A DNA stretch of 63,383 nt, the filler included, from Dimorphilus gyrociliatus (lineage: Eukaryota; Animalia; Annelida), in NCBI GenBank assembly GCA_904063045.1. It is 7 parts of 7 records of this genome, joined end to end, with 100 filler letters (N's around TTAATTAATTAA, not from the genome) between each part and the next. Parts side by side here need not be neighbours in the genome. Positions count along the whole stretch, not along the records: positions 46,281 to 55,050 come from CAJFCJ010000295.1; 6 more parts are not named here. One strand, 5' to 3'. The notes under the pieces were generated by a model, which worked only from the letters and a program-made list of their open reading frames with translations, ran no database searches and was not told where the DNA came from. The translations under genes were made by a program, and so were the position numbers. Every line of letters starts with the position of its first letter. Positions within the stretch are counted from its first letter, which is position 1. Positions 1 to 63,383 of the stretch are shown here, piece by piece.

Positions 1-149
1 CCATATCTTGAGTTTCCTCTTGATCATTAAAACCATCATTTTTGATCGAAGAGGGAAAATACTTCACACCAACCAAAAACGTTATATACATATTATAAAA
101 GAATACTTCCATTAGTAGATAAGTTCTATTTCAGAATAATTAGAGAAAT

Positions 150-490
150 TGGAGGTGAAAACATAGAATAGAAGTCTACGAATCCAACTTTGGAACAACT
201 AAATATAATAAAGGTCGGTTTATAGAAGGTATTGGGTGATTGGTATTGTTGAAAGAACACCAGCCCGAAGAATTATACTCGTTCGTGTTGCTAAACGAGA
301 TAGTTCTACTATAAATAATATATATGAAACGTATGTTGAACTTGGTTCTATTGTGAATACTGATATGTGGAAGGGATATTCAGGTATAACCTTAAACGCG
401 AAGCTCCCTAAAGTTAACGATAAAACCAATTACAGGATGCCATTACAGGACCCTATACAAACACTATCGAGTGCAACTAGAGAGTAATAA
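150..490 (+). pseudogene. Degenerate Merlin / IS1595(ISXO2)-like transposase remnant
   Basis: Fragments GGENIE..ES.FG..KYNKGR and GIVERT...RDSSTI...VELGSIVNTDMWKGY match ISXO2-type DDE motifs; stops and frameshifts present. Confidence 0.6.
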
Positions 491-1389
491 AATTAGAAGT
501 ACCTAACAAGATGAAAAAAATGACTGATATTAACTTATATCTAACCAAATTTATGATAAAAAGACAATTTTCTTACGGATTATTTTAAAGTTTTTGTTAT
601 ATTTCTACTAAGCTATAATTTTTTTTTCATAAAATTACGGGTCGATTTTTTTCAACGATGTTCAAAGGGGATGCATAGATTGGTACTTCGGCAAAAAAAT
701 TAGATTAAGTCCAAAATTTCCCCCTTCTACTTTTTTATACCATAACAAGGTGGGGCTCATTAGAACAATTGAATGATTTCTTTTAAACTTTTTCTTCTTG
801 AGCTTATCAAGCACAGATAGGCGACTTCATAAGTAAGGGGTATAATTATTTGTATGATATAGTGTATTATAAAGCAAACTTTGCAACCGAAACGGCACAA
901 ATATTCGAACAGTTTAGTTTTTAACAATTCCTTAAAAAGAAATTAAGGTTAGAAAGGCGTACAAACAAGAAAATGTCGACTATTTTGAATTAATTCTGTT
1001 ATATTTTAAATTATCAACATAGAATTGGAGACGTAGTGTGTGACTTACTAAAACCGGTCAAATTATATTTGTTAATTCTCTTATTGTTTTGTATATTATA
1101 TTATTTTATTGTATTATTAATTTTAATGTTTTCAGATCTCAACGTTATAGATTTATTTAATTATTCTATTTTTTTACTATAATTTAATGATGTACAATTT
1201 GGCTATAAATATTAAAAATTTTGCTTTTTATTATAATAGTTCATTTTTCTATTATTTAGTTTTTTTGTATTTTTTTAAGCTGAACACAAGTCCAAAACCT
1301 CCCAGGGGTAAACATGGGAAGTAAAATAAATTTAATAAAAATTATCTATAAATATAGCAAACCTTTTGTTAAAACAAAAATAAGATATA

Positions 1390-2847
1390 CAGTCTGTAAA
1401 AAAAAAGTGAACAAGAAAAATTTATTAAAAAACTTATGAAAACAACAATTTTATATTTACATAATATCTTAAAAAATGAACAATGATCATGATACTAACA
1501 AATATTATTTTGAAAAATTCTATGATCAGCTTAAATACTTTTTATTTCAACAAAACTTTTTGACTGTAAAAAAAAAGTGAACAGAAAAATCATTTATTAA
1601 TATATCCGCCTTTTGCTCTATATACCATTAGTGCGGATTTTTTAAAGTTTAAAGCTAGTTTTCTACATGTCTCTATTGATATTGAATTCCATTCTTTAGT
1701 TATAGCTTCTTTTAGTCGGATTTTTTTTTGAATGTTTCTGCCCTATTCTACGCTTTATAATTGCCCACAGATGTTCTATAGGGTTACAGTCTGGTGATTG
1801 AGCTGGCCAAGGTTCTACTTTAATATTATTTTCTGAAAAAAATTCTTTTGCAAGCTTGCTTGTATGTTTTGGGTCATTGTCTTGCACAAAAATATACTCT
1901 TTAAGACCCATTTTTCAACAGAATTAAGTAAAGAGCTGGATAGATGCTACAATATATGCGGCGTCCATCTTTGTATCTATAAATTTTAGTTCTCCAACAC
2001 CATGATATGAAAAACAGCCCCAAACCATCACAGAGCCACCTCCAAATTTTATAGTCTTCTTGATATTTTGAATATCAAGTTTAGAAGACTTTGTACGCCA
2101 TACTTTTGGACTTCCATCGTTGTTAGCAAGGTTAAATTTTGATTCATCGGAGAATATAATCGTTTTTAACGTGCTTTCTGGCATTTTTATCCATCTCTTA
2201 CTTGCATCGTATCTAGCTTTAATATGCCTTGGTTGTAAGAGTGGCTTAGAACATGGCGTAAAGGCTTCGATGTCCATTTTATTTAAGTAATTCTTTACAG
2301 ATGCATGTGAAATGTTGGTATTACATGCTATTTATCTTTTTTGCTATTTTCTTGTTGATAAAAATCCGTTTTCATTATTAAGGTTTAATAAATGATGTTT
2401 AATACTGTTAGATAGCTTAGATGGACGACCATTCCCCTTAAATGTTCTATAGTATTATTATTAGTATATTTTTTGATTATTTTGTGGACTGTTGATAGAG
2501 CTAGTCCTGTTTTATCACTAATTTCTCGATATTTAAAATTTTCTTTAAAAGCAATATGGCTTTCCACTTGTTTCTTCATTGATTTTTCTAGTCATAAAGG
2601 GGTAAATTAGATCGAATTTATACCTTATTGGAGGGAAATTTCAAGTTTTGATCCTGTTCACTTTTTTTTTACAGTCCAAAAAGTTTTTTGAGATAAAAAG
2701 TATTTAAGCTGATCATAGAATTTTTCAAAATCATATTTGTTAGTATCATGACATTGTTATTCTTTTAAGATATTATGTAAATATAAAATTGTTGTTTTCA
2801 TAAGTTTTTTAATAAATTTTTCTTGTTCACTTTTTTTTTACAGACTG
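1390..2847 (-). mobile_element. Tc1/mariner element with long IR/DR-type terminal inverted repeats
   Basis: CAGTCTGTAAAAAAAAAAGTGAACA at 1390 is mirrored by TGTTCACTTTTTTTTTACAGACTG ending 2847; ~200-bp TIRs each with an inner and outer copy of the core motif; TA on both flanks (1388-89, 2848-49). Confidence 0.9.
1590..2579 (-). pseudogene. Tc1 DD34E transposase, frameshifted
   Basis: HTH (YREISDKTGLALSTV), [39 protein letters not shown]; 34 residues between second D and E; split over several frames. Confidence 0.88.
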
Positions 2848-3081
2848 TATATAATATTATAACAGATGGTAATAATAAAAAAAGTAAGAATTAAATACTT
2901 TTAATAAATCAAACACTGTATCAGGAAATCTATTTTTATTAGTAAACCAAAAACAAAAATTATTGATGTATTATTTTAAATTTTATCAAAAAAACTTGAA
3001 TTCCAAAAAAATTTTTGCTATGGATAAATTTTGTGATTATAAAGGGGTGTAAATTTGGGGAATGATCCACCCTCCCCCCCT

Positions 3082-4078
3082 TTTTAATGTATTCTTTTTT
3101 TGTTTAGATAAAAATTTGGTAACTATTTTTTGTTTCAAAGGCATAAAATCTACATAAGATTCATAGTCGTGCTCAAGCAATATCTTACTTACCTCGTTTA
3201 TTTTTATAATTGCATCTTTATATTCTGTTTCTAATTTTTGAAGTCAACTACCTGGTCTTCTTTTACTTCTATCTCATCAGAACTTGAATTTTCTGTTTCA
3301 TCTTTTGTATCGTCTTTTCTGATCGTTATTTTTTTATCTTTGCAAATCAGATTTGCTTTAATTCAGTAATTAAAAACTGTTTTTCTATGAATTGATAATA
3401 GTGCTTGAGAACCCCATGTAAATACTTCATAAATATTTACTTTTTTATTAAATTGCAATGGTTCATGTCTAACATTCCTTGTTTGTTTAATATATCAGTT
3501 TTTAGATAATTATAATATTGGTCTTTGAATGATTTAATTACTCCCATATCAAGAGGTTGTAATAGGTTTGTTGAATTAGGAGGTAAAAACAGAAATCTAA
3601 CATTGAGAAAAATTGGTGATCTTGTGTCCTGAAAAGTTATCTAAAACAACGCATATCTTTCGTTGTGATCGTTTCATTTCTTCATTTATATCCTGAAAAT
3701 AGACAAAAAGTTTTCTTTAGTAACCCAAGCAGATTTATTTGAGGTGTATTTTATGTTCATGTTATCTAATGGTTTATTCTTTAGTGCTCTAGGCTTTTTT
3801 GAATTTCCTACGATTAAAGTGCTCAAAAAATCACCATTTATATTACCGTCAATAAAACCGATATCCGTGTTTTAATTTTCGAAATTCCTTTAGAATTTGA
3901 TTTTTTTGTATATAAGATCTGTTGTTTGGTTTCTTAATAAAAAGACTTGTTTCATCACTATTAAAAATGTTTTTGAAGAATATGATTGTTTTACTGATTC
4001 AAACTCTTTCAAAAAAATTTCAACTTCTGATTCGTTAGCTTTTGATATTGTCTGATGAATTTTAACACTTTTTAATTG
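3082..4078 (-). pseudogene. Truncated, mutated copy of the pogo-type transposase at 9777-11188
   Basis: Near reverse complement of ~10160-11165 with indels; runs into an N gap; no TIR visible. Confidence 0.8.
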
Positions 4079-4253
4079 NNNNNNNNNNNNNNNNNNNNNN
4101 NNNNNNNNNNNNNNNNNNNNNNNNNNNNNNNNNNNNNNNNNNNNNNNNNNNNNNNNNNNNNNNNNNNNNNNNNNNNNNNNNNNNNNNNNNNNNNNNNNNN
4201 NNNNNNNNNNNNNNNNNNNNNNNNNNNNNNNNNNNNNNNNNNNNNNNNNNNNN

Positions 4254-4727
4254 TATATCAATATTTTTAACCACTGATACATTTTTTTCATTTATTTTCA
4301 AAACTTCTATTACATTTGAGTCGCTATGTTGTTTGATGGAGTTGTTCTTTTCATCTATTTTTTCTTTATTGTAGCTATGACCGTCTTTCAATTTATTTTC
4401 AACTTTATTATTATCCTTCTTCTTGTTTCTTTTCCTCTTGGTGTCCTTGTATATTGCCTCGATGAATTTTCTCTTTTTATTGTTCTTAGCTTTTTCAACC
4501 GATTTTTCTTTTTCAATTTCTTTGAGATCTTCGTTTACCATTTTTTCTGTCTTCAATAACTCAATTTCTACTCTTTTTAACCATTGCTTGTATGCTTCGC
4601 TATTGCAGTCTGGTTTGGGCATATTATAAGTTATATCACATTCGTTTTCCGGTTTTTTATTTTGGTTTGGAACTTTCAATCCAGGATTTAATTGTTCATT
4701 AGATAGTCTCTGTATTTCTTTCATCAT
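4254..4727 (-). CDS. Lys/Glu-rich ORF of unknown function, cut by an N gap
   Basis: Open frame of hydrophilic low-complexity sequence; no recognised domain. Confidence 0.25.
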
Positions 4728-4867
4728 TGCCTTCCGTTTTTGGTTTTTTTGTGGTTTTTTGGTTTAAGGAACAATATTTTTTTTTTACGAACAATATTTT
4801 AATGAATTCAGCCATCGGCTTTTCGGTATCTTAGGTAAAACCTCTTACCGATTTCTCTCTAGAGAGT

Positions 4868-6986
4868 TTAGTATTCTACTTCCTCTTCTGTCAATTCTAA
4901 GAGTCTTTTCATTACTAAGTTGTTGGTTCTGCTTGTTGTTGTATATAGTTCGCAGCCCCATTCTGTTATCATTCGCCTTCTAATATCTTCTTCCTTTTCA
5001 ATAATAACATCTTCATTTTTAATTATACAGGATTTTTTAGTCTTTCCTTCCTGTATGATTTCTTTCACTCTACTTTGGTTCTTTCGGTTGATTCTATTAC
5101 GTAGATTACATTTCAGTCTCAGTAATCTATTTATCGGTGCTTCAATTGATAGTATAGAGTATAGTTTCTCGGTAGAAACTCGTGTCTTTATTCCTTTTTT
5201 TAGATTTCTTTCATATGCAGCTTTTCTCGTCTTCGATTTTAAAGTTATGTGCCAGGCGTAATCTAAAGTTGGCCAGGCAAAAATCTTAAACATGTTTAGT
5301 GACTTATTAATCATATTCCTGGGATTAATATTCTTATCTCCTATCATTTTTCGTATCTGCAAAGCTCTCCAGGTGATACATCGTCTTTTATAAGCCATGT
5401 ACGCTTTAGTATCCACTCCTTTTCGGTTGAATGGCAGTCCTAGATAATAAATGGTTCTTTTATTCTCTATTTTTTCATCTTTGACTTTGATTATTGTATT
5501 TTCTCTTCCTGTTACTTCTGTTTTTTCAGGATTTATTTTCAGATGTTTGTTCTCACAGAAATGTACTACTTCGTTTATCATATTATTAATATATCTTGTA
5601 CCATATGCAATTATCGCAATATCGTCAGCGTACAGTATAATGTTCTTCTTTTCCTGCTCTGTCATATGTCTAGTAATTTTATCTATGTAAATGTTAAAAA
5701 GTAGAGGACTCAACACCGATCCTTGTGGGATTCCTCTCTTCATTTGTGCTGATATGTTGATCCCCTTAGCTTGCAACCCTATTGTATTATTTTCTATTGA
5801 CATTGCGATCATATATATTAAACTTACTAAGATCTTCATATAAGATGTTTCTGCAAACAGAATTATATGCTTTGCTTATGTCTAAAGTAGTGAAGATAGC
5901 TTCAGGACACGTTCTTTGGAGGATGTCATCAACTGTTATAATATGATCTACAGTTGAGGCGTGCCTTTTGAAACCTATTTGATTTTTTGAGATTTTTATT
6001 TTTCTATCTAGTCTCTGTTTAATTACTTTGTCAAAGATCATTTTTAACGGTTCACAAATGGCAATTGGTCTGAACTTATTGCTACCTTTAGGTAGTAATA
6101 TTAGTTTATTCTTTTTTAACCATCTAGGAATTTCTCTGTTCTCTATATACTTATTTAGTATCTTTTTAAATTCATTTCGACATTCACTATTCATCATTTT
6201 AAACATTTGATTCATTTGGCCAGATATTCCAGGAGAGGTACCCGTCCTAAGACTATCTATGGCTCTACTAATTTCATAAAATCTTATTTTTTCTATCTTG
6301 TTATTTGTGTATGATTCAGTGTTTACACAATCTCTTGTTGGTTTAAGATTGTTCTCTTTTAGAAATTTTAAGACATCTGAGGTAGTAATCTCCTTTTGTT
6401 GGTCTAGGTTGTGTTTATTTGTATGAATTCCTGTTGAAGTTGCTCGTGTAGTGTTATCATAGGTTCTACTCTAAAGGCATCTTGTGGCTTCTTAACTCGT
6501 TTAACTATATCTTTAATTTCTTTCTTGACACTCTGTTGGTTCTCGAAATCTCCATTCTTCTGATATTTGTTTCTCAATTCTCAGAGTTCAAAGTATTCAT
6601 TTGGTAAGTTAAGAACTTTTTTAACTTTCACGATTCTTTTTCCACAGTATCTATTAAAATAATCATTAATATCTTTTTCTACATCAATAGACTTTTTTAA
6701 TGTTTTAAGCATTACTAATTGCTTTTCATCATTCTTTTTCAACGATCTAATTTTATGTCTACTTATATATTGGTTACTTCTTTTCGTTTTAACAAATTTA
6801 ATGTTAATCCATGCATGATCGGTTGTATTCATTTTATTTATGTTGCTGATTATCAAACTGTTTGCAAAAATAGAATCAGGATTAGATGCTCTATTACCTT
6901 GCCAAAACGGATCTCCTTTCTGCATATCAATGAGGCCTCTTGTCGTCATGATCTCGTCAATATCTTCTGTAAATTGGCCTCTATCT
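4868..6986 (-). mobile_element. Non-LTR retrotransposon (APE endonuclease + reverse transcriptase), frameshifted and 5'-cut by the Merlin element
   Basis: RT motifs LLPKG..FRPIA, QIGFK, LDISKAYN, GIPQGSVLSPLLFNIY, YADD, YLGL; upstream PDSIF...TDHAWI resembles the APE C-terminal D...SDH motifs. Confidence 0.82.
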
Positions 6987-7116
6987 GGGGCTCCTTAAGT
7001 TATTGTGCCACCGACTATATTTGGAAAGTATATTTGAGTGTGGCGCTACAGCTTAAGGAGATGGTTTTTCAAAATAAAATAGAATATAAAAATATAAATT
7101 AATTAAAACTAACAGT

Positions 7117-8028
7117 TTAATCGCTAAATAGTACTTTTAAGATACTGATAAACATTTGATCAATGCTATTCTTATCATAATAATTTAAATATCTTTTTCG
7201 AAATTCAAACTCAACCAAAAAATTAGAAATATTATTTCTAGCGACTCCATGCTTTGATGCAATAACTAATTTCAGATGTGACCAAAAATTTTCAATATTA
7301 TTTGTATGATCACCATTAGTGTTTTTAACCCCCTCTATATGATTCACTATTTTATGAATTGAGTTTAGATTACGAGCTACTGCAGGGTAGGATGGATAAC
7401 CATCTGTAACCAAAACCGAACCTGGTTCTACGTATTGTCTTACAACCTCTGTTAGTGTCTCTGCCTGTCTATTTGGTACGATCTTAATAAAAAATTTTGA
7501 TTTATCAGATTCATCGATACCACCAAATAGCCAAACAGTCGATGAGATGTCATCATGAGCTGAAGTGGGCGAGCTTATATGCCCTTGGCGAGAAATTACG
7601 GATTCATCCAGTTGAACACGTATACCTGGACCTCCTAATTTTCTAAAATTTCTATTATTATATTTACCAAAAGAAATAATAATATGCTTTTTGTATCTAA
7701 TGTAAGTTGGTTCACTTATACCAGTGCTTAGTACATATGTATAATTACGTTGATTTAAAATAAACATAAATACTAAATATAAAAAATCGCTGATTTTTAT
7801 TCTACTATTTTTGTGTGTAGTACATATAGTTATTTGCTTCCTACATGCTTTTCGACTACATCTGTAATAATAAACATCACATACATTTGTTTTTCTTCTT
7901 AATTGCATACTATTATTGATTGTACAATTGATACAATTTTTTTCTTGTGATATAATACGATTTTCTATGAGAAACTCTATTGCCTTTTCAGAGTCTGTAA
8001 ACATCGCATTAGAGAAAAGTATTTTCAT
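7117..8028 (-). CDS. Merlin/ISXO2-like DDE transposase, 303 aa, intact
   Basis: N-terminal CxxC...CxxxxC zinc ribbon, then GGPG.RVQLDES, WLFGGID, VPNR, VTDGYPSY, VNH, HTNNIENFWSHLK. Confidence 0.9.
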   Translation of the reverse strand: MKILFSNAMFTDSEKAIEFLIENRIISQEKNCINCTINNSMQLRRKTNVCDVYYYRCSRKACRKQITICTTHKNSRIKISDFLYLVFMFILNQRNYTYVLSTGISEPTYIRYKKHIIISFGKYNNRNFRKLGGPGIRVQLDESVISRQGHISSPTSAHDDISSTVWLFGGIDESDKSKFFIKIVPNRQAETLTEVVRQYVEPGSVLVTDGYPSYPAVARNLNSIHKIVNHIEGVKNTNGDHTNNIENFWSHLKLVIASKHGVARNNISNFLVEFEFRKRYLNYYDKNSIDQMFISILKVLFSD

Positions 8029-8067
8029 TTAAAGGGTTAAAATTTTTTTAATTTTATTTTTGCTTTC

Positions 8068-8121
8068 CTTAAGTTATTGTGCCACCACAAGCTAAAGCTT
8101 GTGGTGGCACAATAACTTAAG
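8068..8121. repeat. Perfect palindrome (26-bp stem, 2-nt loop) built from the Merlin TIR core
   Basis: CTTAAGTTATTGTGCCACCACAAGCT-AA-AGCTTGTGGTGGCACAATAACTTAAG; pairing checked base by base. Confidence 0.95.
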
Positions 8122-9458
8122 TAGCCCCCAATGTTTGTTCATACTAATAAGATAAATATAAATATAATAGCTTTCTTTCTTTAATTTTCCTCTGATATGA
8201 AGATTAAAATTAATCTTCTTATACTTTAAAATTCTTATTTTGGTCTTAAAAGTATAGGGTTTAAAACTTCTAACAATAGTAAAAAGCGTTTGCATCAAAT
8301 ATTTTTTTGTTGAGAAGTTAAATTCTATATAAGATCAGTAATTTTTGATTTGTCATCAAGTTCTATAATTTATATCCTTGCCAGTGTTTTTAATTTTCAG
8401 CTAACTATCTGCATAGCATCATATATTTAGTTTTGATTATTATTTAAAAATTGTTCTCTTATTTTACGATTAGTTTTTCGCACTAATCATACTCATTTCT
8501 ATTATTTCAGCAAGGGGTCAAAATAGTGGTCTGTGTTTAAAATATTAGTTATTAATATATTTATAATTTCAGTAAATTTAATAGAATAAACAAGAAGGGG
8601 GTTTATGATTTATATCCTCTAAAGCTATTATTGCTATTACCACATTAATAATATCTTTAAGTTCCGGAGTTCATTAATAAAGTTCTTAAATTTTAAAACT
8701 CAAACCAGAGAGTCCACGGTAAGAAATTTGTCCTCTAGGTTATAAAGAATCAAAAAACACAAATTGAATTTGCCTACTACATAATTATGAGTTACAATAA
8801 GGGGCTTACTCAACAGATTACTGATAAAGTGATAGAGAATATTGAAAAATCCATATCAATCCACCAAAAACAGAAATTATTACAACTCAAAAAATGACAA
8901 TAAATATAAAAAGGAAAGAAGTTAAATGTAAAAGAAAGTATGATATCTCGCGAGTTCCCTTATGCTGTCAATGGAGCGACCAGAGACCCAGTATAAAAGC
9001 AAAGAGCTGATCTAGCCTCTATAGAAAAATTCAAATAAAAAGGTTTCTACAGAGAATCAATATATCGTCAGAGATTTCACAAAAGAAGCAATATACTTAT
9101 GGAATATGTTTGTGCGCCCTATAACAGAATATAGTTGGTATGAATATACAAAATCACAAAAGAATAGAACAGAATATGAACCTATGATAAAAGCATCAAT
9201 CAAATTACTATTTGATCTAAATAAACGACTATTATCAAAATAATTAAACCTTATTCTTGGAAGGAGCCCGGGCTAGAATCAATAGACTTCTCTTTAGTAT
9301 TTAAATTAGAATTGTACGAAATAAACAGACGTTAATATATAAACAACTACAGAGAGGTAATCCATACATCGTGCGTATAAATATTAAAAACTCTAAGGAA
9401 ATAAGCAAGGAATAGAACATCAAAGCCATCGAGAAACTACCCACTGGGGGTGCTACTA

Positions 9459-11258
9459 CAGTGGGGTGCGAATTTATCGCACCCCTAATTATAAGAAAAA
9501 CTTAAAATATTATCGCACCCCAGCGATAAAACATAAAAAGTCTTGTAAAATTTCAATAAAACAGTCTGGCCCATAATATTATACTGTTTAGATTGGTTCA
9601 TAGGCTTTATTCGATAGCTTTTAATTTTTTCTAACTTATTTCATCTTTAATTCTACTTTATGAGTTATCGCACCCTTCTAAATTATCGCACCCATTTAAT
9701 TTTTTTTTATTCATACTAAAATTTTTCTATTTATTAAATATATATTTTATTTTACAATATAAATTTTAGCGCACCCATGGAAAACTCTGGAAAAAAACTG
9801 ACAATTAAAAAGAAAGAGGAAACTGTCGAAAGATTGTAGAAAATCCAAAATGGGGATATAAAAAAATAGCAAACAACTTTGATATTACTATTTCCCAGGC
9901 TAGAACAGTAAAAAATAATCTACATTTAATATTAGAACACAAAGATTTACCAGAAAATAAAATAAGAATCACCAAAAACAACAAATATCAAGAGTTCTAT
10001 AAACGCCTTTTAGAGAAAATATAAAAACTTAGAAAAAGTGGATTTCCTTTATCAAAAAATGATTTAAAAACCACCGCAAAAATTATTAAAAAAAATAATG
10101 CACAGTTTGAAGATATAAATATAACAAATTATTTTATACGCAAGTTTATCGAAGAAAACCAATTAAAGAGTGTTAAAATCCACCAGATAATATCAAAAGC
10201 TAACGAATCAGAAGTTGAAATTTTTTTGAAAGAGTTTGAATCAGTAAAACAATCATATTCTTCAGAGAACATTTTTAATAGTGATGAAACAAGTCTTTTT
10301 ATTAAGCAACCAAACAACAGATCTTATATACAAAAAGATCAAAAATCAAATTCAAAGGGTATTTCAAAAATCAAAACACGGATATCGGTTTTATTGACGG
10401 TAAATATAAATGGTGATTTTTTGAGCACTTTAATCGTAGGAAATTCAAAACCCCCTAGAGCACTAAAGAATAAACCATTAGATAACATGAACATAAAATA
10501 CACCTCAAATAAATCTGCTTGGGTTACTAAAGAAAACTTTTTCCTATATTTTCAAGATATAAATGAAGAAATGAAACGATCACAACGAAAGATATGCGTT
10601 GTTTTAGATAACTTTTCGGGACACAAGATCACCAATTTTTCTCATGTTAGATTTCTGTTTTTACCTCCTAATTCAACAAACCTATTACAACCTCTTGATA
10701 TGGGAGTAATTAAATCATTCAAAGACAAATATTATAATTATCTAAAAACTGATATATTAAACAAACAAGGAATGTTAGACACGAACTATTGCGATTTAAT
10801 AAAAAAAGTGAATATTTATGAAGTATTTACATGGGTTTCTCAAGCACTATTATCGATTCACAGAAAAACAGTTTTTAATTGCTGGATTAAAGCAAATCTG
10901 ATTTGCAAAGATAAAAAAATAACGGTCAGAGAAGACGATCCAAAAGATGAAAAAGAAAATTCAAGTTCTGATGAGATAGAAGTAAAAAAAGACCAGGTAG
11001 TTGACTTCAAAGAATTAGAAACAGAATATAAAGATGCAATTATAAAAATAAACGAGGTAAGTAAGATATTGCTTGAGCACGACTATAAATCTTATGTAGA
11101 TTTTATGCCTTTGAAACAAAAAATAGTTACCAAATTTTTATCTAAGCAAAAAAAGAATACATTAAAAGGTTTTTTAATTCCTCAATAAATTAATTTTTTG
11201 TTTAAATTTTTATCGCACCCTTTTTAGAGAAAGGGTGCGATAACTTCGCATCCCACTG
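9459..11258 (+). mobile_element. pogo/Tigger-type DNA transposon
   Basis: TIRs CAGTGGGGTGCGAATTTATCGCACCC / CAGTGGGATGCGAAGTTATCGCACCC (24/26); TA on both flanks; subterminal TATCGCACCC copies. Confidence 0.9.
9777..11188 (+). pseudogene. pogo-type (CENP-B/DDE_1) transposase; 5' part frameshifted, 10226-11188 open
   Basis: IFNSDETSLF, KTRISVLL, SNKSAWVT, VVLDNFSGH, FLPPNSTNLLQPLDMGVIKSFK. Confidence 0.85.
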
Positions 11259-13619
11259 TAGTAGGCCAATTAATAACTTTAGCAACCCCCCCTTAGAGTC
11301 TTTATGAATCAAATATACAAAGAAGGAGGAAGATGATGAAAGCTACTCAAGAAGAGATGAGCAAAACCAAACAAGAACCACCAAACCCCCCCCAACAACA
11401 TAGAAAACCTTAATGACTAATACATCGACCCGCTACCTCGGGTACAGCGTGCCGGCAATGCTCTTCAAAGTATTAATTAAAGTATTAATCTTTAGATAAA
11501 TCTTTTGCTTGTTGTAAAGTTATTAGACCAGAAATTCTAACCCTTAAGTCTTTATAGATTCCATCTGTAGTAAAAAATTTAGGAGAGGAATTATTTACTG
11601 TACAAAAGTGATAATTGTATAATAATAAAAAATCTGTCTTCCAGTATCTTATGTTATCTTTGTATATTTTATGACGCTTGGTTTTAAGAAATTCTGATAT
11701 TTCTTGATTAATTTTAACATTTTAATATTTCTCTGGATATAGCTCCTTTCAACATCTTGTAATCCGACCCTTTTTTTAGTTTGACCATTAATGAAGTAGT
11801 GATGAGCTGTAAACATACAGTCTCTGATCTTTTTCAAAAAGTTCTTGTGTTATTCTCACTATTTTGTTGTGGTGTCCGTAATAACTTTCTTGTAAAAGTG
11901 TTTCATTAATTATCTGAACTGAATGCTATTTTTAAGCCTTTTCTATATTTTAGAAAATAATAAATAAAAATACTAAAATCTATTTTTAGACAATTAATTT
12001 CTACCCCTATTCTCGCTGCCCTCATTATTTAATTCATGTAAGTTTTTATCGATTTCTTTATAAATATTCAAAGCTTTATCATATAATGATTTAATTCTTT
12101 CCTTTGAGGATGTTATATTCGTTATTTCGAAATAAATTTTCAGATATCTTGTTTCCAGGGTTGTATGATTTGCTAAAATTCTATTGCCTTATTTACTTTG
12201 ATTATTTTGTCAGTTAAAGTTTCTATATATTCTGCTCACGTTTTTTCTATGTTGTTTACGAATTGATCCAAGCCTAATTATTTTTAACGTTTCATATAAC
12301 ATATAACTTGTTTGTTTCATTCTAGTTGAATATATGGCTGTTTGTAGATCCTTTTAGGATATTTTCAAAAAAACATATTCATAAAAGGTAATCTTCAAAA
12401 TACTATTTAGATTTTTATATTTAGATTCACTATTTCATAACAATATTCCATAAGTTTTTGTAAAAAATTTAAAATCTTACTGGCTGGGACTTCTATGAAG
12501 TTAACTGTATCATTATAGTTATAAAAATGATTAGGTATGTCTGTTGCATTTATAAAGCCAGTACGATCTTCAAATCTTAATGAAAAAGCATATTTTCTTA
12601 ATTTTATATATTTTGATTCACTCTTTTTATAAATTTATCAAATTTTATCTGTATATTTATAGATACTCTAGGGAAGTTATTTTTCTAATTTGGCTAAGGA
12701 ATGAAATGGAAAGTTTATTTTCTTTTTAATAACTATCACTGTAAATATGCTAGATTGTATCTGATTATAGATATTTAGCTTTATCAATCCATTATTCATA
12801 ACTAATCTATTTTTTTAATGTTTGTTTTTATATTATAGTAAATATTATATACTGTATTTGTTCCGAGCTATTTAATAAAAAAATCTTTGCGTGTATCTTT
12901 CTGCTCGCTTATAAAATAACTTTTCCCTACTGCATTTATTACTCTAGAACTAATTGCATAATCTACTACTAACGTAGATGATGATCCTTTAGTTAATTTT
13001 TTGTTTACTATTTCAAAGAATTCTTCAGCTTTTCTACTATTATTAAAATTCGTTTTGGTGCCCAGAGCTTCATAAAATAAAAAGGAGTCTTTAAGAATTT
13101 CATTTTCTGAAAATAGCTTTTTTAATTTCACGAAGTTATCTTCACTTGCAACCATATCTATATTATGATTTGATGTTTTTGAACCGTTAATATTATTATT
13201 TCGATTATAAGAATATGTTTTCTTCTGGAATACTGGTCTTTCGAGTATCAATGGAAACATATTTCTAAATAATTTTTTTATAAAAACCAAGCACCACATG
13301 AAAAAGCTCGTTAGAAAATATTTCTACGCTAATATGAGTAAAGTAAGACATATAAAAATATTTATTTAAATTCCATATAAATATAAGAAACCTATTAGTA
13401 TATATATTGTTTTTTTACACATAATATTTTGTGTTCGTAAGAACACCTACTGTTTTTATCCAAATTTTATTTCTACTGTATAGTAAGTATTTCTGCAACA
13501 GATAATTTTTATAATCTACGAATGCTCTGTTAAAATACCTTTTTGTAGTATAAACCATGAATATGGAATCAATTATAAGCTTTATAAAACAGTGATTTAT
13601 TTGATTCGTAACAAAATCG

Positions 13620-14060
13620 GGGCAGATCATTGACTAAAATAGGAGGCGACGGAAAAGTACTAGAAATTGATGAAGATGTAGTCAATAAACGTATTTACAA
13701 CATAAAAAAGTGTAATGAACGAATTTGAGCAGTTGGTGGACTATGTAGATCGACAAAAGAGTGTTTTTTGAAGTTGTAATGAGGATAGATAAAAAACACA
13801 CCGAAAAATCATCAATAAAATTGTAAAAGACTATTATGTAATCATTACAGATGAATAGAAGGATATTGTGATGTTAATTTATATGGATATTTGACGATAA
13901 AAAATAAAAATACAGGTAAACATAAAATTATACAAGAAGATCATGCGCAAAATTCAGATAACTAATGGAAATGGTTGAAGCACTACTTGAAAACAATAGG
14001 AAATAATATAAAAAAGAATTGAGTGAACATGTAAAAGATTATCTATTTCTAAAAAAACAA
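13620..14060 (+). pseudogene. Degenerate Merlin-like transposase remnant
   Basis: KIGGDGKVLEIDED...(W)AVGGLCRSTKECF fragments with stops and frameshifts. Confidence 0.55.
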
Positions 14061-14129
14061 AATCCTTTTACGGAAGTTTTTGTGGAATAACAATTAATAA
14101 AACTTTATTTTAAACGGAACTGTTTATTT

Positions 14130-14518
14130 ATTTTTACCTAATATTTATTTTAAAGGGTCTGGAAGCAAATTTTATTAATAAATATAAAACCGTAAGAATA
14201 AAATAAAGAGTAATAAAAAAGTACAATAGACACTGATATCCGGCCCGAGCGGATAAAAAATATAAATTGTCTCTACTACCTAAACTTAATGGTGAATATA
14301 AACCAATAGCCATAGGAGAACCTCTCAAAATGATATAGATGACATGCTATAGAAAAAACTACAAGATCAAATCTCACTAAGCTAAAATCAGGTAGTATTG
14401 AAAATTATGCTTCAACCATACGCCATATCATAACAGTAGAAGATAAACTTCAGAGAGCCCTCCGAGGCAATATTAACGATTCTCGACATCATGAAAGCAT
14501 ATAAATTTAGTTCTAAGA
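14130..14518 (+). pseudogene. Degenerate LINE RT fragment related to 5787-6215
   Basis: LSLLPKLNGEYKPIAIGEPLKMI...ASTIRHIITVED...ILTILDIMKAY parallels the RT ORF at 5787-6215. Confidence 0.7.
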
Positions 14519-15830
14519 NNNNNNNNNNNNNNNNNNNNNNNNNNNNNNNNNNNNNNNNNNNNNNNNNNNNNNNNNNNNNNNNNNNNNNNNNNNNNNNNNN
14601 NNNNNNNNNNNNNNNNNNNNNNNNNNNNNNNNNNNNNNNNNNNNNNNNNNNNNNNNNNNNNNNNNNNNNNNNNNNNNNNNNNNNNNNNNNNNNNNNNNNN
14701 NNNNNNNNNNNNNNNNNNNNNNNNNNNNNNNNNNNNNNNNNNNNNNNNNNNNNNNNNNNNNNNNNNNNNNNNNNNNNNNNNNNNNNNNNNNNNNNNNNNN
14801 NNNNNNNNNNNNNNNNNNNNNNNNNNNNNNNNNNNNNNNNNNNNNNNNNNNNNNNNNNNNNNNNNNNNNNNNNNNNNNNNNNNNNNNNNNNNNNNNNNNN
14901 NNNNNNNNNNNNNNNNNNNNNNNNNNNNNNNNNNNNNNNNNNNNNNNNNNNNNNNNNNNNNNNNNNNNNNNNNNNNNNNNNNNNNNNNNNNNNNNNNNNN
15001 NNNNNNNNNNNNNNNNNNNNNNNNNNNNNNNNNNNNNNNNNNNNNNNNNNNNNNNNNNNNNNNNNNNNNNNNNNNNNNNNNNNNNNNNNNNNNNNNNNNN
15101 NNNNNNNNNNNNNNNNNNNNNNNNNNNNNNNNNNNNNNNNNNNNNNNNNNNNTGTATAGCATATATTAATGAAAAATAAAAACTCCTATATGATATTTTT
15201 ATATATAATTCTAAGATCAATCAAAAAAATACAATTATAGAATATAAAACATAAAAATACGTATTAAGTATATTAAATACCTAATTTAATCATTTAAATG
15301 AAAATTAACCCCCCTTAAAATGACTTTCCAAAAAGAAAGTTAAATCGTTTTATGATAAACTTTATTATTATTATGGTTGGGTTCTTTATATAATTTCTAT
15401 AGGCTTTGGTGCTTTTTTCCAAATCAATTTTATCAGAAATCACAGAGACGATGAAATTTCAAAGAGTAGAAAGTGTGTAACAGATCCTGCCAGGAATTTA
15501 GTTGATAATTAATTAAAGATTTATTTATTCTATACTAATCTATATAAATATGTGATTTTATCTAATTTTGTATATAAATATATTTTTCACTTTTATCTCT
15601 TCTTATTTGCTCAATAATAATGATAATAATCTCTAAGGTTCTTTTAATAGTAACATATTTGGTATAAATTGATTTTTTTAGAATTTTTAGTTTCTTGATA
15701 GTCGACTCATTAATTCTATGAAATCATTGTTATATCTATAGAATATATAATAAAATCAATAAATACTTTATTTATGGAAAATTTGATCACTTAAATAAAA
15801 AAATATATATGTTCCCTTAAATGGCTAATC

Positions 15831-15930
15831 NNNNNNNNNNNNNNNNNNNNNNNNNNNNNNNNNNNNNNNNNNNNTTAATTAATTAANNNNNNNNNNNNNN
15901 NNNNNNNNNNNNNNNNNNNNNNNNNNNNNN
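15831..15930. other. Artificial contig linker
   Basis: 44 N + TTAATTAATTAA (stops in all six frames) + 44 N. Confidence 0.98.
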
Positions 15931-16378
15931 AAAACTTTATAGGTATGCTTATTTTAAATAGTATTGTGTTTTTTACAATACTACTCAATACTCACAACAA
16001 TTTAGCAACTTGATCCGATTTGGTATTTGCCAATTAAATGACAATTTCAATTCAAATGATTAATTCTATTGCAAGTTGTTTAATGATTTGTTAGGGTTAG
16101 GATTGGTCTTCAATTTCAAGACAAGTACTCAGTAATTTGAAAATGTTCTAGCAAGTTATAATTGAATATTAAAGTTCTGCCTGAAAATCTACTTAAAGTT
16201 TTTTTTCTATATTCTATGTTAGCAGCCATTTTAGACTACTTCACTAAAATCGATCCCTGTATTATACTATATAGAGAAGACATCTGACCGATACTAACCA
16301 CAATAAAAGAAAATCAAAGTCATTGTTTGTTTGTTTAATTATTGTATTCAATTTGTATGCCTTCAGCAGAGCTTTTAT

Positions 16379-18640
16379 TCAAGGTATAAATATGATTGTT
16401 AATGCTCCTCCATTTCTATGAGCAGCTATACATCCCAAGAATTTCAACTGTAGATTATCATTTGCCAACAATTTCAATAAAACTCCACCAGATGCGTAAC
16501 CAGCATATATATTTTGATCTAAATTATTAGATTTAAAGACTCTTGATTTTTTGTATCCATTAACATCAACGTAAATCTCAATTTTATTCCACATATCTTC
16601 ACTTGGTATATTGAATGCAATGTAATATGTTCCAGTAACAGGTGCCCTAAATGTACTATCATTTGCCAACTGTTCTCTTTGTCAACAATAGGGGAATGGG
16701 AAAACTCGTCCTTATTTTGGGAAAACTTGTCCCCTTTTTTGTTCAAGTTAAATCAAAGTTTGCCAACTGTTCTCTGTGTCAACAATAGGACTTGATTGAA
16801 AAGTTACTGTCGAATGACTGTTAGAACAATTTCTATTGCTTGAAGCAATTGAAAATATTGGCAAACTTTGATTTAACTTGAACAAACATAAATATGTCAG
16901 ATAGTCAGAATTTGAATATTGAGTACCTCCATTTGGTTTTAGATAAATATCCTCATTAGTATATAACTGTCGAATAAAACTTAGGGATTGCATAATAGGT
17001 GTTTTACCATTGTTAGAAATCACAATAGTGCTATGATCTCTCGAACCACTGTAAGAAGTGTCAAATCTGATTTCAGTGTGTCTAGAGCTTTCAGCTGCTG
17101 ATCCAAAGTTTATAAAATAATATCCCTGTTCATATACTCTAAATCTATTACTCCTGGTTGAAAAACCTCTCATTGAAATAACACTTGGTAAATATACCTC
17201 ACAAAAACTAGAAATTACTGGGGTCGACAGAAAGCGTCCATGAAAGAAAACGTCCATAACTCCAGAAAGAAAACGTCCATGAAAGAAAATGTCCATAAAC
17301 CGAAAGAAAACATCCATGAACTGAAAGAAAACGTCCATAAAGTGAAAGAAAACGTCCATGAACTGAAAGAAAACATCCATGAATCAAAAGAACACATAAA
17401 ATAAAGAAATTTTCATTTAAATATAAATATATGTTGAAAAACAAATTAACACAAAACTTTAAAAAAACTGGTAGAGATGAAGAAATCTTCAGGAAAAGAG
17501 ATACAAAATATCAACTTCCTCTTCTATTTTCACTCTCTTGAGGTAATATGAAATTTTTAATTTTTAGAGGTTTTTTTTGTTCTTATTAATCTCTGTGATT
17601 AAAAACTTATTGATTATTTTATTAATAATCAATCTAACATAAATTTAGCAATTTTATTTGTTAATGAAGTTTGTTTTCAATGTTATTGTCAAAATACTAA
17701 TTGTTACATAAATAATCATAATAATGATATGACAAATTTATTAATTTTAGTTTAGCTTTTCTTAATCTGAAATTACTGGAGAGTCATGTGCAGCGAATAG
17801 GTAGTTATTACATTCATAGTAAAAACCTAGCCATGATGTTTCTTTTCCACTCTCACTTCCAATCAGGTTTGAGTAAGAATAACAATTCAAGATATATGGC
17901 CTATTGAATCTACTCAATACGAATAATCCAGCTCTAGTTGTAGTATCAGTTGTAACAGTTGAATCATTGCCTTTAAACAAACCAATAGTCCTTCCTACAT
18001 TGTCAAGCTTTAGGGAAGTAATGTTGGTGCTTTCAATTGTTGCAGTCATTGAAAAATAATACATTCCAGATTGGTTAATTCTGAAACTATTATCTGATTT
18101 ATCAAATAAATTTCGTTTGTTGATATCAACAGATGTCCAATTTATTCTTCTGTAGCCAAAAGTTTGAGATCTTGATAAAGATACCATGAATGCTGGACTT
18201 TTTCCACAATCCACTATCTCACATTGCTCTATCTCTATTTAGGTACCTGGACATTCTAATCCATCATTTAATGGAGGAGGATTGTTGCAATCTCTTGTTC
18301 TAGTTCGAATTCTTTCTCCTCCACAGGAATCATTACAACTACTCCAAGCCAACCATTCTGACCATCCTCCAGGAATTGAGCAATTGGCTTTGTTCAAAGG
18401 TACACACATTTTCACATTGCACTCTTTGACATTGATTGTTGGTGTGAAAAAATATCCAGTAGGCAACACCATTGACGCAATGGTAATAAATTCTACAATC
18501 AATTTCATTGGCAACAGCTTCATTTTTATTTGGTGAACATTCATCAATGTCATCGCTATTTAAATAGCACTGAGTAGAAAAATTCTCATTACACTCTTTG
18601 TACATTTTATCTTCACCCGTATCTTTGATAGTTGACTTTT
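16379..18640 (-). pseudogene. Interrupted gene: chitin-binding(CBM14)-like domain + TSP1 + tandem C1q-like domains
   Basis: DCRIYYHCVNG..PTGYFF..C..C; WSEWLAWSSCNDSCGG.R.RTRDCNNPPP (TSP1); three C1q-like blocks (FRINQSGMYYFS, FRVYEQGYYFINF, FRAPVTGTYYIAF...LKLLANDNLQL); broken by insertions and frameshifts. Confidence 0.7.
17220..17768. mobile_element. Non-autonomous MULE-like insertion inside a C1q exon
   Basis: Left end GGGGTCGACAG followed by tandem GAAAGAAAACGTCCAT motifs; flanked by direct repeat GAAATTACT(GG) at 17211 and 17769; removal restores the frame. Confidence 0.7.
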
Positions 18641-20104
18641 GGGTGCAGGAGAAAAAGTCCACAACTGAGGAGAAAACGTTCACAAGAGAAAACATCCACA
18701 GGAGAAAACGTCCACAAGAAAAAAATGTCCACAGGAGAAAACATCCACAACTGAGGAGAAAATGTCCATAGTGAAAGAGAATTTTTCTTTTTAAAACCTT
18801 TGGAGATTAAGATGAAAAGAAAAATTGAGAGAATAAATATGTAATTTGTATTTATGATATTATGATATGTTGAAAACAAAAACTAAAAACTACAAAAATT
18901 ATAAAAGACTAAGTTTATAACATGGTAACAAGCTAAATGAATGAGTTATGATGCAATATAAATGCTGGCTGCCTTTTCCAATAAATCTGATGCAGATATT
19001 AATCTGACCTCAAATTGCTCCCATAAGCCAAAGATCTGACTTTGAATTTTCTGATAAGGCTTTCTCTGTTGTCTACATATCTTCTTCTCACTTAATAATT
19101 TCTTGTACAATGTAATCAACTCTGCTTCTCTCTTTAATTCATCAATGATAACATACAATGGAGAATTGGCATGGATATTCCTGTTTAATCTATTGTGCCA
19201 TCCTTCCAGGTCATTGTTGGTTCTGATTGCTTCACCATAAATTGACCAGGTATGTGGTGGGTAATATCCATATAGCCACTGGTTCTTGATGTAATCAATG
19301 AATGGTCCTAAATGAGTTGAGGTTGTCTGTTCAATGTTTTTGAATGCATTTTCAATGATGTTTGATGGCAAAAATGGTAATGCCATTATTTTTTTCATTG
19401 TGTGGTAACACTCTCCTTTTGCCTTATATTCACAAGAGTAGCCCAATTCCTAAAATTATTACATTTCTTAATTTTTTTGCAACAGATGATGATAAAAGTT
19501 ACCTGAATTTTCCTATATACAGATTGGGTCCAGTGAAAGACACATCCTTTAATTATAACCTCAGGATAAACAGATGACAATGCTCTCCAGGTACCTTTTT
19601 CAAAATCCACCACAAATTTCATTGTGAAATGTTGATTGGTCAGCTCCTTTATGGACTTTTTTTAAGAATTTTAATACTTAAAAAAATTGAAATTAAAAGT
19701 ATGTATACCTGAAATAATTTCTTATAAGCTGTCTTTTTCTTTGATCCCATAAATGCAAACAGTAATGGAACTTGTTTCATTTCTCCATGTTTTTTGATGA
19801 ACCCATGAACTGTGAACAATTGGTAAAATGGGTCTCTGACACATTTAAATGTTCCATCCAAAAACCATATCTTTCCTTTAGACAGTAGTTCAATTTGTTT
19901 TGGAGTTGAAAAAATTATTATTCTGTCATCTTTCATTTTAATATCTTTTACCAGAAACTCATCTGGTATAAATGATATTTCAAAATTTGAGTTAATATCT
20001 GTCAGCTCTTCTGGCTGAAATCTTCTTTTTGTCCAATTTGCCAACCTGTGTGGACGTTTTCTCCTGTGGACGTTTTCTCTTGTGGACGTTTTCTCCATAA
20101 ACCC
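18641..20104 (-). mobile_element. MULE element 1, 5'-deleted; spliced transposase 18946-20045
   Basis: Inverted arrays of GAAAACGTCCAC at both ends; WFLDGTF, VDFE, GCVFHWTQ, IRTNNDLEGWH; no TSD. Confidence 0.8.
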
Positions 20105-21146
20105 TATTATCAGATTGTACAGCAATAGGAAGTTTTGCATCTATCATAGTTGGCAAACATCTTCTTTCTGACAAGAAATTGAGAAGAATATTCAAGTGAG
20201 TTTGTATCTTTCAATCTAATGCTAGTCAAACAACATAAATTAGTGGCAAAGTTGAATGACAAAGTTGAACATTTCATTTTGTTGCAGAGAAAGAAAATGT
20301 TAAATTTTCAGTTGTCCTATTCATTGAACAATAGTTGTTTTTTGCATTGAACTTCATATTTTTTAATATTTTCATCTTATTAATGCAGGCCTTGTTTTGA
20401 TCTGAAGAGAAAAAAATAAATTGAGAATAAGATAAATATTATTCATTCATATAATTTTTATAATCTACAATATTGTCCAAAGATTCATTGGAATTTGAAT
20501 AAGCACCAATCAGAGGTAGCTCAAAAGTCAATTCTTGATGACTTTTGTTCATTTGACGTAGGCAAGCAGCTCATTAATTTGAAGTGTGGCGCCTTCAACA
20601 TTCTGTACAAATATATATCTGCCACTTTTAAAAGGTTTGCTACAAAACCAATTTAATATTTCTCCATCCTGTTCTGGTGGATTGTTTATACTTTTATAAC
20701 AGTTTGATAAAGTATGTTTCCTATTCGTATCAATCATTATCTTCTTATCAACAATTTTAAAAATAATATTATATATCTTCTTTGTAATAGAAGTGATTGA
20801 AATTATTCATTCATTTGCTACATTACCGATCTTATAAACTCTTGATGGAATTAATAAAGAATAAATGTTATAAACATTGAACATGTCAATAAACATTTAC
20901 ATTTTTGAAAACTCAACTTTATTGTGGATTTTAAAGTTATGTATTCGCCAACCAAATGATTTTCACATTGAATAAACAAATAAAGACTATCAACCAAATG
21001 ATTTTGGTAATTTTTGCACAATTCTTTTGATGTAGTTGATTGGTTGATAGCTATATTTGTATTTTGTATGTAAACTTGTAGGTGGCTGGAGAATTGAACA
21101 TTAAACAGGTCAACACAGATATTTGCAGCCAAGATAAACTGTAAAC

Positions 21147-23635
21147 GGGATCAACAGAAAACGGACCCAACAGAAAACGGCCCCAACCGGAACAGAAAAC
21201 GGCCCCAATCAGAACAGAAAACAACCCCAACTGAGACACAAAATGGCCACAAAATTTCGAAATATGCAATACTCATAAATTGAATAGAATAAGTTAATTT
21301 AAAATTTTTTTCTATTAGTTAGTAAATATTGGATGAAAAAATATTAAATTCTCCACCAGTTTTTCCTAAGAGGTTGAATATTTTGCACTATTTTTAAATT
21401 CCTGCCAATAGGTTAAAGCAGCTCAAAGGAGATTTTTGCCACAATGCTACCATATTGTTTTGGATGTAAGAAAAAGATTAATAAGCTGAAGCAAGGTGTT
21501 TGTTCACTTTGTCATCATAAAGTCCATTGGGCTTGTTTATCAGGTAAGATCCAAATTGATTTTAATGTAAACTAAGCTCTTTCTTTTGTAGATGGATTAT
21601 GTTCTATATGTTCAAATGTTGATAAAAAAAGAATCAGAATTATTCTGAGCAAATGTGATGAAATTTTACAAGATAAATCTACCAATAAAGTCTCAAATGC
21701 TGAAAATATAGATCTAAATCATACAAGAGAAGAGATAGATGTGCAAAATATAATAATGGATGTTGATCATGAAGAAGTGGTTACCCTTATTGAAACACTG
21801 AATTGTGATGCAGAGTACAGGCTTGTTGATAATCTTAGTGAAAGCAGCCCTCTGCATGGAAATACATTACATTTGAATGAGAATGATATCAATATGGAGG
21901 AGTCCTTTGAAAGTATACCAGAGGTGAACTATGACAGCAATGGTAAATTCAGAATATTCCCTACAGGAAGTCAAAAAGGCAAAGAATTACTTGTATCTAA
22001 TGGTCACTCATTTGTTGTCAAAAGAAAAGACAAGACTTCCATAATTTGGAGATGTGGAGTTAGAAGCAAGAAAATGAAATGTCCTGCCAGTGTCATTCAA
22101 AGAAATAATAACTTCTCTTTGGGGTCTAAATATCATATTCACCCCCCAAAAAAAATTTAGAACAAATTATTGAAATGAAAGTGACAGCAAAACAAAAAGG
22201 AAAGACTGACACCAATGTTAGTGGAAAACAAATAGCTGAAAATGTTCTGCTTCCTTTTGCAAATATGGGAAATATTGTAAAAGTTGAAAATTGCAAAGAA
22301 ATGATAAATTACCATAGAAGAAAAAATCATCCCAATGAACCTATTGGAAGAAACTTTCTTATTAATAATTGCTTCATTCCTGATGATTTCTTAAAGAAAG
22401 ATGTCCTTGAAAATAATGAAAGAGTGATTATTTTTTCCACTTCAAAACAACTTAGCTTACTTGCAGTGTCAAAAGTCTGGTACTTAGATGGAACTTTCAA
22501 GATTGTTAAGGACCCATTTACACAGTTATTTTCATTTCACTCATTCCTCAAAAAGGAAGGTGAATTAAAACAGGTTCCTCTTCTATATGCATTCATGTCA
22601 TCAAAAAAGAAAAAAGCATATAATCTGTTATTCAAGGTAGTTCAACTTGAAATTTTCTCTGAAATGCATTTAATATTTATTTCACTGTTTTTCAGTGCAT
22701 TAATCAACTGCTACAATATAAGGAACCAAAAAAGATAGTTATGGATTTTGAAAAAGCTGTTTGGAAAGCTGTATTAAATAATTGGGAAAATGTAAATCTG
22801 TCAGGATGCTTATTCCATTGGAATCAAGGAGTTTATAGAAAAATTCAGGTAGTATTCAACCTAAAACTCAAACTGGAGTCATTTTTAATTTTGTTTTTTT
22901 AGGAGCTTGGTTATTCATCAGACTTCAACAAAAAAAATGGACAATGGTTTGAAATGAGACAGCTAATGGCTTTGCCATTCCTTCCATCTCACATTATTCC
23001 AATAGAGTTTATTAAAATTAAGGATTACCTAAAATCAATTGATAAACTTGCTGATTTTATTGATTATTTTGAAAGAATTTGGATTTTGAATGATGTTTGG
23101 TCACCAAAATGTTGGTCTATCTATCAATGTGCAATCAGAACAAATAATGATATTGAGGGATTTCACAATAGGTTGAATGGAAATGTTGGAGTGAATGTTT
23201 CATTTTATTCTGTGATAGATGAATTGAAAAGGGAAGCAGACCTTATAGCAGCATATCAAAGAATGTTATCAGAAAAGAAGATATTAAGATACCAAAGAAA
23301 GCTTTATAAGAACCTGCAAAATAAAATATTTTCAATTTGGGAAAGATTTGAAAAGCATGAGATTACTTCATCAGAAGTTCTAGTAAAGTGTTCTGAACTT
23401 TATTTAGTAGCTCAATAAATAAATCAATTGTTGTTAAATTGCATGATCTTTTAAGTTGTAGTCTCATGATGTATTCAACTGTTCAAATAAACACACTTTC
23501 AAAATTTAATTCATTTCTTGTTTTATAGATTTTAGGTTGAAGAATCCTGTGCCTGTGGCCGTTTTCTGTTCAAGTTGAGGCCGTTTTCTGCTGATTTGTG
23601 GCTGTTTTCTGTTGGGTCCGTTTTCTGTCATATTC
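21147..23635 (+). mobile_element. MULE element 2, complete, with 9-bp TSD
   Basis: ACTGTAAAC at 21138-21146 and 23636-23644; TIRs made of CAGAAAACGGCC repeats. Confidence 0.93.
21430..23418 (+). CDS. PHD-like + FLYWCH-like + MULE DDE transposase (spliced; frameshift near 22150; start approximate)
   Basis: CSLCHHKVHWAC|..CSIC; SQKGKELL..NG.SF...WRC...CPA; WYLDGTF; introns 22637-22695 and 22849-22902 join in frame to DFEK, GCLFHWNQ, RTNNDIEGFH. Confidence 0.85.
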
Positions 23636-23833
23636 ACTGTAAACCATACAAGAGGTTCATCTTTTGAGGTGAAATGTGTTGGAGGTTTATTCTCATCCAA
23701 ACTGTATCCTGGGTAAGACCTCAAGTCTCTAAGGCTCGAACTGAAACCATCCCTGCCCAGTGCCAAGCAATCTAAAATTATTAGTATGAAAGGTATAATT
23801 TGTATTATTGATAATATAGTACCTGTATATATC

Positions 23834-26404
23834 GGTTCAGGGACAGTTCGCCCCTGGACAGTTCGCCCCAGGACAGTTCGCCCTATTTTAGGAGACAGTT
23901 CGCCCCATATGTTAAAGGATAGCTGACATACTTTTTTGCTCTTCTTTATAACTTTTGAAGATAAGATATGAGATATAAATGATAAATGAATGATATTTAG
24001 CAATTCTATTTGTATTATCAAGATGGAAATAACTAAGAAAACAAGTACATGATGTAAAATGTAAAATGAAATGTTATGCAATATTCAACTGAACTAAATG
24101 ATTCAAAAGATCATCTAGACTAATTTCCCTCTTTTCAAACTTATCCCAGTAGCTGAAAATATCAAACTGTAGATATTCATATTTTTTCTCTGCATTTTCT
24201 TCAACTTTTTCTCAGATAGCAGTATCTTATAAACTTGTACCAACTCTGCTTCCCTTGCCAGCTCTTGTACCAAATTATACAAATTTCCATTTGCTTGTAA
24301 AGATTTATTCAATCTTGAGTGCCATCCCTCAACATTGTTGTTTGTCCTCACTGCCAATTGATAGATAGACCAATACTTTTGCTTCCATATTTTGCTATTG
24401 ATATATGTTTTTTCAATATAATCCAAAAGATCACTGTACACATTTTCTTCCAACAGCTTCATCTTTATTTCATAAAACTTTGAAGTGATGAATTCTTGGG
24501 GCAGATAAGGTAGACACATCAACTTTCTTAGCATTTTTCCATAATGACTCTTCTCATTATAATCATTTATATAGCCAAGTTTCTAGTGTTATACAAAGTA
24601 TGAGAGGTATATTAAAAAGAGTTAAACATCGAACTATACCTGTATATTTCAAAGGATTGATTGCTTGAAATGAAAACAACATCCTTGTAAGTCAACTCCT
24701 GGAAAAACTTGTGTTACTGCAGTCCAAAGACCTTTCTCAAAATCTAAAACAACTTTTTGTAGTTTTCTGTCACTTATTAAACAATCTACCACCTATGAAT
24801 GAAAAAACAAACATTCATTTCTTTTAAGATATATATAATAATTTTACCTTGAAAACTTCAATGTAATGCTTCCTCTTCTTTCCACTCATTAAAATAAATA
24901 AAAGTGGAACTTGAAGATATTCACCATTGTTTTTAATGAAGCCATGAATAGAGAATAGTTGATAGAATGGCTCTTTAACCACTTTAAAAGTCCCATCAAT
25001 AAACCATATTTTACACTTAGCCAACAATTCCAATTGATATTTAGTTCCAAATATGATGCTTCTATGTTTTTGCCTTGTATGTCTTTTAAAAAGAAATTAT
25101 TTGGGATCTGATCCATTTCTAGTTCAAAAAATAAGTTATCTGGGTGTTTTGGCTTTTGATTTTCTTTACATCTGTTTGCTGATCTTTTAATTGATTCAAT
25201 TTGAGGTAAAGAATTAGCATTGTCTCTAAAGTCCATTGCAACATCTTCAGCCAATCTTTTTCCAGACCTTTCACTTCTTTCCAAAATGAGTTTCTTTAAA
25301 TGTACTCTTGCTTTGATTCTTTGTTCCAGACTCTTTTCATTATTAAAATGAGTATGATCTTTTTTCACAATGAATCTTGAACCTTTTTGGATAATGTATG
25401 CTGTACAGCTTTGTGTTTTTGATCTCTGAGTACATTTCCAAGTTTTAGATGTTTTTGTAGTATTCTTAATTGTGTATGAGAAGTTCTTATGTAATTAAAT
25501 ATCTTTTCCTTTCCTACTTCCTCCTTCTATTATTTGAAAACTATCAACATTTTCAGCATCAGAACTGACTTCCTGACTTTTATTGAATGAAATTTCATCA
25601 TGTACATCAATTCTTCTTTCTTGATCATTATCTGATGAATGACTTCTTCCTTCCTCATTTTCCACAAAGTTATTTTCAAAATCAAATGATAATGTTAACT
25701 GTAAGCAGAATTTCATGTTAATAATTGAAGAAAGATTAAGTTTAATACATCACCTGATTTTCTTCCTGAAAGGTTTTATTAACAGTAGACATATGTTTAG
25801 GACTACTTTTATCAAATCCATTTTCTTCCATCATTTGATCTACTCTTCTTATTCTGATAACAACTTGTTGTTTTGTAATATTGAAACAATCAACACAATA
25901 ATCAGCATCTGCTTTATAAAAAAATTCATTGAAATAAATGAAAAAAAATAAATTTGATTACCTTTTGAGCACTTTTGGTGATAAAAGTGTTTACATAATT
26001 TGCATCTTATTTTTTGCTGATTCCAATAAAATTTCCTCATACAACACCAACAGGTTTTTAAATTCATTTTTACACCAATCAATTCAATAGTTAAACCAAT
26101 CTCTGTAAAGTATCATTCAAAATAATAAAAATTCATTTAATTCAAAAGACTTTTCCTTCAGAGGAACAGGAAATAGATTTGTAAAAAAAACTGGTAACAG
26201 TAACATTAATGAGGTATGTTTTGCTGAGAATATCAAAGATATAAAAATAACAGTAAAATAACAAATAACAAAATGTAATAAGTAGAACATCACTCTTTCC
26301 CTACTGAAGGGTCAATCAATCTTGAAAGGGATAAAGTATCCCTGAAATGGGGCGAACTGTCTCTAAAATGGGGCGAACTGTCCTGGGGCGAACTGTCCAG
26401 GGGC
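23834..26404 (-). mobile_element. MULE element 3; transposase exons ~24115-26082; right end runs into the contig edge
   Basis: GGACAGTTCGCCCC arrays at 23834-23910 are inverted to GGGGCGAACTGTCC arrays at 26345-26404; WFIDGTF, DFEK, GCCFH, RTNNNVEGWH. Confidence 0.87.
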
Positions 26405-26504
26405 NNNNNNNNNNNNNNNNNNNNNNNNNNNNNNNNNNNNNNNNNNNNTTAATTAATTAANNNNNNNNNNNNNNNNNNNNNNNNNNNNNNNNNNNNNNNN
26501 NNNN
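26405..26504. other. Artificial contig linker
   Basis: N44-TTAATTAATTAA-N44. Confidence 0.98.
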
Positions 26505-29149
26505 TTGCTCTATTTGGGAACCAATGGCAATATACTGAGAATTATAATAATTAATAATGAATATATGTTTATTAAAATGTATTAAAAATGAAAAAAGCTA
26601 AGAATGTTATACAAAGTTTAAAAGTTACTAGAATAAAGTATAAAGTATGTTAAGACACTGAGAATTATTTTAAATAGATTAATGCAATCTTCTGCAAGAG
26701 GACAGCAGATGTAATCATTCCCAATTTGTATTCATCCCAACAGCAAATACTTGCTTCTGCTTCTGGATGACACTTTTCTTCTGATACTTCTTTAGCCTTT
26801 TTTCTGATAGAAGTTTCTCTACAACTGGAATAAGACTTGATTCCTGTTTTAAAATATCTATGAGCATATAAAATGACCCTTTTGCAGGAGTCTTTTCATT
26901 TATTCCTCTGTGCCATCCTTCAACATCATTGTTGGTCCTGATGGCAAGACCAAATACAGACCAACAATTTGGTGTCCAAATTGAATGCTTAATCCAAGTA
27001 CTTTCAATGTATTGGAAAAAATCCAAAAATTCATTTCTCTCAAAGCCTCATCTTTTAGCATGTAGAAACTGTTTAGAATGGCTTCATCTGGAAGAAAAGG
27101 TAATGCCAAAACTTGTTTCAGCAGTCCTGCCTTCTTCTTTTCCATATTATATTGTTGTGTGTATCCCAAATTCTACAATAATTTAATAATAAGGCCAACC
27201 ACTGAATTTAAATATAAGCTTACTTGAATTTTTCTGTAGACAGCTTGTGTCCAATGGAAGACACAACCTTGAATAGGAATATTAGGGTAAACTGAGTTAA
27301 GAGCACTCCATATACCTAATTCAAAATCAACTACAAATTTGTCAGGTTGAAAACCATTTGTCAATTTTTGAATCTCCTTTTGATAAGATGAAGTTAATGA
27401 AACAGAATTAAGCAACCAAATCATACTTACTTTAAGAATCATTTTGTACACTTTTTTTTTCTTTGATGTTAAAAAAGCAAATGCTAATGGAATTTGTTTT
27501 GCTTCTCCATCATGTTTAATAAAAGAATGAACAGAAAAAAGCTGTACAAATGGATCCTTCACAGCCTTGAAAGTGCCATCTAAATACCATACTTTACTTT
27601 TACATAATAAGGACAGCTGGTGCTTAGAAGCAAATGGTAAAACTCTTTGATTTCTTACAACAATATCACTTTGAAGAAAATCATCTGGTATAAATGTTGT
27701 ATTAAGTTCAAAATCAATTTCGTTTGGTTCTTTAGGCCTTGATTTTTGCCTATTGATATTGGCTAATCTCCTCAGATTTTCCAGTTTTGGTAGGTTATTT
27801 TCACTTTTATTTAAATTAATTAATAGATCTTCAGCAATTGCTCTTCCAGATGACTTGATGTCTGCATTACAGATTGCTCTCAATTCTTTTCTAGCAGAAA
27901 TATTCACAATAAGGCTTTTCCTTTTGTTATGATTGTGTTCATGTTTACTCTTTATGAAAATATTTCCTTTTGTTGAATAATAACTGGACATTGAATATTC
28001 TTATTTCTAACAGAACATCTCCAGATGGTTCTCTTGTCACTTCTAGATTTTATATTAAAAGCATAGCCATTGTTGGTCAAAATATCTTTCCCTTTTTGAC
28101 TTCCACCAATAATAATATGAAATTTGTCTGAGCTTTCCGTATTCTCATTATTTTCAGTTTCATTTTCATGCAATAAATTTTCCTCCATATTAAAGTATTG
28201 CTAACTTCTTTAAGACTACAATTGTCTTTAACCATATTATTATGAGTACAACTCAGAGCAGCTTTTACAATAGGATCATCATTGATCACATCTGATAAAC
28301 TAATGAGACAATATCTTTCACTCAAACTTTTGCATGAAGAACACTTATCATCTTTCATTTCTGTAATATTAAGCAAAGTTAAATAAATGTATGTTTTACA
28401 TAGTAAATATCACCTTTACAGATATGATGACAAAGTGAACATGTAGTTTCTTGAATCCTGAACTTTTCTGCACAATTATTGCAAAATACTCTTTCAGATT
28501 CTAAATTGAAAATGAAAAAAGTGAATAATTTAATAAAAACATATAAAGAGACAGACCTTTGATGCATTTGGCATGGACATAATCTTGGCAGTCATTGCAT
28601 TTCATCTTTCTCTGTCTGCCATAAAATCTTTATTACAATTAATACAAACAGGTGCCATTACTAAGTTTCTGCAAAAATAAATTCACTTTCAACTATCAAA
28701 TATGGCTGCCTATACAAAAATTATAAATAATAACTCACTGGAAAGAAGTGTTCTTAAAAATGTATAATCTTGTAATATTCAATAAACTAAATCAATACCA
28801 GAGTTTCAATGCTTAAAAAACAAATTAGCCTGAAAATATGCCAAGAAATGCAAAATTTATCTTTCACTTACAGACAAGACAAGGAAATAACTCATTTCTC
28901 TTTTAATAGCATTACATAATTCAGAGAAAACTGGTAAAAACATCACAATACATATCCCTTTCTTCAAAAATATTATTATTTTATTCTATAAATGAAATAA
29001 ACAGCAAAGAGAAAAACATTTCTGATTATAAGTATAAATAATTATACCAAGTATATCTTTAACCAGGCATAGGACGTTTTTTCCCAACAATTAGGACGTT
29101 TTTTCCTGCCCTGGGACGTTTTTTCCCAAGGACGCTTTTTCCCGACCCC
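26505..29149 (-). mobile_element. MULE element 4; spliced PHD-FLYWCH-MULE transposase 26715-28659; left TIR off contig
   Basis: MAPVCINC...CNDCQDYVHAKC; GSQKGKDIL..NGYAF...WRC; WYLDGTF, DFE, GCVFHWTQ, RTNNDVEGWH; GGACGTTTTTTCCC array at 29066-29149. Confidence 0.85.
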
Positions 29150-31917
29150 CTGTGTTACTTCTATTCCCTAACCATAAATTGGGAGCCCCCTAACCATAAA
29201 TCCATGCAAGATAGTTTCAAACTAACCCTCCCCTAAAATGTTATCAGGGTAGGTTATATTTGCAAACAGGTACATTCACACCTGACCCCAAATTACTTAC
29301 TTTGTTGTACTCATAATTGTAGGTATTTCTGGTTTGTCGCAATTTAATATGTCATTTTCAATCATTTACTAAATTATAAAAGTATTCACGCAAATAGAAC
29401 ATTTTAAGTTATCTACTTAAAAAATGAAATTTCTTGTGAAACTTACCAACAGAACACAAGTATTTCATTCAAAGAATGTTTATTGGATAAATGATTTTCT
29501 AGCTTTCAACAACAAGCTGACAGTTAAGAAGACTGATCTACCTACTGGTAAATTGTAAATAGTCGTCCAATAGTTGACAATTCACAGATTACAATTATTC
29601 ACACATGAACAAATGTATAATTTTTGGATAAAGGAAAAGTCTGAAAATAAGGTGTCCATATTTCTTGTTGTTGGTAGGTCAGATAATTGCATAAAATGTA
29701 ACCAGTTTTGGTAGAAATTGGATTGATTCCAACACACAAAAAGAGACATTTGTCATCATATTGCTGCTGTTCTTATATACCACAAATTATGAATAGTCAA
29801 TTGTTTGTGAAAAGTACTGTGTTTTAGACCAACTGCCTAAAATCAGACAATTGCAAATTGTTATGATTTTGAGTAGAAAACCAGAAGAACGTCTCCTAGT
29901 TAGCTCATACACAAAAACAACAAAGGACTTGTCACTGAACAAATGGATCAATATTTTAAAATACTCTGTAACAGTGAAACTGATAACAAATCCTGCCAAT
30001 TTGATGGAATTTCTTTGTCAAACTGGCCCTTCCAAGAGATTCTTACAAATGACATTTTAAACAGTTACCTATCTCTGAATCAGTGTTCAAAAGTTTTCAA
30101 CTCTTTCTAATCTTGCACAATGTTTACTTTATTAAAAGTAGCCATTGTACTATTAAAATTTGGGATTTGAATGCTCAGGTGATTAAGAGCTAGTTGAGTG
30201 CTTTAAGAGATGGATCTGTACTTTGTTGTATTGTAATTGTAGGAACTGCGAGCTCGTCAAATTCAAATTTGTCCTCTCCAATCATTTACCAATTTACCAA
30301 AGTACTCACACAAATAGAACCTTTCAAGTTCTGCTGTTCTAATATACGACAAGTTATTAATAATAATTGTTTGTCAAATGTACTTTGTTTCAGTGTAAGA
30401 CAGTGATAGAGTAAAGCTAAGACACTTGATCATCTAAAATAGTATTATGCATACTATACTGTTCAAAAGTGACAATAAGCTACAAACTACAAATATAAGT
30501 AGAATAGCATAAAATACAACTGCAATTCATGAAATATTGTGTGTATAATAAATAACTTTAATATTCAAGTTAAGTTGTAAAAGTATTTTACTAACTTTTA
30601 AAAAAGTGTAAAGAATAGTGTATATTGTACTAAAGGCGTGTATAGTACTGTATAATACTATTCCAACATTGCTGTCCATTCATCAATGGAATGTAACAAT
30701 TTTGGCCGCACACTCTGAAAAGTGTGTACTCATTAGTAAGCATATGCATACAGTGTATGATAATGAACTACAAGTGTGCATATAAGTTAATTAGGCTTAA
30801 TATTCAAATTAATTGTAAATTAGTATAAATGGTAGTGTATGTTGTATCTTAGGCATTCAGAGTACTGTATAATACTATTCCAATATTTCTTTTCCATTGA
30901 TGAATGGAATGTAACAATTTTGGGCAAACACTATGAAGTGTGTGTACTCCTTGGAAAGTATTTATGTATGGTGCACGTAAACTGCCTTTTGAAAAACCCT
31001 AAGTTGTACAATAGTAATATGTTTTTTTTTAATATTGACAACACAGGATTGGTAATGTCAATCCTATATTTATATTTTTCCTAGATTTATAAATAAAGAA
31101 ACTTGAAACTAATAAAAAAAATATAAATCTCTTTGTTATAATACTCTTTTATTTATTTATTGAAAATATTTCTATTCTTAATCCGATATCTAAGATTGTT
31201 GTCTTGAAAGAAATGATTGTCAGAAATAGGATCTTTGTTTGGGGATTTTGAAGGAGTGGTTAGGGGATCAAATAGTTTTGCCCTAATCCAACAACTGAAT
31301 GAATAAATTAACTTAATATGTATTAATATTAGGAATAATGATTTGAAAATGTTGTTGGAAATTATTAGTTATTTAGAGTTATTAGAGTTATAAAATATTT
31401 ATTTGTTTCATTAGGCCTATTTTATATTATTCAATGAATATTTTATTTATACATTGAATAGAAAAAAGAATACAAAAGAAATAATAAAAAAAGATACAAA
31501 AGAACTTGCTAGAGAACAAATTTAAATAGTGACACAGCTAGTGTAGGCAAAGATTTTTTCATAACTCTTGATATCAGAGTATCCTCTAGAATCCTTTACA
31601 AAAGCACATATAAAAAATATATATATTTTATTTTAGTGTTTTTATAATTAAAAAAAATAACAATAATTTTTAACAGTAGAAATAAGTATATTAAAATTGT
31701 AAGTAGCTCAATAAACATACAAAGAAAAGTGTAATTAATTAGGACAAAACATTTTGAGTCTGAAATAAATCATTATATCACAAAGAAAACTATCCATTGC
31801 CCAATATTGTCAGTAGGAGGCGCCTTGGAGTCTTAGCAAACACTACAACAGCATTTTTATTTGTGACTCCAACAAGTCACAAAAAGAGAAAGTTTGGCAT
31901 TTTTTGAAGAAATACAA

Positions 31918-32526
31918 ATGGAGGTGGGACTTATTAATTCAGCTGGTAGGTACCTGACAGCTGAATTGTTTGGATTCAGAATTAATGCAACTGCAACAAC
32001 TTTGGGAAAGAAACAATGTTGGTTTATTGAACCTGGTGATAATAATGTTTTCTACATAAGATCTCATCTTGGACGATATTTAAGTGGTGATGAAAAGGGA
32101 AATGTCTCATGTACATCAGAAAGTAAAGGACCTAATGAGCAATTTATTATTGAGTATTGTCCAGAAAATTCAGGACGCTGGGCTCTCCGAAATCAGCAAA
32201 CAAGTCGCTATTTTGGAGGCAATGAAGACCTTTTGAAATGTTATGAGAAAGAACCAACTTCCATGGAATGGTGGATTGCACATTTGGCCATTCATCCTCA
32301 AATAAATTTACAACATGTCCATAGAAAGACAGTTGCTTGTCTAAAAGACAACAGCTTGTTATGCATGAAGACCATTCCATGGGGTAGTGATAGTCTTATC
32401 ACCATTGAATGGGAAGGTAAAGATGGAGAAGCAAAATACAGTTTTAAATCAGCTAATAATCTTTATCTTGTACAAAATGGAGATTTAAAGGAAAACTCAT
32501 CACAGGCATGTTTATACAGACTTGAG
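31918..32526 (+). CDS. Fascin (actin-bundling beta-trefoil protein), 5' part only
   Basis: VGLINSAGRYLTAELFGF.INA, RSHLGRYLS.D..G, RWALRN...RYFGG, W..HLAIHPQINL, PWG.DSLIT; ends at a short N gap. Confidence 0.85.
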
Positions 32527-32669
32527 NNNNNNNNNNTTAACTATCAAAGTCACCTTTTTTTGAAAATATAATTAATTATACATATAAAATTAACACTTTT
32601 CTATAAAGTTTTCAAAAGAAAAAGGTTTTTTTTTTGATTTTTTCACCTATTTTTTCATCGTTTTAATTT

Positions 32670-32744
32670 TGTGGACATTTTCTGTCTTTTGTGGACATTT
32701 TCTGTTGTGGACGTTTTCTGTTGTGGACGTTTTCTGTCTGAACC
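32670..32744. repeat. Orphan MULE-type TIR end (GTGGAC[A/G]TTTTCTG x4)
   Basis: Ends TCTGAACC, the reverse complement of the GGTTCAG start of MULE 3. Confidence 0.65.
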
Positions 32745-33100
32745 GTTTTATATAGGTTTGAACTAGACACTGAGGTCTCAGTTCTGATGAAAGTTGAATA
32801 ACTTGCACCAAACTTTCAGAAGATCCCATATTGGAATGCAAGACTAAGAACTTATTGTACAATATAGACCAAGCACACTCCACATCATAAGTCCATTGAT
32901 TTTTCTTTTAATTTGTATTATTGTTTTAAGGTAGTTATTTATTGCAGCACAGGTTCTCCTCACCCTTGTTGAGAATTTGTGATTGTGTATCTGTTGGAGA
33001 TACAGTTACATATTAGGCTACACCAACCCTTAGCCAAATCTTGGTTACAAGTGTGAGAACACTTTTGGGATTACAAGTCTGTACTGACTGGACAAATTCC

Positions 33101-33175
33101 TAACCCCAAGTCCTAACCCTAACCTAACCCTAAACTTTTTGTGGAACCATAATTAACCCTAACCCTAACCTTACC
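33101..33175 (-). repeat. Degenerate interstitial telomere-like repeats (CCCTAA orientation)
   Basis: TAACCCCAAGTCCTAACCCTAACCTAACCCT ... AACCCTAACCCTAACC. Confidence 0.8.
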
Positions 33176-33632
33176 CTGTGTAGGATACAATAGAGGCATA
33201 GTGAATTTAGTATTAATAGAAGTATACAAAGAAGCTTTACATCTGGTTCATAATTGTTGTGCAAAGTATTATAGCATGTTCAATACTACTCAATAGTAAA
33301 AAAGATTTACAATTTGAAAATACAAATATAAAAAATGGTCAAGGACTTCTGTTTCATATGAATTAGAATGGTGCAACAATAGAAATACTTGTATTTCATA
33401 GGCTACAACAGAAAATGTTGGCTTTTTTTAAGCAATATTATTTTAAGTTTATATTAAGATATATTGAAATTTTGAAAGTTTTGTACTGTCAATGTTCTTC
33501 AGGTTTATTTTAAGCACAACTAGTTTAAAACCAGTTTTACAGCACTAGCTTAAAAATGTCAATGACAGAAGACAAGACGTTATTTCAATCTTGAATTTCT
33601 TTGGAAGAAAAACAATTTTATGTACTAAAGAA

Positions 33633-33949
33633 ATGAACAAAAAACTAATTATTGTTTGCTTGGTTGTTTGCCTTTCTGTTCATGCTCTTTCTATCTCTCA
33701 AGCTCCTGCAGGCAATTTGAGATCAATTTTGGAACAAATGGAAAAGAGAGAGGAATTGGAAAACACACTTCAATATGAGTTGAACAAGAAAGAAACGTTA
33801 ACTAAAGTAAGTTACTTATGTTAATGATAACAAGAATTTATTCAATTTCGTTACAGTATGATAAGTGTATAAAACGATGTGGAGTCTTCAAGACGAGATC
33901 TATGTATGAATTGTGCATTCGCAAATGTGTGAGAAAGCATTTATTGTAA
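33633..33949 (+). CDS. Two-exon secreted precursor (88 aa) of a cationic CX3C-X11-CX3C peptide
   Basis: Exon 33633-33806, phase-0 GT-AG intron 33807-33856, exon 33857-33949; signal-peptide-like N-terminus, acidic spacer with KR/KK, C-terminal YDKCIKRCGVFKTRSMYELCIRKCVRKHLL; AATAAA at 33996. Confidence 0.75.
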
Positions 33950-34085
33950 CATTTGCTAACAAAACAATTAATATTACTTTGTAATGGGTTTTGACAATAA
34001 ATTTGAATTTAATTTCAATGGCAACTTGTTTTAATAAAATTGTTGTAAGGGTTAGGTTAGGTCTTGGGGTTAGGGTTAGGGTTAG

Positions 34086-34346
34086 GGTTTTTATAATGTT
34101 GAACTAGATACTAAGATCTAAGTTCTGACAAAAGTCGAATAATTTTTATCGAAAGTTTCAAGAGATTCCAAGTTGGAATGCAAGAGTAAGAACTATTTGT
34201 ACAACTAGGTTAGGGTTACACAGGGGTTTTTATAATGTTGAACTAGATACTAAGATCTAAGTTCTGACAAAAGTCGAATAACTTTTATCGAAAGTTTCAA
34301 GAGATTCCAAGTTGGAATGCAAGAGTAAGAACTATTTGTACAACTA
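34086..34346 (+). repeat. Tandem ~122-bp subtelomeric duplication separated by a telomere-seeded spacer
   Basis: 34086-34207 is nearly identical to 34225-34346; GGTTAGGGTTACACAGGGGT lies at 34208-34227; a diverged relative sits at ~32755-32875. Confidence 0.9.
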
Positions 34347-34421
34347 TGATGAATTTTTTTGTTGAGTATATGTTGTATGGTGATCTATGTTTGAATTTTT
34401 AAATGATTGCCAAAGAATTTT

Positions 34422-34471
34422 TGACCTACCATGGTTTCGTCTTCCCCTTTAGCAAAGACTCATCAGGGTCA
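34422..34471 (-). ncRNA. Minimal type I hammerhead ribozyme
   Basis: Minus strand UGACC-CUGAUGA-GUCUU(loop)AAGAC-GAAA-CCAUG-GUA-GGUCA: intact core, stems I and II, palindromic short stem III, GUA cleavage triplet. Confidence 0.88.
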
Positions 34472-34625
34472 TTTCTGAGTATAGCTTCTCTTACTGCTAG
34501 GGTTAGGGTTAGGTTAGGGTTAGGGTTTGGTAAGGGTTATGGGTTAGGCCACTCACACAACTCTGGTAATGTTTTTGGGAACTGGTTAGCTAGTGTTCCA
34601 GTGTAATACCTAACTTTTACTCAAT

Positions 34626-34818
34626 GGGTTAGGGTTAGGGTTAGGTTAGGGTTAGGGTTAGGGTTAGGTTAGGGTTAGGGTTAGGGTTAGGGTTAGGGTT
34701 AGGGTTAGGGTTAGGTTAGGGTTAGGGTTAGGGTTAGGTTAGGGTTAGGTTAGGGTTAGGGTTAGGGTTAGGGTTAGGTTAGGGTTAGGGTTAGGGTTAG
34801 GGTTAGGGTTAGGTTAGG
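34626..34818 (+). repeat. Terminal telomeric array (TTAGGG)n with interspersed TTAGG
   Basis: G-rich strand runs to the contig 3' end; shorter tracts at 34048-34088 and 34498-34546. Confidence 0.9.
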
Positions 34819-34918
34819 NNNNNNNNNNNNNNNNNNNNNNNNNNNNNNNNNNNNNNNNNNNNTTAATTAATTAANNNNNNNNNNNNNNNNNNNNNNNNNN
34901 NNNNNNNNNNNNNNNNNN
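34819..34918. other. Artificial contig linker
   Basis: N44-TTAATTAATTAA-N44. Confidence 0.98.
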
Positions 34919-35620
34919 TGCTGAACTGTGATTCATAACTTAGCCAAGCTTTTTTCACTGCCCAGTCTTGAATGAGCGCAGAAGCGACGAGTGTCGGAAC
35001 CGATTCATCGTCAGGATGCTTCAGTAAAATGAAGTGCTTACCCGTTTGTGACAGCGACAGTAAAGGCAGCATTTCATACCATTTTTCACCTTGTATGAAG
35101 AGTTCAAGGTTGCTTAAAGCAATCGCGTCTTTAATTGGCATTGGTTGCGGATGATTTGGGGTCTTGACCAAAAGGTGGGCATTTTCAATTTGGTCAATTA
35201 AAGCGCCATAGTACGCGCTATCTTTTAGAGGAAGCGCCACAGGAGAAGGGGTGTTGGTATCCAAAGGAAATTGATTCTTGATCACGGTAATCTCGCACGC
35301 ACACCAAAAATCCAACCAATGCATATAGCACTGACCCACTACTTCTTCGAATAAAGCGTTATCTTCTGATAACGCATTTGGATAGCGATGAATCAGGTCA
35401 CGATAATCCATTAACTCAAACAACATGGAGAGGCTCTTGTTCTTATGTTCCGGAAATAGTGAGACTAATTGGCGCGTACGATAGTCTGTTATCGTTTGGA
35501 AAAGGGACGTGCGCTTGTGTGGGGATAATTACTGATAATGAGGTCAATCAGCAGTCGCTGTTTTTCTTCGATAAGTAAACTACTAGCCGCTAGTGAGCGT
35601 AAAGACGACATTAATTCCAT
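34919..35620 (-). pseudogene. luxM: LuxM/AinS/VanM-family acyl-homoserine-lactone synthase; 1-nt frameshift at 35521-35524; 3' end off contig
   Basis: [64 protein letters not shown] recall Vibrio LuxM; the N-terminus MELMSSL...EKQRLLIDL lies in another frame. Confidence 0.85.
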
Positions 35621-36140
35621 TAAGTTAACCCAGCCTAGGTTGATTGAATTATAAGAAAACGATATCAATGATTAAGACATGAACTGGAGAAAGGATTTGG
35701 CGAAAAACCAATTAATCTAAACAGCAGCAAAGTCATGTGCACTGACGATATTGAAAACAAGTTGCATAACTGTGCGCAAGTCTACTATTTGCGATTACCC
35801 TTCACAACTGACTTTGCCATGCTTAAGTTAATTTATTGATTACTAATATATAAACGCTTGCTGTGACAATTTAGAAACGTAGCCTGTGCCTATGAAATAC
35901 GTTTAACTAATACGTTGTTGTCATTTATTTAAGGCCTCTGACAACCCCAACATAGGGTGTATTTCTGACGCTTTCGAAGTTGACCGCAATCCTACTATAT
36001 TGGCGTTATATTGGCGTGTCGTTGGAACACGAATCATAAAACCGTCATCGAATTTGGTCAGTCATCAGTCTGTCGTCTTTGTGTCGTAAAAATGCAATTA
36101 AATCGAAGTAGCGTTCTTTTTATTTGTGTTGAGAAAAATA

Positions 36141-37025
36141 ATGTTACCTCCCATACGTGCGCTTGTTGCATTCGAAGCGGTGGCTCGGTTAGGTTCGATC
36201 GGTGCTGCCGCTCGCGAATTGTGTGTCACTCAAGCTGCTGTCAGCCAGCAAGTCAAAAGCCTAGAGGCTTTTCTCGATACGACGCTATTTGAACGTAATC
36301 AGCGAGGTGTTAAGCTCACCACTGTTGCTCAATACTATTTTCCCACGGTTTCAGGCTCGTTGACGCACCTCAGATTACAAACTCAATTACTGTTTGATAA
36401 AAGAGAGAACGACGTACTCAGCCTTCGTGTGAATCACACGATCTGTTACAACTGGTTACTACCTAAACTGCCCCATTTTTATCAACATTATCCGTTCATT
36501 CGGCTTGATATTCAGTTGGTCGATTGGCCTTCTACTGAGCCTTGCCAAAATGTTGATATAGAGCTGACCAATGGTAAAGTCGATAGTGATGACACGCGTT
36601 CAGAACGCTTATTTCAAGAGCAGTGGCAATTAGTGTGCAGCCCGCTATTTAAGGAGCAATATCAGGACAAATTATTAGAAATGGATTTTTTAAACATTCC
36701 TGCGATACAAATAAAAGGATACCAAGAAAGCTGGATGCAATGGCTTAGCCACAATAAATTGGATGTGGTTTTACCTAACGTCACACTAGAGATTAGTAAC
36801 TCACTTCACGCCGTCGAAGCCGCTAAGCAGGGAGTTGGTGTGCTTTTGGTGCGTTCATTAGCCGTCGCTAAACAGCTTGAACATCGAGAGCTTGTATTAG
36901 CTATCAATGCCTCTATGCCGGCTGAATCGGCACATTACCTCATCACGAAAAATAATAGAGATGCCAAAACTAACTTTTTTTGCGACTGGTTATCCCAACA
37001 AAGAGACAAAATAAAACAGGGGTAA
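36141..37025 (+). CDS. LysR-family transcriptional regulator (GcvA-like)
   Basis: MLPPIRALVAFEAVARLGSIGAAARELCVTQAAVSQQVKSLE HTH; WLLPKL..F...YP substrate-binding domain. Confidence 0.93.
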   Translation: MLPPIRALVAFEAVARLGSIGAAARELCVTQAAVSQQVKSLEAFLDTTLFERNQRGVKLTTVAQYYFPTVSGSLTHLRLQTQLLFDKRENDVLSLRVNHTICYNWLLPKLPHFYQHYPFIRLDIQLVDWPSTEPCQNVDIELTNGKVDSDDTRSERLFQEQWQLVCSPLFKEQYQDKLLEMDFLNIPAIQIKGYQESWMQWLSHNKLDVVLPNVTLEISNSLHAVEAAKQGVGVLLVRSLAVAKQLEHRELVLAINASMPAESAHYLITKNNRDAKTNFFCDWLSQQRDKIKQG

Positions 37026-37343
37026 AATAAAACAGAGATACGATGGTTTAGCTGCTCTTTTACATTGCCGTCTATATGGTGCTACGCCACGCTTTACGTC
37101 TGAATTAATAGTTAAAAAATACATTGGCCTTGCGCGCTCTTACCTCGGATGAAGCTGGCTAACCCTAGCATTCATTTGGCAGGAGAGCCTTGTTAAAAAC
37201 ACTGATTTTCGGGGTGAATTTATTAAGTGATATTAGCTAAGTTAGTTAGAAAATCTAATGGTACAACCCTTTGTTTTATCATATATGGGCGGTTAAATGG
37301 CAGTCATGCTTATCCCTCATCACTCATAGTTAAAGGTATGTAC

Positions 37344-39143
37344 ATGGCTTACAATAATGTGTCTCGTCGAGATTTTATGCGCAAGACTGGCGGCGCAATG
37401 TTTCTTGGAACGAGCTCGTTACTCTTACCCGGTTGTAATAAAAGTCAATCCGATTCTGCGGGCAATAGTGGGGCTGGTGGATCGATTGGGTCTACACTGG
37501 CTTTCGACAGACCGATTGCGATTGAAAAAACCGGTCGTTATGAACAATCCATAACCGTGAGGTTTGAAGAGGTTCAGACTGGGGTAGAAATACGATTTAC
37601 ACTCGATGGTTTTGACCCAGATAGAAGTGATACGCTTTATGATTCTACCGCAGGGATTGTTCTTACATCATCGACGACTGTAATGGCGCGTTGCTTTGCT
37701 GGGAAAGAGAAAAGTGAAGTCAGCATTTATACGTATTTAGTTAAAGAAAAAACGCCGAGTTTTTCACTGGTCGCGTTTTCAGATTCCGAGATTAGCGATC
37801 TCACAGCAAGCCGCTTCGGTGACTCATGGATATCACATTTTGATGTGGTTAAAGCTATGATGCCAAACCCTGATTTGATCATTGGTGCGGGTGACTTGAT
37901 TCCAGATAATCACAAAGATATGGGGTGGAAGCATCGCTTAATGAAAGACGTCCTTGAATACAATATGTCGCGCACTGGAATGGTCGATACTCAAGTATCG
38001 TTGTGTTACGGCAATCACGATTGTTATGTTCAGGATATGGTTGATTGCTACCCACATGATTGGTTCCCACTACCGAATGTACCGGATCCAAATAAACACG
38101 GCTATTATCATAAAGTGGTGAGGGGTTATCACGTCGTAGCTTACAACTATTTGTTGGGTGAAAACAGCGAAGAAGGCAAGGCACAAGTTGCTTTTATTCT
38201 TAAAACAATGAATGAAATTAAAGCAGATTCCAATTATCGAGGTGAACCCATCCTTGTACATGCTCATGCTTCTTTGCCTAACACTGTTAATCATGGTGAA
38301 TACAGCAGCGCCCAACATCAGATTAAAGGTATTTTCTCTAACCACCCTGAAGTTATCCATTTTTCTGGACACTCTCACTATTCACACCTTGAAGAAAGTT
38401 CGATATTTCAAGATAAGGTGACAGCACTTAACTGCGCTAGCACCAACTATCAATGGATTAAAGAAAACGATCTTGTTTCCGACAATGATGAGATAGTGCA
38501 TTGTAAAGATGTGCCTGTTTGGTCGCTGCTTTTGGTAGAGATTTATGATGATCACGTTGAGGTGGAACGAGTTGCGCTTGCAGCAGATCGCTATTACTTG
38601 CGCTATGAAAATGGGTGGCATACCCCAAAACCAGAGTATTACGACAATGAAGTGTCACCCGTCAGCTTTCGTTCTGCAGGCGCTTTGGTTGGTCCGACTT
38701 GGCGCTATCAACATAAAAATGGTCAGGTTGCATTAAACACGTACGACCAAGCTTACTTAGATCGTATTAAAGCGACGGCCATGCCTTTTGAACATAATGC
38801 GTCTTTGGAAGTGAAGGATTATAAAATTCGCCTCTCGTTCAATAATATTAGAAACCATATTGTGAACGCCTATCACTTCGAAATAACGCTCATTGAGATT
38901 GATCCTAGCGGAAGCGAAAACCAGTTGAAGAAACATATGTACAACGCACAATCAATTTTTTCACCAACCCTCAAACGCTATGACCTTCCATTAAGTACCG
39001 TAAATGAGCTTCGTTACGGCTATGATTACAGGATTGAAATTATCCCGCGAGATACCGCACTCGGGATGCATCCGGAGAGTATGTTGCGAGTACAGTTCAG
39101 GTTAGAAGATCTTGAACGGCAGGGGACATATCAAATACTTTAA
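37344..39143 (+). CDS. Tat-exported lipoprotein: chitobiase/Fn3-like domain + calcineurin-like metallophosphoesterase
   Basis: SRRDFM twin-Arg motif, lipobox LPGC, IRFTLDGFDP domain, motifs D-S-E / GD / GNHD / HAH / GHSH; AAGGT RBS 6 nt before ATG 37344. Confidence 0.8.
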   Translation: MAYNNVSRRDFMRKTGGAMFLGTSSLLLPGCNKSQSDSAGNSGAGGSIGSTLAFDRPIAIEKTGRYEQSITVRFEEVQTGVEIRFTLDGFDPDRSDTLYDSTAGIVLTSSTTVMARCFAGKEKSEVSIYTYLVKEKTPSFSLVAFSDSEISDLTASRFGDSWISHFDVVKAMMPNPDLIIGAGDLIPDNHKDMGWKHRLMKDVLEYNMSRTGMVDTQVSLCYGNHDCYVQDMVDCYPHDWFPLPNVPDPNKHGYYHKVVRGYHVVAYNYLLGENSEEGKAQVAFILKTMNEIKADSNYRGEPILVHAHASLPNTVNHGEYSSAQHQIKGIFSNHPEVIHFSGHSHYSHLEESSIFQDKVTALNCASTNYQWIKENDLVSDNDEIVHCKDVPVWSLLLVEIYDDHVEVERVALAADRYYLRYENGWHTPKPEYYDNEVSPVSFRSAGALVGPTWRYQHKNGQVALNTYDQAYLDRIKATAMPFEHNASLEVKDYKIRLSFNNIRNHIVNAYHFEITLIEIDPSGSENQLKKHMYNAQSIFSPTLKRYDLPLSTVNELRYGYDYRIEIIPRDTALGMHPESMLRVQFRLEDLERQGTYQIL

Positions 39144-39406
39144 GTTTTGGCGGCTCGTTATAAACGTAGAGCCGCATCCACTCAATTTCGTGTTCGTAAT
39201 ATGCACTTACAACGGTTTGCCATTGCTCTTTTTTATTGACTAAGTGGTTAGACGCGACGGCTAACTTGACAGGTTGTCAGAGTAAACCAGCATTAGTGTA
39301 TTTAGCGAGCCTGTGCAATTGTTGGTATTAAATAAATGACAGACTTGATGAAACGTAATAGGTGTTTTATTTCTCGTCTGAAAACTTCCGGCAACGGCAG
39401 AGTCCG

Positions 39407-39862
39407 TTAAATTTTGATACTGCTCATCGCACAAACATCATAAGGCTGTTTTAAGGTTTGGCAATGATCTACCCACCGAACGGGCCAAAAAATACGAGTA
39501 GATTGCCCGATTTGAATACATTCCATTTGAGTGTTTTTATAATCGGTCTTTCCTCCAACTTCGACAGAGCGTTTAGGAGATAGATAGCAACGGGCTTGTA
39601 ATTCATTGTTGTTCGCTAGCTTATAAACCCAGTTGTCTTGAGGGGCACCTTTAAACGCATTAAAATAAGAGGCGTTGACTGCTTTTACGGCTGATAATTC
39701 ACTTGCCTGTGCAACAAACTGATTGCTAGTAGGTAACGAGGTGTTTTCGACTATTGGATGACTCGCGGCTAAGACCGTCAAAGTAGTTAAACTTAAACCA
39801 CAAGCAAGAAAACACTGCTTTAATTTTGAGAGGTGACTTTTTTTATAGAGACGCTTGTTCAT
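39407..39862 (-). CDS. Hypothetical exported protein
   Basis: Signal-peptide-like N-terminus; ATG overlaps the stop of the upstream gene. Confidence 0.7.
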   Translation of the reverse strand: MNKRLYKKSHLSKLKQCFLACGLSLTTLTVLAASHPIVENTSLPTSNQFVAQASELSAVKAVNASYFNAFKGAPQDNWVYKLANNNELQARCYLSPKRSVEVGGKTDYKNTQMECIQIGQSTRIFWPVRWVDHCQTLKQPYDVCAMSSIKI

Positions 39863-40854
39863 TGTTGAGCCTTTGTATTGGTTTGCTTACCCATCGGTAA
39901 CATCACTGAATCTGGTAGCATTGGCTTAAGTGTTGCCAAGCATGAAGATGCGGCATCATTATTGGTTTCTACATACACTTCACACAATGCATATAAGTGC
40001 TCGGGTGCGCCTGAAAGCTGGTAGGCATGTTCAAATAGCGGCACTGATTTATTGGCATCAACGTCTTTTTGCATAACGGCGTAGAGGTACCAGTAATAAC
40101 TGTTTGTTTCTGCTAAAATTGCCGCTGATTGGATGTCGGTAAGTGCTTGGGTTTTATTACCTTGGCGCACTAATGTTAACGCTTTAGCGTAGTACAATTG
40201 AGATGAGCTTGGGTTGGCTTTTATGCCGTCTTCCAGGGTTGTTAACGTGTTTTCTTCATCGTGTTTTAAGCGATACGATTCAGATAATCCCACCCAAACG
40301 GCTTGGTTTTGGGGAATAATTGTGATGAGCGAATGATACTGTGCCATCGCTTTGTCTGGTTGGCCGGTAAGTCGATATACTTCTGCGAGTTTGAATGTCG
40401 AGAATGAATCCGACTGTTTCGAGTAATATTGTTCTAGTTCTGGGATGAACGGGTCGAGCTGTGACTTCATTTCGCTCGTCATTTGCGGATAACCTTTGAT
40501 TAAACTGTATGCAGAGGCCTCTCTAAGGGATGGGTCCTTGCTGGAAAGGTAGGGTGCGACCAGTTCCCATCGGTAATCGATGGACAGTCCTTGACTCGCG
40601 ATTATTGCTGCTTCGTTGAGTTGTGTATTGTTCTCTTTCAGTGCCCTAGCAATAGCAATCAATGCATTTTTCGATGGTGCACCTTTGAGAGACTCCAAAG
40701 CCGTAACTCGAGTTTCAACCGACTGTGACTGATCTTGGGCGATATAAGCCGGATCATTTTGATTGGGTTTGAAATGGGTGGGCGGTTGCTCGTTTGCGAA
40801 GGATGAAAACGATAACAAGCTTGTCACCAAGATGGTTAATAACTGGATTTTCAT
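39859..40854 (-). CDS. Exported HEAT/TPR-repeat protein
   Basis: Signal peptide, HEAT-like helices, TPR patterns (LAEVY...G..DKA, YYAKAL.L.R.G, YWYLYA). Confidence 0.82.
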   Translation of the reverse strand: MKIQLLTILVTSLLSFSSFANEQPPTHFKPNQNDPAYIAQDQSQSVETRVTALESLKGAPSKNALIAIARALKENNTQLNEAAIIASQGLSIDYRWELVAPYLSSKDPSLREASAYSLIKGYPQMTSEMKSQLDPFIPELEQYYSKQSDSFSTFKLAEVYRLTGQPDKAMAQYHSLITIIPQNQAVWVGLSESYRLKHDEENTLTTLEDGIKANPSSSQLYYAKALTLVRQGNKTQALTDIQSAAILAETNSYYWYLYAVMQKDVDANKSVPLFEHAYQLSGAPEHLYALCEVYVETNNDAASSCLATLKPMLPDSVMLPMGKQTNTKAQQ

Positions 40855-40865
40855 GCCGTCGATCC

Positions 40866-42179
40866 TTAAAGAACGTGTTTTTCGGTTAGAATGCGGTCAC
40901 TGTGTTTCCCGTGGGCTACAGGTAGGCCTAATCTTCTTAAGGTAAACGCGAACCCTGCATCTGCGTGATTGAAGAATTTATTCCAGCCAGCACATAAATA
41001 GTTAAGTCCATTCTCGCCATCTTTAGTTTGAATAAATCGATTTTTCGGGCATTCACCAAAACAGGCAAATTTATAGTCACATTCTCGGCACTGTTTTGGT
41101 AACGACTTCGATTTTGCGGTACCAAATTGTTGTTGCTTGTGAGAAAACGCCATTTCTTCAAGGGCCGTCTCCTCTATGTTTCCGATCTTATATTCTGGGT
41201 AAACATAGTGGTCACAAGTATAGACATCGCCGTTAGGTTCCATTGCAAGGCCTTTCCCACACATTTCTCCTAGCGTGCAAAGTGGATTTCTATGTCCCAT
41301 CCAAGCCTCTAGGAATGCTTCGAAATATTGAATAAATACCTTACCTACATCATTACAAATCCATTCATTAAATACGGCGATTAAAAAGTTGCCCCACGCG
41401 TGGTCTGATACACAAAATGCTTCGACAACGGCATCCTTGTGGCCTGGAATGAGTCGCTTATCGCCTTGCATCAATCGCTCATCAATACCCCAAGTATTTG
41501 GTGCAGTTTCTCTAAAGGTTTTAGTTTCAACGATGGGGATAAACTGCATCTGAGGCGATTTTACGACGTCTCTCAAGAATCGATAGACTTCGAGAGGGTT
41601 GCGGCTTGTTAGGTTATTCACACAAGTTAATGTCGCAAATCTCACTTCATGTTTATGCAGTAAATCCACCGCCTTCATGACCTGTTTAAACGTACCACGG
41701 CCGGCCTTATTTGTGCGATAGGTGTTGTGGAGCAACTCTGGACCATCAATGCTCAAACCCACTAAGAAATTGTTCTTCTTCAAAAATAGACACCAATCAT
41801 CATTTAATAAGGTGCCGTTCGTTTGAAGATCATTCGATATAACAATACCGGCCGGTTGATACTTTTTTTGAAACTCAACCACTTTTTCAAAATAATGAAT
41901 TCCGAGCATAGTGGCTTCACCACCTTGCCAAGAAAAGGTGATTTGCGGCGTGTTTTGTCCTTTGATGTAGTCAGAAATGAATTTCTCAAGATTGCTGTCA
42001 TCTAACTGTGGAGTGCAACCCTTTTTGTATTCCAGTAAATCTTGTTTGCTCAAATAATAGCAGTAGTCACAATCTAAATTACATGCTGCTCCAATGGGTT
42101 TCGCCATAACATGCATTCGCTTAGAGGCTTGACCATTGAATTGAGGCCCAGTGTTGATTACAGAAAGAGAGTTGTTCAT
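40866..42179 (-). CDS. Anaerobic sulfatase-maturating radical SAM/SPASM enzyme (anSME)
   Basis: AKPIGAACNLDCDYCYY, WQGGE, QTNG, SIDGP, SPASM cysteines (CTLGEMCG, CDHY, CRECDYKFACFGECPK). Confidence 0.95.
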   Translation of the reverse strand: MNNSLSVINTGPQFNGQASKRMHVMAKPIGAACNLDCDYCYYLSKQDLLEYKKGCTPQLDDSNLEKFISDYIKGQNTPQITFSWQGGEATMLGIHYFEKVVEFQKKYQPAGIVISNDLQTNGTLLNDDWCLFLKKNNFLVGLSIDGPELLHNTYRTNKAGRGTFKQVMKAVDLLHKHEVRFATLTCVNNLTSRNPLEVYRFLRDVVKSPQMQFIPIVETKTFRETAPNTWGIDERLMQGDKRLIPGHKDAVVEAFCVSDHAWGNFLIAVFNEWICNDVGKVFIQYFEAFLEAWMGHRNPLCTLGEMCGKGLAMEPNGDVYTCDHYVYPEYKIGNIEETALEEMAFSHKQQQFGTAKSKSLPKQCRECDYKFACFGECPKNRFIQTKDGENGLNYLCAGWNKFFNHADAGFAFTLRRLGLPVAHGKHSDRILTEKHVL

Positions 42180-42297
42180 AAATAACCTGTCTACTATTTT
42201 GTTGTGAAACCTACTATAAGCATCCGTTGCCAATGGATAAAATAGCCTCATTTATTAGTAAATTGAATAAGATTAAATGCAGGCTAAAAAGTTACAC

Positions 42298-42663
42298 CTA
42301 AGAGCTTAACTTTTTGATTAATTTCATTTTTTCTTGAGCGGTTAATGAGCTGTTGTCGATTAATAATTCTATGGAATGATAGACGCCAGCGTTGTTAGAA
42401 CTTGAATGTGCTTCGATTTGTTGTGAGGGTACGGCTACGGTTGTAGGTTCCGAGATGGTCTTTGGATCTGGAGATGCCATTACGTTTTCATCCATACTGC
42501 TAGGGATGATGTTGGATTGACCATGTGACATTTGCTGTGCTGTGTTTTCATAGTTGTTGAAACGATTGATGTTTTCCATTAACGCGCTATTGGCATCACC
42601 TTGGACTGTTGCTTGTGCTAAAGGTGAAGCTATGAGCAATGAAATGAGAAAAGTACGATACAT
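42298..42663 (-). CDS. Hypothetical exported protein
   Basis: GGAG RBS, signal peptide (LAQA), co-oriented within the operon. Confidence 0.7.
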   Translation of the reverse strand: MYRTFLISLLIASPLAQATVQGDANSALMENINRFNNYENTAQQMSHGQSNIIPSSMDENVMASPDPKTISEPTTVAVPSQQIEAHSSSNNAGVYHSIELLIDNSSLTAQEKMKLIKKLSS

Positions 42664-42677
42664 TTTAATTCTCCAAG

Positions 42678-42707
42678 AATAAGGGTGAATACTAATTCAC
42701 CCTTATT
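42678..42707. terminator. 13-bp perfect hairpin between the sulfatase and the next gene
   Basis: AATAAGGGTGAAT-ACTA-ATTCACCCTTATT; the T-run follows on + only, so on the - transcript it may be a stabilising or attenuating stem. Confidence 0.5.
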
Positions 42708-42750
42708 TTTAACAATTGACAGGTTTATTTGTTAATCGTTTATTTATCGA

Positions 42751-44388
42751 TTATTTAGCTGCTTCGGTTTTTGAACCGCCAGCGCCAATACCAAAGTTCT
42801 TGTAAACCATTTCACTTGCGCCAGACATGGTGAATGAACCTGGACGCTGTGACGGTGGATAATCCTTGTAAGTCATTAGATGTTCTTTAACGAGTTCGTT
42901 TGCTTTATAGAATACAAATACGTTATCGATTTCCCAATTCCAATAGCCATTTGCGTTTTGATCTGCACGTTCGAATGGGTCTTGGCGAAGGTTAAAGATC
43001 TTAGGTAGACGTAACCATGTGAAGGGTTCAGCCCAAAGCGCCATAGTTTTAGCTCGTTGTTCACCGTAAACTACTTTCCAGTCTGTGCTGTGGTTTTCAC
43101 CACCGCCAATGTAGTTATCTTGTGAGTAACGAACCGCGACAATTTGTGCATCTGCGTTATACAACATTACGCTCTTACGAGGTGTTTCATTAGTACGGCC
43201 AGCAAAATAGTCATTCATATTGTAGCCATCGAGATGGATTTTGAATTCTTTGTTGTTTGCTTTGAAACCGCCTTGTGCTAATTGTTCTTTGAGGTCTGGA
43301 TTACCAGCTGCAGCAACAAAAGTAGGCAGGAAGTCTAGGCCAGAAACCATGCCATTGAGCACTCGACCGCCGTCCCATTTACCAGCAGGCCAGCGAACAA
43401 AAGCAGGGACACGATAGGCACCTTCCCAGTTCGTTTCTTTTTCTGCACGGAAGGGCGTTATTGCACCATCAGGCCACGCATTGTAGTGAGGACCATTATC
43501 AGTACCGTACATAACAATGGTATTGTTCTTCAGATTGTTATCGTCTAAATAATCAAGAAGTTGACCAACGTTTTTATCGTGAGCAACCATCGCATCGTTA
43601 TAGAAGCCTTGACCTGATAATCCTCGGTCAGAGGCTTTTACGTGTGTTTTGAAATGCATTTTGGACGAGTTCCACCATACAAAGAATGGTTTATGCGCGG
43701 CCTGTGCTTTGTCCATGAATTTGATAGCGTGTGCAGTAACATCGTCATCGATGGTTTCCATTCTCTTAATCGTCAATGGACCTGTATCTTTGATCTCGCC
43801 ATCTGCAGTTGAGTGAATAACACCACGAGGACCGTATTGCTCAGCGAATTTAGGGTCTTTAGGATAGAAATCGTGCTCTGGTTCTTCCATTGCGTCTAGG
43901 TGATAGAGGAATCCGTAAAATTCGTCAAACCCATGGTTTGTCGGTAGATCTTCGTCTTTGTCACCCAAGTGGTTTTTACCAAACTGCCCAGTCATGTAAC
44001 CCATATCTTTCAGAGCTTCAGCTGTCGTCATATCATCATCAGCAATACCTTGTGGCGCGCCCGGAAGACCAACTTTAGTCATTCCTGTACGAAGACCGTC
44101 TTGACCTGTTATGAATGCGCTTCGACCTGCAGTACATGATTGTTCGCCATAATAATCGGTAAATGCGACACCTTCGTTGGCGACTCTATCGATGTTCGGA
44201 GTGTCATACCCCATTAAGCCTCGGTTCCAGTAGCTGATATTCCATAAACCAATGTCATCACCCCACATGACCAGAATGTTGGGTTTCTCCGTTGGTGTGG
44301 TTGGTGCTGCTGTTGCGGTAACAGATGTTAATGCAGACATTGCAAGCATCGCCGTCGACAGTAGTGTCTTCTTACTCGGTATTTTCAT
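42751..44388 (-). CDS. Cys-type arylsulfatase (formylglycine-dependent), Sec signal peptide
   Basis: PNILVMWGDDIG, SCTAGRSAF (CxxxR), GQFGKNHLG, HGFDEFYG, DNG, K.TNWEG. Confidence 0.95.
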   Translation of the reverse strand: MKIPSKKTLLSTAMLAMSALTSVTATAAPTTPTEKPNILVMWGDDIGLWNISYWNRGLMGYDTPNIDRVANEGVAFTDYYGEQSCTAGRSAFITGQDGLRTGMTKVGLPGAPQGIADDDMTTAEALKDMGYMTGQFGKNHLGDKDEDLPTNHGFDEFYGFLYHLDAMEEPEHDFYPKDPKFAEQYGPRGVIHSTADGEIKDTGPLTIKRMETIDDDVTAHAIKFMDKAQAAHKPFFVWWNSSKMHFKTHVKASDRGLSGQGFYNDAMVAHDKNVGQLLDYLDDNNLKNNTIVMYGTDNGPHYNAWPDGAITPFRAEKETNWEGAYRVPAFVRWPAGKWDGGRVLNGMVSGLDFLPTFVAAAGNPDLKEQLAQGGFKANNKEFKIHLDGYNMNDYFAGRTNETPRKSVMLYNADAQIVAVRYSQDNYIGGGENHSTDWKVVYGEQRAKTMALWAEPFTWLRLPKIFNLRQDPFERADQNANGYWNWEIDNVFVFYKANELVKEHLMTYKDYPPSQRPGSFTMSGASEMVYKNFGIGAGGSKTEAAK

Positions 44389-44791
44389 AAGTGTTTACTC
44401 ATACGTGGCTAAAAGTATTAACAATTTTTCGTTGTTTCCAACTTGGGTGGAATACTAAATGAGGAAACGAAATAAGAAAAAGTACCCTTATTTAATAGTC
44501 AATTTAATTTGATTCATGTTTCATTGTCAGGTTGTATTTAAGCGTAAGTGTTGTATTTAAGTTGTTGATTTACCGGTTTATTATGAAGTGTATTTTAGGG
44601 TGTGGAGTGTTTTTTGGGGGTGAGGTTATTTTAATGTATTGATATTTATGGATAATTTTCTGGATTTAATTGTATTTAATTTACGCTTTCATGCTATTGA
44701 TTTCTGCTGAATGGAAGATCCACTATTATGTCCCCAGTTTATATTACTGACGCTTGACGCCAGTTTGTTCTATTTATTGAGGATTCGCTTA

Positions 44792-45757
44792 ATGTTCGAT
44801 AACAGCGCTTACCAAAACATCCAAAAACTATCTGATTCTCTCGCTGAAAAAGTAATAGGGCAACAACATGTTGTGGATGCACTTCTTATTGCAATGCTGA
44901 CGGATGGGCATGTGTTACTCGAAGGATTACCCGGTACAGCCAAAACTCGATCGGTTAAGGCATTAGCTCAAAATCTCGATTTGGCATTGAACCGGGTTCA
45001 ATTCACTCCTGATCTAATGCCAAGTGATGTGATTGGGTATGAATCTTTAAGTGACAGCGGAGCAATGTCTTTTGTTAAAGGGCCGGCATTTACCAACATT
45101 CTATTGGCCGATGAAATAAATCGTGCGCCGCCTAAGGTGCAATCTGCGTTATTAGAAGCGATGGAAGAAAGACAAGTGACGGTCGGGGGGAGAGGGCATA
45201 AGTTGCCTGAGGTATTTCTTGTCCTTGCCACTCAAAACCCGGTTGAACAAGAAGGGACTTACCCGTTACCTGAAGCTCAACTCGACCGTTTTCTAATGAA
45301 AGTAACGGTGGATTATCCAGAGAAGGATGATGAGCTGGCGATCCTGAAGCTAGTTAAAAGTGAACAACAGGTTATTAAGGAAATAAAGAAAGTTGACTCT
45401 ACAGTCATATTACAAGCGAGAGAACAACTGTTGGATGTCTTTGTTTCCGATATTATCGAACACTATATGGTCGATCTTGTGATCGCGACTCGTTCTCCAC
45501 AATGGTACCCGGACTCAAAACTTCAAGAATGGATACGCATTGGCTCGAGCCCTAGAGCGACTATCGCATTAGATAAAGCAGCGCGAGCTTATGCCTTCAT
45601 TAAAGGCAAAAATTACGTTGACTCCGATGATGTCAGAGCTGTTGCACATAGCGTACTTTGTCATCGAATCTCTCTCTCGTTTGATGCGATGGCGGAAGCA
45701 TTAGATACGCGTCAAGTCGTGGATGAACTTCTAAATGTTGTAGCGATAGGCATATGA
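44792..45757 (+). CDS. moxR: MoxR-family AAA+ ATPase
   Basis: GHVLLEGLPGTAKT, RVQFTPDLMPSD, LLADEINRAPPKVQSALLEAMEE, ATQNP.EQEGTYPLPEAQLDRF. Confidence 0.95.
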   Translation: MFDNSAYQNIQKLSDSLAEKVIGQQHVVDALLIAMLTDGHVLLEGLPGTAKTRSVKALAQNLDLALNRVQFTPDLMPSDVIGYESLSDSGAMSFVKGPAFTNILLADEINRAPPKVQSALLEAMEERQVTVGGRGHKLPEVFLVLATQNPVEQEGTYPLPEAQLDRFLMKVTVDYPEKDDELAILKLVKSEQQVIKEIKKVDSTVILQAREQLLDVFVSDIIEHYMVDLVIATRSPQWYPDSKLQEWIRIGSSPRATIALDKAARAYAFIKGKNYVDSDDVRAVAHSVLCHRISLSFDAMAEALDTRQVVDELLNVVAIGI

Positions 45758-46180
45758 ATACTCCAGACGCTAGGTTGTTCGCCGATAGGCCGACACTACT
45801 AAGATTGCAACGCCAAGCGCAGCAACTTACCTTAAAAAATCGGTTTCGCCCTAATGGTGTGTTTGCGGGGCAAAATCGTTCGAAGTTGCGCGGACAAGGC
45901 TTAAGTTTTGAAGAACTAAGAGGGTTTAGGATTGGCGATAGTATTAAGGATATTGACTGGAAAGCCAGTTCTCGTGCCCACAATAGGGTAGTCAAAGTCT
46001 TCACTCAAGAAACAGATAGACCTGCGATGATCGTTTGCGATCAACGCTTAAACATGTTTTTTGGGAGTGAGGTGTACATGAAGTCGGTTGTTGCAGCGCA
46101 TGTAGCAACATTGATGGCGTGGCTGTTGCATAACAGAGGTGACCGAGTGGGTGGAACCGTTGTACGTTCGTCGTTATCCA
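45754..46180 (+). CDS. DUF58-family MoxR partner, 3' end off contig
   Basis: G.GLSFEELR.F..GD....IDWKAS.R; ATGA overlap with moxR. Confidence 0.9.
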
Positions 46181-46280
46181 NNNNNNNNNNNNNNNNNNNN
46201 NNNNNNNNNNNNNNNNNNNNNNNNTTAATTAATTAANNNNNNNNNNNNNNNNNNNNNNNNNNNNNNNNNNNNNNNNNNNN
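46181..46280. other. Artificial contig linker
   Basis: N44-TTAATTAATTAA-N44. Confidence 0.98.
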
Positions 46281-49027
46281 ATGCAAACTAACAGGAGAAT
46301 TAGCAAGTCCAAGTCGGCCTTTTTTCAAAATAACAAAATATGAAGTAACCTTAAATGATAGATATAATTGAAATTATTTTGTATGATTTCATTTAAAATT
46401 TCAGGAAATACATGATAGCATATGTCCAATGATAAATCAGCATTTACATCAAGTTGATAATGTAGTTTTAGATAATTGTAAATGGGATAATACAGCATTA
46501 TGGGGATGTGAAATATTTGATATAAGCTATGAAAATGTTTACATAGCTAGACCACAATGTGTAAAAAACAAAAATTTAAAAAGTACAGATAAAATTTAAA
46601 TTTAAAAAAAAAGAATTTTTGTTTTTAAAAAACAAAATTTTTCAGATTTAAATTTAAGGTTACATTATCATAATTCAACATTATATTATACAAAGAATAA
46701 ACAAACACAATTCAAATTTACTGGAGTATTTCAAGTGTTTTATAACAGTTTTTGGTATAATGTAAGGTTAATAGATTTAAGATATTTAGAAGTTACAGCA
46801 ATTTGTAAATATTTTGGTTTTTGGAGTGGAACAATGACACAATTGCCACAACATATAAATTTAGGAACAAGGGAATTCTTTTCATTCAAATGTAATGGAA
46901 CATCATTAAAAAATAATTGTACAATTTCTCTTTTTCCACAACCAAAATTTTTTTTCAAGTATAAAATTTTTTTACTATTCAAATTTTTTTTTCACATTCA
47001 ATACAATATCATTTTACTATAGAAATGAATATGTTAAAAAGCGAATACGTGTAATACCAAATTTTGGAATTGAATGTAAAAGATCTTATGTTTTAGGTGT
47101 TTTATAACATTTTTTTAAAAGTTTTACAAAAAAAATTTTGCCAATAAAGAGAATTTTCAGATTGTAAATTGAATAGTTTAGCATACATGTTCGACGGAGC
47201 TTGTTATTATCTCATTTCAGAGAAAACATCATTTTCAATCAAGGATTCTTCTCAGATATGTAAAAAAAGAAATATCACTTTACCCAGTTACCTTTCCAGA
47301 GAAGCTGTTTATTTGTTAAAGTTGAATAAACAATTTGAATTTATTACTAGTAATGGGGAAAATCTTGAAGAAAATACAAAATTTAGATCTTCTTTACCAA
47401 CAAGTAATTACAAAATTGTATTCAATTTGTATAAAATTTAATTTCAAAGTTTTTTAATTTAAAGTTTTGAAGACTGCAAAAGATATTAAAGGTAGAAAGT
47501 TTCTAACTTTTGATGACAGTAAACCCTTTGAATTAAAATACACTCAACTACTGAAAGATTATGAGTATATTCAATACAATAATAATGTTTGTTTAGTAAA
47601 TAATTTCACTAAAACTATTTATTTTGGCAGTAAAATTGATGATTGCTTTACATATCTTTCCAAATTATCAACATCATATATAACCAGAAGAGATAAATGT
47701 TTCCGAGTTGAGTTTGATAGTAAAGCGGCAGATTCAACTGTTTTTAAGACATTCAATTGTGATGTTCAATATTTCTATAATGTTTTTTGTTTTCAATTTG
47801 AAAGTTGCTAAACAACTTTTAAATATTTAAATTTATGTTTTTCATTACAAAAAAAACTTTTTTTTTTTTTTTCAGAAATTGATAAATTAAATTTGAATAT
47901 TCATAAAGAACTAAATACCAATACAATACTGTTCACTTGTCCAAATAATTCATTCTTTTGTAAAATTGACAATCTATGTATTAATATAATTTATGTCTGT
48001 GATGGAATAAATGATTGTATTTCTGGTGAAGATGAACAGCAAAACTGCCAACAATTTTTTAAATTCTCTTGTACAAATAACTTACAAATAAATTATCAAT
48101 TTGTTTGTGATTTTGTTCAAGATTGTCCAAATGGAAATGATGAGAAATTTTGTGGTAAGCATTCAAATATTTCTGTGAAGTAGAAATCTGAATTTTTTAA
48201 AAATTATAGAATGGAATGAATGTAATCAAAATTCCCAAATTAGATGTAAAAACTCTCAGTGTATTGATAGAAATTTGTTTTGCGATAATGAAAGGAATTG
48301 CTATGATTCAAGTGATGAAAATTGTTTAACCTACATTTCATCTAAAGGCAAAAAAGAAGGTTTTTGTGTATGTTTTTCTCTTTTTTTTTAAAAAAACTAA
48401 TTTTTTTTTGTAAATTATGCAGAATGTCGTAAAGAATTTCAATTTTTTTGTGATAATAAATGCATACCTAATCATTTGGTTTGCAATTTTCAATTAAATT
48501 GTGAAAGTGAAGTTGATGAAGAATCTTCAGCTTGTTTTCATAAATATAAATATTTGAACAACATGAAATGTTCAATTTTTGAAATAGAAATGTTATTTAA
48601 AACAATGCCTTGTAAACTAGAGTATAATTCAATGGGTCATATTTTGACTAAAGTTCATTATCCATTCTCCAAGTTAAAATATTGTAATGTCAAGAAATGT
48701 CAATTTGGAGAATATCTATGTAAAAAACAGTCTTATTGTATATCAATTGAATTAGTTTGTGATGGAATTGTCCATTGTACTCATTCAGATGATGAACAAA
48801 ATTGTGGTAAAATTTTTACCTAGATTGTTAAATTTTTTAAAAATTTATTTCCAAAAAAAAATTGAGCAGATTACTTCAAACCAAAAGGATATTTTAAATG
48901 TAGAGATGATAAATCTTACATTACAATCAACAAAATATGTGATGGAATTGTTAATTGTCGAAAAGGAAGCGATGAAATGTATTGTAATGTTTCATTTAAA
49001 TGTCCAACTAATTGCCAGTGTTTATTG
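46281..49027 (+). pseudogene. Multi-exon extracellular protein gene (lectin-like exon, ~6 LDLa repeats, start of LRRNT) interrupted by an LTR element
   Basis: C..I....VCDG..DC..G.DE..C repeats at 47938-48990 followed by CPTNCQC immediately before the LTR. Confidence 0.7.
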
Positions 49028-49662
49028 TGTACAACTTTGGTTATATTTTACATGCTTGAACTCTATTATTTTATGCAACATATACATGTACATCTTAAAA
49101 CCTACGCAAGAAAATGCTATAACATTGGCCAAACATAAGTCTGATTAGTCAGCTTGAAGGCTCATCTTTAATTACCAATAAAGGTTTGGCCAAGTTATAA
49201 TTTAATTAACTTGCCTAGGGTGTGGCCAAGTTATAATTCAATTAACCTTCCTAAATGTTGAACCTTGTAACATCCTGTTACTAAAGATAAATATGAACTA
49301 CACATTTCGGCAACTGTAAAGTGATGATTGGATGTCAGAGACAAACCTCAAAGTATATAAATCCTCATTATTCTCATTTGGCATGCAGCTTCCATCTGGA
49401 CCCAAGGACCTGGGAAAATCATCTGGAAACAACCTCCACTGGAACCATCCATCTACTCCTCAACATTGGAAGACAGTTTGGTAATTTGGCAACCTGCTAT
49501 TACAAACTATCTACTCTGCTATTGAACTCTCATATTGTTACTTGCTTAAGTATTATTATTGCGAATAAACCATTTTAATTTAAACATTTGTTTAAAGGTT
49601 CGAGTAGAACCAGTATTGTTATAACTTGCAAACGCATAGATTTTGCCAGCAAGAGCAGTACA
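49028..49662 (+). repeat. 5' LTR (635 bp)
   Basis: Starts TGTAC, ends GTACA; near-identical to 60897-61504. Confidence 0.9.
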
Positions 49663-49666
49663 AATT

Positions 49667-49684
49667 TGGCGCAGTCGACAGGAT
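49667..49684 (+). promoter_or_regulatory. Primer-binding site, probably tRNA-Ser
   Basis: TGGCGCAGTCGACAGGAT 4 nt after the LTR; its reverse complement ATCCTGTCGACTGCGCCA fits the 3' end of metazoan tRNA-Ser from recalled sequence. Confidence 0.75.
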
Positions 49685-49722
49685 ATTCTTTTGGTTTATT
49701 CAAAAGTTTTGAGAAAGTAAAT

Positions 49723-52700
49723 ATGGCAGAAGGAGGAAATGGAAACGCCACTGGGGCAGTTACAGACTCTAACCCTTCAACCCCAGCAACTCCAACAATT
49801 ACAATTCAGCCAGCAGGAATGTCAGAAAGGCAACAAAGACTAATTGAAGACTATGACAGATTGGTGAGTGAAATGAAAAGAAATCGAATCACAATTCCAA
49901 CAGATCATGGAGATGGAACACATCACCCAGCACAGAACCCAAATGTTGATATCACAACAGTAATTCAAGCATTAAGGGCTGCTTGGGACCGCCCTCAAAG
50001 AACTATTCTCAAGTTGTATGATGGAAGCAAGGAGTGTTCAAAATTCAAAGAAGACTTTAATCAGGCATGTTATGCTTATGGTTGGATAGGAGAAGATGTT
50101 GTGAAAGCAAATCTTTTAGATTATTTAACTGGTCCTGCAAAGGATTTGGTGTTGGCTCTGGATGGAGAGCCTACTGTGGAGGAAATATGGAAAGCCCTCC
50201 ATGACGAATTTGATCTAGATCCTTTGGAGTATCAGGAGAAATTGCTTAACTTAAAGCAAATGAATGGCGAAAGTGTGGTTCAGTTTGTTAATAGAGCAAA
50301 GAAATTGATAAAGAGGTTTTCTCCACCTAGACCAATGGAACCACAATTGCTTGCAACTATGAAAGAAATAAAACTGATGGAAGTTTTACAAAGAGGATTA
50401 CAACAGGATATTCTACATTTAGTGTACACCTTACATCCTAAATGTCAAACATTGGCAGAACTATATGAGGCTGCTAAGCAAGCAGAAACTTCATTAAAAC
50501 TAACTCAAAGAAAACCGATCACAATGGTGTCAAAATTGGAAACTCAACAAAGAAAAGAGACCAAAAAGACCCAGGTAATCAGAAAAGATGCTTCTACAGA
50601 AACCCCAAATTTCTGGAATAGAAAGCATGTACCTGACAACAAAAATGCTACTAAAGAAAAGTTTTCAAGCCAAAAAGTCCAAAAGTATGCACCAACTACA
50701 ACAAATAGGTATTATAAGAAAAATCAACCAGCAAAGACGATACTGAAAGAGGAACCTAAGCTACAAAAATTAGAAACATTAGACAATGAAAGCATGTCAG
50801 AAAACGACGAAGTTCAAGATATTCTCTGTTTTTCAGATAGTGACGAATCCACTTGTCAGCTGTTACAAAGCAAACAATCTGAGCGAAATGCTTCAACATT
50901 TATTGGACAATTTGAAACTAATACTGGTTTTAAGTTTGATGCCTTGATAGACTCTGGTAGTGACAGATCTTTCATTTCAAAAAAGGTATTAAGACAAGTT
51001 CAAGGAAAAGCATCCTTCCCAGAACAAACTGTGAAAAATGCTAGAGATGCTTCAGGAAATAGCATCGAGATATGTGGAGAAATCATTCTCAGACTTTATT
51101 TTAATGAAAAGATTATTAAACAACGCTTTCTGATCAACAAAATCATTACACAACAATGTATTATTGGGTGTGACTTTCTACAACAAAATGGAGCTACCCT
51201 TGACTTTGGCAAGAGACAGATTATACTCCAGCCAGGTACAGAAAAGAATTACCCTGTTGGAACACAACACTTATCTTTCAAAGGGTTTTACCCAGTTCCT
51301 CTTATTATGAAAAAGAATGAGAGTCAAATACATACCCTTCAGACAACAATTGAACAAGAAAATCCCGAGATGAAGAACAAAGTTACCCAAATTCTGGCAA
51401 AATATAAAGAAACTATTGCAGAAGACAGATTTGATATTGGCAATCCAGAGGTACCACCCTTGGAAATAACTCTTGAACCAGGTTCAACACCATATAGACA
51501 AAGGCCATATAGAATGCCTCCTCAAAAACAAGAAGAATGTAAGCAACAGATAGCTGAATTGGTAAAAAGCAAAGTTATTCAACCAAGCAAGAGCAATTGG
51601 GCTTCACCAATTGTTTTCGTAAGAAAGAAGGAAGGTAGTCTACGAATGTGTGTAGATTATAGAAAACTAAACAAAATGACAGTTAAAAACAAGTATCCAC
51701 TGCCAAATCAAGATGATCTTTTTGACCATTTGGGAGGAGGAAATAAATTCTTTTCTACAATGGATTTGACAAGTGCATACCACCACATTAACATCAAGAA
51801 AGAAGATAGGTCTAAAACAGCATTTATTACACCTTTTGGCTTGTTTGAATTTATTAAGATGCCTTTTGGATTAACCAATGCCCTCCTCATTTTAGTTATG
51901 TAATGAATTCATTTGTGCTAAAGGATGTAAAGCATTTGTGCCTAAACTACCTTGATGACATAATAATATTTACCAAGTCGCTGGACCAACATTGGGAAGC
52001 ATTGGAGACCATTCTTCAACAGATTCAAAAGTACAATTTTAAGATTAAACTAAGTAAATGTGTGTTTTTGAAAGAACAAGTTCAATTCTTGGGACACATT
52101 GTATCAGAAAAGGGGATTGAAACAGATAAGTCCAAGACAGATAAATTATATAATTTACAGCCACCAGTGTTTGCAAATTCACTACTAAGCTTTGTTGCAT
52201 TTTGTGGCTATTACAGAAAATTTATACAAGATTTTGCAAGAGTAGCTAAACCTCTGTATATGTTAATGAAACTACATGGGAAAAAGGATAAATTGCAATG
52301 GACTGAGGAAGCCAAGCAATCATTTTTCAAGTTGAGAGATGCAGTAGTTAACCCTCCTGTATTACAACTACCTGATTTTGCTAAAGATTTTCACTTAACA
52401 ACAGATGCATCGAATGTAGCTGTAGGAGGAGTTCTTGAACAAGTTTATGTAGATGAGAATGGGAAGAAAACAATGAAACCCATTGCCTACGCTTCAAAAC
52501 AATTCAACAATAATCAAATGAAATATGCAGCCTATCAAAAGGAAGCATTTGGGGTTTACTGGGTTGTAAAGAAATTTTTACATTACCTTCAAGACAAGCC
52601 ATTCTTTTTATATACTGACCATCAGAGTCTAGTACAAACATTTAAGCAAACAAATTGAATGTCAGCACAGCAAAATGGGTCATGGCTTTAATGGATTTAA

Positions 52701-54651
52701 AATTTACAATTAACTATGTGACAGGACGAAAAAATAGAGCAGATGCATTAACAAGATTAGAAGAATATACACCCCAAGGAAAGTAACATTTGAAGAGCTA
52801 ATTCATGGAAAGATCAAAAAGGAGAATTCTCCCTCTATTTCAGTTAAAATGGAACAGTATGAACATACACCAGAGTTAACTTTTGTAGCTACCAGTGATA
52901 ACAGTGAAGAGAAAATTGATTTGTCTTCTGTTGACTTACAGTCAGAGCAAGAAAAAGATGTGAATTTAAAATCAATTAAAGAATATTTAACATTGGATGG
53001 TCAGCTACCTATTCCTTATTTTGGAACTTTTACACCTTTCATAATGGAGATGTTTGTTCACAAGGAAATGATCTGGATTATCCTTGAAGAAAGAAACATT
53101 CTGGTTTTACCTGACCATTTGATGCTAACTCTGCTCCCTAAATTCCATAAAAATAAAATTCACAATCACCATGGACCCGAATGACATTACAAATAATTAC
53201 AAAGACCTTTTGGCACCAAAATTAAAGATTATGATTGAGAATTCAATAAAGGATTGCACTTTGTGTGAACAAATGAATGGTAGGAGTAGAGTATACCCTT
53301 TGGTAGAAACCTTTCACCCTGCATCACCAATGGAGTTGGTAGCCATGGATATAATGGGACCCTTACCCATGGTTAAGTCATACAGATTCATACTTGTGAT
53401 AGTGGATCATTTCAGTAGATACACAGTTTTATATGCACTCAAACAGCAAACCAGTAAAGAAATTGCAAACCTTCTTTTCAACAGATTTTTTCCCATTTTT
53501 GGAATTCCAAAACAAATGTTGACAGATCAAGGAAGAAACTTTGTTGGTAAAGCTTTTAAAGAGTTTATGAAGGTATTAGGTATTGAGAAAATCCAAACAA
53601 CAGCTTATAGAAGCCAGAGCAATGGACTAGTTGAACGAAGAAATAGAGAAGTGAGGAAGGAAATCAATAAATTAGTGGTGGAAGAAAATCAGCATAACTG
53701 GGTTGCAAACCTACCCTTGATTCAAGCATTTTTGAATCAATCACCTGTAGGAAGTACAAGACTACCACCCAGGAACTTCTTTTTGGCACCAGCACAAGAA
53801 CACTGATTGATGTAACAATGCATACTACCTCTCCTGAAACAAATGTACTATTTGTATTCAATCACCAGCAGCAATTAGTACAGTTAAGAGCTACAGCCTT
53901 CTGTAAATCCATCATGGCAAAAGAACAATATAGGGAAAGAAAGAATAGAAATCTCAATCTTCCAAAATTTTTGAGGTTGATGATGAAGTATTCTTAAGAA
54001 ATGATGCTGCAAGAATTGCAATAACAAAAATCCCTTCTTTAAAATGGTTAGGCCCATACCGAATAACAAAAGTCAATCATCAAAAGTGGATATATGAAAT
54101 CAAATGGATGATAATACATGCAAGTTGGTACATGGTAGCAGATTAAGACTAGCCAATGAATCTAATAAGTTGGAAACAGGGAAAGAAGCAACAACAATCT
54201 TTCACCTTGTGGAGAAGGAAATAACACACCTCCAATATCTTTCTCAGGTAGAAGGAAGAAATGACTTCCAATTCCGTTTGAAGAATCAAAAAGGCCAAGA
54301 AGTCATTGCCTTGTGTGACACAGGAGCATTGAGATCCTTTATTACTGAAAAAGAAATCAAGTTAATGGATGTTACAATTATGGATAAAGAAACAATTGGC
54401 TTACCAATTATAACTTCAGCTGATGGGAAAGCTTTAAAGCAAAAAGGAAGCGTAAAGCTGAATATCCAATTTGCTGGAGAAAGTATGGAACAAGAATTTA
54501 TAGTTATGGAAAACTAGACATAGCAATAATACTTGGTTGTGATTTCCTACAAACTGTGGGAGCAAACCTCAATTTTGAAGCTAAACAGTGTTCTCTCAAA
54601 TTTGATAGAAGGAAAGGGAACCTGGCTGAAAGAATAAGGCAACCTCAATAA
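49723..54651 (+). CDS. Gag-Pol (Gag, PR, RT, RNase H, IN with GPY/F, second PR) with several 1-nt frameshifts
   Basis: LIDSGS (50950), RMCVDYRKLN, KMPFGL, YLDD, TDAS..AVGGVL, TDHQSL, H..H..C..C, DIMGP, TDQG.NF, ERRNR, WLGPY (~54045), LCDTGA (54317), ILGCDFL. Confidence 0.88.
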
Positions 54652-55050
54652 ACAAAGTCACTATAGCCATGATGGGACAGCATGACTCTTCATCAGAAAG
54701 TTCAGATAGTGATGACTCAGAGATGGAAGTTACTAATTCTGATACTGGTTATGACACAAGCAATACTTTCAAAACAGACAGTAATTACAGTCTCAATGAA
54801 CCTTCAAGCTCATCTGAAAGTGATGACACAGAAACAAATAATGAACTGGATCAAAATACAGATTCAGAGGCAAACATTATCTCTGATAGAGAAGATGAAA
54901 TATCTAGTTCAGACGATGAGTCAATAATTATTGAAAGGAAATTATTGATATAACCCATTCGGATAATGAGTCAATAATTATTGAAGGTGATTATTGACAT
55001 ATCATTCAGATAATGAGTCCTCATGTGGTTGCATCATCCAAGATGAGAAA

Positions 55051-55150
55051 NNNNNNNNNNNNNNNNNNNNNNNNNNNNNNNNNNNNNNNNNNNNTTAATT
55101 AATTAANNNNNNNNNNNNNNNNNNNNNNNNNNNNNNNNNNNNNNNNNNNN
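55051..55150. other. Artificial contig linker
   Basis: N44-TTAATTAATTAA-N44. Confidence 0.98.
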
Positions 55151-57840
55151 ACAAACTCTACTGACAAAACTATTTTTAAGCAACAATCCAATTGGAACTG
55201 AAGTTGGAAAAAGTATTTTTGAAAATATTAAAACAAATTGCACAAAGTTGACAGCACTTGATTTAAGCAATTGTGGATTTAAATCAGAATTGGTGATGTT
55301 GTTGGAGATGCAATTGGTAAACAAACTCTACTAACTGAACTATTTTTAAGTGACAATCCAATTGGAACTGAAGTTGGAAAAAGTATTTTTGAAAATATTA
55401 AAACAAATTGCACAAAGTTGACAGCATTGATTTCCAAAATTGTGGATTTAAATCAGGAATTGGTGATGTTGTTGGAGATGCAATTGGTAAACAAACTCTA
55501 CTGACTACTATCTTTAAGCAACAATCCAATTGGAACTGAAGTTGGAAAAAGTATTTTTGAAAATATTAAAACAAATTGCACAAAGTTGACAGACATTGAT
55601 TTCCAAAATTGTGGATTTGAATCAGGAATTGGTCATGTTGTTGGAGATGCAATTGGTAAACAAACTCTACTAACTGGCTGTCTTTAAGGGACAATCCAAT
55701 TGGAACTGAAGTTGGAAAAAGTATTTTTGAAAATATTAAAACAAATTGTACAAAGTTGACACACATTGATTTCCAAAATTGTGGATTTGAATCAGGAATT
55801 GGTCCTGTTGTTGGAAATGCAATTGGTAAACAAACTCTACTAACTGAACTATTTTTAAGTGACAATCCAATTGGAACTGAAGTTGGAAAAAGTATTTTTG
55901 AAAATATTAAAACAAATTGCACACAGTTGACAGACATTGATTTCCAAAATTGTGGATTTGAATCAGGAATTGGTCATGTTGTTGCAAATGCAATTGGTAA
56001 ACAAACTCTACTAACTTGGCTGTCTTTAACAGACAATCCAATTGGAACTGAAGTTGGAAAAAGTATTTTTGAAAATATTAAAACAAATTGCACAAAGTTG
56101 ACAGTCATTGATTTCAAAAATTGTGGATTTGAATCAGGAATTGGTCCTGTTGTGGGAGATGCAATTGGTAAACAAACTCTACTGACAAAACTTCTGTTAA
56201 GCAACAATGCAATTGGAACTGAAGTTGGAAAAAGTATTTTTGAAAATATTAAAACAAATTGCACACAGTTGACAGTCATTGATTTCCAAAATTGTGGATT
56301 TGTATCAGGAATTGGTCCTGTTGTTGGAAATGCAATTGGTAAACAAACTCTACTGACAAAACTTCTTTTAAGGAACAATCCAATTGGAACTGAAGTTGGA
56401 AAAAGTATTTTTGAAAATATTAAAACAAATTGTACAAAGTTGACACACATTGATTTCCAAAATTGTGGATTTGAATCAGGAATTGGTCCTGTTATGGGAG
56501 ATGCAATTGGTAAACAAACTCTACTGACAAAACTTCTTTTAAGGAACAATCCAATTGGAACTGAAGTTGGAAAAAGTATTTTTGAAAATATTAAAACAAA
56601 TTGTACAAAGTTGACAGTCATTGATTTCCAAAATTGTGGATTTGAATCAGGAATTGGTCCTGTTGTTGGAGATGCAATTGGTAAACAAACTCTACTAATG
56701 TGGCTGTCTTTAACCAACAATCCAATTGGAACTGAAGTTGGAAAAAGTATTTTTGAAAATATTAAAACAAATTGCACAAAGTTGACAGTCATTGATTTCA
56801 AAAATTGTGGATTTGAATCAGGAATTGGTCCTGTTGTGGGAGATGCAATTGGTAAACAAACTCTACTGACAAAACTTCTGTTAAGCAACAATGCAATTGG
56901 AACTGAAGTTGGAAAAAGTATTTTTGAAAATATTAAAACAAATTGCACACAGTTGACAGTCATTGATTTCCAAAATTGTGGATTTGAATCAGGAATTGGT
57001 CATGTTGTTGCAGATGCAATTGGTAAACAAACTCTACTAACGTGGCTGTCTTTAAGCAACAATGTAATTGGAACTGAAGTTGGAAAAAGTATTTTTGAAA
57101 ATATTAAAACAAATTGTACAAAGTTGACACACATTGATTTCCAAAATTGTGGATTTGAATCAGGAATTGGTCATGTTGTTGGAAATGCAATTGGTAAACA
57201 AACTCTACTAACTTGGCTGTCTTTAAGGGACAATCCAATTGGAACTGAAGTTGGAAAAAGTATTTTTGAAAATATTAAAACAAATTGTACAAAGTTGACA
57301 CACATTGATTTCCAAAATTGTGGATTTGAATCAGGAATTGGTCATGTTGTTGGAAATGCAATTGGTAAACAAACTCTACTAACGTGGCTGTCTTTAAGCA
57401 ACAATGCAATTGGAACTGAAGTTGGAAAAAGTATTTTTGAAAATATTAAAACAAATTGCACACAGTTGACAGTCATTGATTTCAAAAATTGTGGATTTGA
57501 ATCAGGAATTGGTCATGTTGTTGCAGATGCAATTGGTAAACAAACTCTACTAACGTGGCTGTCTTTAAGCAACAATGCAATTGGAACTGAAGTTGGAAAA
57601 AGTATTTTTGAAAATATTAAAACAAATTGTACAAAGTTGACACACATTGATTTCCAAAATTGTGGATTTGAATCAGGCATTGGTCCTATTGTTGGAGATG
57701 CAATTGGTAAACAAACTCTACTAATGTGGCTGTCTTTAAGCAACAATCCAATTGGAACTGAAGTTGGAAAAAGTATTTTTGAAAATATTAAAACAAATTG
57801 TACAAAGTTGACAGACATTGATTTCCAAAATTGTGGATTT
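55151..57840 (+). CDS. Ribonuclease-inhibitor-like LRR array: 16 tandem 171-bp (57-aa) units; first units frameshifted
   Basis: ATTGGAACTGAAG recurs at 55191, 55361, 55529, 55699, then every 171 bp to 57751; each unit holds LxxLxLxxNxI and LxxIxFxxCxF. Confidence 0.88.
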
Positions 57841-57860
57841 GGTTAGGGTTACACAGGGGT
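57841..57860 (+). other. Telomere-seeded junction that truncates the LRR array
   Basis: GGTTAGGGTTACACAGGGGT is identical to 34208-34227 and replaces the expected GAATCAGGA continuation. Confidence 0.85.
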
Positions 57861-58321
57861 CCCCAAAAAAATTTTGAGTTCATAAGTTATGGAAATATTC
57901 AGTTTTGTTTGCTGATTATAGATCTGTAAAAAATGACCTAAAAATGTTTTTAGTTTGGCTGTTGTTTTTTAAAAACGTTTAAAAAAAAATACTATCATTC
58001 TATAGAGAATAAAACTCCAACTTCTAATAGCTTTTTTAAGTTGATTTTTGGTATGAAGATGTAGTTTGGGCTTATATAAGTTTTGGTGAAAAGATATACC
58101 TAATAATGTTCTTTGGTTACTAGGGTTTGCAAAGGGTTTTTTTTTTTGACTAAATCAAAAAAGAGAAACAGGATTCTCACATTTCAAGAGTCCCAGTTGA
58201 TTTTGAGAAGCAGTCAAAGAAAAAATACACCAAAATCGACATTTAAAACAATTTCCAACAGAAAAAATTTTTTCAAAAAATTTTCAAAAATATTTTTCTT
58301 AAATTTTTTTCCTACCTACTT

Positions 58322-58378
58322 GACCTACCACGGTTTCGTCCTCCTCTCTATTTTTATGACCAAGGACTCATCAGGGTC
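58322..58378 (-). ncRNA. Minimal type I hammerhead ribozyme (second copy)
   Basis: Minus strand GACC-CUGAUGA-GUCCU(loop)AGGAC-GAAA-CCGUG-GUA-GGUC; stem II covaries with the copy at 34422. Confidence 0.88.
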
Positions 58379-59149
58379 TATTAACCTACACCTACAGAGA
58401 GGTTGAAGGATTCCAATAGGGAATTCACTTCTTCAGGTCTTTTTTTAATATATATCATATTGAAAGTGCTATGTATTATGATACTGTATATCAGAATTTG
58501 TACATACCATTTTAATATCATCAGCAATTGTAGGGGATGTTCATTTAATTGGGTATTTTAAATGTGATTTTGACTCCTTCTTCAAACTAAATATGAACAG
58601 TGTGAATAAAACATTTAAAATATATATAACACACTTTCCTGTTTAATGACATATCTAAATACCATTCTATCATTGAAGGATGTATATTTTGAAAGGAATT
58701 GTAGAAGTTGTTCATAAGACCAGCTATTTTTAATGTGATGCTGACTCCTTAATCTTCAAACTATAAATGATTTCTGTGAAAACATATTCACTTTATATAT
58801 AAGACACATGGAAAATCCTGTGGGAACATGCCACAAGCTAATCCAGGTTAGATAAAATTATATAATGCTAACAGATATGTGACAGCATGAAATTAGTAAA
58901 CTGTGAGAAAACTGATAATCTAACAAAGTCTGTGTATGAGAACTTACTATAATAGTTCAATGCAATAGAAAATTGAAATTACTGTTTAGAAATATATTCA
59001 TTATATCAATTCAATATATCCTATTTAAAACATAATAATTTTTATAATGAATTTTAGAAGGAAAATGCACTAAACTTCAAGGCAAGCTAGGTTGAAAAAT
59101 AAAAAGGATAATTAAATTCAGTAAAAATATTTGAGATAAGGAAGTCAAT

Positions 59150-60890
59150 ATTAGTATATGTACAAAATTCAAAGCTCTATCATAATTAATAATAAATCTA
59201 GTTTTTTTCTGACGAATATTTTAAGGCTTACAACAGAGTATATATGTAGTGTTCCTTAGAATCCATATCTCAGCAACTACTTGGCCAATTTTCATGAAAT
59301 TTTCACCAAAATTATTGTCAGAAAAAAGTATGTACAATTAGAAAGACCATTGGTACATTTATTAAGTATTTCTCATTTAAAAAATATTAATTAGAATACT
59401 GAATTATATAAGGAAACTGCATTAAAATTTAACGCACCATAGCTCCCAAACTATAGGAGATATTTGAATTCTGTTAAAAGATTTGCAATCAGCATATCCA
59501 TATTGGTTTATGTGCAAAATTTGAAAGCTCTATGATAATTAATAAGTAATTTAGGTTTTTGATGACGAATATTTTAATGTTACAAGCAGAGTTTTAATAT
59601 AACATTCATAGGAATCCATATCTCAGCAACTACTTCAATGATTTTGATCAAATTTGAAGTAAAATTAATGACAGAATGAGACCATATTAAATTACAATGA
59701 ATCAAAATTGTAAAAGTTAATTGAAAGAAAAGTTTTAATATTTGTTTTAAAAAGTTGTTTTATTTAAAAAGAAAAAGGTATATAAAAATGAAAAACAAAT
59801 AAATCTCTATAATCTAGAATTAAAAACATATGAAATGAAAAATAATGATAAAGTTATTGTCTATATAATTGTTTCAAAAACTGCTTCAGAAGTTTCAAGA
59901 GACAAGTTTGTTCTTTTTTATATTCTTTGAATATGAAGTCTATGAATTTGAATTTTGCAATCCTAAATGTACTTTCAACTCTAGGTAGTAGAAAGTTAGC
60001 AGTCAAAGAAAAAACACACCAAAATCAAAGTTTACAACAATTTCATACATTAATTAAGTATATGTCATTTAAAAAATATTAATTATTATAATGAATTATA
60101 TAAGAAAAATGTATTATTTTTTTTTAACGCACCATAACTCAAAAACTATAAGAGATAATTAAAATCTGTAAAAAGATTTGAAATTGGCATATCAATATTA
60201 GTCTATGTACAAAATTTGAATACTCCGTGATTATTAGTAAGAAGTTTAGTTTTTGATGATGAATATTTCAACATTAAAAACAGAGTTTATATATAACATT
60301 CATAGGAATGCATATCTTAGCAACTACTGGACCAATTTTGATCAAATTTGAAGTAAAATTATTGGCAGAAGAAGACATGGATAATTAGAAATATATTAGT
60401 TACACAAAGACAATATTTTCCATTTAAAAAAAAAAATTTATATAATGAATTATATAAGGAAGATGCTACTAAACTTCAAGGTAACCTAGCTAGGAAACCA
60501 TAAGAGATAATTGAATTCTGTGAAAAGATTTGAGATTGGCGTAAGAATATTAGCTTATGTACCAAATTTGAAAGCTCTATCTTAAATATTAACAAATTTA
60601 ATTTTTTTATGACGAATATTTTTTTATCTATATTAGCCTGTAACAGTGTTAAAGTACAACATTCAAAAGAATGCATATCTCAGCAACTACTGGGCCGATT
60701 TTGATCAAATTTGAACTATAATTATTGTCAGAAAAAAATTTGTACAATTAGAAAGACATTCGGTACATTAATTAAGTATTTGTCATTTAAAAAACATTAA
60801 TTATTATAATGAATTATATAAGGAATATGCATTAAATATTAAGTAAATGTAGCTCTCAAACTATAAGAGATACTTGAATTCTGTAAAAAG
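59150..60890. repeat. Degenerate ~355-bp tandem repeat
   Basis: CATATCT(C/T)AGCAACTAC anchors at ~59263, 59616, 60311, 60674 with colinear flanking motifs. Confidence 0.7.
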
Positions 60891-60896
60891 ATTTAT

Positions 60897-61504
60897 TGTA
60901 CAACTTTGGTTATATTTTACATGCTTGAACTCTATTATTTTATGCAACATATACATGTACATCTTAAAACCTATGCAAGAAAATGCTATAACATTGGCCA
61001 AACATAAGTCTGATTAGTCAGCTTGAAGGTTCATCTTTAATTACCAATAAAGGTTTGGCCAAGTTATAATTTAATTAACTTGCCTAGGGTGTGGCCAAGT
61101 TATAATTCAATTAACCTTCCTAAATGTTGAACCTTGTAACATCCTGTTACTAAAGATAAATATGAACTACACATTTTGGCAACTGTAAAGTGATGATTGG
61201 ATGTCAGAGACAAACCTCAAAGTATATAAATCCTCACTATTGTCATTTGGCATGCAGCTTCCATCTGGACCCAAGGACCTGGGAAAATCATCTGGAAACA
61301 ACCTCCACTGGAACCATCCATCTACTCCTCAACATTGGAAGACAGTTTGGTAATTTGGCAACCTGCTATTACAAACTATCTACTCTGCTATTGAACTCTC
61401 ATATTGTTACTTGCTTAAGTATTATTATTGCGAATAAACCATTTTAATTTAAACATTTGTTTAAAGGTTCGAGTAGAACCAGTATTGTTATAACTTGCAA
61501 ACGC
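60897..61504 (+). repeat. Second copy of the gypsy LTR, cut by the contig end
   Basis: About six differences over ~608 bp versus 49028-49636 (counted by eye). Confidence 0.92.
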
Positions 61505-61604
61505 NNNNNNNNNNNNNNNNNNNNNNNNNNNNNNNNNNNNNNNNNNNNTTAATTAATTAANNNNNNNNNNNNNNNNNNNNNNNNNNNNNNNNNNNNNNNN
61601 NNNN
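61505..61604. other. Artificial contig linker
   Basis: N44-TTAATTAATTAA-N44. Confidence 0.98.
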
Positions 61605-62734
61605 TAGAATAGTCCATTGCCTGTTGTATGATTTCCTGTCAGGTAGATTGTCTCTAGCTTGGCACATTCTTTAAAAAGGTTTCCAATATGTCTACATTGC
61701 CCATCGTTTAAATTACAACAGCTGAAGTCTATCTCTTTTAAACAGTTTGATGATTGGATGAGTCCTTTACAAATGTTAAATAATCCTTCTCCCATCTGAA
61801 CATTCCATGCCAAGTTGATTGTGTCTATTTTAGAGCAACTTTCGAAAAGCTTTCCAATCTTTCTACATTGTTCCTCTTCTAAATTGCAGCCTTTGAAATC
61901 AATCTTTATCAGCTGTTTCGCTGATTTTAATGTGTCAGCAATATTCCTTAATATTTGTTCTGATATTAGTGTATTTGATACATCAATGATTTGAAACATT
62001 TCTTTATTCAATTTTCTTGAATTTTCCAAATGAAATTCATTAATATTTTCTGTATTCAAGGAAACTTGATCCAAAATTTTGTAATTAATTTCCAGATTTT
62101 CATCGATTTGTATATCAGGATTTTTGATGTTTTGTAAAAAATCATCTAATTCATCCTTTTCGTTGAAAAGTTTCTGGAATAATCTTTCTCTCTCTTTCGC
62201 AAAATTTTTAAAGTCTTTCCTAACATCTTGAAATTTTTTTTCCAGTTTATCTATCGCATGCTTTTCGCAATTATTTATTTTATTAATAATTCTTTCATTG
62301 ATTCTTGACTGTTCAAGTAGAAAATTTGAAACTTTTTCTGTCCTCTTTAAATGTTTTCGCATAGAGGAAACTTTACAATTTGCATGATTTTCATCTAGGC
62401 ATAGAATACATAAATTTTCTATATTGTGAGTTTGACAATATATTGAAGATTCCTGGTGATGATCTTCACACTGATCTATAATTTTTGTAACCTTCTTTAG
62501 GAATTTAACCACAGGATTTACAGGCAATTGGTCAATTTGAAATTCAGGTAATCTGCATTTTTGCCTACACTCTGGACAGGTAATTTGAACACCTCTAACT
62601 GGTAATTGTTTCAGGCATTTGTAACAAAACGTATGATGGCAAGAGAGAATTCTGGGATCGTTTTCCAGCCAAAAATCTAAGCAAATGGCACATATTAAAT
62701 CCTCACTATTGATTGAATATCCTTTGGCAGCCAT
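61605..62734 (-). CDS. RING-HC + B-box + coiled coil + RI-like LRR protein (TRIM-like), 3' end off contig
   Basis: CAIC...LSCHHTFCYKC...CPECR; CEDH...YCQTH...CILC...H..C; LIKIDFKGCNL, LKEIDFSCCNL, LETIYLTGN. Confidence 0.85.
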
Positions 62735-63383
62735 TTTTTAAGATATCTACTTGATTCGATAGCATTTATTTATATTAAATTTGCTTAACTGATAAGAATT
62801 TCTTTATCGTTTGATACAGATTAAGCTGGTACCCGTCCACTGACAATCCTCTCTTTCACCCAACCAACATCTGGCCAAAAGGTAATGATTTATGTCCGAA
62901 TATCACTGTGAAAAATTGGTAAACAACTAAAATAGTCTTCATTTATTCTCCCACATAAAAAATCCTGATATTTTACTTACTCATTCAACAAAATTTTTAT
63001 ATTTACTTTTGGTGTAAAACTTTGAATAATATCATAAAATAATGTGAATGTAATGAAAAATATTCTGTACATATCTCTTTTGATCAGGGCTTAAATAACA
63101 ACAATTAAAACTGAGAAAATTTTCCTTTTTCAATAAACCTGCAGCCTTTGTCAATTGCAGCCTTTCTTAACCTAATTTTTTTTTTTTTTACAGCCACCTT
63201 GTGAAATTTTCTGTTTAGATATAAACCTGTACAGATTAACTATTTTTAATTGATAATAAAAATGATTAATACACAGAAACTAATATCCTTTACAAAAAAT
63301 TATCAAAAAATTGTTTTTCTTTTATAAAATCCAGTTTTAGTAATTATACCTCGAAAAAAGGGGGTAGTTAAAAATGAGTCACC

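What the first reader, a model, noticed from the sequence alone, without database searches (positions are those of the whole stretch)
34048..34818. Hammerhead ribozyme embedded among telomeric tracts at a chromosome end
The order on + is: TTAGGG tract, 122-bp unit, GGTTAGGGTTACACAGGGGT, second unit, minus-strand hammerhead, TTAGGG tract, spacer, terminal array. A telomere-to-centromere RNA would contain the ribozyme and end in CCCUAA repeats. That is the described 3'-end layout of endonuclease-deficient Penelope-like elements (Athena/terminons), which prime on the G-rich overhang. The palindromic stem III (ACCAUGGU) matches the dimer-type minimal hammerheads of Penelope elements and retrozymes. 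No RT is in the window, so this would be a truncated or non-autonomous unit, or a self-cleaving subtelomeric (antisense-TERRA-like) RNA.
Basis: partly seen in the sequence, partly recalled or inferred. Interest (0 to 1): 0.8.

Follow-up and report, generated by a model that had tools for sequence, protein, structure and literature searches.

The report
Hammerhead retroelement tail at a telomere
A genuine Penelope-type hammerhead ribozyme sits in a 5'-cut copy of a repeated retroelement stacked between short telomere tracts at a chromosome end. This looks like the telomere-attaching retroelements known from rotifers and fungi, but no reverse transcriptase could be linked to it.

Summary
The piece (26505-34818) contains one type-I hammerhead, on the minus strand at 34471-34422. 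It has an intact core, a 5-bp helix I, a 6-bp helix II, the palindromic helix III ACCAUGGU, and a predicted cut at 34427|34426.

- Contigs from public runs show the unit-plus-hammerhead is a repeated family found in many contexts.
- Other copies continue past 34499, so this copy is 5'-truncated and capped by telomere repeats.
- At least three other copies also have their unit 3' end next to TTAGGG-like repeats.
- The 120-nt unit is a discrete RNA module with three hairpins. These hairpins are kept through compensatory changes in a 79%-identical third copy (32747-32865).

This fits telomere-primed addition of a Penelope-like or non-autonomous element. It differs from Athena/Terminons in one respect: the ribozyme is 125-200 nt from the C-strand tail, not directly next to it. 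No RT or GIY-YIG domain is in the piece, no RNA data exist, Rfam stays below threshold, and the organism is unidentified. Insertion by an endonuclease specific for telomere repeats cannot be excluded. I rate it a new variant of a known kind, of moderate interest.

The parts
34422..34471 (-). Type-I hammerhead ribozyme motif. Helix I is UGACC/GGUCA. The core is CUGAUGA...GAA. Helix II is 6 bp with a 9-nt loop. Helix III is the palindrome ACCAUGGU. H17 = A at 34427, and the predicted cut is between 34427 and 34426.
   Evidence: It is the only descriptor hit in the piece, and such hits are rare in shuffles. The MFE fold recovers helices I and II. The dimer fold forms an 8-bp intermolecular helix III. 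In four public runs this is the part held by the most contig pieces, several of them with different flanks. Rfam scores are weak only.
34472..34497 (-). Element sequence upstream of the hammerhead (RNA sense), ending at the 5'-truncation point.
   Evidence: Loose ends at 34474 and 34494 show other copies reading on as ...CTTACTGCTA-CCTTGAAGGGGAGG..., where this copy switches to GGGTTAGGG.
34347..34421 (-). A 75-nt spacer between the hammerhead and unit 2, specific to one subfamily.
   Evidence: Contigs of run X1 join 34342/34343 directly to 34413 or 34421. One other 180-nt contig carries unit, spacer and hammerhead contiguously (tables 5 and 8).
34227..34346 (-). Unit 2: a 120-nt 3'-terminal module with three hairpins, followed in RNA sense by CCCCUGUGUAACCCUAACC.
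34208..34226 (+). T2: a short telomere-like tract with the variant TTACACAGGGG, between the two units.
   Evidence: TACACAGGG occurs only twice in the window, both times beside telomere-like tracts.
34088..34207 (-). Unit 1: the same module alone, differing at one base. It is either a severely 5'-truncated copy or one half of a 139-bp tandem duplication.
   Evidence: (D4).
34045..34089 (+). T1: an internal TTAGGG-like tract directly after the 3' UTR of the small gene. It is degenerate on the proximal side and perfect next to unit 1.
34498..34548 (+). T3: a TTAGGG-like tract that caps the truncated 5' end of the hammerhead copy.
34549..34625 (.). A 77-nt stretch of unknown origin between T3 and the terminal array. 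It may be another short terminal addition.
   Evidence: It has no similarity to anything else in the piece.
34626..34818 (+). The terminal (TTAGGG)n array with interspersed TTAGG units, G-strand reading outward to the end of the piece.
   Evidence: 33 copies, periods 6/23/29.
32747..32865 (-). A diverged third copy of the unit (about 79% identical). Its 3' end (RNA sense) is followed by a 16-nt tandem repeat instead of telomere repeats.
   Evidence: The tandem array is at 32668-32744.
33099..33177 (+). Telomere-like tracts in the opposite (CCCTAA) orientation. They share the odd variant CCCCAAG(T/A)CC with T1 and the motif TACACAGGG with T2.
   Evidence: (I5, I14).

Best explanation
The locus is a chromosome end carrying stacked, 5'-truncated copies of one retroelement family. 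All copies have their RNA sense on the minus strand, so their 3' ends face the centromere.

The 3' region of the family, in RNA sense, is:
1. a Penelope-type type-I hammerhead
2. in this subfamily, a 75-nt spacer
3. a conserved 120-nt three-hairpin module
4. two or three C-strand telomere repeats.

The most likely mechanism is this. The C-strand tail of the RNA pairs with the G-rich end of the chromosome, and that end primes reverse transcription by an RT supplied in trans or by a full-length relative. The cDNA stops early, and telomerase then adds new TTAGGG repeats. This happened at least twice here (unit 1, then unit 2 with the hammerhead), and possibly a third time (34549-34625).

The hammerhead most likely acts only when two copies pair through helix III. 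It would then process multimeric or paired transcripts rather than this single copy.

Shown: the motif, the order and orientation of the parts, the truncation, the repeated nature of the family, the telomere-like repeats at other copies' 3' ends, and the conserved RNA structure of the module.

Inferred: priming on the overhang, the identity of the RT, and ribozyme activity.
For: - Motif and chance test.
- Dimer pairing.
- Order and orientation.
- Family behaviour in public contigs: 48 contig pieces laid in run X1. Pieces matching only 34422-34473 have unrelated flanks in runs of two coded organisms.
- Other copies' 3' ends: unit starts at 34224 and 34237 are preceded by ...TAAGGGTTA...TTACGGGTTA and ...GGGTTAGGGTTATGTTAGG, and then by unrelated DNA.
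- Truncation: other copies continue beyond 34499.
- Unit structure: z = -2.46 for the single sequence. The three hairpins are kept in the 79%-identical copy, with 2 compensatory and 4 wobble-compatible changes.
- Structure statistics: 24 of 25 pairs kept despite 9 substitutions in paired columns, against a random mean of 18.4 (P about 1e-4). The minus sense pairs better than the plus sense.
- Literature: EN-deficient PLEs attach to G-rich overhangs using reverse-complement telomeric repeats together with hammerhead motifs. [quoted passage not shown]
Against: - No RT is in the 8.3-kb piece, and the rest of the genome could not be searched.
- The hammerhead is not adjacent to the telomere-complementary tail.
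- The family appears in many contexts, with only 2-3 telomere-like repeats before unrelated DNA. That could mean interstitial, endonuclease-mediated copies.
- Copy 3 ends in a 16-nt tandem repeat, not telomere repeats.
- Units 1 and 2 differ at one base, so they could be a local 139-bp tandem duplication rather than two additions.
- No RNA run holds the stretch.
- The best DNA holder may be the very sample the assembly came from.
Confidence: 0.55

Rival explanations
1. The same family is mobilised by an endonuclease-bearing Penelope-like element, or is a retrozyme-like non-autonomous derivative of one, that prefers telomere-like repeats as target. On this reading the copies were inserted into an existing telomeric or subtelomeric array, or spread there by subtelomeric duplication. 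They were not added to the free end.
For: The family occurs in many contexts, with short TTAGGG-like stretches followed by unrelated DNA. Canonical EN+ PLEs all carry hammerheads in their pseudo-LTRs and show microsatellite target bias (PMC8557442). Animal retrozymes derive from PLE pseudo-LTRs, and their multimers are enriched at chromosome ends (10.64898/2026.07.22.740005). Insertion of a 5'-truncated copy into an array leaves telomere repeats on both sides, just as seen here. Inverted telomere-like tracts nearby (I5) show that rearrangement has occurred in this region.
Against: Both hammerhead-family copies at the end have the one orientation expected for priming from the G-strand end. The tracts between pieces are very short (19-51 nt), as in Athena arrays. 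No endonuclease gene is in the piece. No PLE with telomere-repeat target specificity turned up in the papers I read.
Confidence: 0.3
2. The hammerhead serves the host. On this reading it is part of a subtelomeric, telomere-to-centromere non-coding RNA that cleaves itself, with the retroelement origin incidental.
For: Only the geometry and the strong conservation of the 52-nt ribozyme core across contexts.
Against: No RNA run holds the stretch. The ribozyme occurs once here and by its helix III should need a partner copy. Conservation across many repeat copies is what a mobile family gives on its own.
Confidence: 0.05
3. The arrangement is an assembly artefact at a contig end, such as mis-joined repeat reads, or the motif is a chance match.
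For: A 10-N scaffold gap lies 1.5 kb upstream (32528-32537). TTAGG variants in the array could be homopolymer errors. Rfam scores are far below threshold.
Against: Contigs of run X1 reproduce 34238-34346 and 34317-34427 without a single difference, although this may be the same sample. The descriptor hit is rare in shuffles, and the same ribozyme recurs in other contigs and in a second coded organism.
Confidence: 0.05

Closest known systems
Athena / Terminon endonuclease-deficient Penelope-like elements of bdelloid rotifers
   Same: Located at the chromosome end. The 3' end faces the centromere. There is a short reverse-complement telomeric stretch at the 3' end and a minimal type-I hammerhead near it. 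Copies are 5'-truncated and capped by short telomeric tracts, and a host gene lies between tracts (PMC6431247, PMC8557442).
   Different: Here the telomere repeat is TTAGGG, not TGTGGG, so the host is not a rotifer (PMC7943196). A conserved 120-nt three-hairpin module, with or without a 75-nt spacer, separates the hammerhead from the tail. No RT, ORF or accessory genes are seen. The family looks more widely dispersed.
Coprina EN-deficient PLEs (fungi, diatom, clubmoss, kuruma shrimp)
   Same: Elements at the very chromosome end, flanked by telomeric repeats on both sides, with terminal direct repeats that carry hammerheads. They occur in hosts with TTAGGG-type telomeres (PMC13159263, PMC4209133).
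   Different: Fungal and protist Coprina hammerheads have a long helix III and cleave as monomers (PMC4209133). This one has the short palindromic helix III typical of metazoan PLEs. No RT is available here to place it.
Minimal or short-helix-III type-I hammerheads in pseudo-LTRs of EN+ Penelope-like elements
   Same: Helix I of 4-5 bp, a longer helix II, a small palindromic helix III, a predicted dimeric mode of action, and many dispersed copies that mostly belong to truncated elements (PMC4209133, PMC7761336).
   Different: Those elements insert inside chromosomes using GIY-YIG, often at (TA)n. A telomere-complementary tail is not part of their description.
Metazoan non-LTR retrozymes
   Same: Type-I hammerhead, non-coding, probably dependent on PLE machinery, and enriched near chromosome ends when multimeric (PMC7229834 abstract, 10.64898/2026.07.22.740005).
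   Different: Retrozymes are head-to-tail repeats in which every 150-400-nt unit carries a hammerhead. Here there is a single hammerhead, and the duplicated unit lacks one.
[quoted passage not shown]
   Same: Retroelements stacked in fixed orientation at or within telomeric arrays (PMC5537684).
   Different: These belong to a different RT class, have no ribozyme, and have poly(A) or endonuclease-defined junctions.

Membership tests
Hammerhead ribozyme (type I) | Conserved core CUGANGA ... GAAA and a UH cleavage site in the right order | tested here: met
   Exact core, with GUA at the cleavage site.
Hammerhead ribozyme (type I) | Three helices around the core, with helix I open | tested here: met
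   Helix I is 5 bp and helix II is 6 bp. Helix III is 2 bp plus a CAUG loop in a monomer, or 8 bp between two copies.
Hammerhead ribozyme (type I) | Score at or above Rfam gathering threshold | tested here: not met
   Best score 17.3 bits against 48.5. Nothing was found on the whole piece. Rfam models do not cover short-helix-III PLE variants well, so this is weak evidence against.
Hammerhead ribozyme (type I) | Self-cleavage | not testable with these tools
   This needs in vitro transcription of monomer and dimer constructs.
EN-deficient Penelope-like elements (Athena/Coprina/Terminon) | PLE-clade reverse transcriptase without GIY-YIG endonuclease | tested here: inconclusive
   No RT or endonuclease domain was found in any ORF of 50 aa or more in the piece. 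The copy is 5'-truncated, and the genome could not be searched.
EN-deficient Penelope-like elements (Athena/Coprina/Terminon) | Short reverse-complement telomeric repeats at the element's 3' end | tested here: met
   T1 and T2 follow the units in RNA sense. Three other copies in public contigs show the same. Copy 3 is an exception.
EN-deficient Penelope-like elements (Athena/Coprina/Terminon) | Hammerhead immediately upstream of those repeats | tested here: not met
   About 200 nt lie between the cut site and T2 here, and about 125 nt in copies without the spacer.
EN-deficient Penelope-like elements (Athena/Coprina/Terminon) | Terminal position, 3' end toward the centromere, 5' truncation capped by telomeric repeats | tested here: met
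EN-deficient Penelope-like elements (Athena/Coprina/Terminon) | Copies confined to chromosome ends | tested here: inconclusive
   Many contig contexts were seen, but contigs cannot show chromosomal position.
Non-LTR retrozyme | Tandem head-to-tail units, each with a hammerhead | tested here: not met
   There is a single hammerhead in the piece, even with one core mismatch allowed. The duplicated unit has none.
Non-LTR retrozyme | Circular RNA product | not testable with these tools
   No RNA run holds the stretch.

The most novel reading that the evidence does not exclude
An animal with ordinary TTAGGG telomeres may host a repeated, non-coding, hammerhead-bearing element that is copied directly onto free chromosome ends. 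It would do this through a C-strand telomeric tail and a conserved three-hairpin 3' module. That would be a SINE-like counterpart of rotifer Terminons, working alongside telomerase, with a 3' architecture (ribozyme, structured module, tail) not described for Athena or Coprina.
Probability: 0.3. Interest if true: 0.7.

Novelty: new variant of a known kind. Interest (0 to 1): 0.55.

Why it matters
Penelope-like elements that lack an endonuclease are the closest relatives of telomerase. They are thought to show how reverse transcription at chromosome ends began. In animals they are documented mainly in bdelloid rotifers, with one report from a shrimp.

A hammerhead element stacked at a TTAGGG telomere in another animal would widen that picture. 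If the three-hairpin module is the RT recognition site, it would also give a compact substrate for testing telomere-primed reverse transcription and dimer-dependent ribozyme processing.

If the endonuclease rival is right, the case would instead be a Penelope-like family with a preference for telomere repeats as target, which I did not find described in the papers I read.

Tried and rejected
- **Rfam.** I scanned the whole piece and three short stretches. No family reached threshold, and the unit matches no known RNA family.
- **Second ribozyme on the + strand.** A hammerhead-like core on the + strand of copy 3 (CTGATGA..GAAT) looked like one. It fails the descriptor even with one mismatch and has no Rfam support, so I dropped it.
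- **tRNA-derived SINE head.** No tRNA-like sequence was found.
- **Longer copy of the element in the window.** The 21-nt continuation seen in other contigs is absent.
- **Metagenome scans.** Scans for the ribozyme and for the unit core were both blank.
- **Exact-protein look-up of the MULE ORF.** Not on record.
- **Organism identification.**
  - The best MULE hit is 46% identical (an annelid protein).
  - The best fascin hit is 72% identical, on unnamed Logan contigs. The named hits are vertebrate fascin-2 at about 42%.
  - The related contigs L001 and L002 have no hammerhead or telomere tract and carry different neighbouring genes.
  - Rotifers are excluded by their TGTGGG telomere repeat (PMC7943196).
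- **Papers not held.** Arkhipova 2017, Gladyshev 2007 and Lunse 2017.
- By my own choice I gave them only 34090-34496, leaving the telomere tracts out.

Full report
**What is there**

The minus strand reads UGACC-CUGAUGA-(21-nt helix II hairpin)-GAA-ACCAUGGU-A-GGUCA. This is a type-I hammerhead with an intact core. H17 is at 34427, so the predicted cut lies between 34427 and 34426.

A descriptor I wrote finds this as the only hit on either strand of the 8.3-kb piece. Only 4 of 2000 Markov shuffles gave any hit, even at looser stem thresholds. Allowing one core mismatch adds nothing.

The minimum-energy fold recovers helices I and II. Two copies together fold to -38.4 kcal/mol, against -13.3 for one, by forming an 8-bp helix III between them. 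This is the behaviour described for metazoan type-I and Penelope-associated hammerheads with a short palindromic helix III (PMC4209133, PMC7761336).

Rfam does not call it. There was nothing on the whole piece. On a short stretch the matches were only 17.3 and 14.5 bits, though the second alignment reproduces the type-I topology.

**The surroundings**

From the centromere side, the + strand carries the following:
- a small two-exon gene, ending near 34040
- tract T1, 34045-34089
- unit 1, 34088-34207
- the 19-nt tract T2
- unit 2, 34227-34346
- a 75-nt spacer
- the hammerhead on the opposite strand
- 26 nt of further element sequence
- tract T3, 34498-34548
- 77 nt of unknown origin
- a TTAGGG array from 34626 to the end of the piece.

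All G-rich tracts point outward, as expected at a right-hand chromosome end.

No ORF of 50 aa or more in the piece has an RT or GIY-YIG domain. The recognisable genes are a MULE/FLYWCH transposase-like gene and the first 200 codons of a fascin gene, which is cut by a 10-N gap.

**Evidence from other copies**

I gave the run search only 34090-34496, deliberately leaving out the telomere tracts. It found DNA contig sets of two coded organisms and no RNA run.

Laying four runs at 80% likeness showed several things.
- The family is repeated. Forty-eight contig pieces were laid in X1 alone, with likeness from over 99% to under 90%.
- The 52-nt ribozyme core (34422-34473) recurs with one difference inside contigs whose flanks are unrelated to this locus, in both organisms. 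It is the most conserved part.
- Some copies join the end of the unit (34342/34343) directly to the hammerhead (34413 or 34421). The 75-nt spacer is therefore a subfamily insertion, and the usual order is hammerhead then unit.
- Other copies continue beyond 34499 (...CTTACTGCTA-CCTTGAAGGGGAGG...), where this copy switches to GGGTTAGGG. This copy is therefore 5'-truncated in RNA sense and capped by telomere repeats.
- In three further contexts the start of the unit on the + strand, which is its 3' end in RNA sense, is preceded by TTAGGG-like repeats and then by unrelated DNA.

Contig depth cannot be read as copy number, and X1 may be the sample behind the assembly. I use these data only for presence and context.

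**The unit is a structured RNA module**

A third copy, 79% identical, lies at 32747-32865 in the same orientation.

The homology has sharp borders. It stops at the same base where unit 1 meets T2, and where other contigs join the unit to the hammerhead.

Unit 2 alone folds into three hairpins (z = -2.46). The consensus fold of the three copies keeps all three hairpins, with two compensatory double changes and four wobble-compatible single changes.

Copy 3 has nine substitutions in paired columns yet keeps 24 of 25 pairs. The random expectation is 18.4 pairs (P about 1e-4). The helices pair better in the minus sense than in the plus sense.

The structure was partly derived from these same sequences, so this is suggestive rather than proof. 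Even so, it sets the RNA sense of the unit to that of the hammerhead.

**How it most likely works**

In RNA sense, the 3' region of the family is hammerhead, then three-hairpin module, then two or three C-strand telomere repeats.

EN-deficient Penelope-like elements are described as follows (PMC8557442, PMC6431247, PMC13159263):
- They attach to the G-rich overhang through such reverse-complement repeats combined with a hammerhead.
- Host genes can be caught between copies.

The orientation, the very short tracts, the truncation and the terminal position here all fit repeated telomere-primed reverse transcription followed by telomerase healing. I give this reading 0.55.

Three things keep it from being more.
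- No RT can be tied to the family.
- The hammerhead is 125-200 nt from the tail instead of directly next to it. This fails one defining feature of the published Athena/Terminon layout.
- The many contexts, with only a few telomere-like repeats before unrelated DNA, are equally what an endonuclease with a preference for telomere-like targets would leave. Subtelomeric duplication would leave the same pattern. I give this rival 0.3.

Units 1 and 2 differ at a single base, so they may be a local 139-bp duplication rather than two separate additions.

A host non-coding RNA role has no support beyond geometry. Artefact or chance is unlikely given the exact contig matches and the recurrence of the ribozyme.

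**Comparison and novelty**

The ribozyme belongs with the Penelope-type short-helix-III hammerheads.

The locus works like an Athena or Coprina terminal addition, but I do not file it as a member of either. The RT is untested and the adjacency feature is not met.

It is not a retrozyme in the strict sense, because there is one hammerhead and the repeated unit lacks one.

The host is an animal: it has fascin and FLYWCH, roughly 30% GC (range 25-33%) and 50-nt introns. It has TTAGGG telomeres and is not a rotifer (PMC7943196). I could not name it.

EN-deficient PLEs are said to be restricted to a few lineages and absent from vertebrates (10.64898/2026.07.22.740005). Another animal case with a different 3' architecture would be a new variant of a known kind.

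**Limits**

- Three key papers are not in the library.
- The metagenome scans were blank.
- No RNA data exist for this stretch.

Noticed in passing
window 33099-33177 versus 34045-34089 and 34217-34225: Telomere-like tracts in the opposite (CCCTAA) orientation lie 870 bp upstream of T1. They share two odd variants with the outward-facing tracts: CCCCAAG(T/A)CC with T1, and TACACAGGG with T2. TACACAGGG has only these two occurrences in the window, against 0.04 expected. The small gene is thus bracketed by CCCTAA on the left and TTAGGG on the right, like a fragment healed at both ends, an inverted duplication, or an element with telomere-like inverted ends. This remains unexplained.
   Followed up: partly
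window 33633-33806 and 33857-33949 (+), intron 33807-33856: A predicted 88-aa secreted pre-pro-peptide. It has a hydrophobic signal, an acidic middle and a cationic C-terminus with a CX3C...CX3C pattern. There is no Pfam match. Poly(A) signals lie at 33996 and 34033, a few bases before the first telomere tract. It looks like an antimicrobial or toxin-like peptide gene that is the last gene on the chromosome.
   Followed up: partly
window 26715-28660 (-): A multi-exon gene with a FLYWCH zinc finger and a MULE transposase domain. Its closest relatives are only 34-46% identical and come from an annelid, a starfish and a sea anemone.
   Followed up: partly
window 31918-32527 (+), gap 32528-32537: The N-terminal 202 codons of a fascin gene, without an intron, cut off by a 10-N scaffold gap. 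The subtelomeric block therefore sits on a separate contig joined by scaffolding. The 72%-identical gene of a related organism (L001, L002) has Maf1, a RING/RanBP zinc-finger gene and Cbl as neighbours, and no telomere tracts.
   Followed up: partly
window 29066-29145 and 32668-32744: Two tandem arrays built on the shared core GGACGTTTT: about four units of 15-20 nt, and 4.1 units of 16 nt. The second array directly abuts the 3' end (RNA sense) of the diverged unit copy, where the young copies have telomere repeats.
   Followed up: no
window 34626-34818, also 34055-34065, 34510-34516 and 33118-33128: TTAGG units are interspersed among the TTAGGG repeats, with periods of 23 and 29 in the terminal array. 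The same variant occurs in the short internal tracts, which suggests it is real rather than a homopolymer read error.
   Followed up: no
window 29298-29410 / 30219-30330, 29764-29827 / 30331-30393, 30596-30743 / 30813-30961: Three pairs of direct repeats, 76-84% identical, from unidentified repeat families between the MULE gene and fascin.
   Followed up: no

Follow-up and report, generated by a model that had tools for sequence, protein, structure and literature searches.

A second retropepsin domain downstream of the integrase in a decayed Ty3/gypsy-type element of Dimorphilus gyrociliatus

The proteases of retroelements are homodimeric enzymes that become active when the polyprotein dimerises; to our knowledge, they are single-copy. 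Modules that are known to follow the integrase (IN) are the chromodomain, dUTPase (in some retroviruses), env, and esterase and exonuclease ORFs, as far as covered by the relevant sections of two publications (PMC13524379, PMC5408684). The main and most abundant LTR family of the D. gyrociliatus genome is Dingle (Dinophilidae gypsy-like elements), a new Ty3/gypsy family in which, according to the sections of Martin-Duran et al. (2020, PMC7854359) that deal with it, the integrase is followed by an env of the herpesvirus gB-like kind. Dgyr_Errantivirus_1 has a chromodomain after the integrase, according to the part of a survey of env-carrying gypsy elements (PMC13524379) in which it is described. 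A second protease is not mentioned in the passages on D. gyrociliatus elements in PMC7854359 and PMC13524379, and a word search of the open-access literature for retrotransposons in which the protease is duplicated or occurs a second time brought up no such report. In the initial annotation of the present locus, the layout PR-RT-RH-IN-PR (protease, reverse transcriptase, RNase H, integrase, protease) was noted as not known to have been described.

The element reported here lies in a 63,383-nt stretch of D. gyrociliatus DNA (the window; seven parts joined end to end, filler letters included), within the part at positions 46281-55050 (CAJFCJ010000295.1, hereafter the piece). It resembles Dingle in its host genome, in its Ty3/gypsy-type gag-PR-RT-RH-IN organisation and in having coding sequence beyond the integrase; it differs in that Dingle carries a gB-like env after the integrase, whereas here a second retropepsin-like domain (PR2) and an acidic region follow, the comparison being with the published description of Dingle. 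With the chromoviruses and Dgyr_Errantivirus_1 it shares the presence of an additional module at the C-terminal end of Pol, immediately behind the integrase. Their module is a chromodomain, whereas the one observed here is a retropepsin, and the chromodomain that would be expected of a chromovirus was not matched by Pfam in the post-integrase frames searched. The LTR retrotransposons Vesta, Juno and TelKA of bdelloid rotifers (PMC5408684) are comparable in that they have gained extra enzymatic modules, which are shared among element lineages; their modules, however, are a GDSL esterase, a DEDDy exonuclease, a dUTPase and env, none of which duplicates a protease already present in the element. 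Regarding the domain itself, PR2 is similar to the canonical retropepsin (peptidase family A2) in its DTG preceded by hydrophobic residues, its Gly-containing flap region, its hydrophobic-hydrophobic-Gly motif and its length of ~110-130 residues, but the canonical enzyme is present as a single copy before RT, whereas PR2 follows the integrase as a second copy in the same polyprotein. The coordinates of all features are summarized in Table 1.

Table 1. Position of the element and of its features along the window, with the observations on which each assignment is based
Feature	Position	Strand	Basis and remarks
Ty3/gypsy-type element	~49266 to piece edge (55050)	+	Order gag, PR1, RT, RNase H, IN, then PR2
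Inferred 5' LTR	49266-49662	+	TGT...ACA ends; GC rise from ~0.25 to ~0.37; limits inferred
PBS-like site	49667-49684	+	Starts TGGCGC, TGGCGCAGTCGACAGGAT; read directly; 4 nt past the ACA of the LTR
gag	49723-50880	+	Identity to P0001; weak PNMA/gag-like Pfam match
PR1, canonical retropepsin	50911-51240	+	DSG 50950-50958; IIGCDF 51160-51177
RT and RNase H	51460-52685	+	Two frames, break near 51900; Pfam RVT_1, RT_RNaseH_2, RT_RNaseH; tblastn with P0003-P0005
IN, N-terminal region and catalytic core	52738-53803	+	Two frames; Pfam rve, E 5.9e-14
IN, C-terminal region	53760-54160	+	Three frames; ELLFG-type, GPY (WLGPYRI) and VH..L motifs; ends KLVHGSRLRL
PR2, second retropepsin-like domain	54218-54618	+	DTG 54317-54325; ILGCDFLQ 54529-54552; Pfam, BLASTP, hhalign, ESM Atlas, relatives P0008 and P0007
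Frame break inside PR2	54510-54516	+	Stop 54515-54517 in the incoming frame; adjoins a short A run
Stop codon closing the PR2 frame	54649-54651	+	Read directly
Acidic Ser/Asp-rich coding region	54669-55050	+	Three frames to the piece edge; ORF 54669-54953; 50-nt repeats; start KVTIAMMGQ matches KITVAMMRQ of P0008

The upstream limit of the element is marked by a change in base composition, from an AT-rich host flank (GC 0.22-0.29 over positions 46281 to ~49200) to a GC content of 0.33-0.40, which sets in at ~49270 and is kept up to the edge at 55050. A second copy of the putative 5' LTR was absent up to 55050 in a repeat comparison within the piece, and the 3' end of the element lies beyond the piece edge. 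The PBS-like site resembles what we take to be the complement of the 3' end of tRNA-Ser. Transfer RNA-Ser is listed among the primers of env-carrying gypsy elements in the relevant part of the survey cited above (PMC13524379).

Along the + strand the Pol domains follow one another in the order PR-RT-RH-IN, as determined with Pfam and by tblastn of gypsy Pol proteins, which is the order of the Ty3/gypsy group (Metaviridae). A 771-aa open frame (49588-51900) comprises gag, PR1 and the first half of RT, and the canonical protease that had initially been noted before RT was thus found in one frame with its neighbours on both sides. Pfam models RVP, RVP_2 and gag-asp_proteas match PR1 at residues 447-552 of this frame, with a score that itself falls under the gathering threshold (19.4 vs 20.7). 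The remainder of RT and the RNase H are read in a second frame (51858-52655). Two gypsy Pols, P0003 and P0004, match the integrase in tblastn at 53216-53689, and the C-terminal region of the integrase is collinear with the C-termini of the same two unrelated proteins. This C-terminus reads F.V.DEVFL...KWLGPYRI...YEI in frame 0 (53949-54143); a frame break follows, after which DDNTCKLVHGSRLRL is found in the open frame 54098-54514.

Regarding gag, the identity to P0001, an NCBI gene model from D. gyrociliatus, is 98% over 205 aa, and that to P0002 (D. gyrociliatus model DgyrCDS14905) is 74-81%. P0002 is a chimeric model that spans nested or adjacent transposons: in it, the end of a Dingle-like gag and a partly deleted PR1 are joined to FLYWCH and MULE transposase domains. 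The element family is probably the published Dingle group of D. gyrociliatus, to which it is likened via the description given in the paper. A word search with the 771-aa frame yielded nothing beyond two chimeric models from D. gyrociliatus and some distant gypsy Pols, and one with residues 1-230 of P0002 among proteins of 676-2150 aa returned only P0002 itself. An intact Pol of this family is thus missing from the protein databases, so that a lack of IN-PR2 proteins there is uninformative.

The closing motif of the integrase (KLVHGSRLRL) and the catalytic DTG of PR2 are carried together by the open frame 54098-54514, in which the second retropepsin comes 40 residues after the motif; a linker of ~20 residues between the integrase and PR2 belongs entirely to the same frame. 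The frame of VHGSRLRL therefore does run on into a second retropepsin, as had been claimed, and the sequence features named in the initial annotation (WLGPYRI, VHGSRLRL, DTG, SADG and the C-terminal motif) were all located where it had placed them. In its N-terminal half, PR2 begins with a hydrophobic strand region, which is followed by ALCDTGALRSFI (ALCDTGA) and by the flap-like ITSADGKALKQKG with ITSADGK. Beyond the frame break the domain continues with IILGCDFLQTVGANLNF (54526-54576), which is part of the longer KLDIAIILGCDFLQTVGANLNF. The C-terminal motif IILGCDFLQ (54526-54552) stands ~70 residues past the DTG, the spacing of a retropepsin, and is aligned with IIGCDFLQ of PR1; the DTG, together with the hydrophobic residues before it, aligns with the DSG of PR1, again as in a retropepsin. 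The description of PR2 as a complete second protease is thus correct regarding the extent of the domain, which is full, but not regarding its reading frame, which is broken inside the domain at ~54510-54516. The layout PR-RT-RH-IN-PR is real in this copy, given the domain order obtained with Pfam and tblastn and the presence of the integrase end and PR2 in one frame.

For the determination of its identity to PR1 and for the hhalign comparison, PR2 was read through with an X at the frame break. Alignment of PR2 and two relatives with PR1 by hhalign yielded a probability of 97.8% and an E-value of 6.5e-13 over 104 columns, the alignment spanning from before the catalytic Asp to past the C-terminal motif. 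The identity of PR2 to PR1 over these 104 columns is 31%, compared with 17-25% for the proteases of three further gypsy elements. Among the proteases compared, the motif I[IL]GCDFLQ..GA.L.F is common only to this element lineage. In BLASTP searches of the two pieces of PR2 against the gag-PR1 frame, both gave collinear matches to PR1, with E 0.002 for the piece with the DTG and E 3e-6 for the piece with the C-terminal motif. All ten of the ten nearest named clusters in the ESM Atlas are retropepsin families. The Pfam check that had been proposed for PR2 gave a mixed result: the N-terminal piece matched Asp_protease_2 (E 0.004) and gag-asp_proteas (E 0.009), but both matches are below the gathering score (18.2 vs 24.3 bits and 17.0 vs 28.2, respectively), because the frame break splits the domain. 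The C-terminal piece alone gave no Pfam match, and a sequence search of the PDB gave no hit. The structure predicted for the N-terminal piece with AlphaFold2, from an alignment of two rows, reached a mean pLDDT of 38, and all forks were weak in a tree of seven protease domains.

The Pfam scores below the gathering threshold are what speaks for a chance likeness of PR2 to a protease. Against it stand the collinear alignments with PR1, which take in both catalytic motifs (the hhalign and the C-terminal BLASTP E-values given above), and the fact that two database relatives also match retropepsin models; chance resemblance is excluded by these alignments. At the level of sequence, PR2 is confirmed as a retropepsin that is homologous to PR1 across the whole domain, and as a diverged paralogue that is broken in this copy; the hhalign result and the identity of ~30% bear out the view, taken in the initial annotation, of a divergent paralogue with an intact DTG. 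A repeat comparison within the piece detected no DNA-level repeat between PR2 and PR1, which therefore represent neither a recent duplication nor a collapsed assembly of the same element.

A HMMER scan of a 139-aa piece of PR2 against 1.84 billion representative proteins yielded five matches, two of which (P0007 and P0008) are real. (The other three, P0006, P0009 and P0010, are repetitive, unrelated proteins and were rejected as spurious.) Neither a word search of proteins of 76-243 aa, with the PR2 piece as the query, nor a scan of JGI metagenome contigs and IMG/VR added further relatives. P0008 is the D. gyrociliatus gene model DgyrCDS14462; it begins within PR2, is 66-67% identical to PR2 of the window, is matched by Pfam RVP_2 (E 0.005) and reads unbroken through the point equivalent to the frame break seen here. 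It remains collinear for ~30 residues past PR2 (KITVAMMRQ, compared with KVTIAMMGQ in the window). This shows that PR2, along with the sequence after it, is present at a second, clearly diverged locus of D. gyrociliatus, which P0008 covers from within PR2 onwards. In the P0008 model, a PR2 remnant is joined to a TIR-domain protein (residues 1-83 and 282-402), and the chimeric model is either an artefact of gene prediction or a fragment of a transposon that has been exonised. P0007 is a 656-aa protein from an ENA assembly with a gag-like part that is 25% identical to gag of the window and, at the usual distance after it, a protease that is 42-44% identical to PR2 and 29-31% to PR1. The nearest outside relative of PR2 is thus an ordinary post-gag protease of a sister element, in keeping with PR2 having originated by capture or duplication inside this group of elements.

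With a probability of roughly 0.6, the locus is read as a decayed, Dingle-like Ty3/gypsy copy of errantivirus type in which PR2 is a true part of the lineage, a second retropepsin added to Pol and spread by retrotransposition. According to this main reading, the pol frame would have gained a second, complete retropepsin domain beyond the integrase. This domain would be an old paralogue that originated inside the element lineage, either when the element's protease was duplicated or when that of a sister element was captured in the course of reverse transcription. The domain would then have been carried by retrotransposition into at least two diverged genomic copies. That the layout with PR2 after the integrase is family-wide appears likely, on the indirect evidence that the junction is clean and in frame at the domain level, that PR2 recurs at a second, diverged locus and that no RT follows it.

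The position of the P0007 protease, in the ordinary place after gag, also fits capture by recombination, which may have been a dead end. PR2 would then be a functionless rearrangement, in which non-homologous template switching, or a deletion, fused the integrase end of this element to the protease region of a different, P0007-type Dingle-like element, leaving a defective chimera whose spread, if any, needed other copies. The closer similarity of PR2 to the protease of P0007 than to its own PR1 (42-44% vs ~31%) is in line with such an event, as are the concentration of frame breaks in the 3' third of the element (~7 in 1300 nt, compared with none in the first 2300 nt) and the silence on a second protease in the cited passages of the published descriptions of D. 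gyrociliatus elements. The junction, however, is clean at the domain level, with a complete integrase followed by a complete in-frame protease that has its N-terminal strand and no remnant of gag; a simple swap would also have brought an RT along, and none follows PR2. Moreover, PR2 has stayed open at the second locus in spite of divergence to 66-67% identity, and the sequence that follows is shared as well. The chimera, the main rival of the preferred reading, is considered somewhat unlikely; if PR2 were such a recombination scar, the copy would represent an ordinary defective element.

A nested second element, of which PR2 would be the start, and a mis-join of two elements during assembly had been named beforehand as findings that would overturn the interpretation, and both are judged very unlikely. 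Repeats are hard to assemble, part of the frame breaks at this locus may be assembly errors, and the break in PR2 adjoins a short A run. On the other hand, the stretch from the integrase to PR2, a linker within one open frame, contains neither an LTR nor a PBS or gag, and BLAST-type comparison with gypsy Pols detected no similarity to RT downstream of PR2 up to 55050, which argues against both a nested element and a mis-join. The identity of PR2 to PR1 of only ~30% is not that of a collapsed copy of the same element, and P0008 has the same PR2 with the same ~30 residues of downstream sequence at another locus. An old recombination event would still be compatible with these observations.

In intact members of the family, the preferred reading of PR2 as a lineage-specific addition to Pol would imply that the domain is translated as the C-terminal part of Pol and functions as a protease, whether it homodimerises or pairs with PR1; its catalytic signatures have all been retained. 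The likeliest role of PR2 would be to cut the extra C-terminal part of the polyprotein, namely the acidic region after PR2. The functions suggested in the initial annotation, namely heterodimer formation, processing of a downstream ORF or cleavage of host defence proteins, are speculative. The stronger claim, that PR2 is an active second protease throughout the family, so that each Gag-Pol with the layout PR-RT-RH-IN-PR would contain two different retropepsin monomers, appears unlikely. If it held, the monomers might pair inside one polyprotein or across two, or PR2 might be specialised for freeing the C-terminal acidic protein or what a downstream ORF encodes, and the element would represent a natural intermediate between homodimeric retropepsins and two-lobed aspartic proteases. 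A lineage with two diverged protease monomers per polyprotein would, if true, provide a natural experiment both on the regulation of the enzyme and on how two-lobed aspartic proteases arise by duplication, and the protease would join the short list of post-integrase modules.

The acidic region matches no Pfam family, and an env was not seen in the ~400 nt between PR2 and the piece edge. A unit of 47-50 nt is present in ~2.5 copies at 54896-55020 and encodes a repeated [S/H]SD[D/N]ES-IIIE peptide. Successive copies of the unit are read in different frames, from which it follows that the acidic region is frame-broken, too.

The copy at ~49266-55050 has at least seven frame breaks in pol and is therefore dead (non-functional). 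Their density over positions 49588-55050 is uneven, with none in the first 2300 nt (gag-PR1-RT), 3-4 in the next 1900 nt and ~7 in the last 1300 nt. Some of the breaks might be errors of long-read assembly rather than mutations; the break in PR2 adjoins a short homopolymer.

On the upstream side, LDL-receptor class A repeats are encoded on the + strand at 47893-48823 by short exon-like ORFs (Pfam Ldl_recept_a, E 6e-15 and 1e-6), and the DNA around these exons has a GC content of 22-25%. The element is positioned either just downstream of a gene with LDL-receptor class A repeats or inside this gene. A 35-nt unit occurs twice in tandem at 49183-49253 (89% identical) and adjoins the start of the putative LTR on its upstream side.

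Follow-up and report, generated by a model that had tools for sequence, protein, structure and literature searches.

The locus described here raises the question of what kind of element adjoins a truncated LRR array of the annelid Dimorphilus gyrociliatus, and how its end came to be joined there. The window, i.e., the whole stretch of DNA, comprises 63,383 nucleotides (filler included); the analysis covered positions 55151-61504, which derive from the contig CAJFCJ010000105.1. An earlier note on this DNA had postulated a "retro-healing" system, in which a ribozyme-processed RNA with a telomere-like 3' end attaches to a break or to a telomerase-seeded end. As argued below, known Penelope-like (PLE) and retrozyme elements account for the locus better than a new system of this kind.

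The left side of the locus is a tandem LRR array (55151-57840, plus strand) with 15.8 copies of a 171-bp unit and 93% matches. Units 1-4 measure 168-170 bp and contain frameshifts, and the final 12 units stay in frame, each having a length of exactly 171 bp; an open reading frame of 696 aa, with matches to Pfam LRR_1, LRR_4, and LRR_6, extends from 55756 to 57846 (plus strand). As the earlier note had observed, this frame ends abruptly. The last unit is broken off midway after ...GTGGATTT (57840), where the unit consensus would go on as GAATCAGG, and the stop codon of the frame, TAG, is donated by the telomere-like 11-mer that follows. Base g at 57841 is compatible with both the array and the element, and the repeat call reaches 57841. 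The array is not resumed in the remaining 3.66 kb right of the junction, a region that is rich in repeats. When 352 aa of the array were used as the query of a word search, no match reached E <= 0.001, and the protein matches from an atlas search were generic LRR clusters only, from ciliates, rotifers, and amoebae. Exact-protein look-ups with the LRR frame and with a 97-aa ORF overlying the hammerhead returned no contigs.

Directly after the cut LRR unit, at 57841-57860, stands GGTTAGGGTTACACAGGGGT, the 20-mer that had previously been placed at the break. Its first 11 nt (57841-57851, minus strand) are telomere-like: the plus strand reads GGTTAGGGTTA, and the sense strand of the element ends as UAACCCUAACC-3', which amounts to 1.8 units of the reverse complement of TTAGGG and is predicted to be unpaired. 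The earlier note had proposed a check for reads across 57840/57841, and the junction is indeed carried by a zero-mismatch 86-nt unitig of run X3 (57785-57870, depth 162), which has 56 nt on the left and 30 nt on the right, 1 nt under the bridging rule used. Because this unitig matches the interval, 31-mers that span the junction are present in the raw reads; the join between the LRR array and 57841 is not an assembly artefact.

The same terminus is also found in other surroundings. In X3 and X5 contigs, 57841 is joined to a different flank (...CACAACTCTG|GGTTAGGG...), and in an X1 contig, the boundary lies at 57847 and meets a third flank. Since the terminus is joined to at least two further flanks in public contigs, a multi-copy element ends here; thus, the 20-mer is a true terminus. 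Furthermore, recurrence of the same boundary with different flanks means that the telomere-like 11-mer is part of the element. Neither of the alternative flanks has another occurrence in 55151-61504, which rules out a local partial tandem, and this interval contains no further telomeric repeats, no telomere array, and no chromosome end. The exact 20-mer has no match in collections of metagenomes and of viral and prokaryote genomes, which contain hardly any eukaryote DNA, so that this negative carries little weight. If an RNA ending in ...UAACCCUAACC-3' were reverse-transcribed by target or end priming, the join would be expected to have the polarity seen here, a G-strand-like 11-mer and then an antisense element.

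In addition to this terminus, the minus strand carries a type I hammerhead ribozyme (HHR) at 58316-58394, found by profile, core-pattern, and descriptor searches; both its presence downstream of the LRR break and its predicted cut site, after GUA at 58326/58325, had been called correctly. The core has CUGAUGA ... GAAA, A15.1-U16.1, and GUA ahead of the cut, and position 17 is a non-G. An open helix I is formed by UUAAUAGACC with GGUCAAGUAG, which pair at 8 of 10 positions; helix II has 5 bp (GUCCU/AGGAC, including G10.1-C11.1) and a 20-nt loop, then GAAA; and helix III has 2 bp (AC/GU) under a CGUG loop. The core pattern CTGANGA-N8-38-CGAAA occurs once versus 0.03 times expected, and a full descriptor (the core, a helix II of at least 4 bp with G10.1-C11.1, a 2-bp helix III with a loop of 2-6 nt, a non-G at 17, and a helix I of at least 4 bp) matches once versus 0 times in 3000 Markov-1 simulations. 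The Rfam Hammerhead_3 match (58394-58329) scores 23 bits, with E 0.22 over 55151-61504 and 0.0069 over 201 nt; this misses the gathering score of 48.5, and the matched model is that of type III, the score being depressed because loop II is long and the topology is permuted. Judged by its sequence pattern, the motif is a real and complete hammerhead, far beyond chance.

Its architecture is that of the canonical metazoan type I HHRs, in which a helix III of 1-2 bp lies under a palindromic loop of 2-4 nt (PMC4209133). In contrast to the "min-HHR" of most metazoan PLEs, the present HHR has A9 and G10.1 without an additional nucleotide between them, and its helix III is canonical-like (PMC4209133). 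For a ACCGUGGU dimer duplex, the predicted energy is -9.4 kcal/mol, versus only -3.9 kcal/mol for the fold of the monomer. The folds of the monomer and of the 3'-terminal 120 nt of the element are no better than those of shuffles; an unremarkable monomer fold is expected of a dimer-dependent HHR and is evidence neither way. A degenerate version of the ribozyme had no match in metagenome or viral collections, in which there is hardly any eukaryote DNA; this negative, too, carries little weight.

The hammerhead lies 474 nt from the telomere-like 11-mer (58326 to 57852), and 485 nt separate the cut site from the element end. All of the element blocks have multi-copy depth. The last 281 nt at the 3' end of the element form block A (57841-58121, minus strand), which closes with 22 nt that are predicted to be unpaired; other copies of this block, in X3, X5, and X1 contigs, have 0-3 mismatches and then diverge at 58121/58122. 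Beyond this point is a G/T-rich linker (58122-58139, minus strand), composed of GGTTTGCAAAGGG and the first 5 of an 11-T run that extends to 58145. On the minus strand, it reads as an A run and then CCCTTTGCAAACC, possibly marking where a second, stacked element has its 3' end. Block B (58140-58273, minus strand) is a very high-copy repeat, with a depth in run X1 of ~10-60x that of the neighbouring blocks; a partial second copy of it (47-52 nt) at 59998-60049 is the sole duplication of element blocks in 55151-61504. An A/T low-complexity run with periods of 11-13 nt occupies 58262-58311, and several contigs jump from about 58270 to 58335-58360. The sense strand continues upstream of the HHR with further sequence that is multi-copy in X1 contigs (58395-58983, minus strand), with two ~172-bp units at 58523-58634 and 58694-58807.

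The divergence of the block A copies suggests a mosaic, and because these copies depart at 58121/58122, the terminus and the hammerhead may not form a single module. The earlier note had treated the hammerhead and the seed as such a module; it counts against that version that the ribozyme lies 474 nt away from the CCCTAACC end rather than adjoining it. Right of the junction, there is no minus-strand ORF longer than 66 aa, and no ORF of at least 50 aa has a Pfam match; therefore, the element is non-autonomous or a fragment. The 3.66 kb right of the junction contain no RT or GIY-YIG ORF, with the contig ending 3.1 kb upstream of the HHR, and neither a pLTR duplication nor a second HHR. Thus, the partner RT that the earlier note had suggested looking for is not found within 55151-61504.

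On balance, it is probable, if far from assured, that a non-coding, multi-copy retroelement of the Penelope-like/retrozyme type has its 3' part here, on the minus strand from 58983 (or further) to 57841. In this model, a hammerhead-bearing element would be copied by a PLE reverse transcriptase, an enzyme related to telomerase, acting in trans. Its sense strand would run from the ~172-bp repeats through the type I hammerhead, the A/T run, high-copy block B, and the 281-nt block A to an unpaired, AC-rich 3' end, ...GGGGACCCCUGUGUAACCCUAACC. A DNA 3'-OH within an LRR unit (...GGATTT-3') would have primed reverse transcription at this end; the 3'-OH would be the product of a PLE endonuclease that nicked an AT-rich ATT site, or else of a break. 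The telomere-like 11-mer is supplied by the element itself, as its different flanks indicate, and the hammerhead was copied in uncleaved form. Because helix III has only 2 bp and a near-palindromic loop, cleavage would require a second copy of the HHR, to form a dimer, or a protein (PMC4209133, PMC11167929).

A precedent for this model is found in PAc of Anolis, a canonical PLE of the EN+ Penelope/Poseidon type. In PAc, the 3' insertion end is preceded on the same strand by the HHR, which needs help to cut, reverse transcription begins in an AC-rich region without homology to the target, the endonuclease prefers ATT, and the main template is uncleaved RNA (PMC11167929). The present locus corresponds in having a target that terminates in ATTT, an AC-rich element end, and a retained HHR. 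However, the present element lacks an ORF and a pLTR, and its HHR-to-end distance is ~4-5 times longer. The metazoan non-LTR retrozymes, which consist of tandem repeats of 170-400 nt with type I HHRs and form circRNA (PMC7229834), have been linked to PLE pLTRs (bioRxiv 10.64898/2026.07.22.740005). They share with the present element a type I HHR of the canonical kind, a short helix III with a palindromic loop, and an AT-rich, non-coding, multi-copy character, but they are built of tandem HHR monomers, whereas the present element has a single HHR and no tandem HHR monomer. A tandem retrozyme was considered for the locus and rejected: 58312-58522 has no similarity to the 172-bp units (z 0.3-0.7), and neither the 172-bp nor the 363-bp repeats next to the HHR region are homologous to it.

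Several observations count against the Penelope-like/retrozyme reading. Neither an RT/GIY-YIG ORF nor a pLTR duplication is present in the 3.66 kb, and the HHR is single; the HHR-to-end distance is 474 nt, compared with ~100 nt in PAc, and in Athena and the Terminons the two are directly adjacent; and the Rfam score is under the gathering threshold, with the match being to a type III model. Furthermore, the terminus and the HHR may be different, stacked repeats, given where the block A copies diverge and the far higher depth of block B.

A second hypothesis, which is doubtful, invokes endonuclease-independent attachment like that of Athena and Coprina. Here, an RNA with the 3' end CCCUAACC would anneal at a broken LRR end, its partner being a G-rich overhang or a short seed added by telomerase, and the extended cDNA would heal the break. 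Athena, Coprina, and the Terminons of bdelloid rotifers are endonuclease-deficient PLEs that have an HHR near the RNA 3' end and a short reverse-complement telomeric stretch at the 3' terminus, and their 3' end primes on a DNA 3'-OH (PMC8557442, PMC6431247). Like these elements, the present one combines an HHR with a telomere-like 3' end (here predicted to be unpaired), and its antisense copy abuts G-strand-like sequence, the order of LRR array, G-strand 11-mer, and antisense element being the polarity of end-primed synthesis. A boundary at 57841 in some copies versus 57847 in another is as priming in different registers would give, and the lack of any return of the LRR array in 3.66 kb of DNA as repeat-rich as a subtelomere also agrees with attachment. 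However, in the endonuclease-deficient PLEs, the telomeric stretch is (ACACCC)n and lies immediately downstream of the HHR, whereas here it is (CCCTAA)1.8, and 474 nt with a likely junction (58121/58122) intervene. The 55151-61504 interval has no further telomeric repeats that would indicate a telomeric context, no EN-less RT, and no repeat-capped, 5'-truncated element, and it is an internal LRR array that the element adjoins. Moreover, the ATTT target end is equally consistent with an endonuclease nick.

The same findings bear on the retro-healing model of the earlier note, part of which stands: the hammerhead is real, the 20-mer is a true terminus, and the polarity fits primed reverse transcription. 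What is not supported is the ribozyme-processed RNA and the telomerase seeding. Both the DNA copy and multi-copy contigs contain the complete catalytic core together with at least 590 nt on its upstream side, and since the whole ribozyme was copied into DNA, the template RNA was uncut at 58326/58325. Likewise, an identical 11-mer at a recurring boundary, in two copies with different flanks, is element-templated rather than the product of variable telomerase addition, which makes a telomerase-seeded end unlikely. A PLE endonuclease nick at an ATT(T) site would yield the same junction as the healing of a break, and the locus is equally well explained by the ordinary insertion of a PLE-type element at an ATT site. 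Nor is the attachment scheme new, having been published for Athena, Coprina, and the Terminons (PMC8557442, PMC6431247). It may be, although this is doubtful, that a non-autonomous hammerhead retroelement family, probably of a host with TTAGGG telomeres, primes through its own CCCUAACC 3' end on free DNA ends without an endonuclease and caps internal breaks, that in the LRR array among them. Such end attachment would carry an Athena-like lifestyle beyond the taxa and the architecture known to have it, with a distal HHR and no RT in cis.

An incidental mosaic is unlikely as well. In that case, the telomere-like terminus would belong only to block A, a short repeat, and the hammerhead would come from a separate retrozyme or PLE remnant that lies ~200-470 nt away by chance in a repeat-dense region, with no functional "module" at all. 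The exact point at which block A copies leave the present locus agrees with this, as do the depth of block B (10-60x that of blocks A or C), its occurrence alone at 59998-60049, and the contigs that skip from ~58270 to 58335-58360; the minus orientation common to all blocks where it can be judged argues against it. A DNA transposon, in which the 20-mer would be a terminal inverted repeat (TIR), for example with a TTA target duplication and a CACAGGGGTCCCC TIR, and the hammerhead internal cargo, is highly improbable. Cut-and-paste families do include CACAGGGG-type termini and TWA targets, but the terminal 18-60 nt have no inverted or direct copy anywhere in 57901-61504, and two copies with different flanks share a boundary 11 nt ahead of CACAGG; consequently, the 11-mer is element and not target. 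A TIR partner within 55151-61504 was rejected, as no inverted match to the terminus was found; the contig may stop short of the other end. Finally, an assembly chimera that joined a repeat contig to an LRR contig is scarcely credible, since, despite repeats on both sides and a source assembly fragmented into short pieces, the X3 unitig crosses the junction without a mismatch.

If the preferred explanation, a non-coding retroelement of the Penelope-like/retrozyme type, is true, the locus represents one more hammerhead-bearing repeat of this kind, disrupting a member of a very large LRR family; this would help annotation and would be no surprise. If, on the other hand, copies genome-wide sit at truncated genes, with the target not resuming and the telomere registers variable, then telomere-mimicking, endonuclease-independent attachment would reach a new host group and would extend to a non-autonomous element too. 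The family would then provide a tractable case of primer choice by the PLE reverse transcriptases, the closest relatives of telomerase.

The analysis covered the piece 55151-61504; the loci with which the earlier note compared it (34208, contig C) lie outside. The tandem LRR array at 55151-57841 (171-bp unit, 15.8 copies, 93% identity) contains an open LRR frame of 696 aa (55756-57846) that matches Pfam LRR_1, LRR_4, and LRR_6. The last twelve units are each exactly 171 bp and in frame. Because the first four (55151-55827) measure 168-170 bp, each producing a frame shift, the array is partly degenerate upstream, reflecting either pseudogenisation or assembly indels behind the frame shifts. The final unit ends ...TTGTGGATTT at 57840, where the unit consensus would continue with GAATCAGG and the actual sequence continues with GGTTAGGGTTACACAGGGGTCCCC; this comparison places the break at 57840/57841, give or take a shared g. 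The frame does halt at the 20-mer (57841-57860), as the earlier note had claimed: the unit is interrupted after 57840, and the stop codon is a TAG within the telomere-like motif. By read depth, the genome holds hundreds of LRR-unit copies, with words from 57700-57840 found at ~100-200x single-copy depth in the public sequencing run X2 and in the thousands in X1 and X5.

To the right of the break lies the end of a repeated element. Logan contigs from four public runs (three of organism A and one of organism B, from two studies) were aligned to 57700-59000. A 663-nt contig of X5 corresponds to 57841-58121 with 3 differences and has 29 foreign letters directly ahead of 57841; in X3, this alternative flank forms a loose end of 29 nt that abuts 57841 (...TTATGGGTTAGGCCACTCACACAACTCTG). 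A 634-nt contig of X3 matches the same block without differences and terminates precisely at 57841, and the match of a 630-nt contig of X1 starts at 57847, preceded by 493 nt of a further flank. Thus, three distinct left flanks join one sequence, at 57841, 57841, and 57847. A multi-copy element ends at this boundary, and the 11-mer GGTTAGGGTTA (57841-57851) is the element's own. The telomerase-seeded end that had been postulated is accordingly unlikely, the 11-mer being element-encoded rather than a variable telomerase addition. Read depth is multi-copy throughout and extreme at 58140-58273. The block at 57841-58121 occurs in X3 and X5 with 0-3 differences and with one shared alternative flank, under the two labels A and B, which come from different studies and denote either close relatives or one organism with two names.

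On the minus strand, a type I hammerhead ribozyme (HHR) lies at 58394-58316, UUAAUAGACC-CUGAUGA-GUCCU-(20-nt loop)-AGGAC-GAAA-C-CGUG-GUA^GGUCAAGUAG. Every core position is present, position 17 being A. Helix II has 5 pairs, the first of which is G10.1-C11.1, and helix III consists of A-U and C-G capped by CGUG; helix I, with 8 of 10 positions paired, is open, which makes the hammerhead type I. Rfam matches the type III model alone, at 23 bits (gathering score, 48.5, not reached), with an E-value of 0.22 across the piece (55151-61504) and 0.0069 across 201 nt. The bare core pattern occurs once in the piece versus 0.03 expected, and the full descriptor matches once versus 0 of 3000 simulated sequences of equal length and dinucleotide make-up. 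The minus-strand hammerhead proposed previously is therefore a real motif, the only one in the piece, and its predicted cut falls at the same site, 58326/58325. The predicted monomer fold is weak (-3.9 kcal/mol versus -11.8 for the alternative minimum free energy fold), and the near-palindromic ACCGUGGU is predicted to form an 8-bp intermolecular helix III (-9.4 kcal/mol). Canonical metazoan type I hammerheads act as dimers and have the same helix III architecture (PMC4209133).

The sense strand of the element is the minus strand, and the RNA would end ...GGGGACCCCUGUGUAACCCUAACC-3', a tail predicted to be unpaired, which is not significant by itself. Along the plus strand, target DNA is followed by the complement of the RNA tail and then by antisense element, the signature of 3'-OH-primed reverse transcription. 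Given this arrangement and the known behaviour of Penelope-like elements (PLEs) and non-LTR elements, a DNA 3'-OH would prime reverse transcription at the RNA 3' end, and it could be supplied by a nick of the PLE endonuclease or by a free DNA end. A template processed by the ribozyme at this site, as the earlier note had envisaged, is contradicted by the DNA copy, which retains both the catalytic core that precedes the cut and a further 590 nt or more. In PAc, a purified Anolis PLE, the endonuclease prefers ATT, reverse transcription begins in an AC-rich region without homology to the target, and the HHR lies on the same strand just upstream of that region; HHR mutants insert unaffected, so that uncleaved RNA is the main template, and the HHR cleaves only when protein is present (PMC11167929). 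The locus here is PAc-like in its target ending ATTT, its AC-rich element end, and its retained HHR. In its workings, the element resembles the 3' end of a PLE-type retroelement, and a retroelement end of the PLE or retrozyme kind at a target-primed junction, with a nick or a free end as the 3'-OH source, is on balance the probable reading.

To the right of the junction within the piece, no reverse transcriptase (RT) or endonuclease was found, ORFs of at least 50 aa gave zero Pfam matches, and the ORFs on the minus strand are at most 66 aa long. The RT that defines the PLE clades is thus absent from the piece, and the element is assigned to none of them; the contig stops short of its 5' end. 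On the sense strand upstream of the HHR, the sequence is multi-copy as far as at least 58983 and includes two ~172-bp units. Within the piece, the HHR region resembles neither these units nor the repeats of ~360 bp that lie further to the right. A tandem retrozyme is accordingly ruled out, and the tandem HHR monomers of retrozymes are absent here. Five AT-rich units of ~352-363 bp, 74-83% alike and interrupted near 59700-60045, occupy 58976-60894; they are either satellite-like or internal repeats of a larger element. The stretch at 60900-61504 has an LTR-like look (36-bp direct repeat at 61052-61122, TATATAAA near 61225, AATAAA near 61435) and no ORF matching Pfam.

Attachment to, or healing of, a free end in the manner of Athena is a possible but distinctly less probable explanation. 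Athena, Coprina, and Terminons, which are endonuclease-deficient (EN-) PLEs, attach to G-rich overhangs via short reverse-complement telomeric repeats adjoining a 3' HHR (PMC8557442; PMC6431247; PMC5537684). The terminus here is an exact (CCCTAA)1.8 and its register varies (57841 versus 57847), both of which point towards such attachment. However, the repeats immediately follow the HHR in the published architecture and lie 474 nt from it here, a spacing that sets the element apart from the Athena-like group, and the piece contains no telomere array.

The stretch from terminus to hammerhead looks composite, perhaps consisting of stacked minus-strand elements, because contigs of the block at 57841-58121 depart from the locus at 58121/58122 (X3 record 18, X5 record 24, X1 record 2), a very high-copy block (58140-58273) comes after an 11-T run, and several X1 contigs jump between ~58270 and 58335-58360. 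The terminus and the ribozyme may therefore belong to separate repeats, the sole support for their travelling together being the second locus reported in the earlier note. The divergence site (58113-58145) reads GGTTACTAG|GGTTTGCAAAGGG and then the 11-T run; on the minus strand, this is A11-CCCTTTGCAAACC, where a second retroelement, stacked on a first that lacks its 5' part, may have its 3' end. A partial second copy of 58209-58260 (47-52 nt, 87-89%) lies at 59998-60049, directly before a 363-bp unit. An incidental mosaic of unrelated repeats is a little less probable than Athena-like attachment. A DNA transposon, of which the terminus would be a TIR, is improbable; within the remaining 3.6 kb, the terminus recurs in neither inverted nor direct orientation. 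Mis-assembly is the least credible explanation, since an 86-nt X3 unitig covers 57785-57870 with zero mismatches (56 nt left of the junction and 30 nt right, the latter one short of the bridging rule), and reads across 57840/57841 thus contain the LRR-element junction.

The "telomere-seeded retro-healing system" of the earlier note amounts essentially to the EN- PLE model already in the literature. The locus would become more interesting if a genome-wide survey revealed broken genes capped without an endonuclease.
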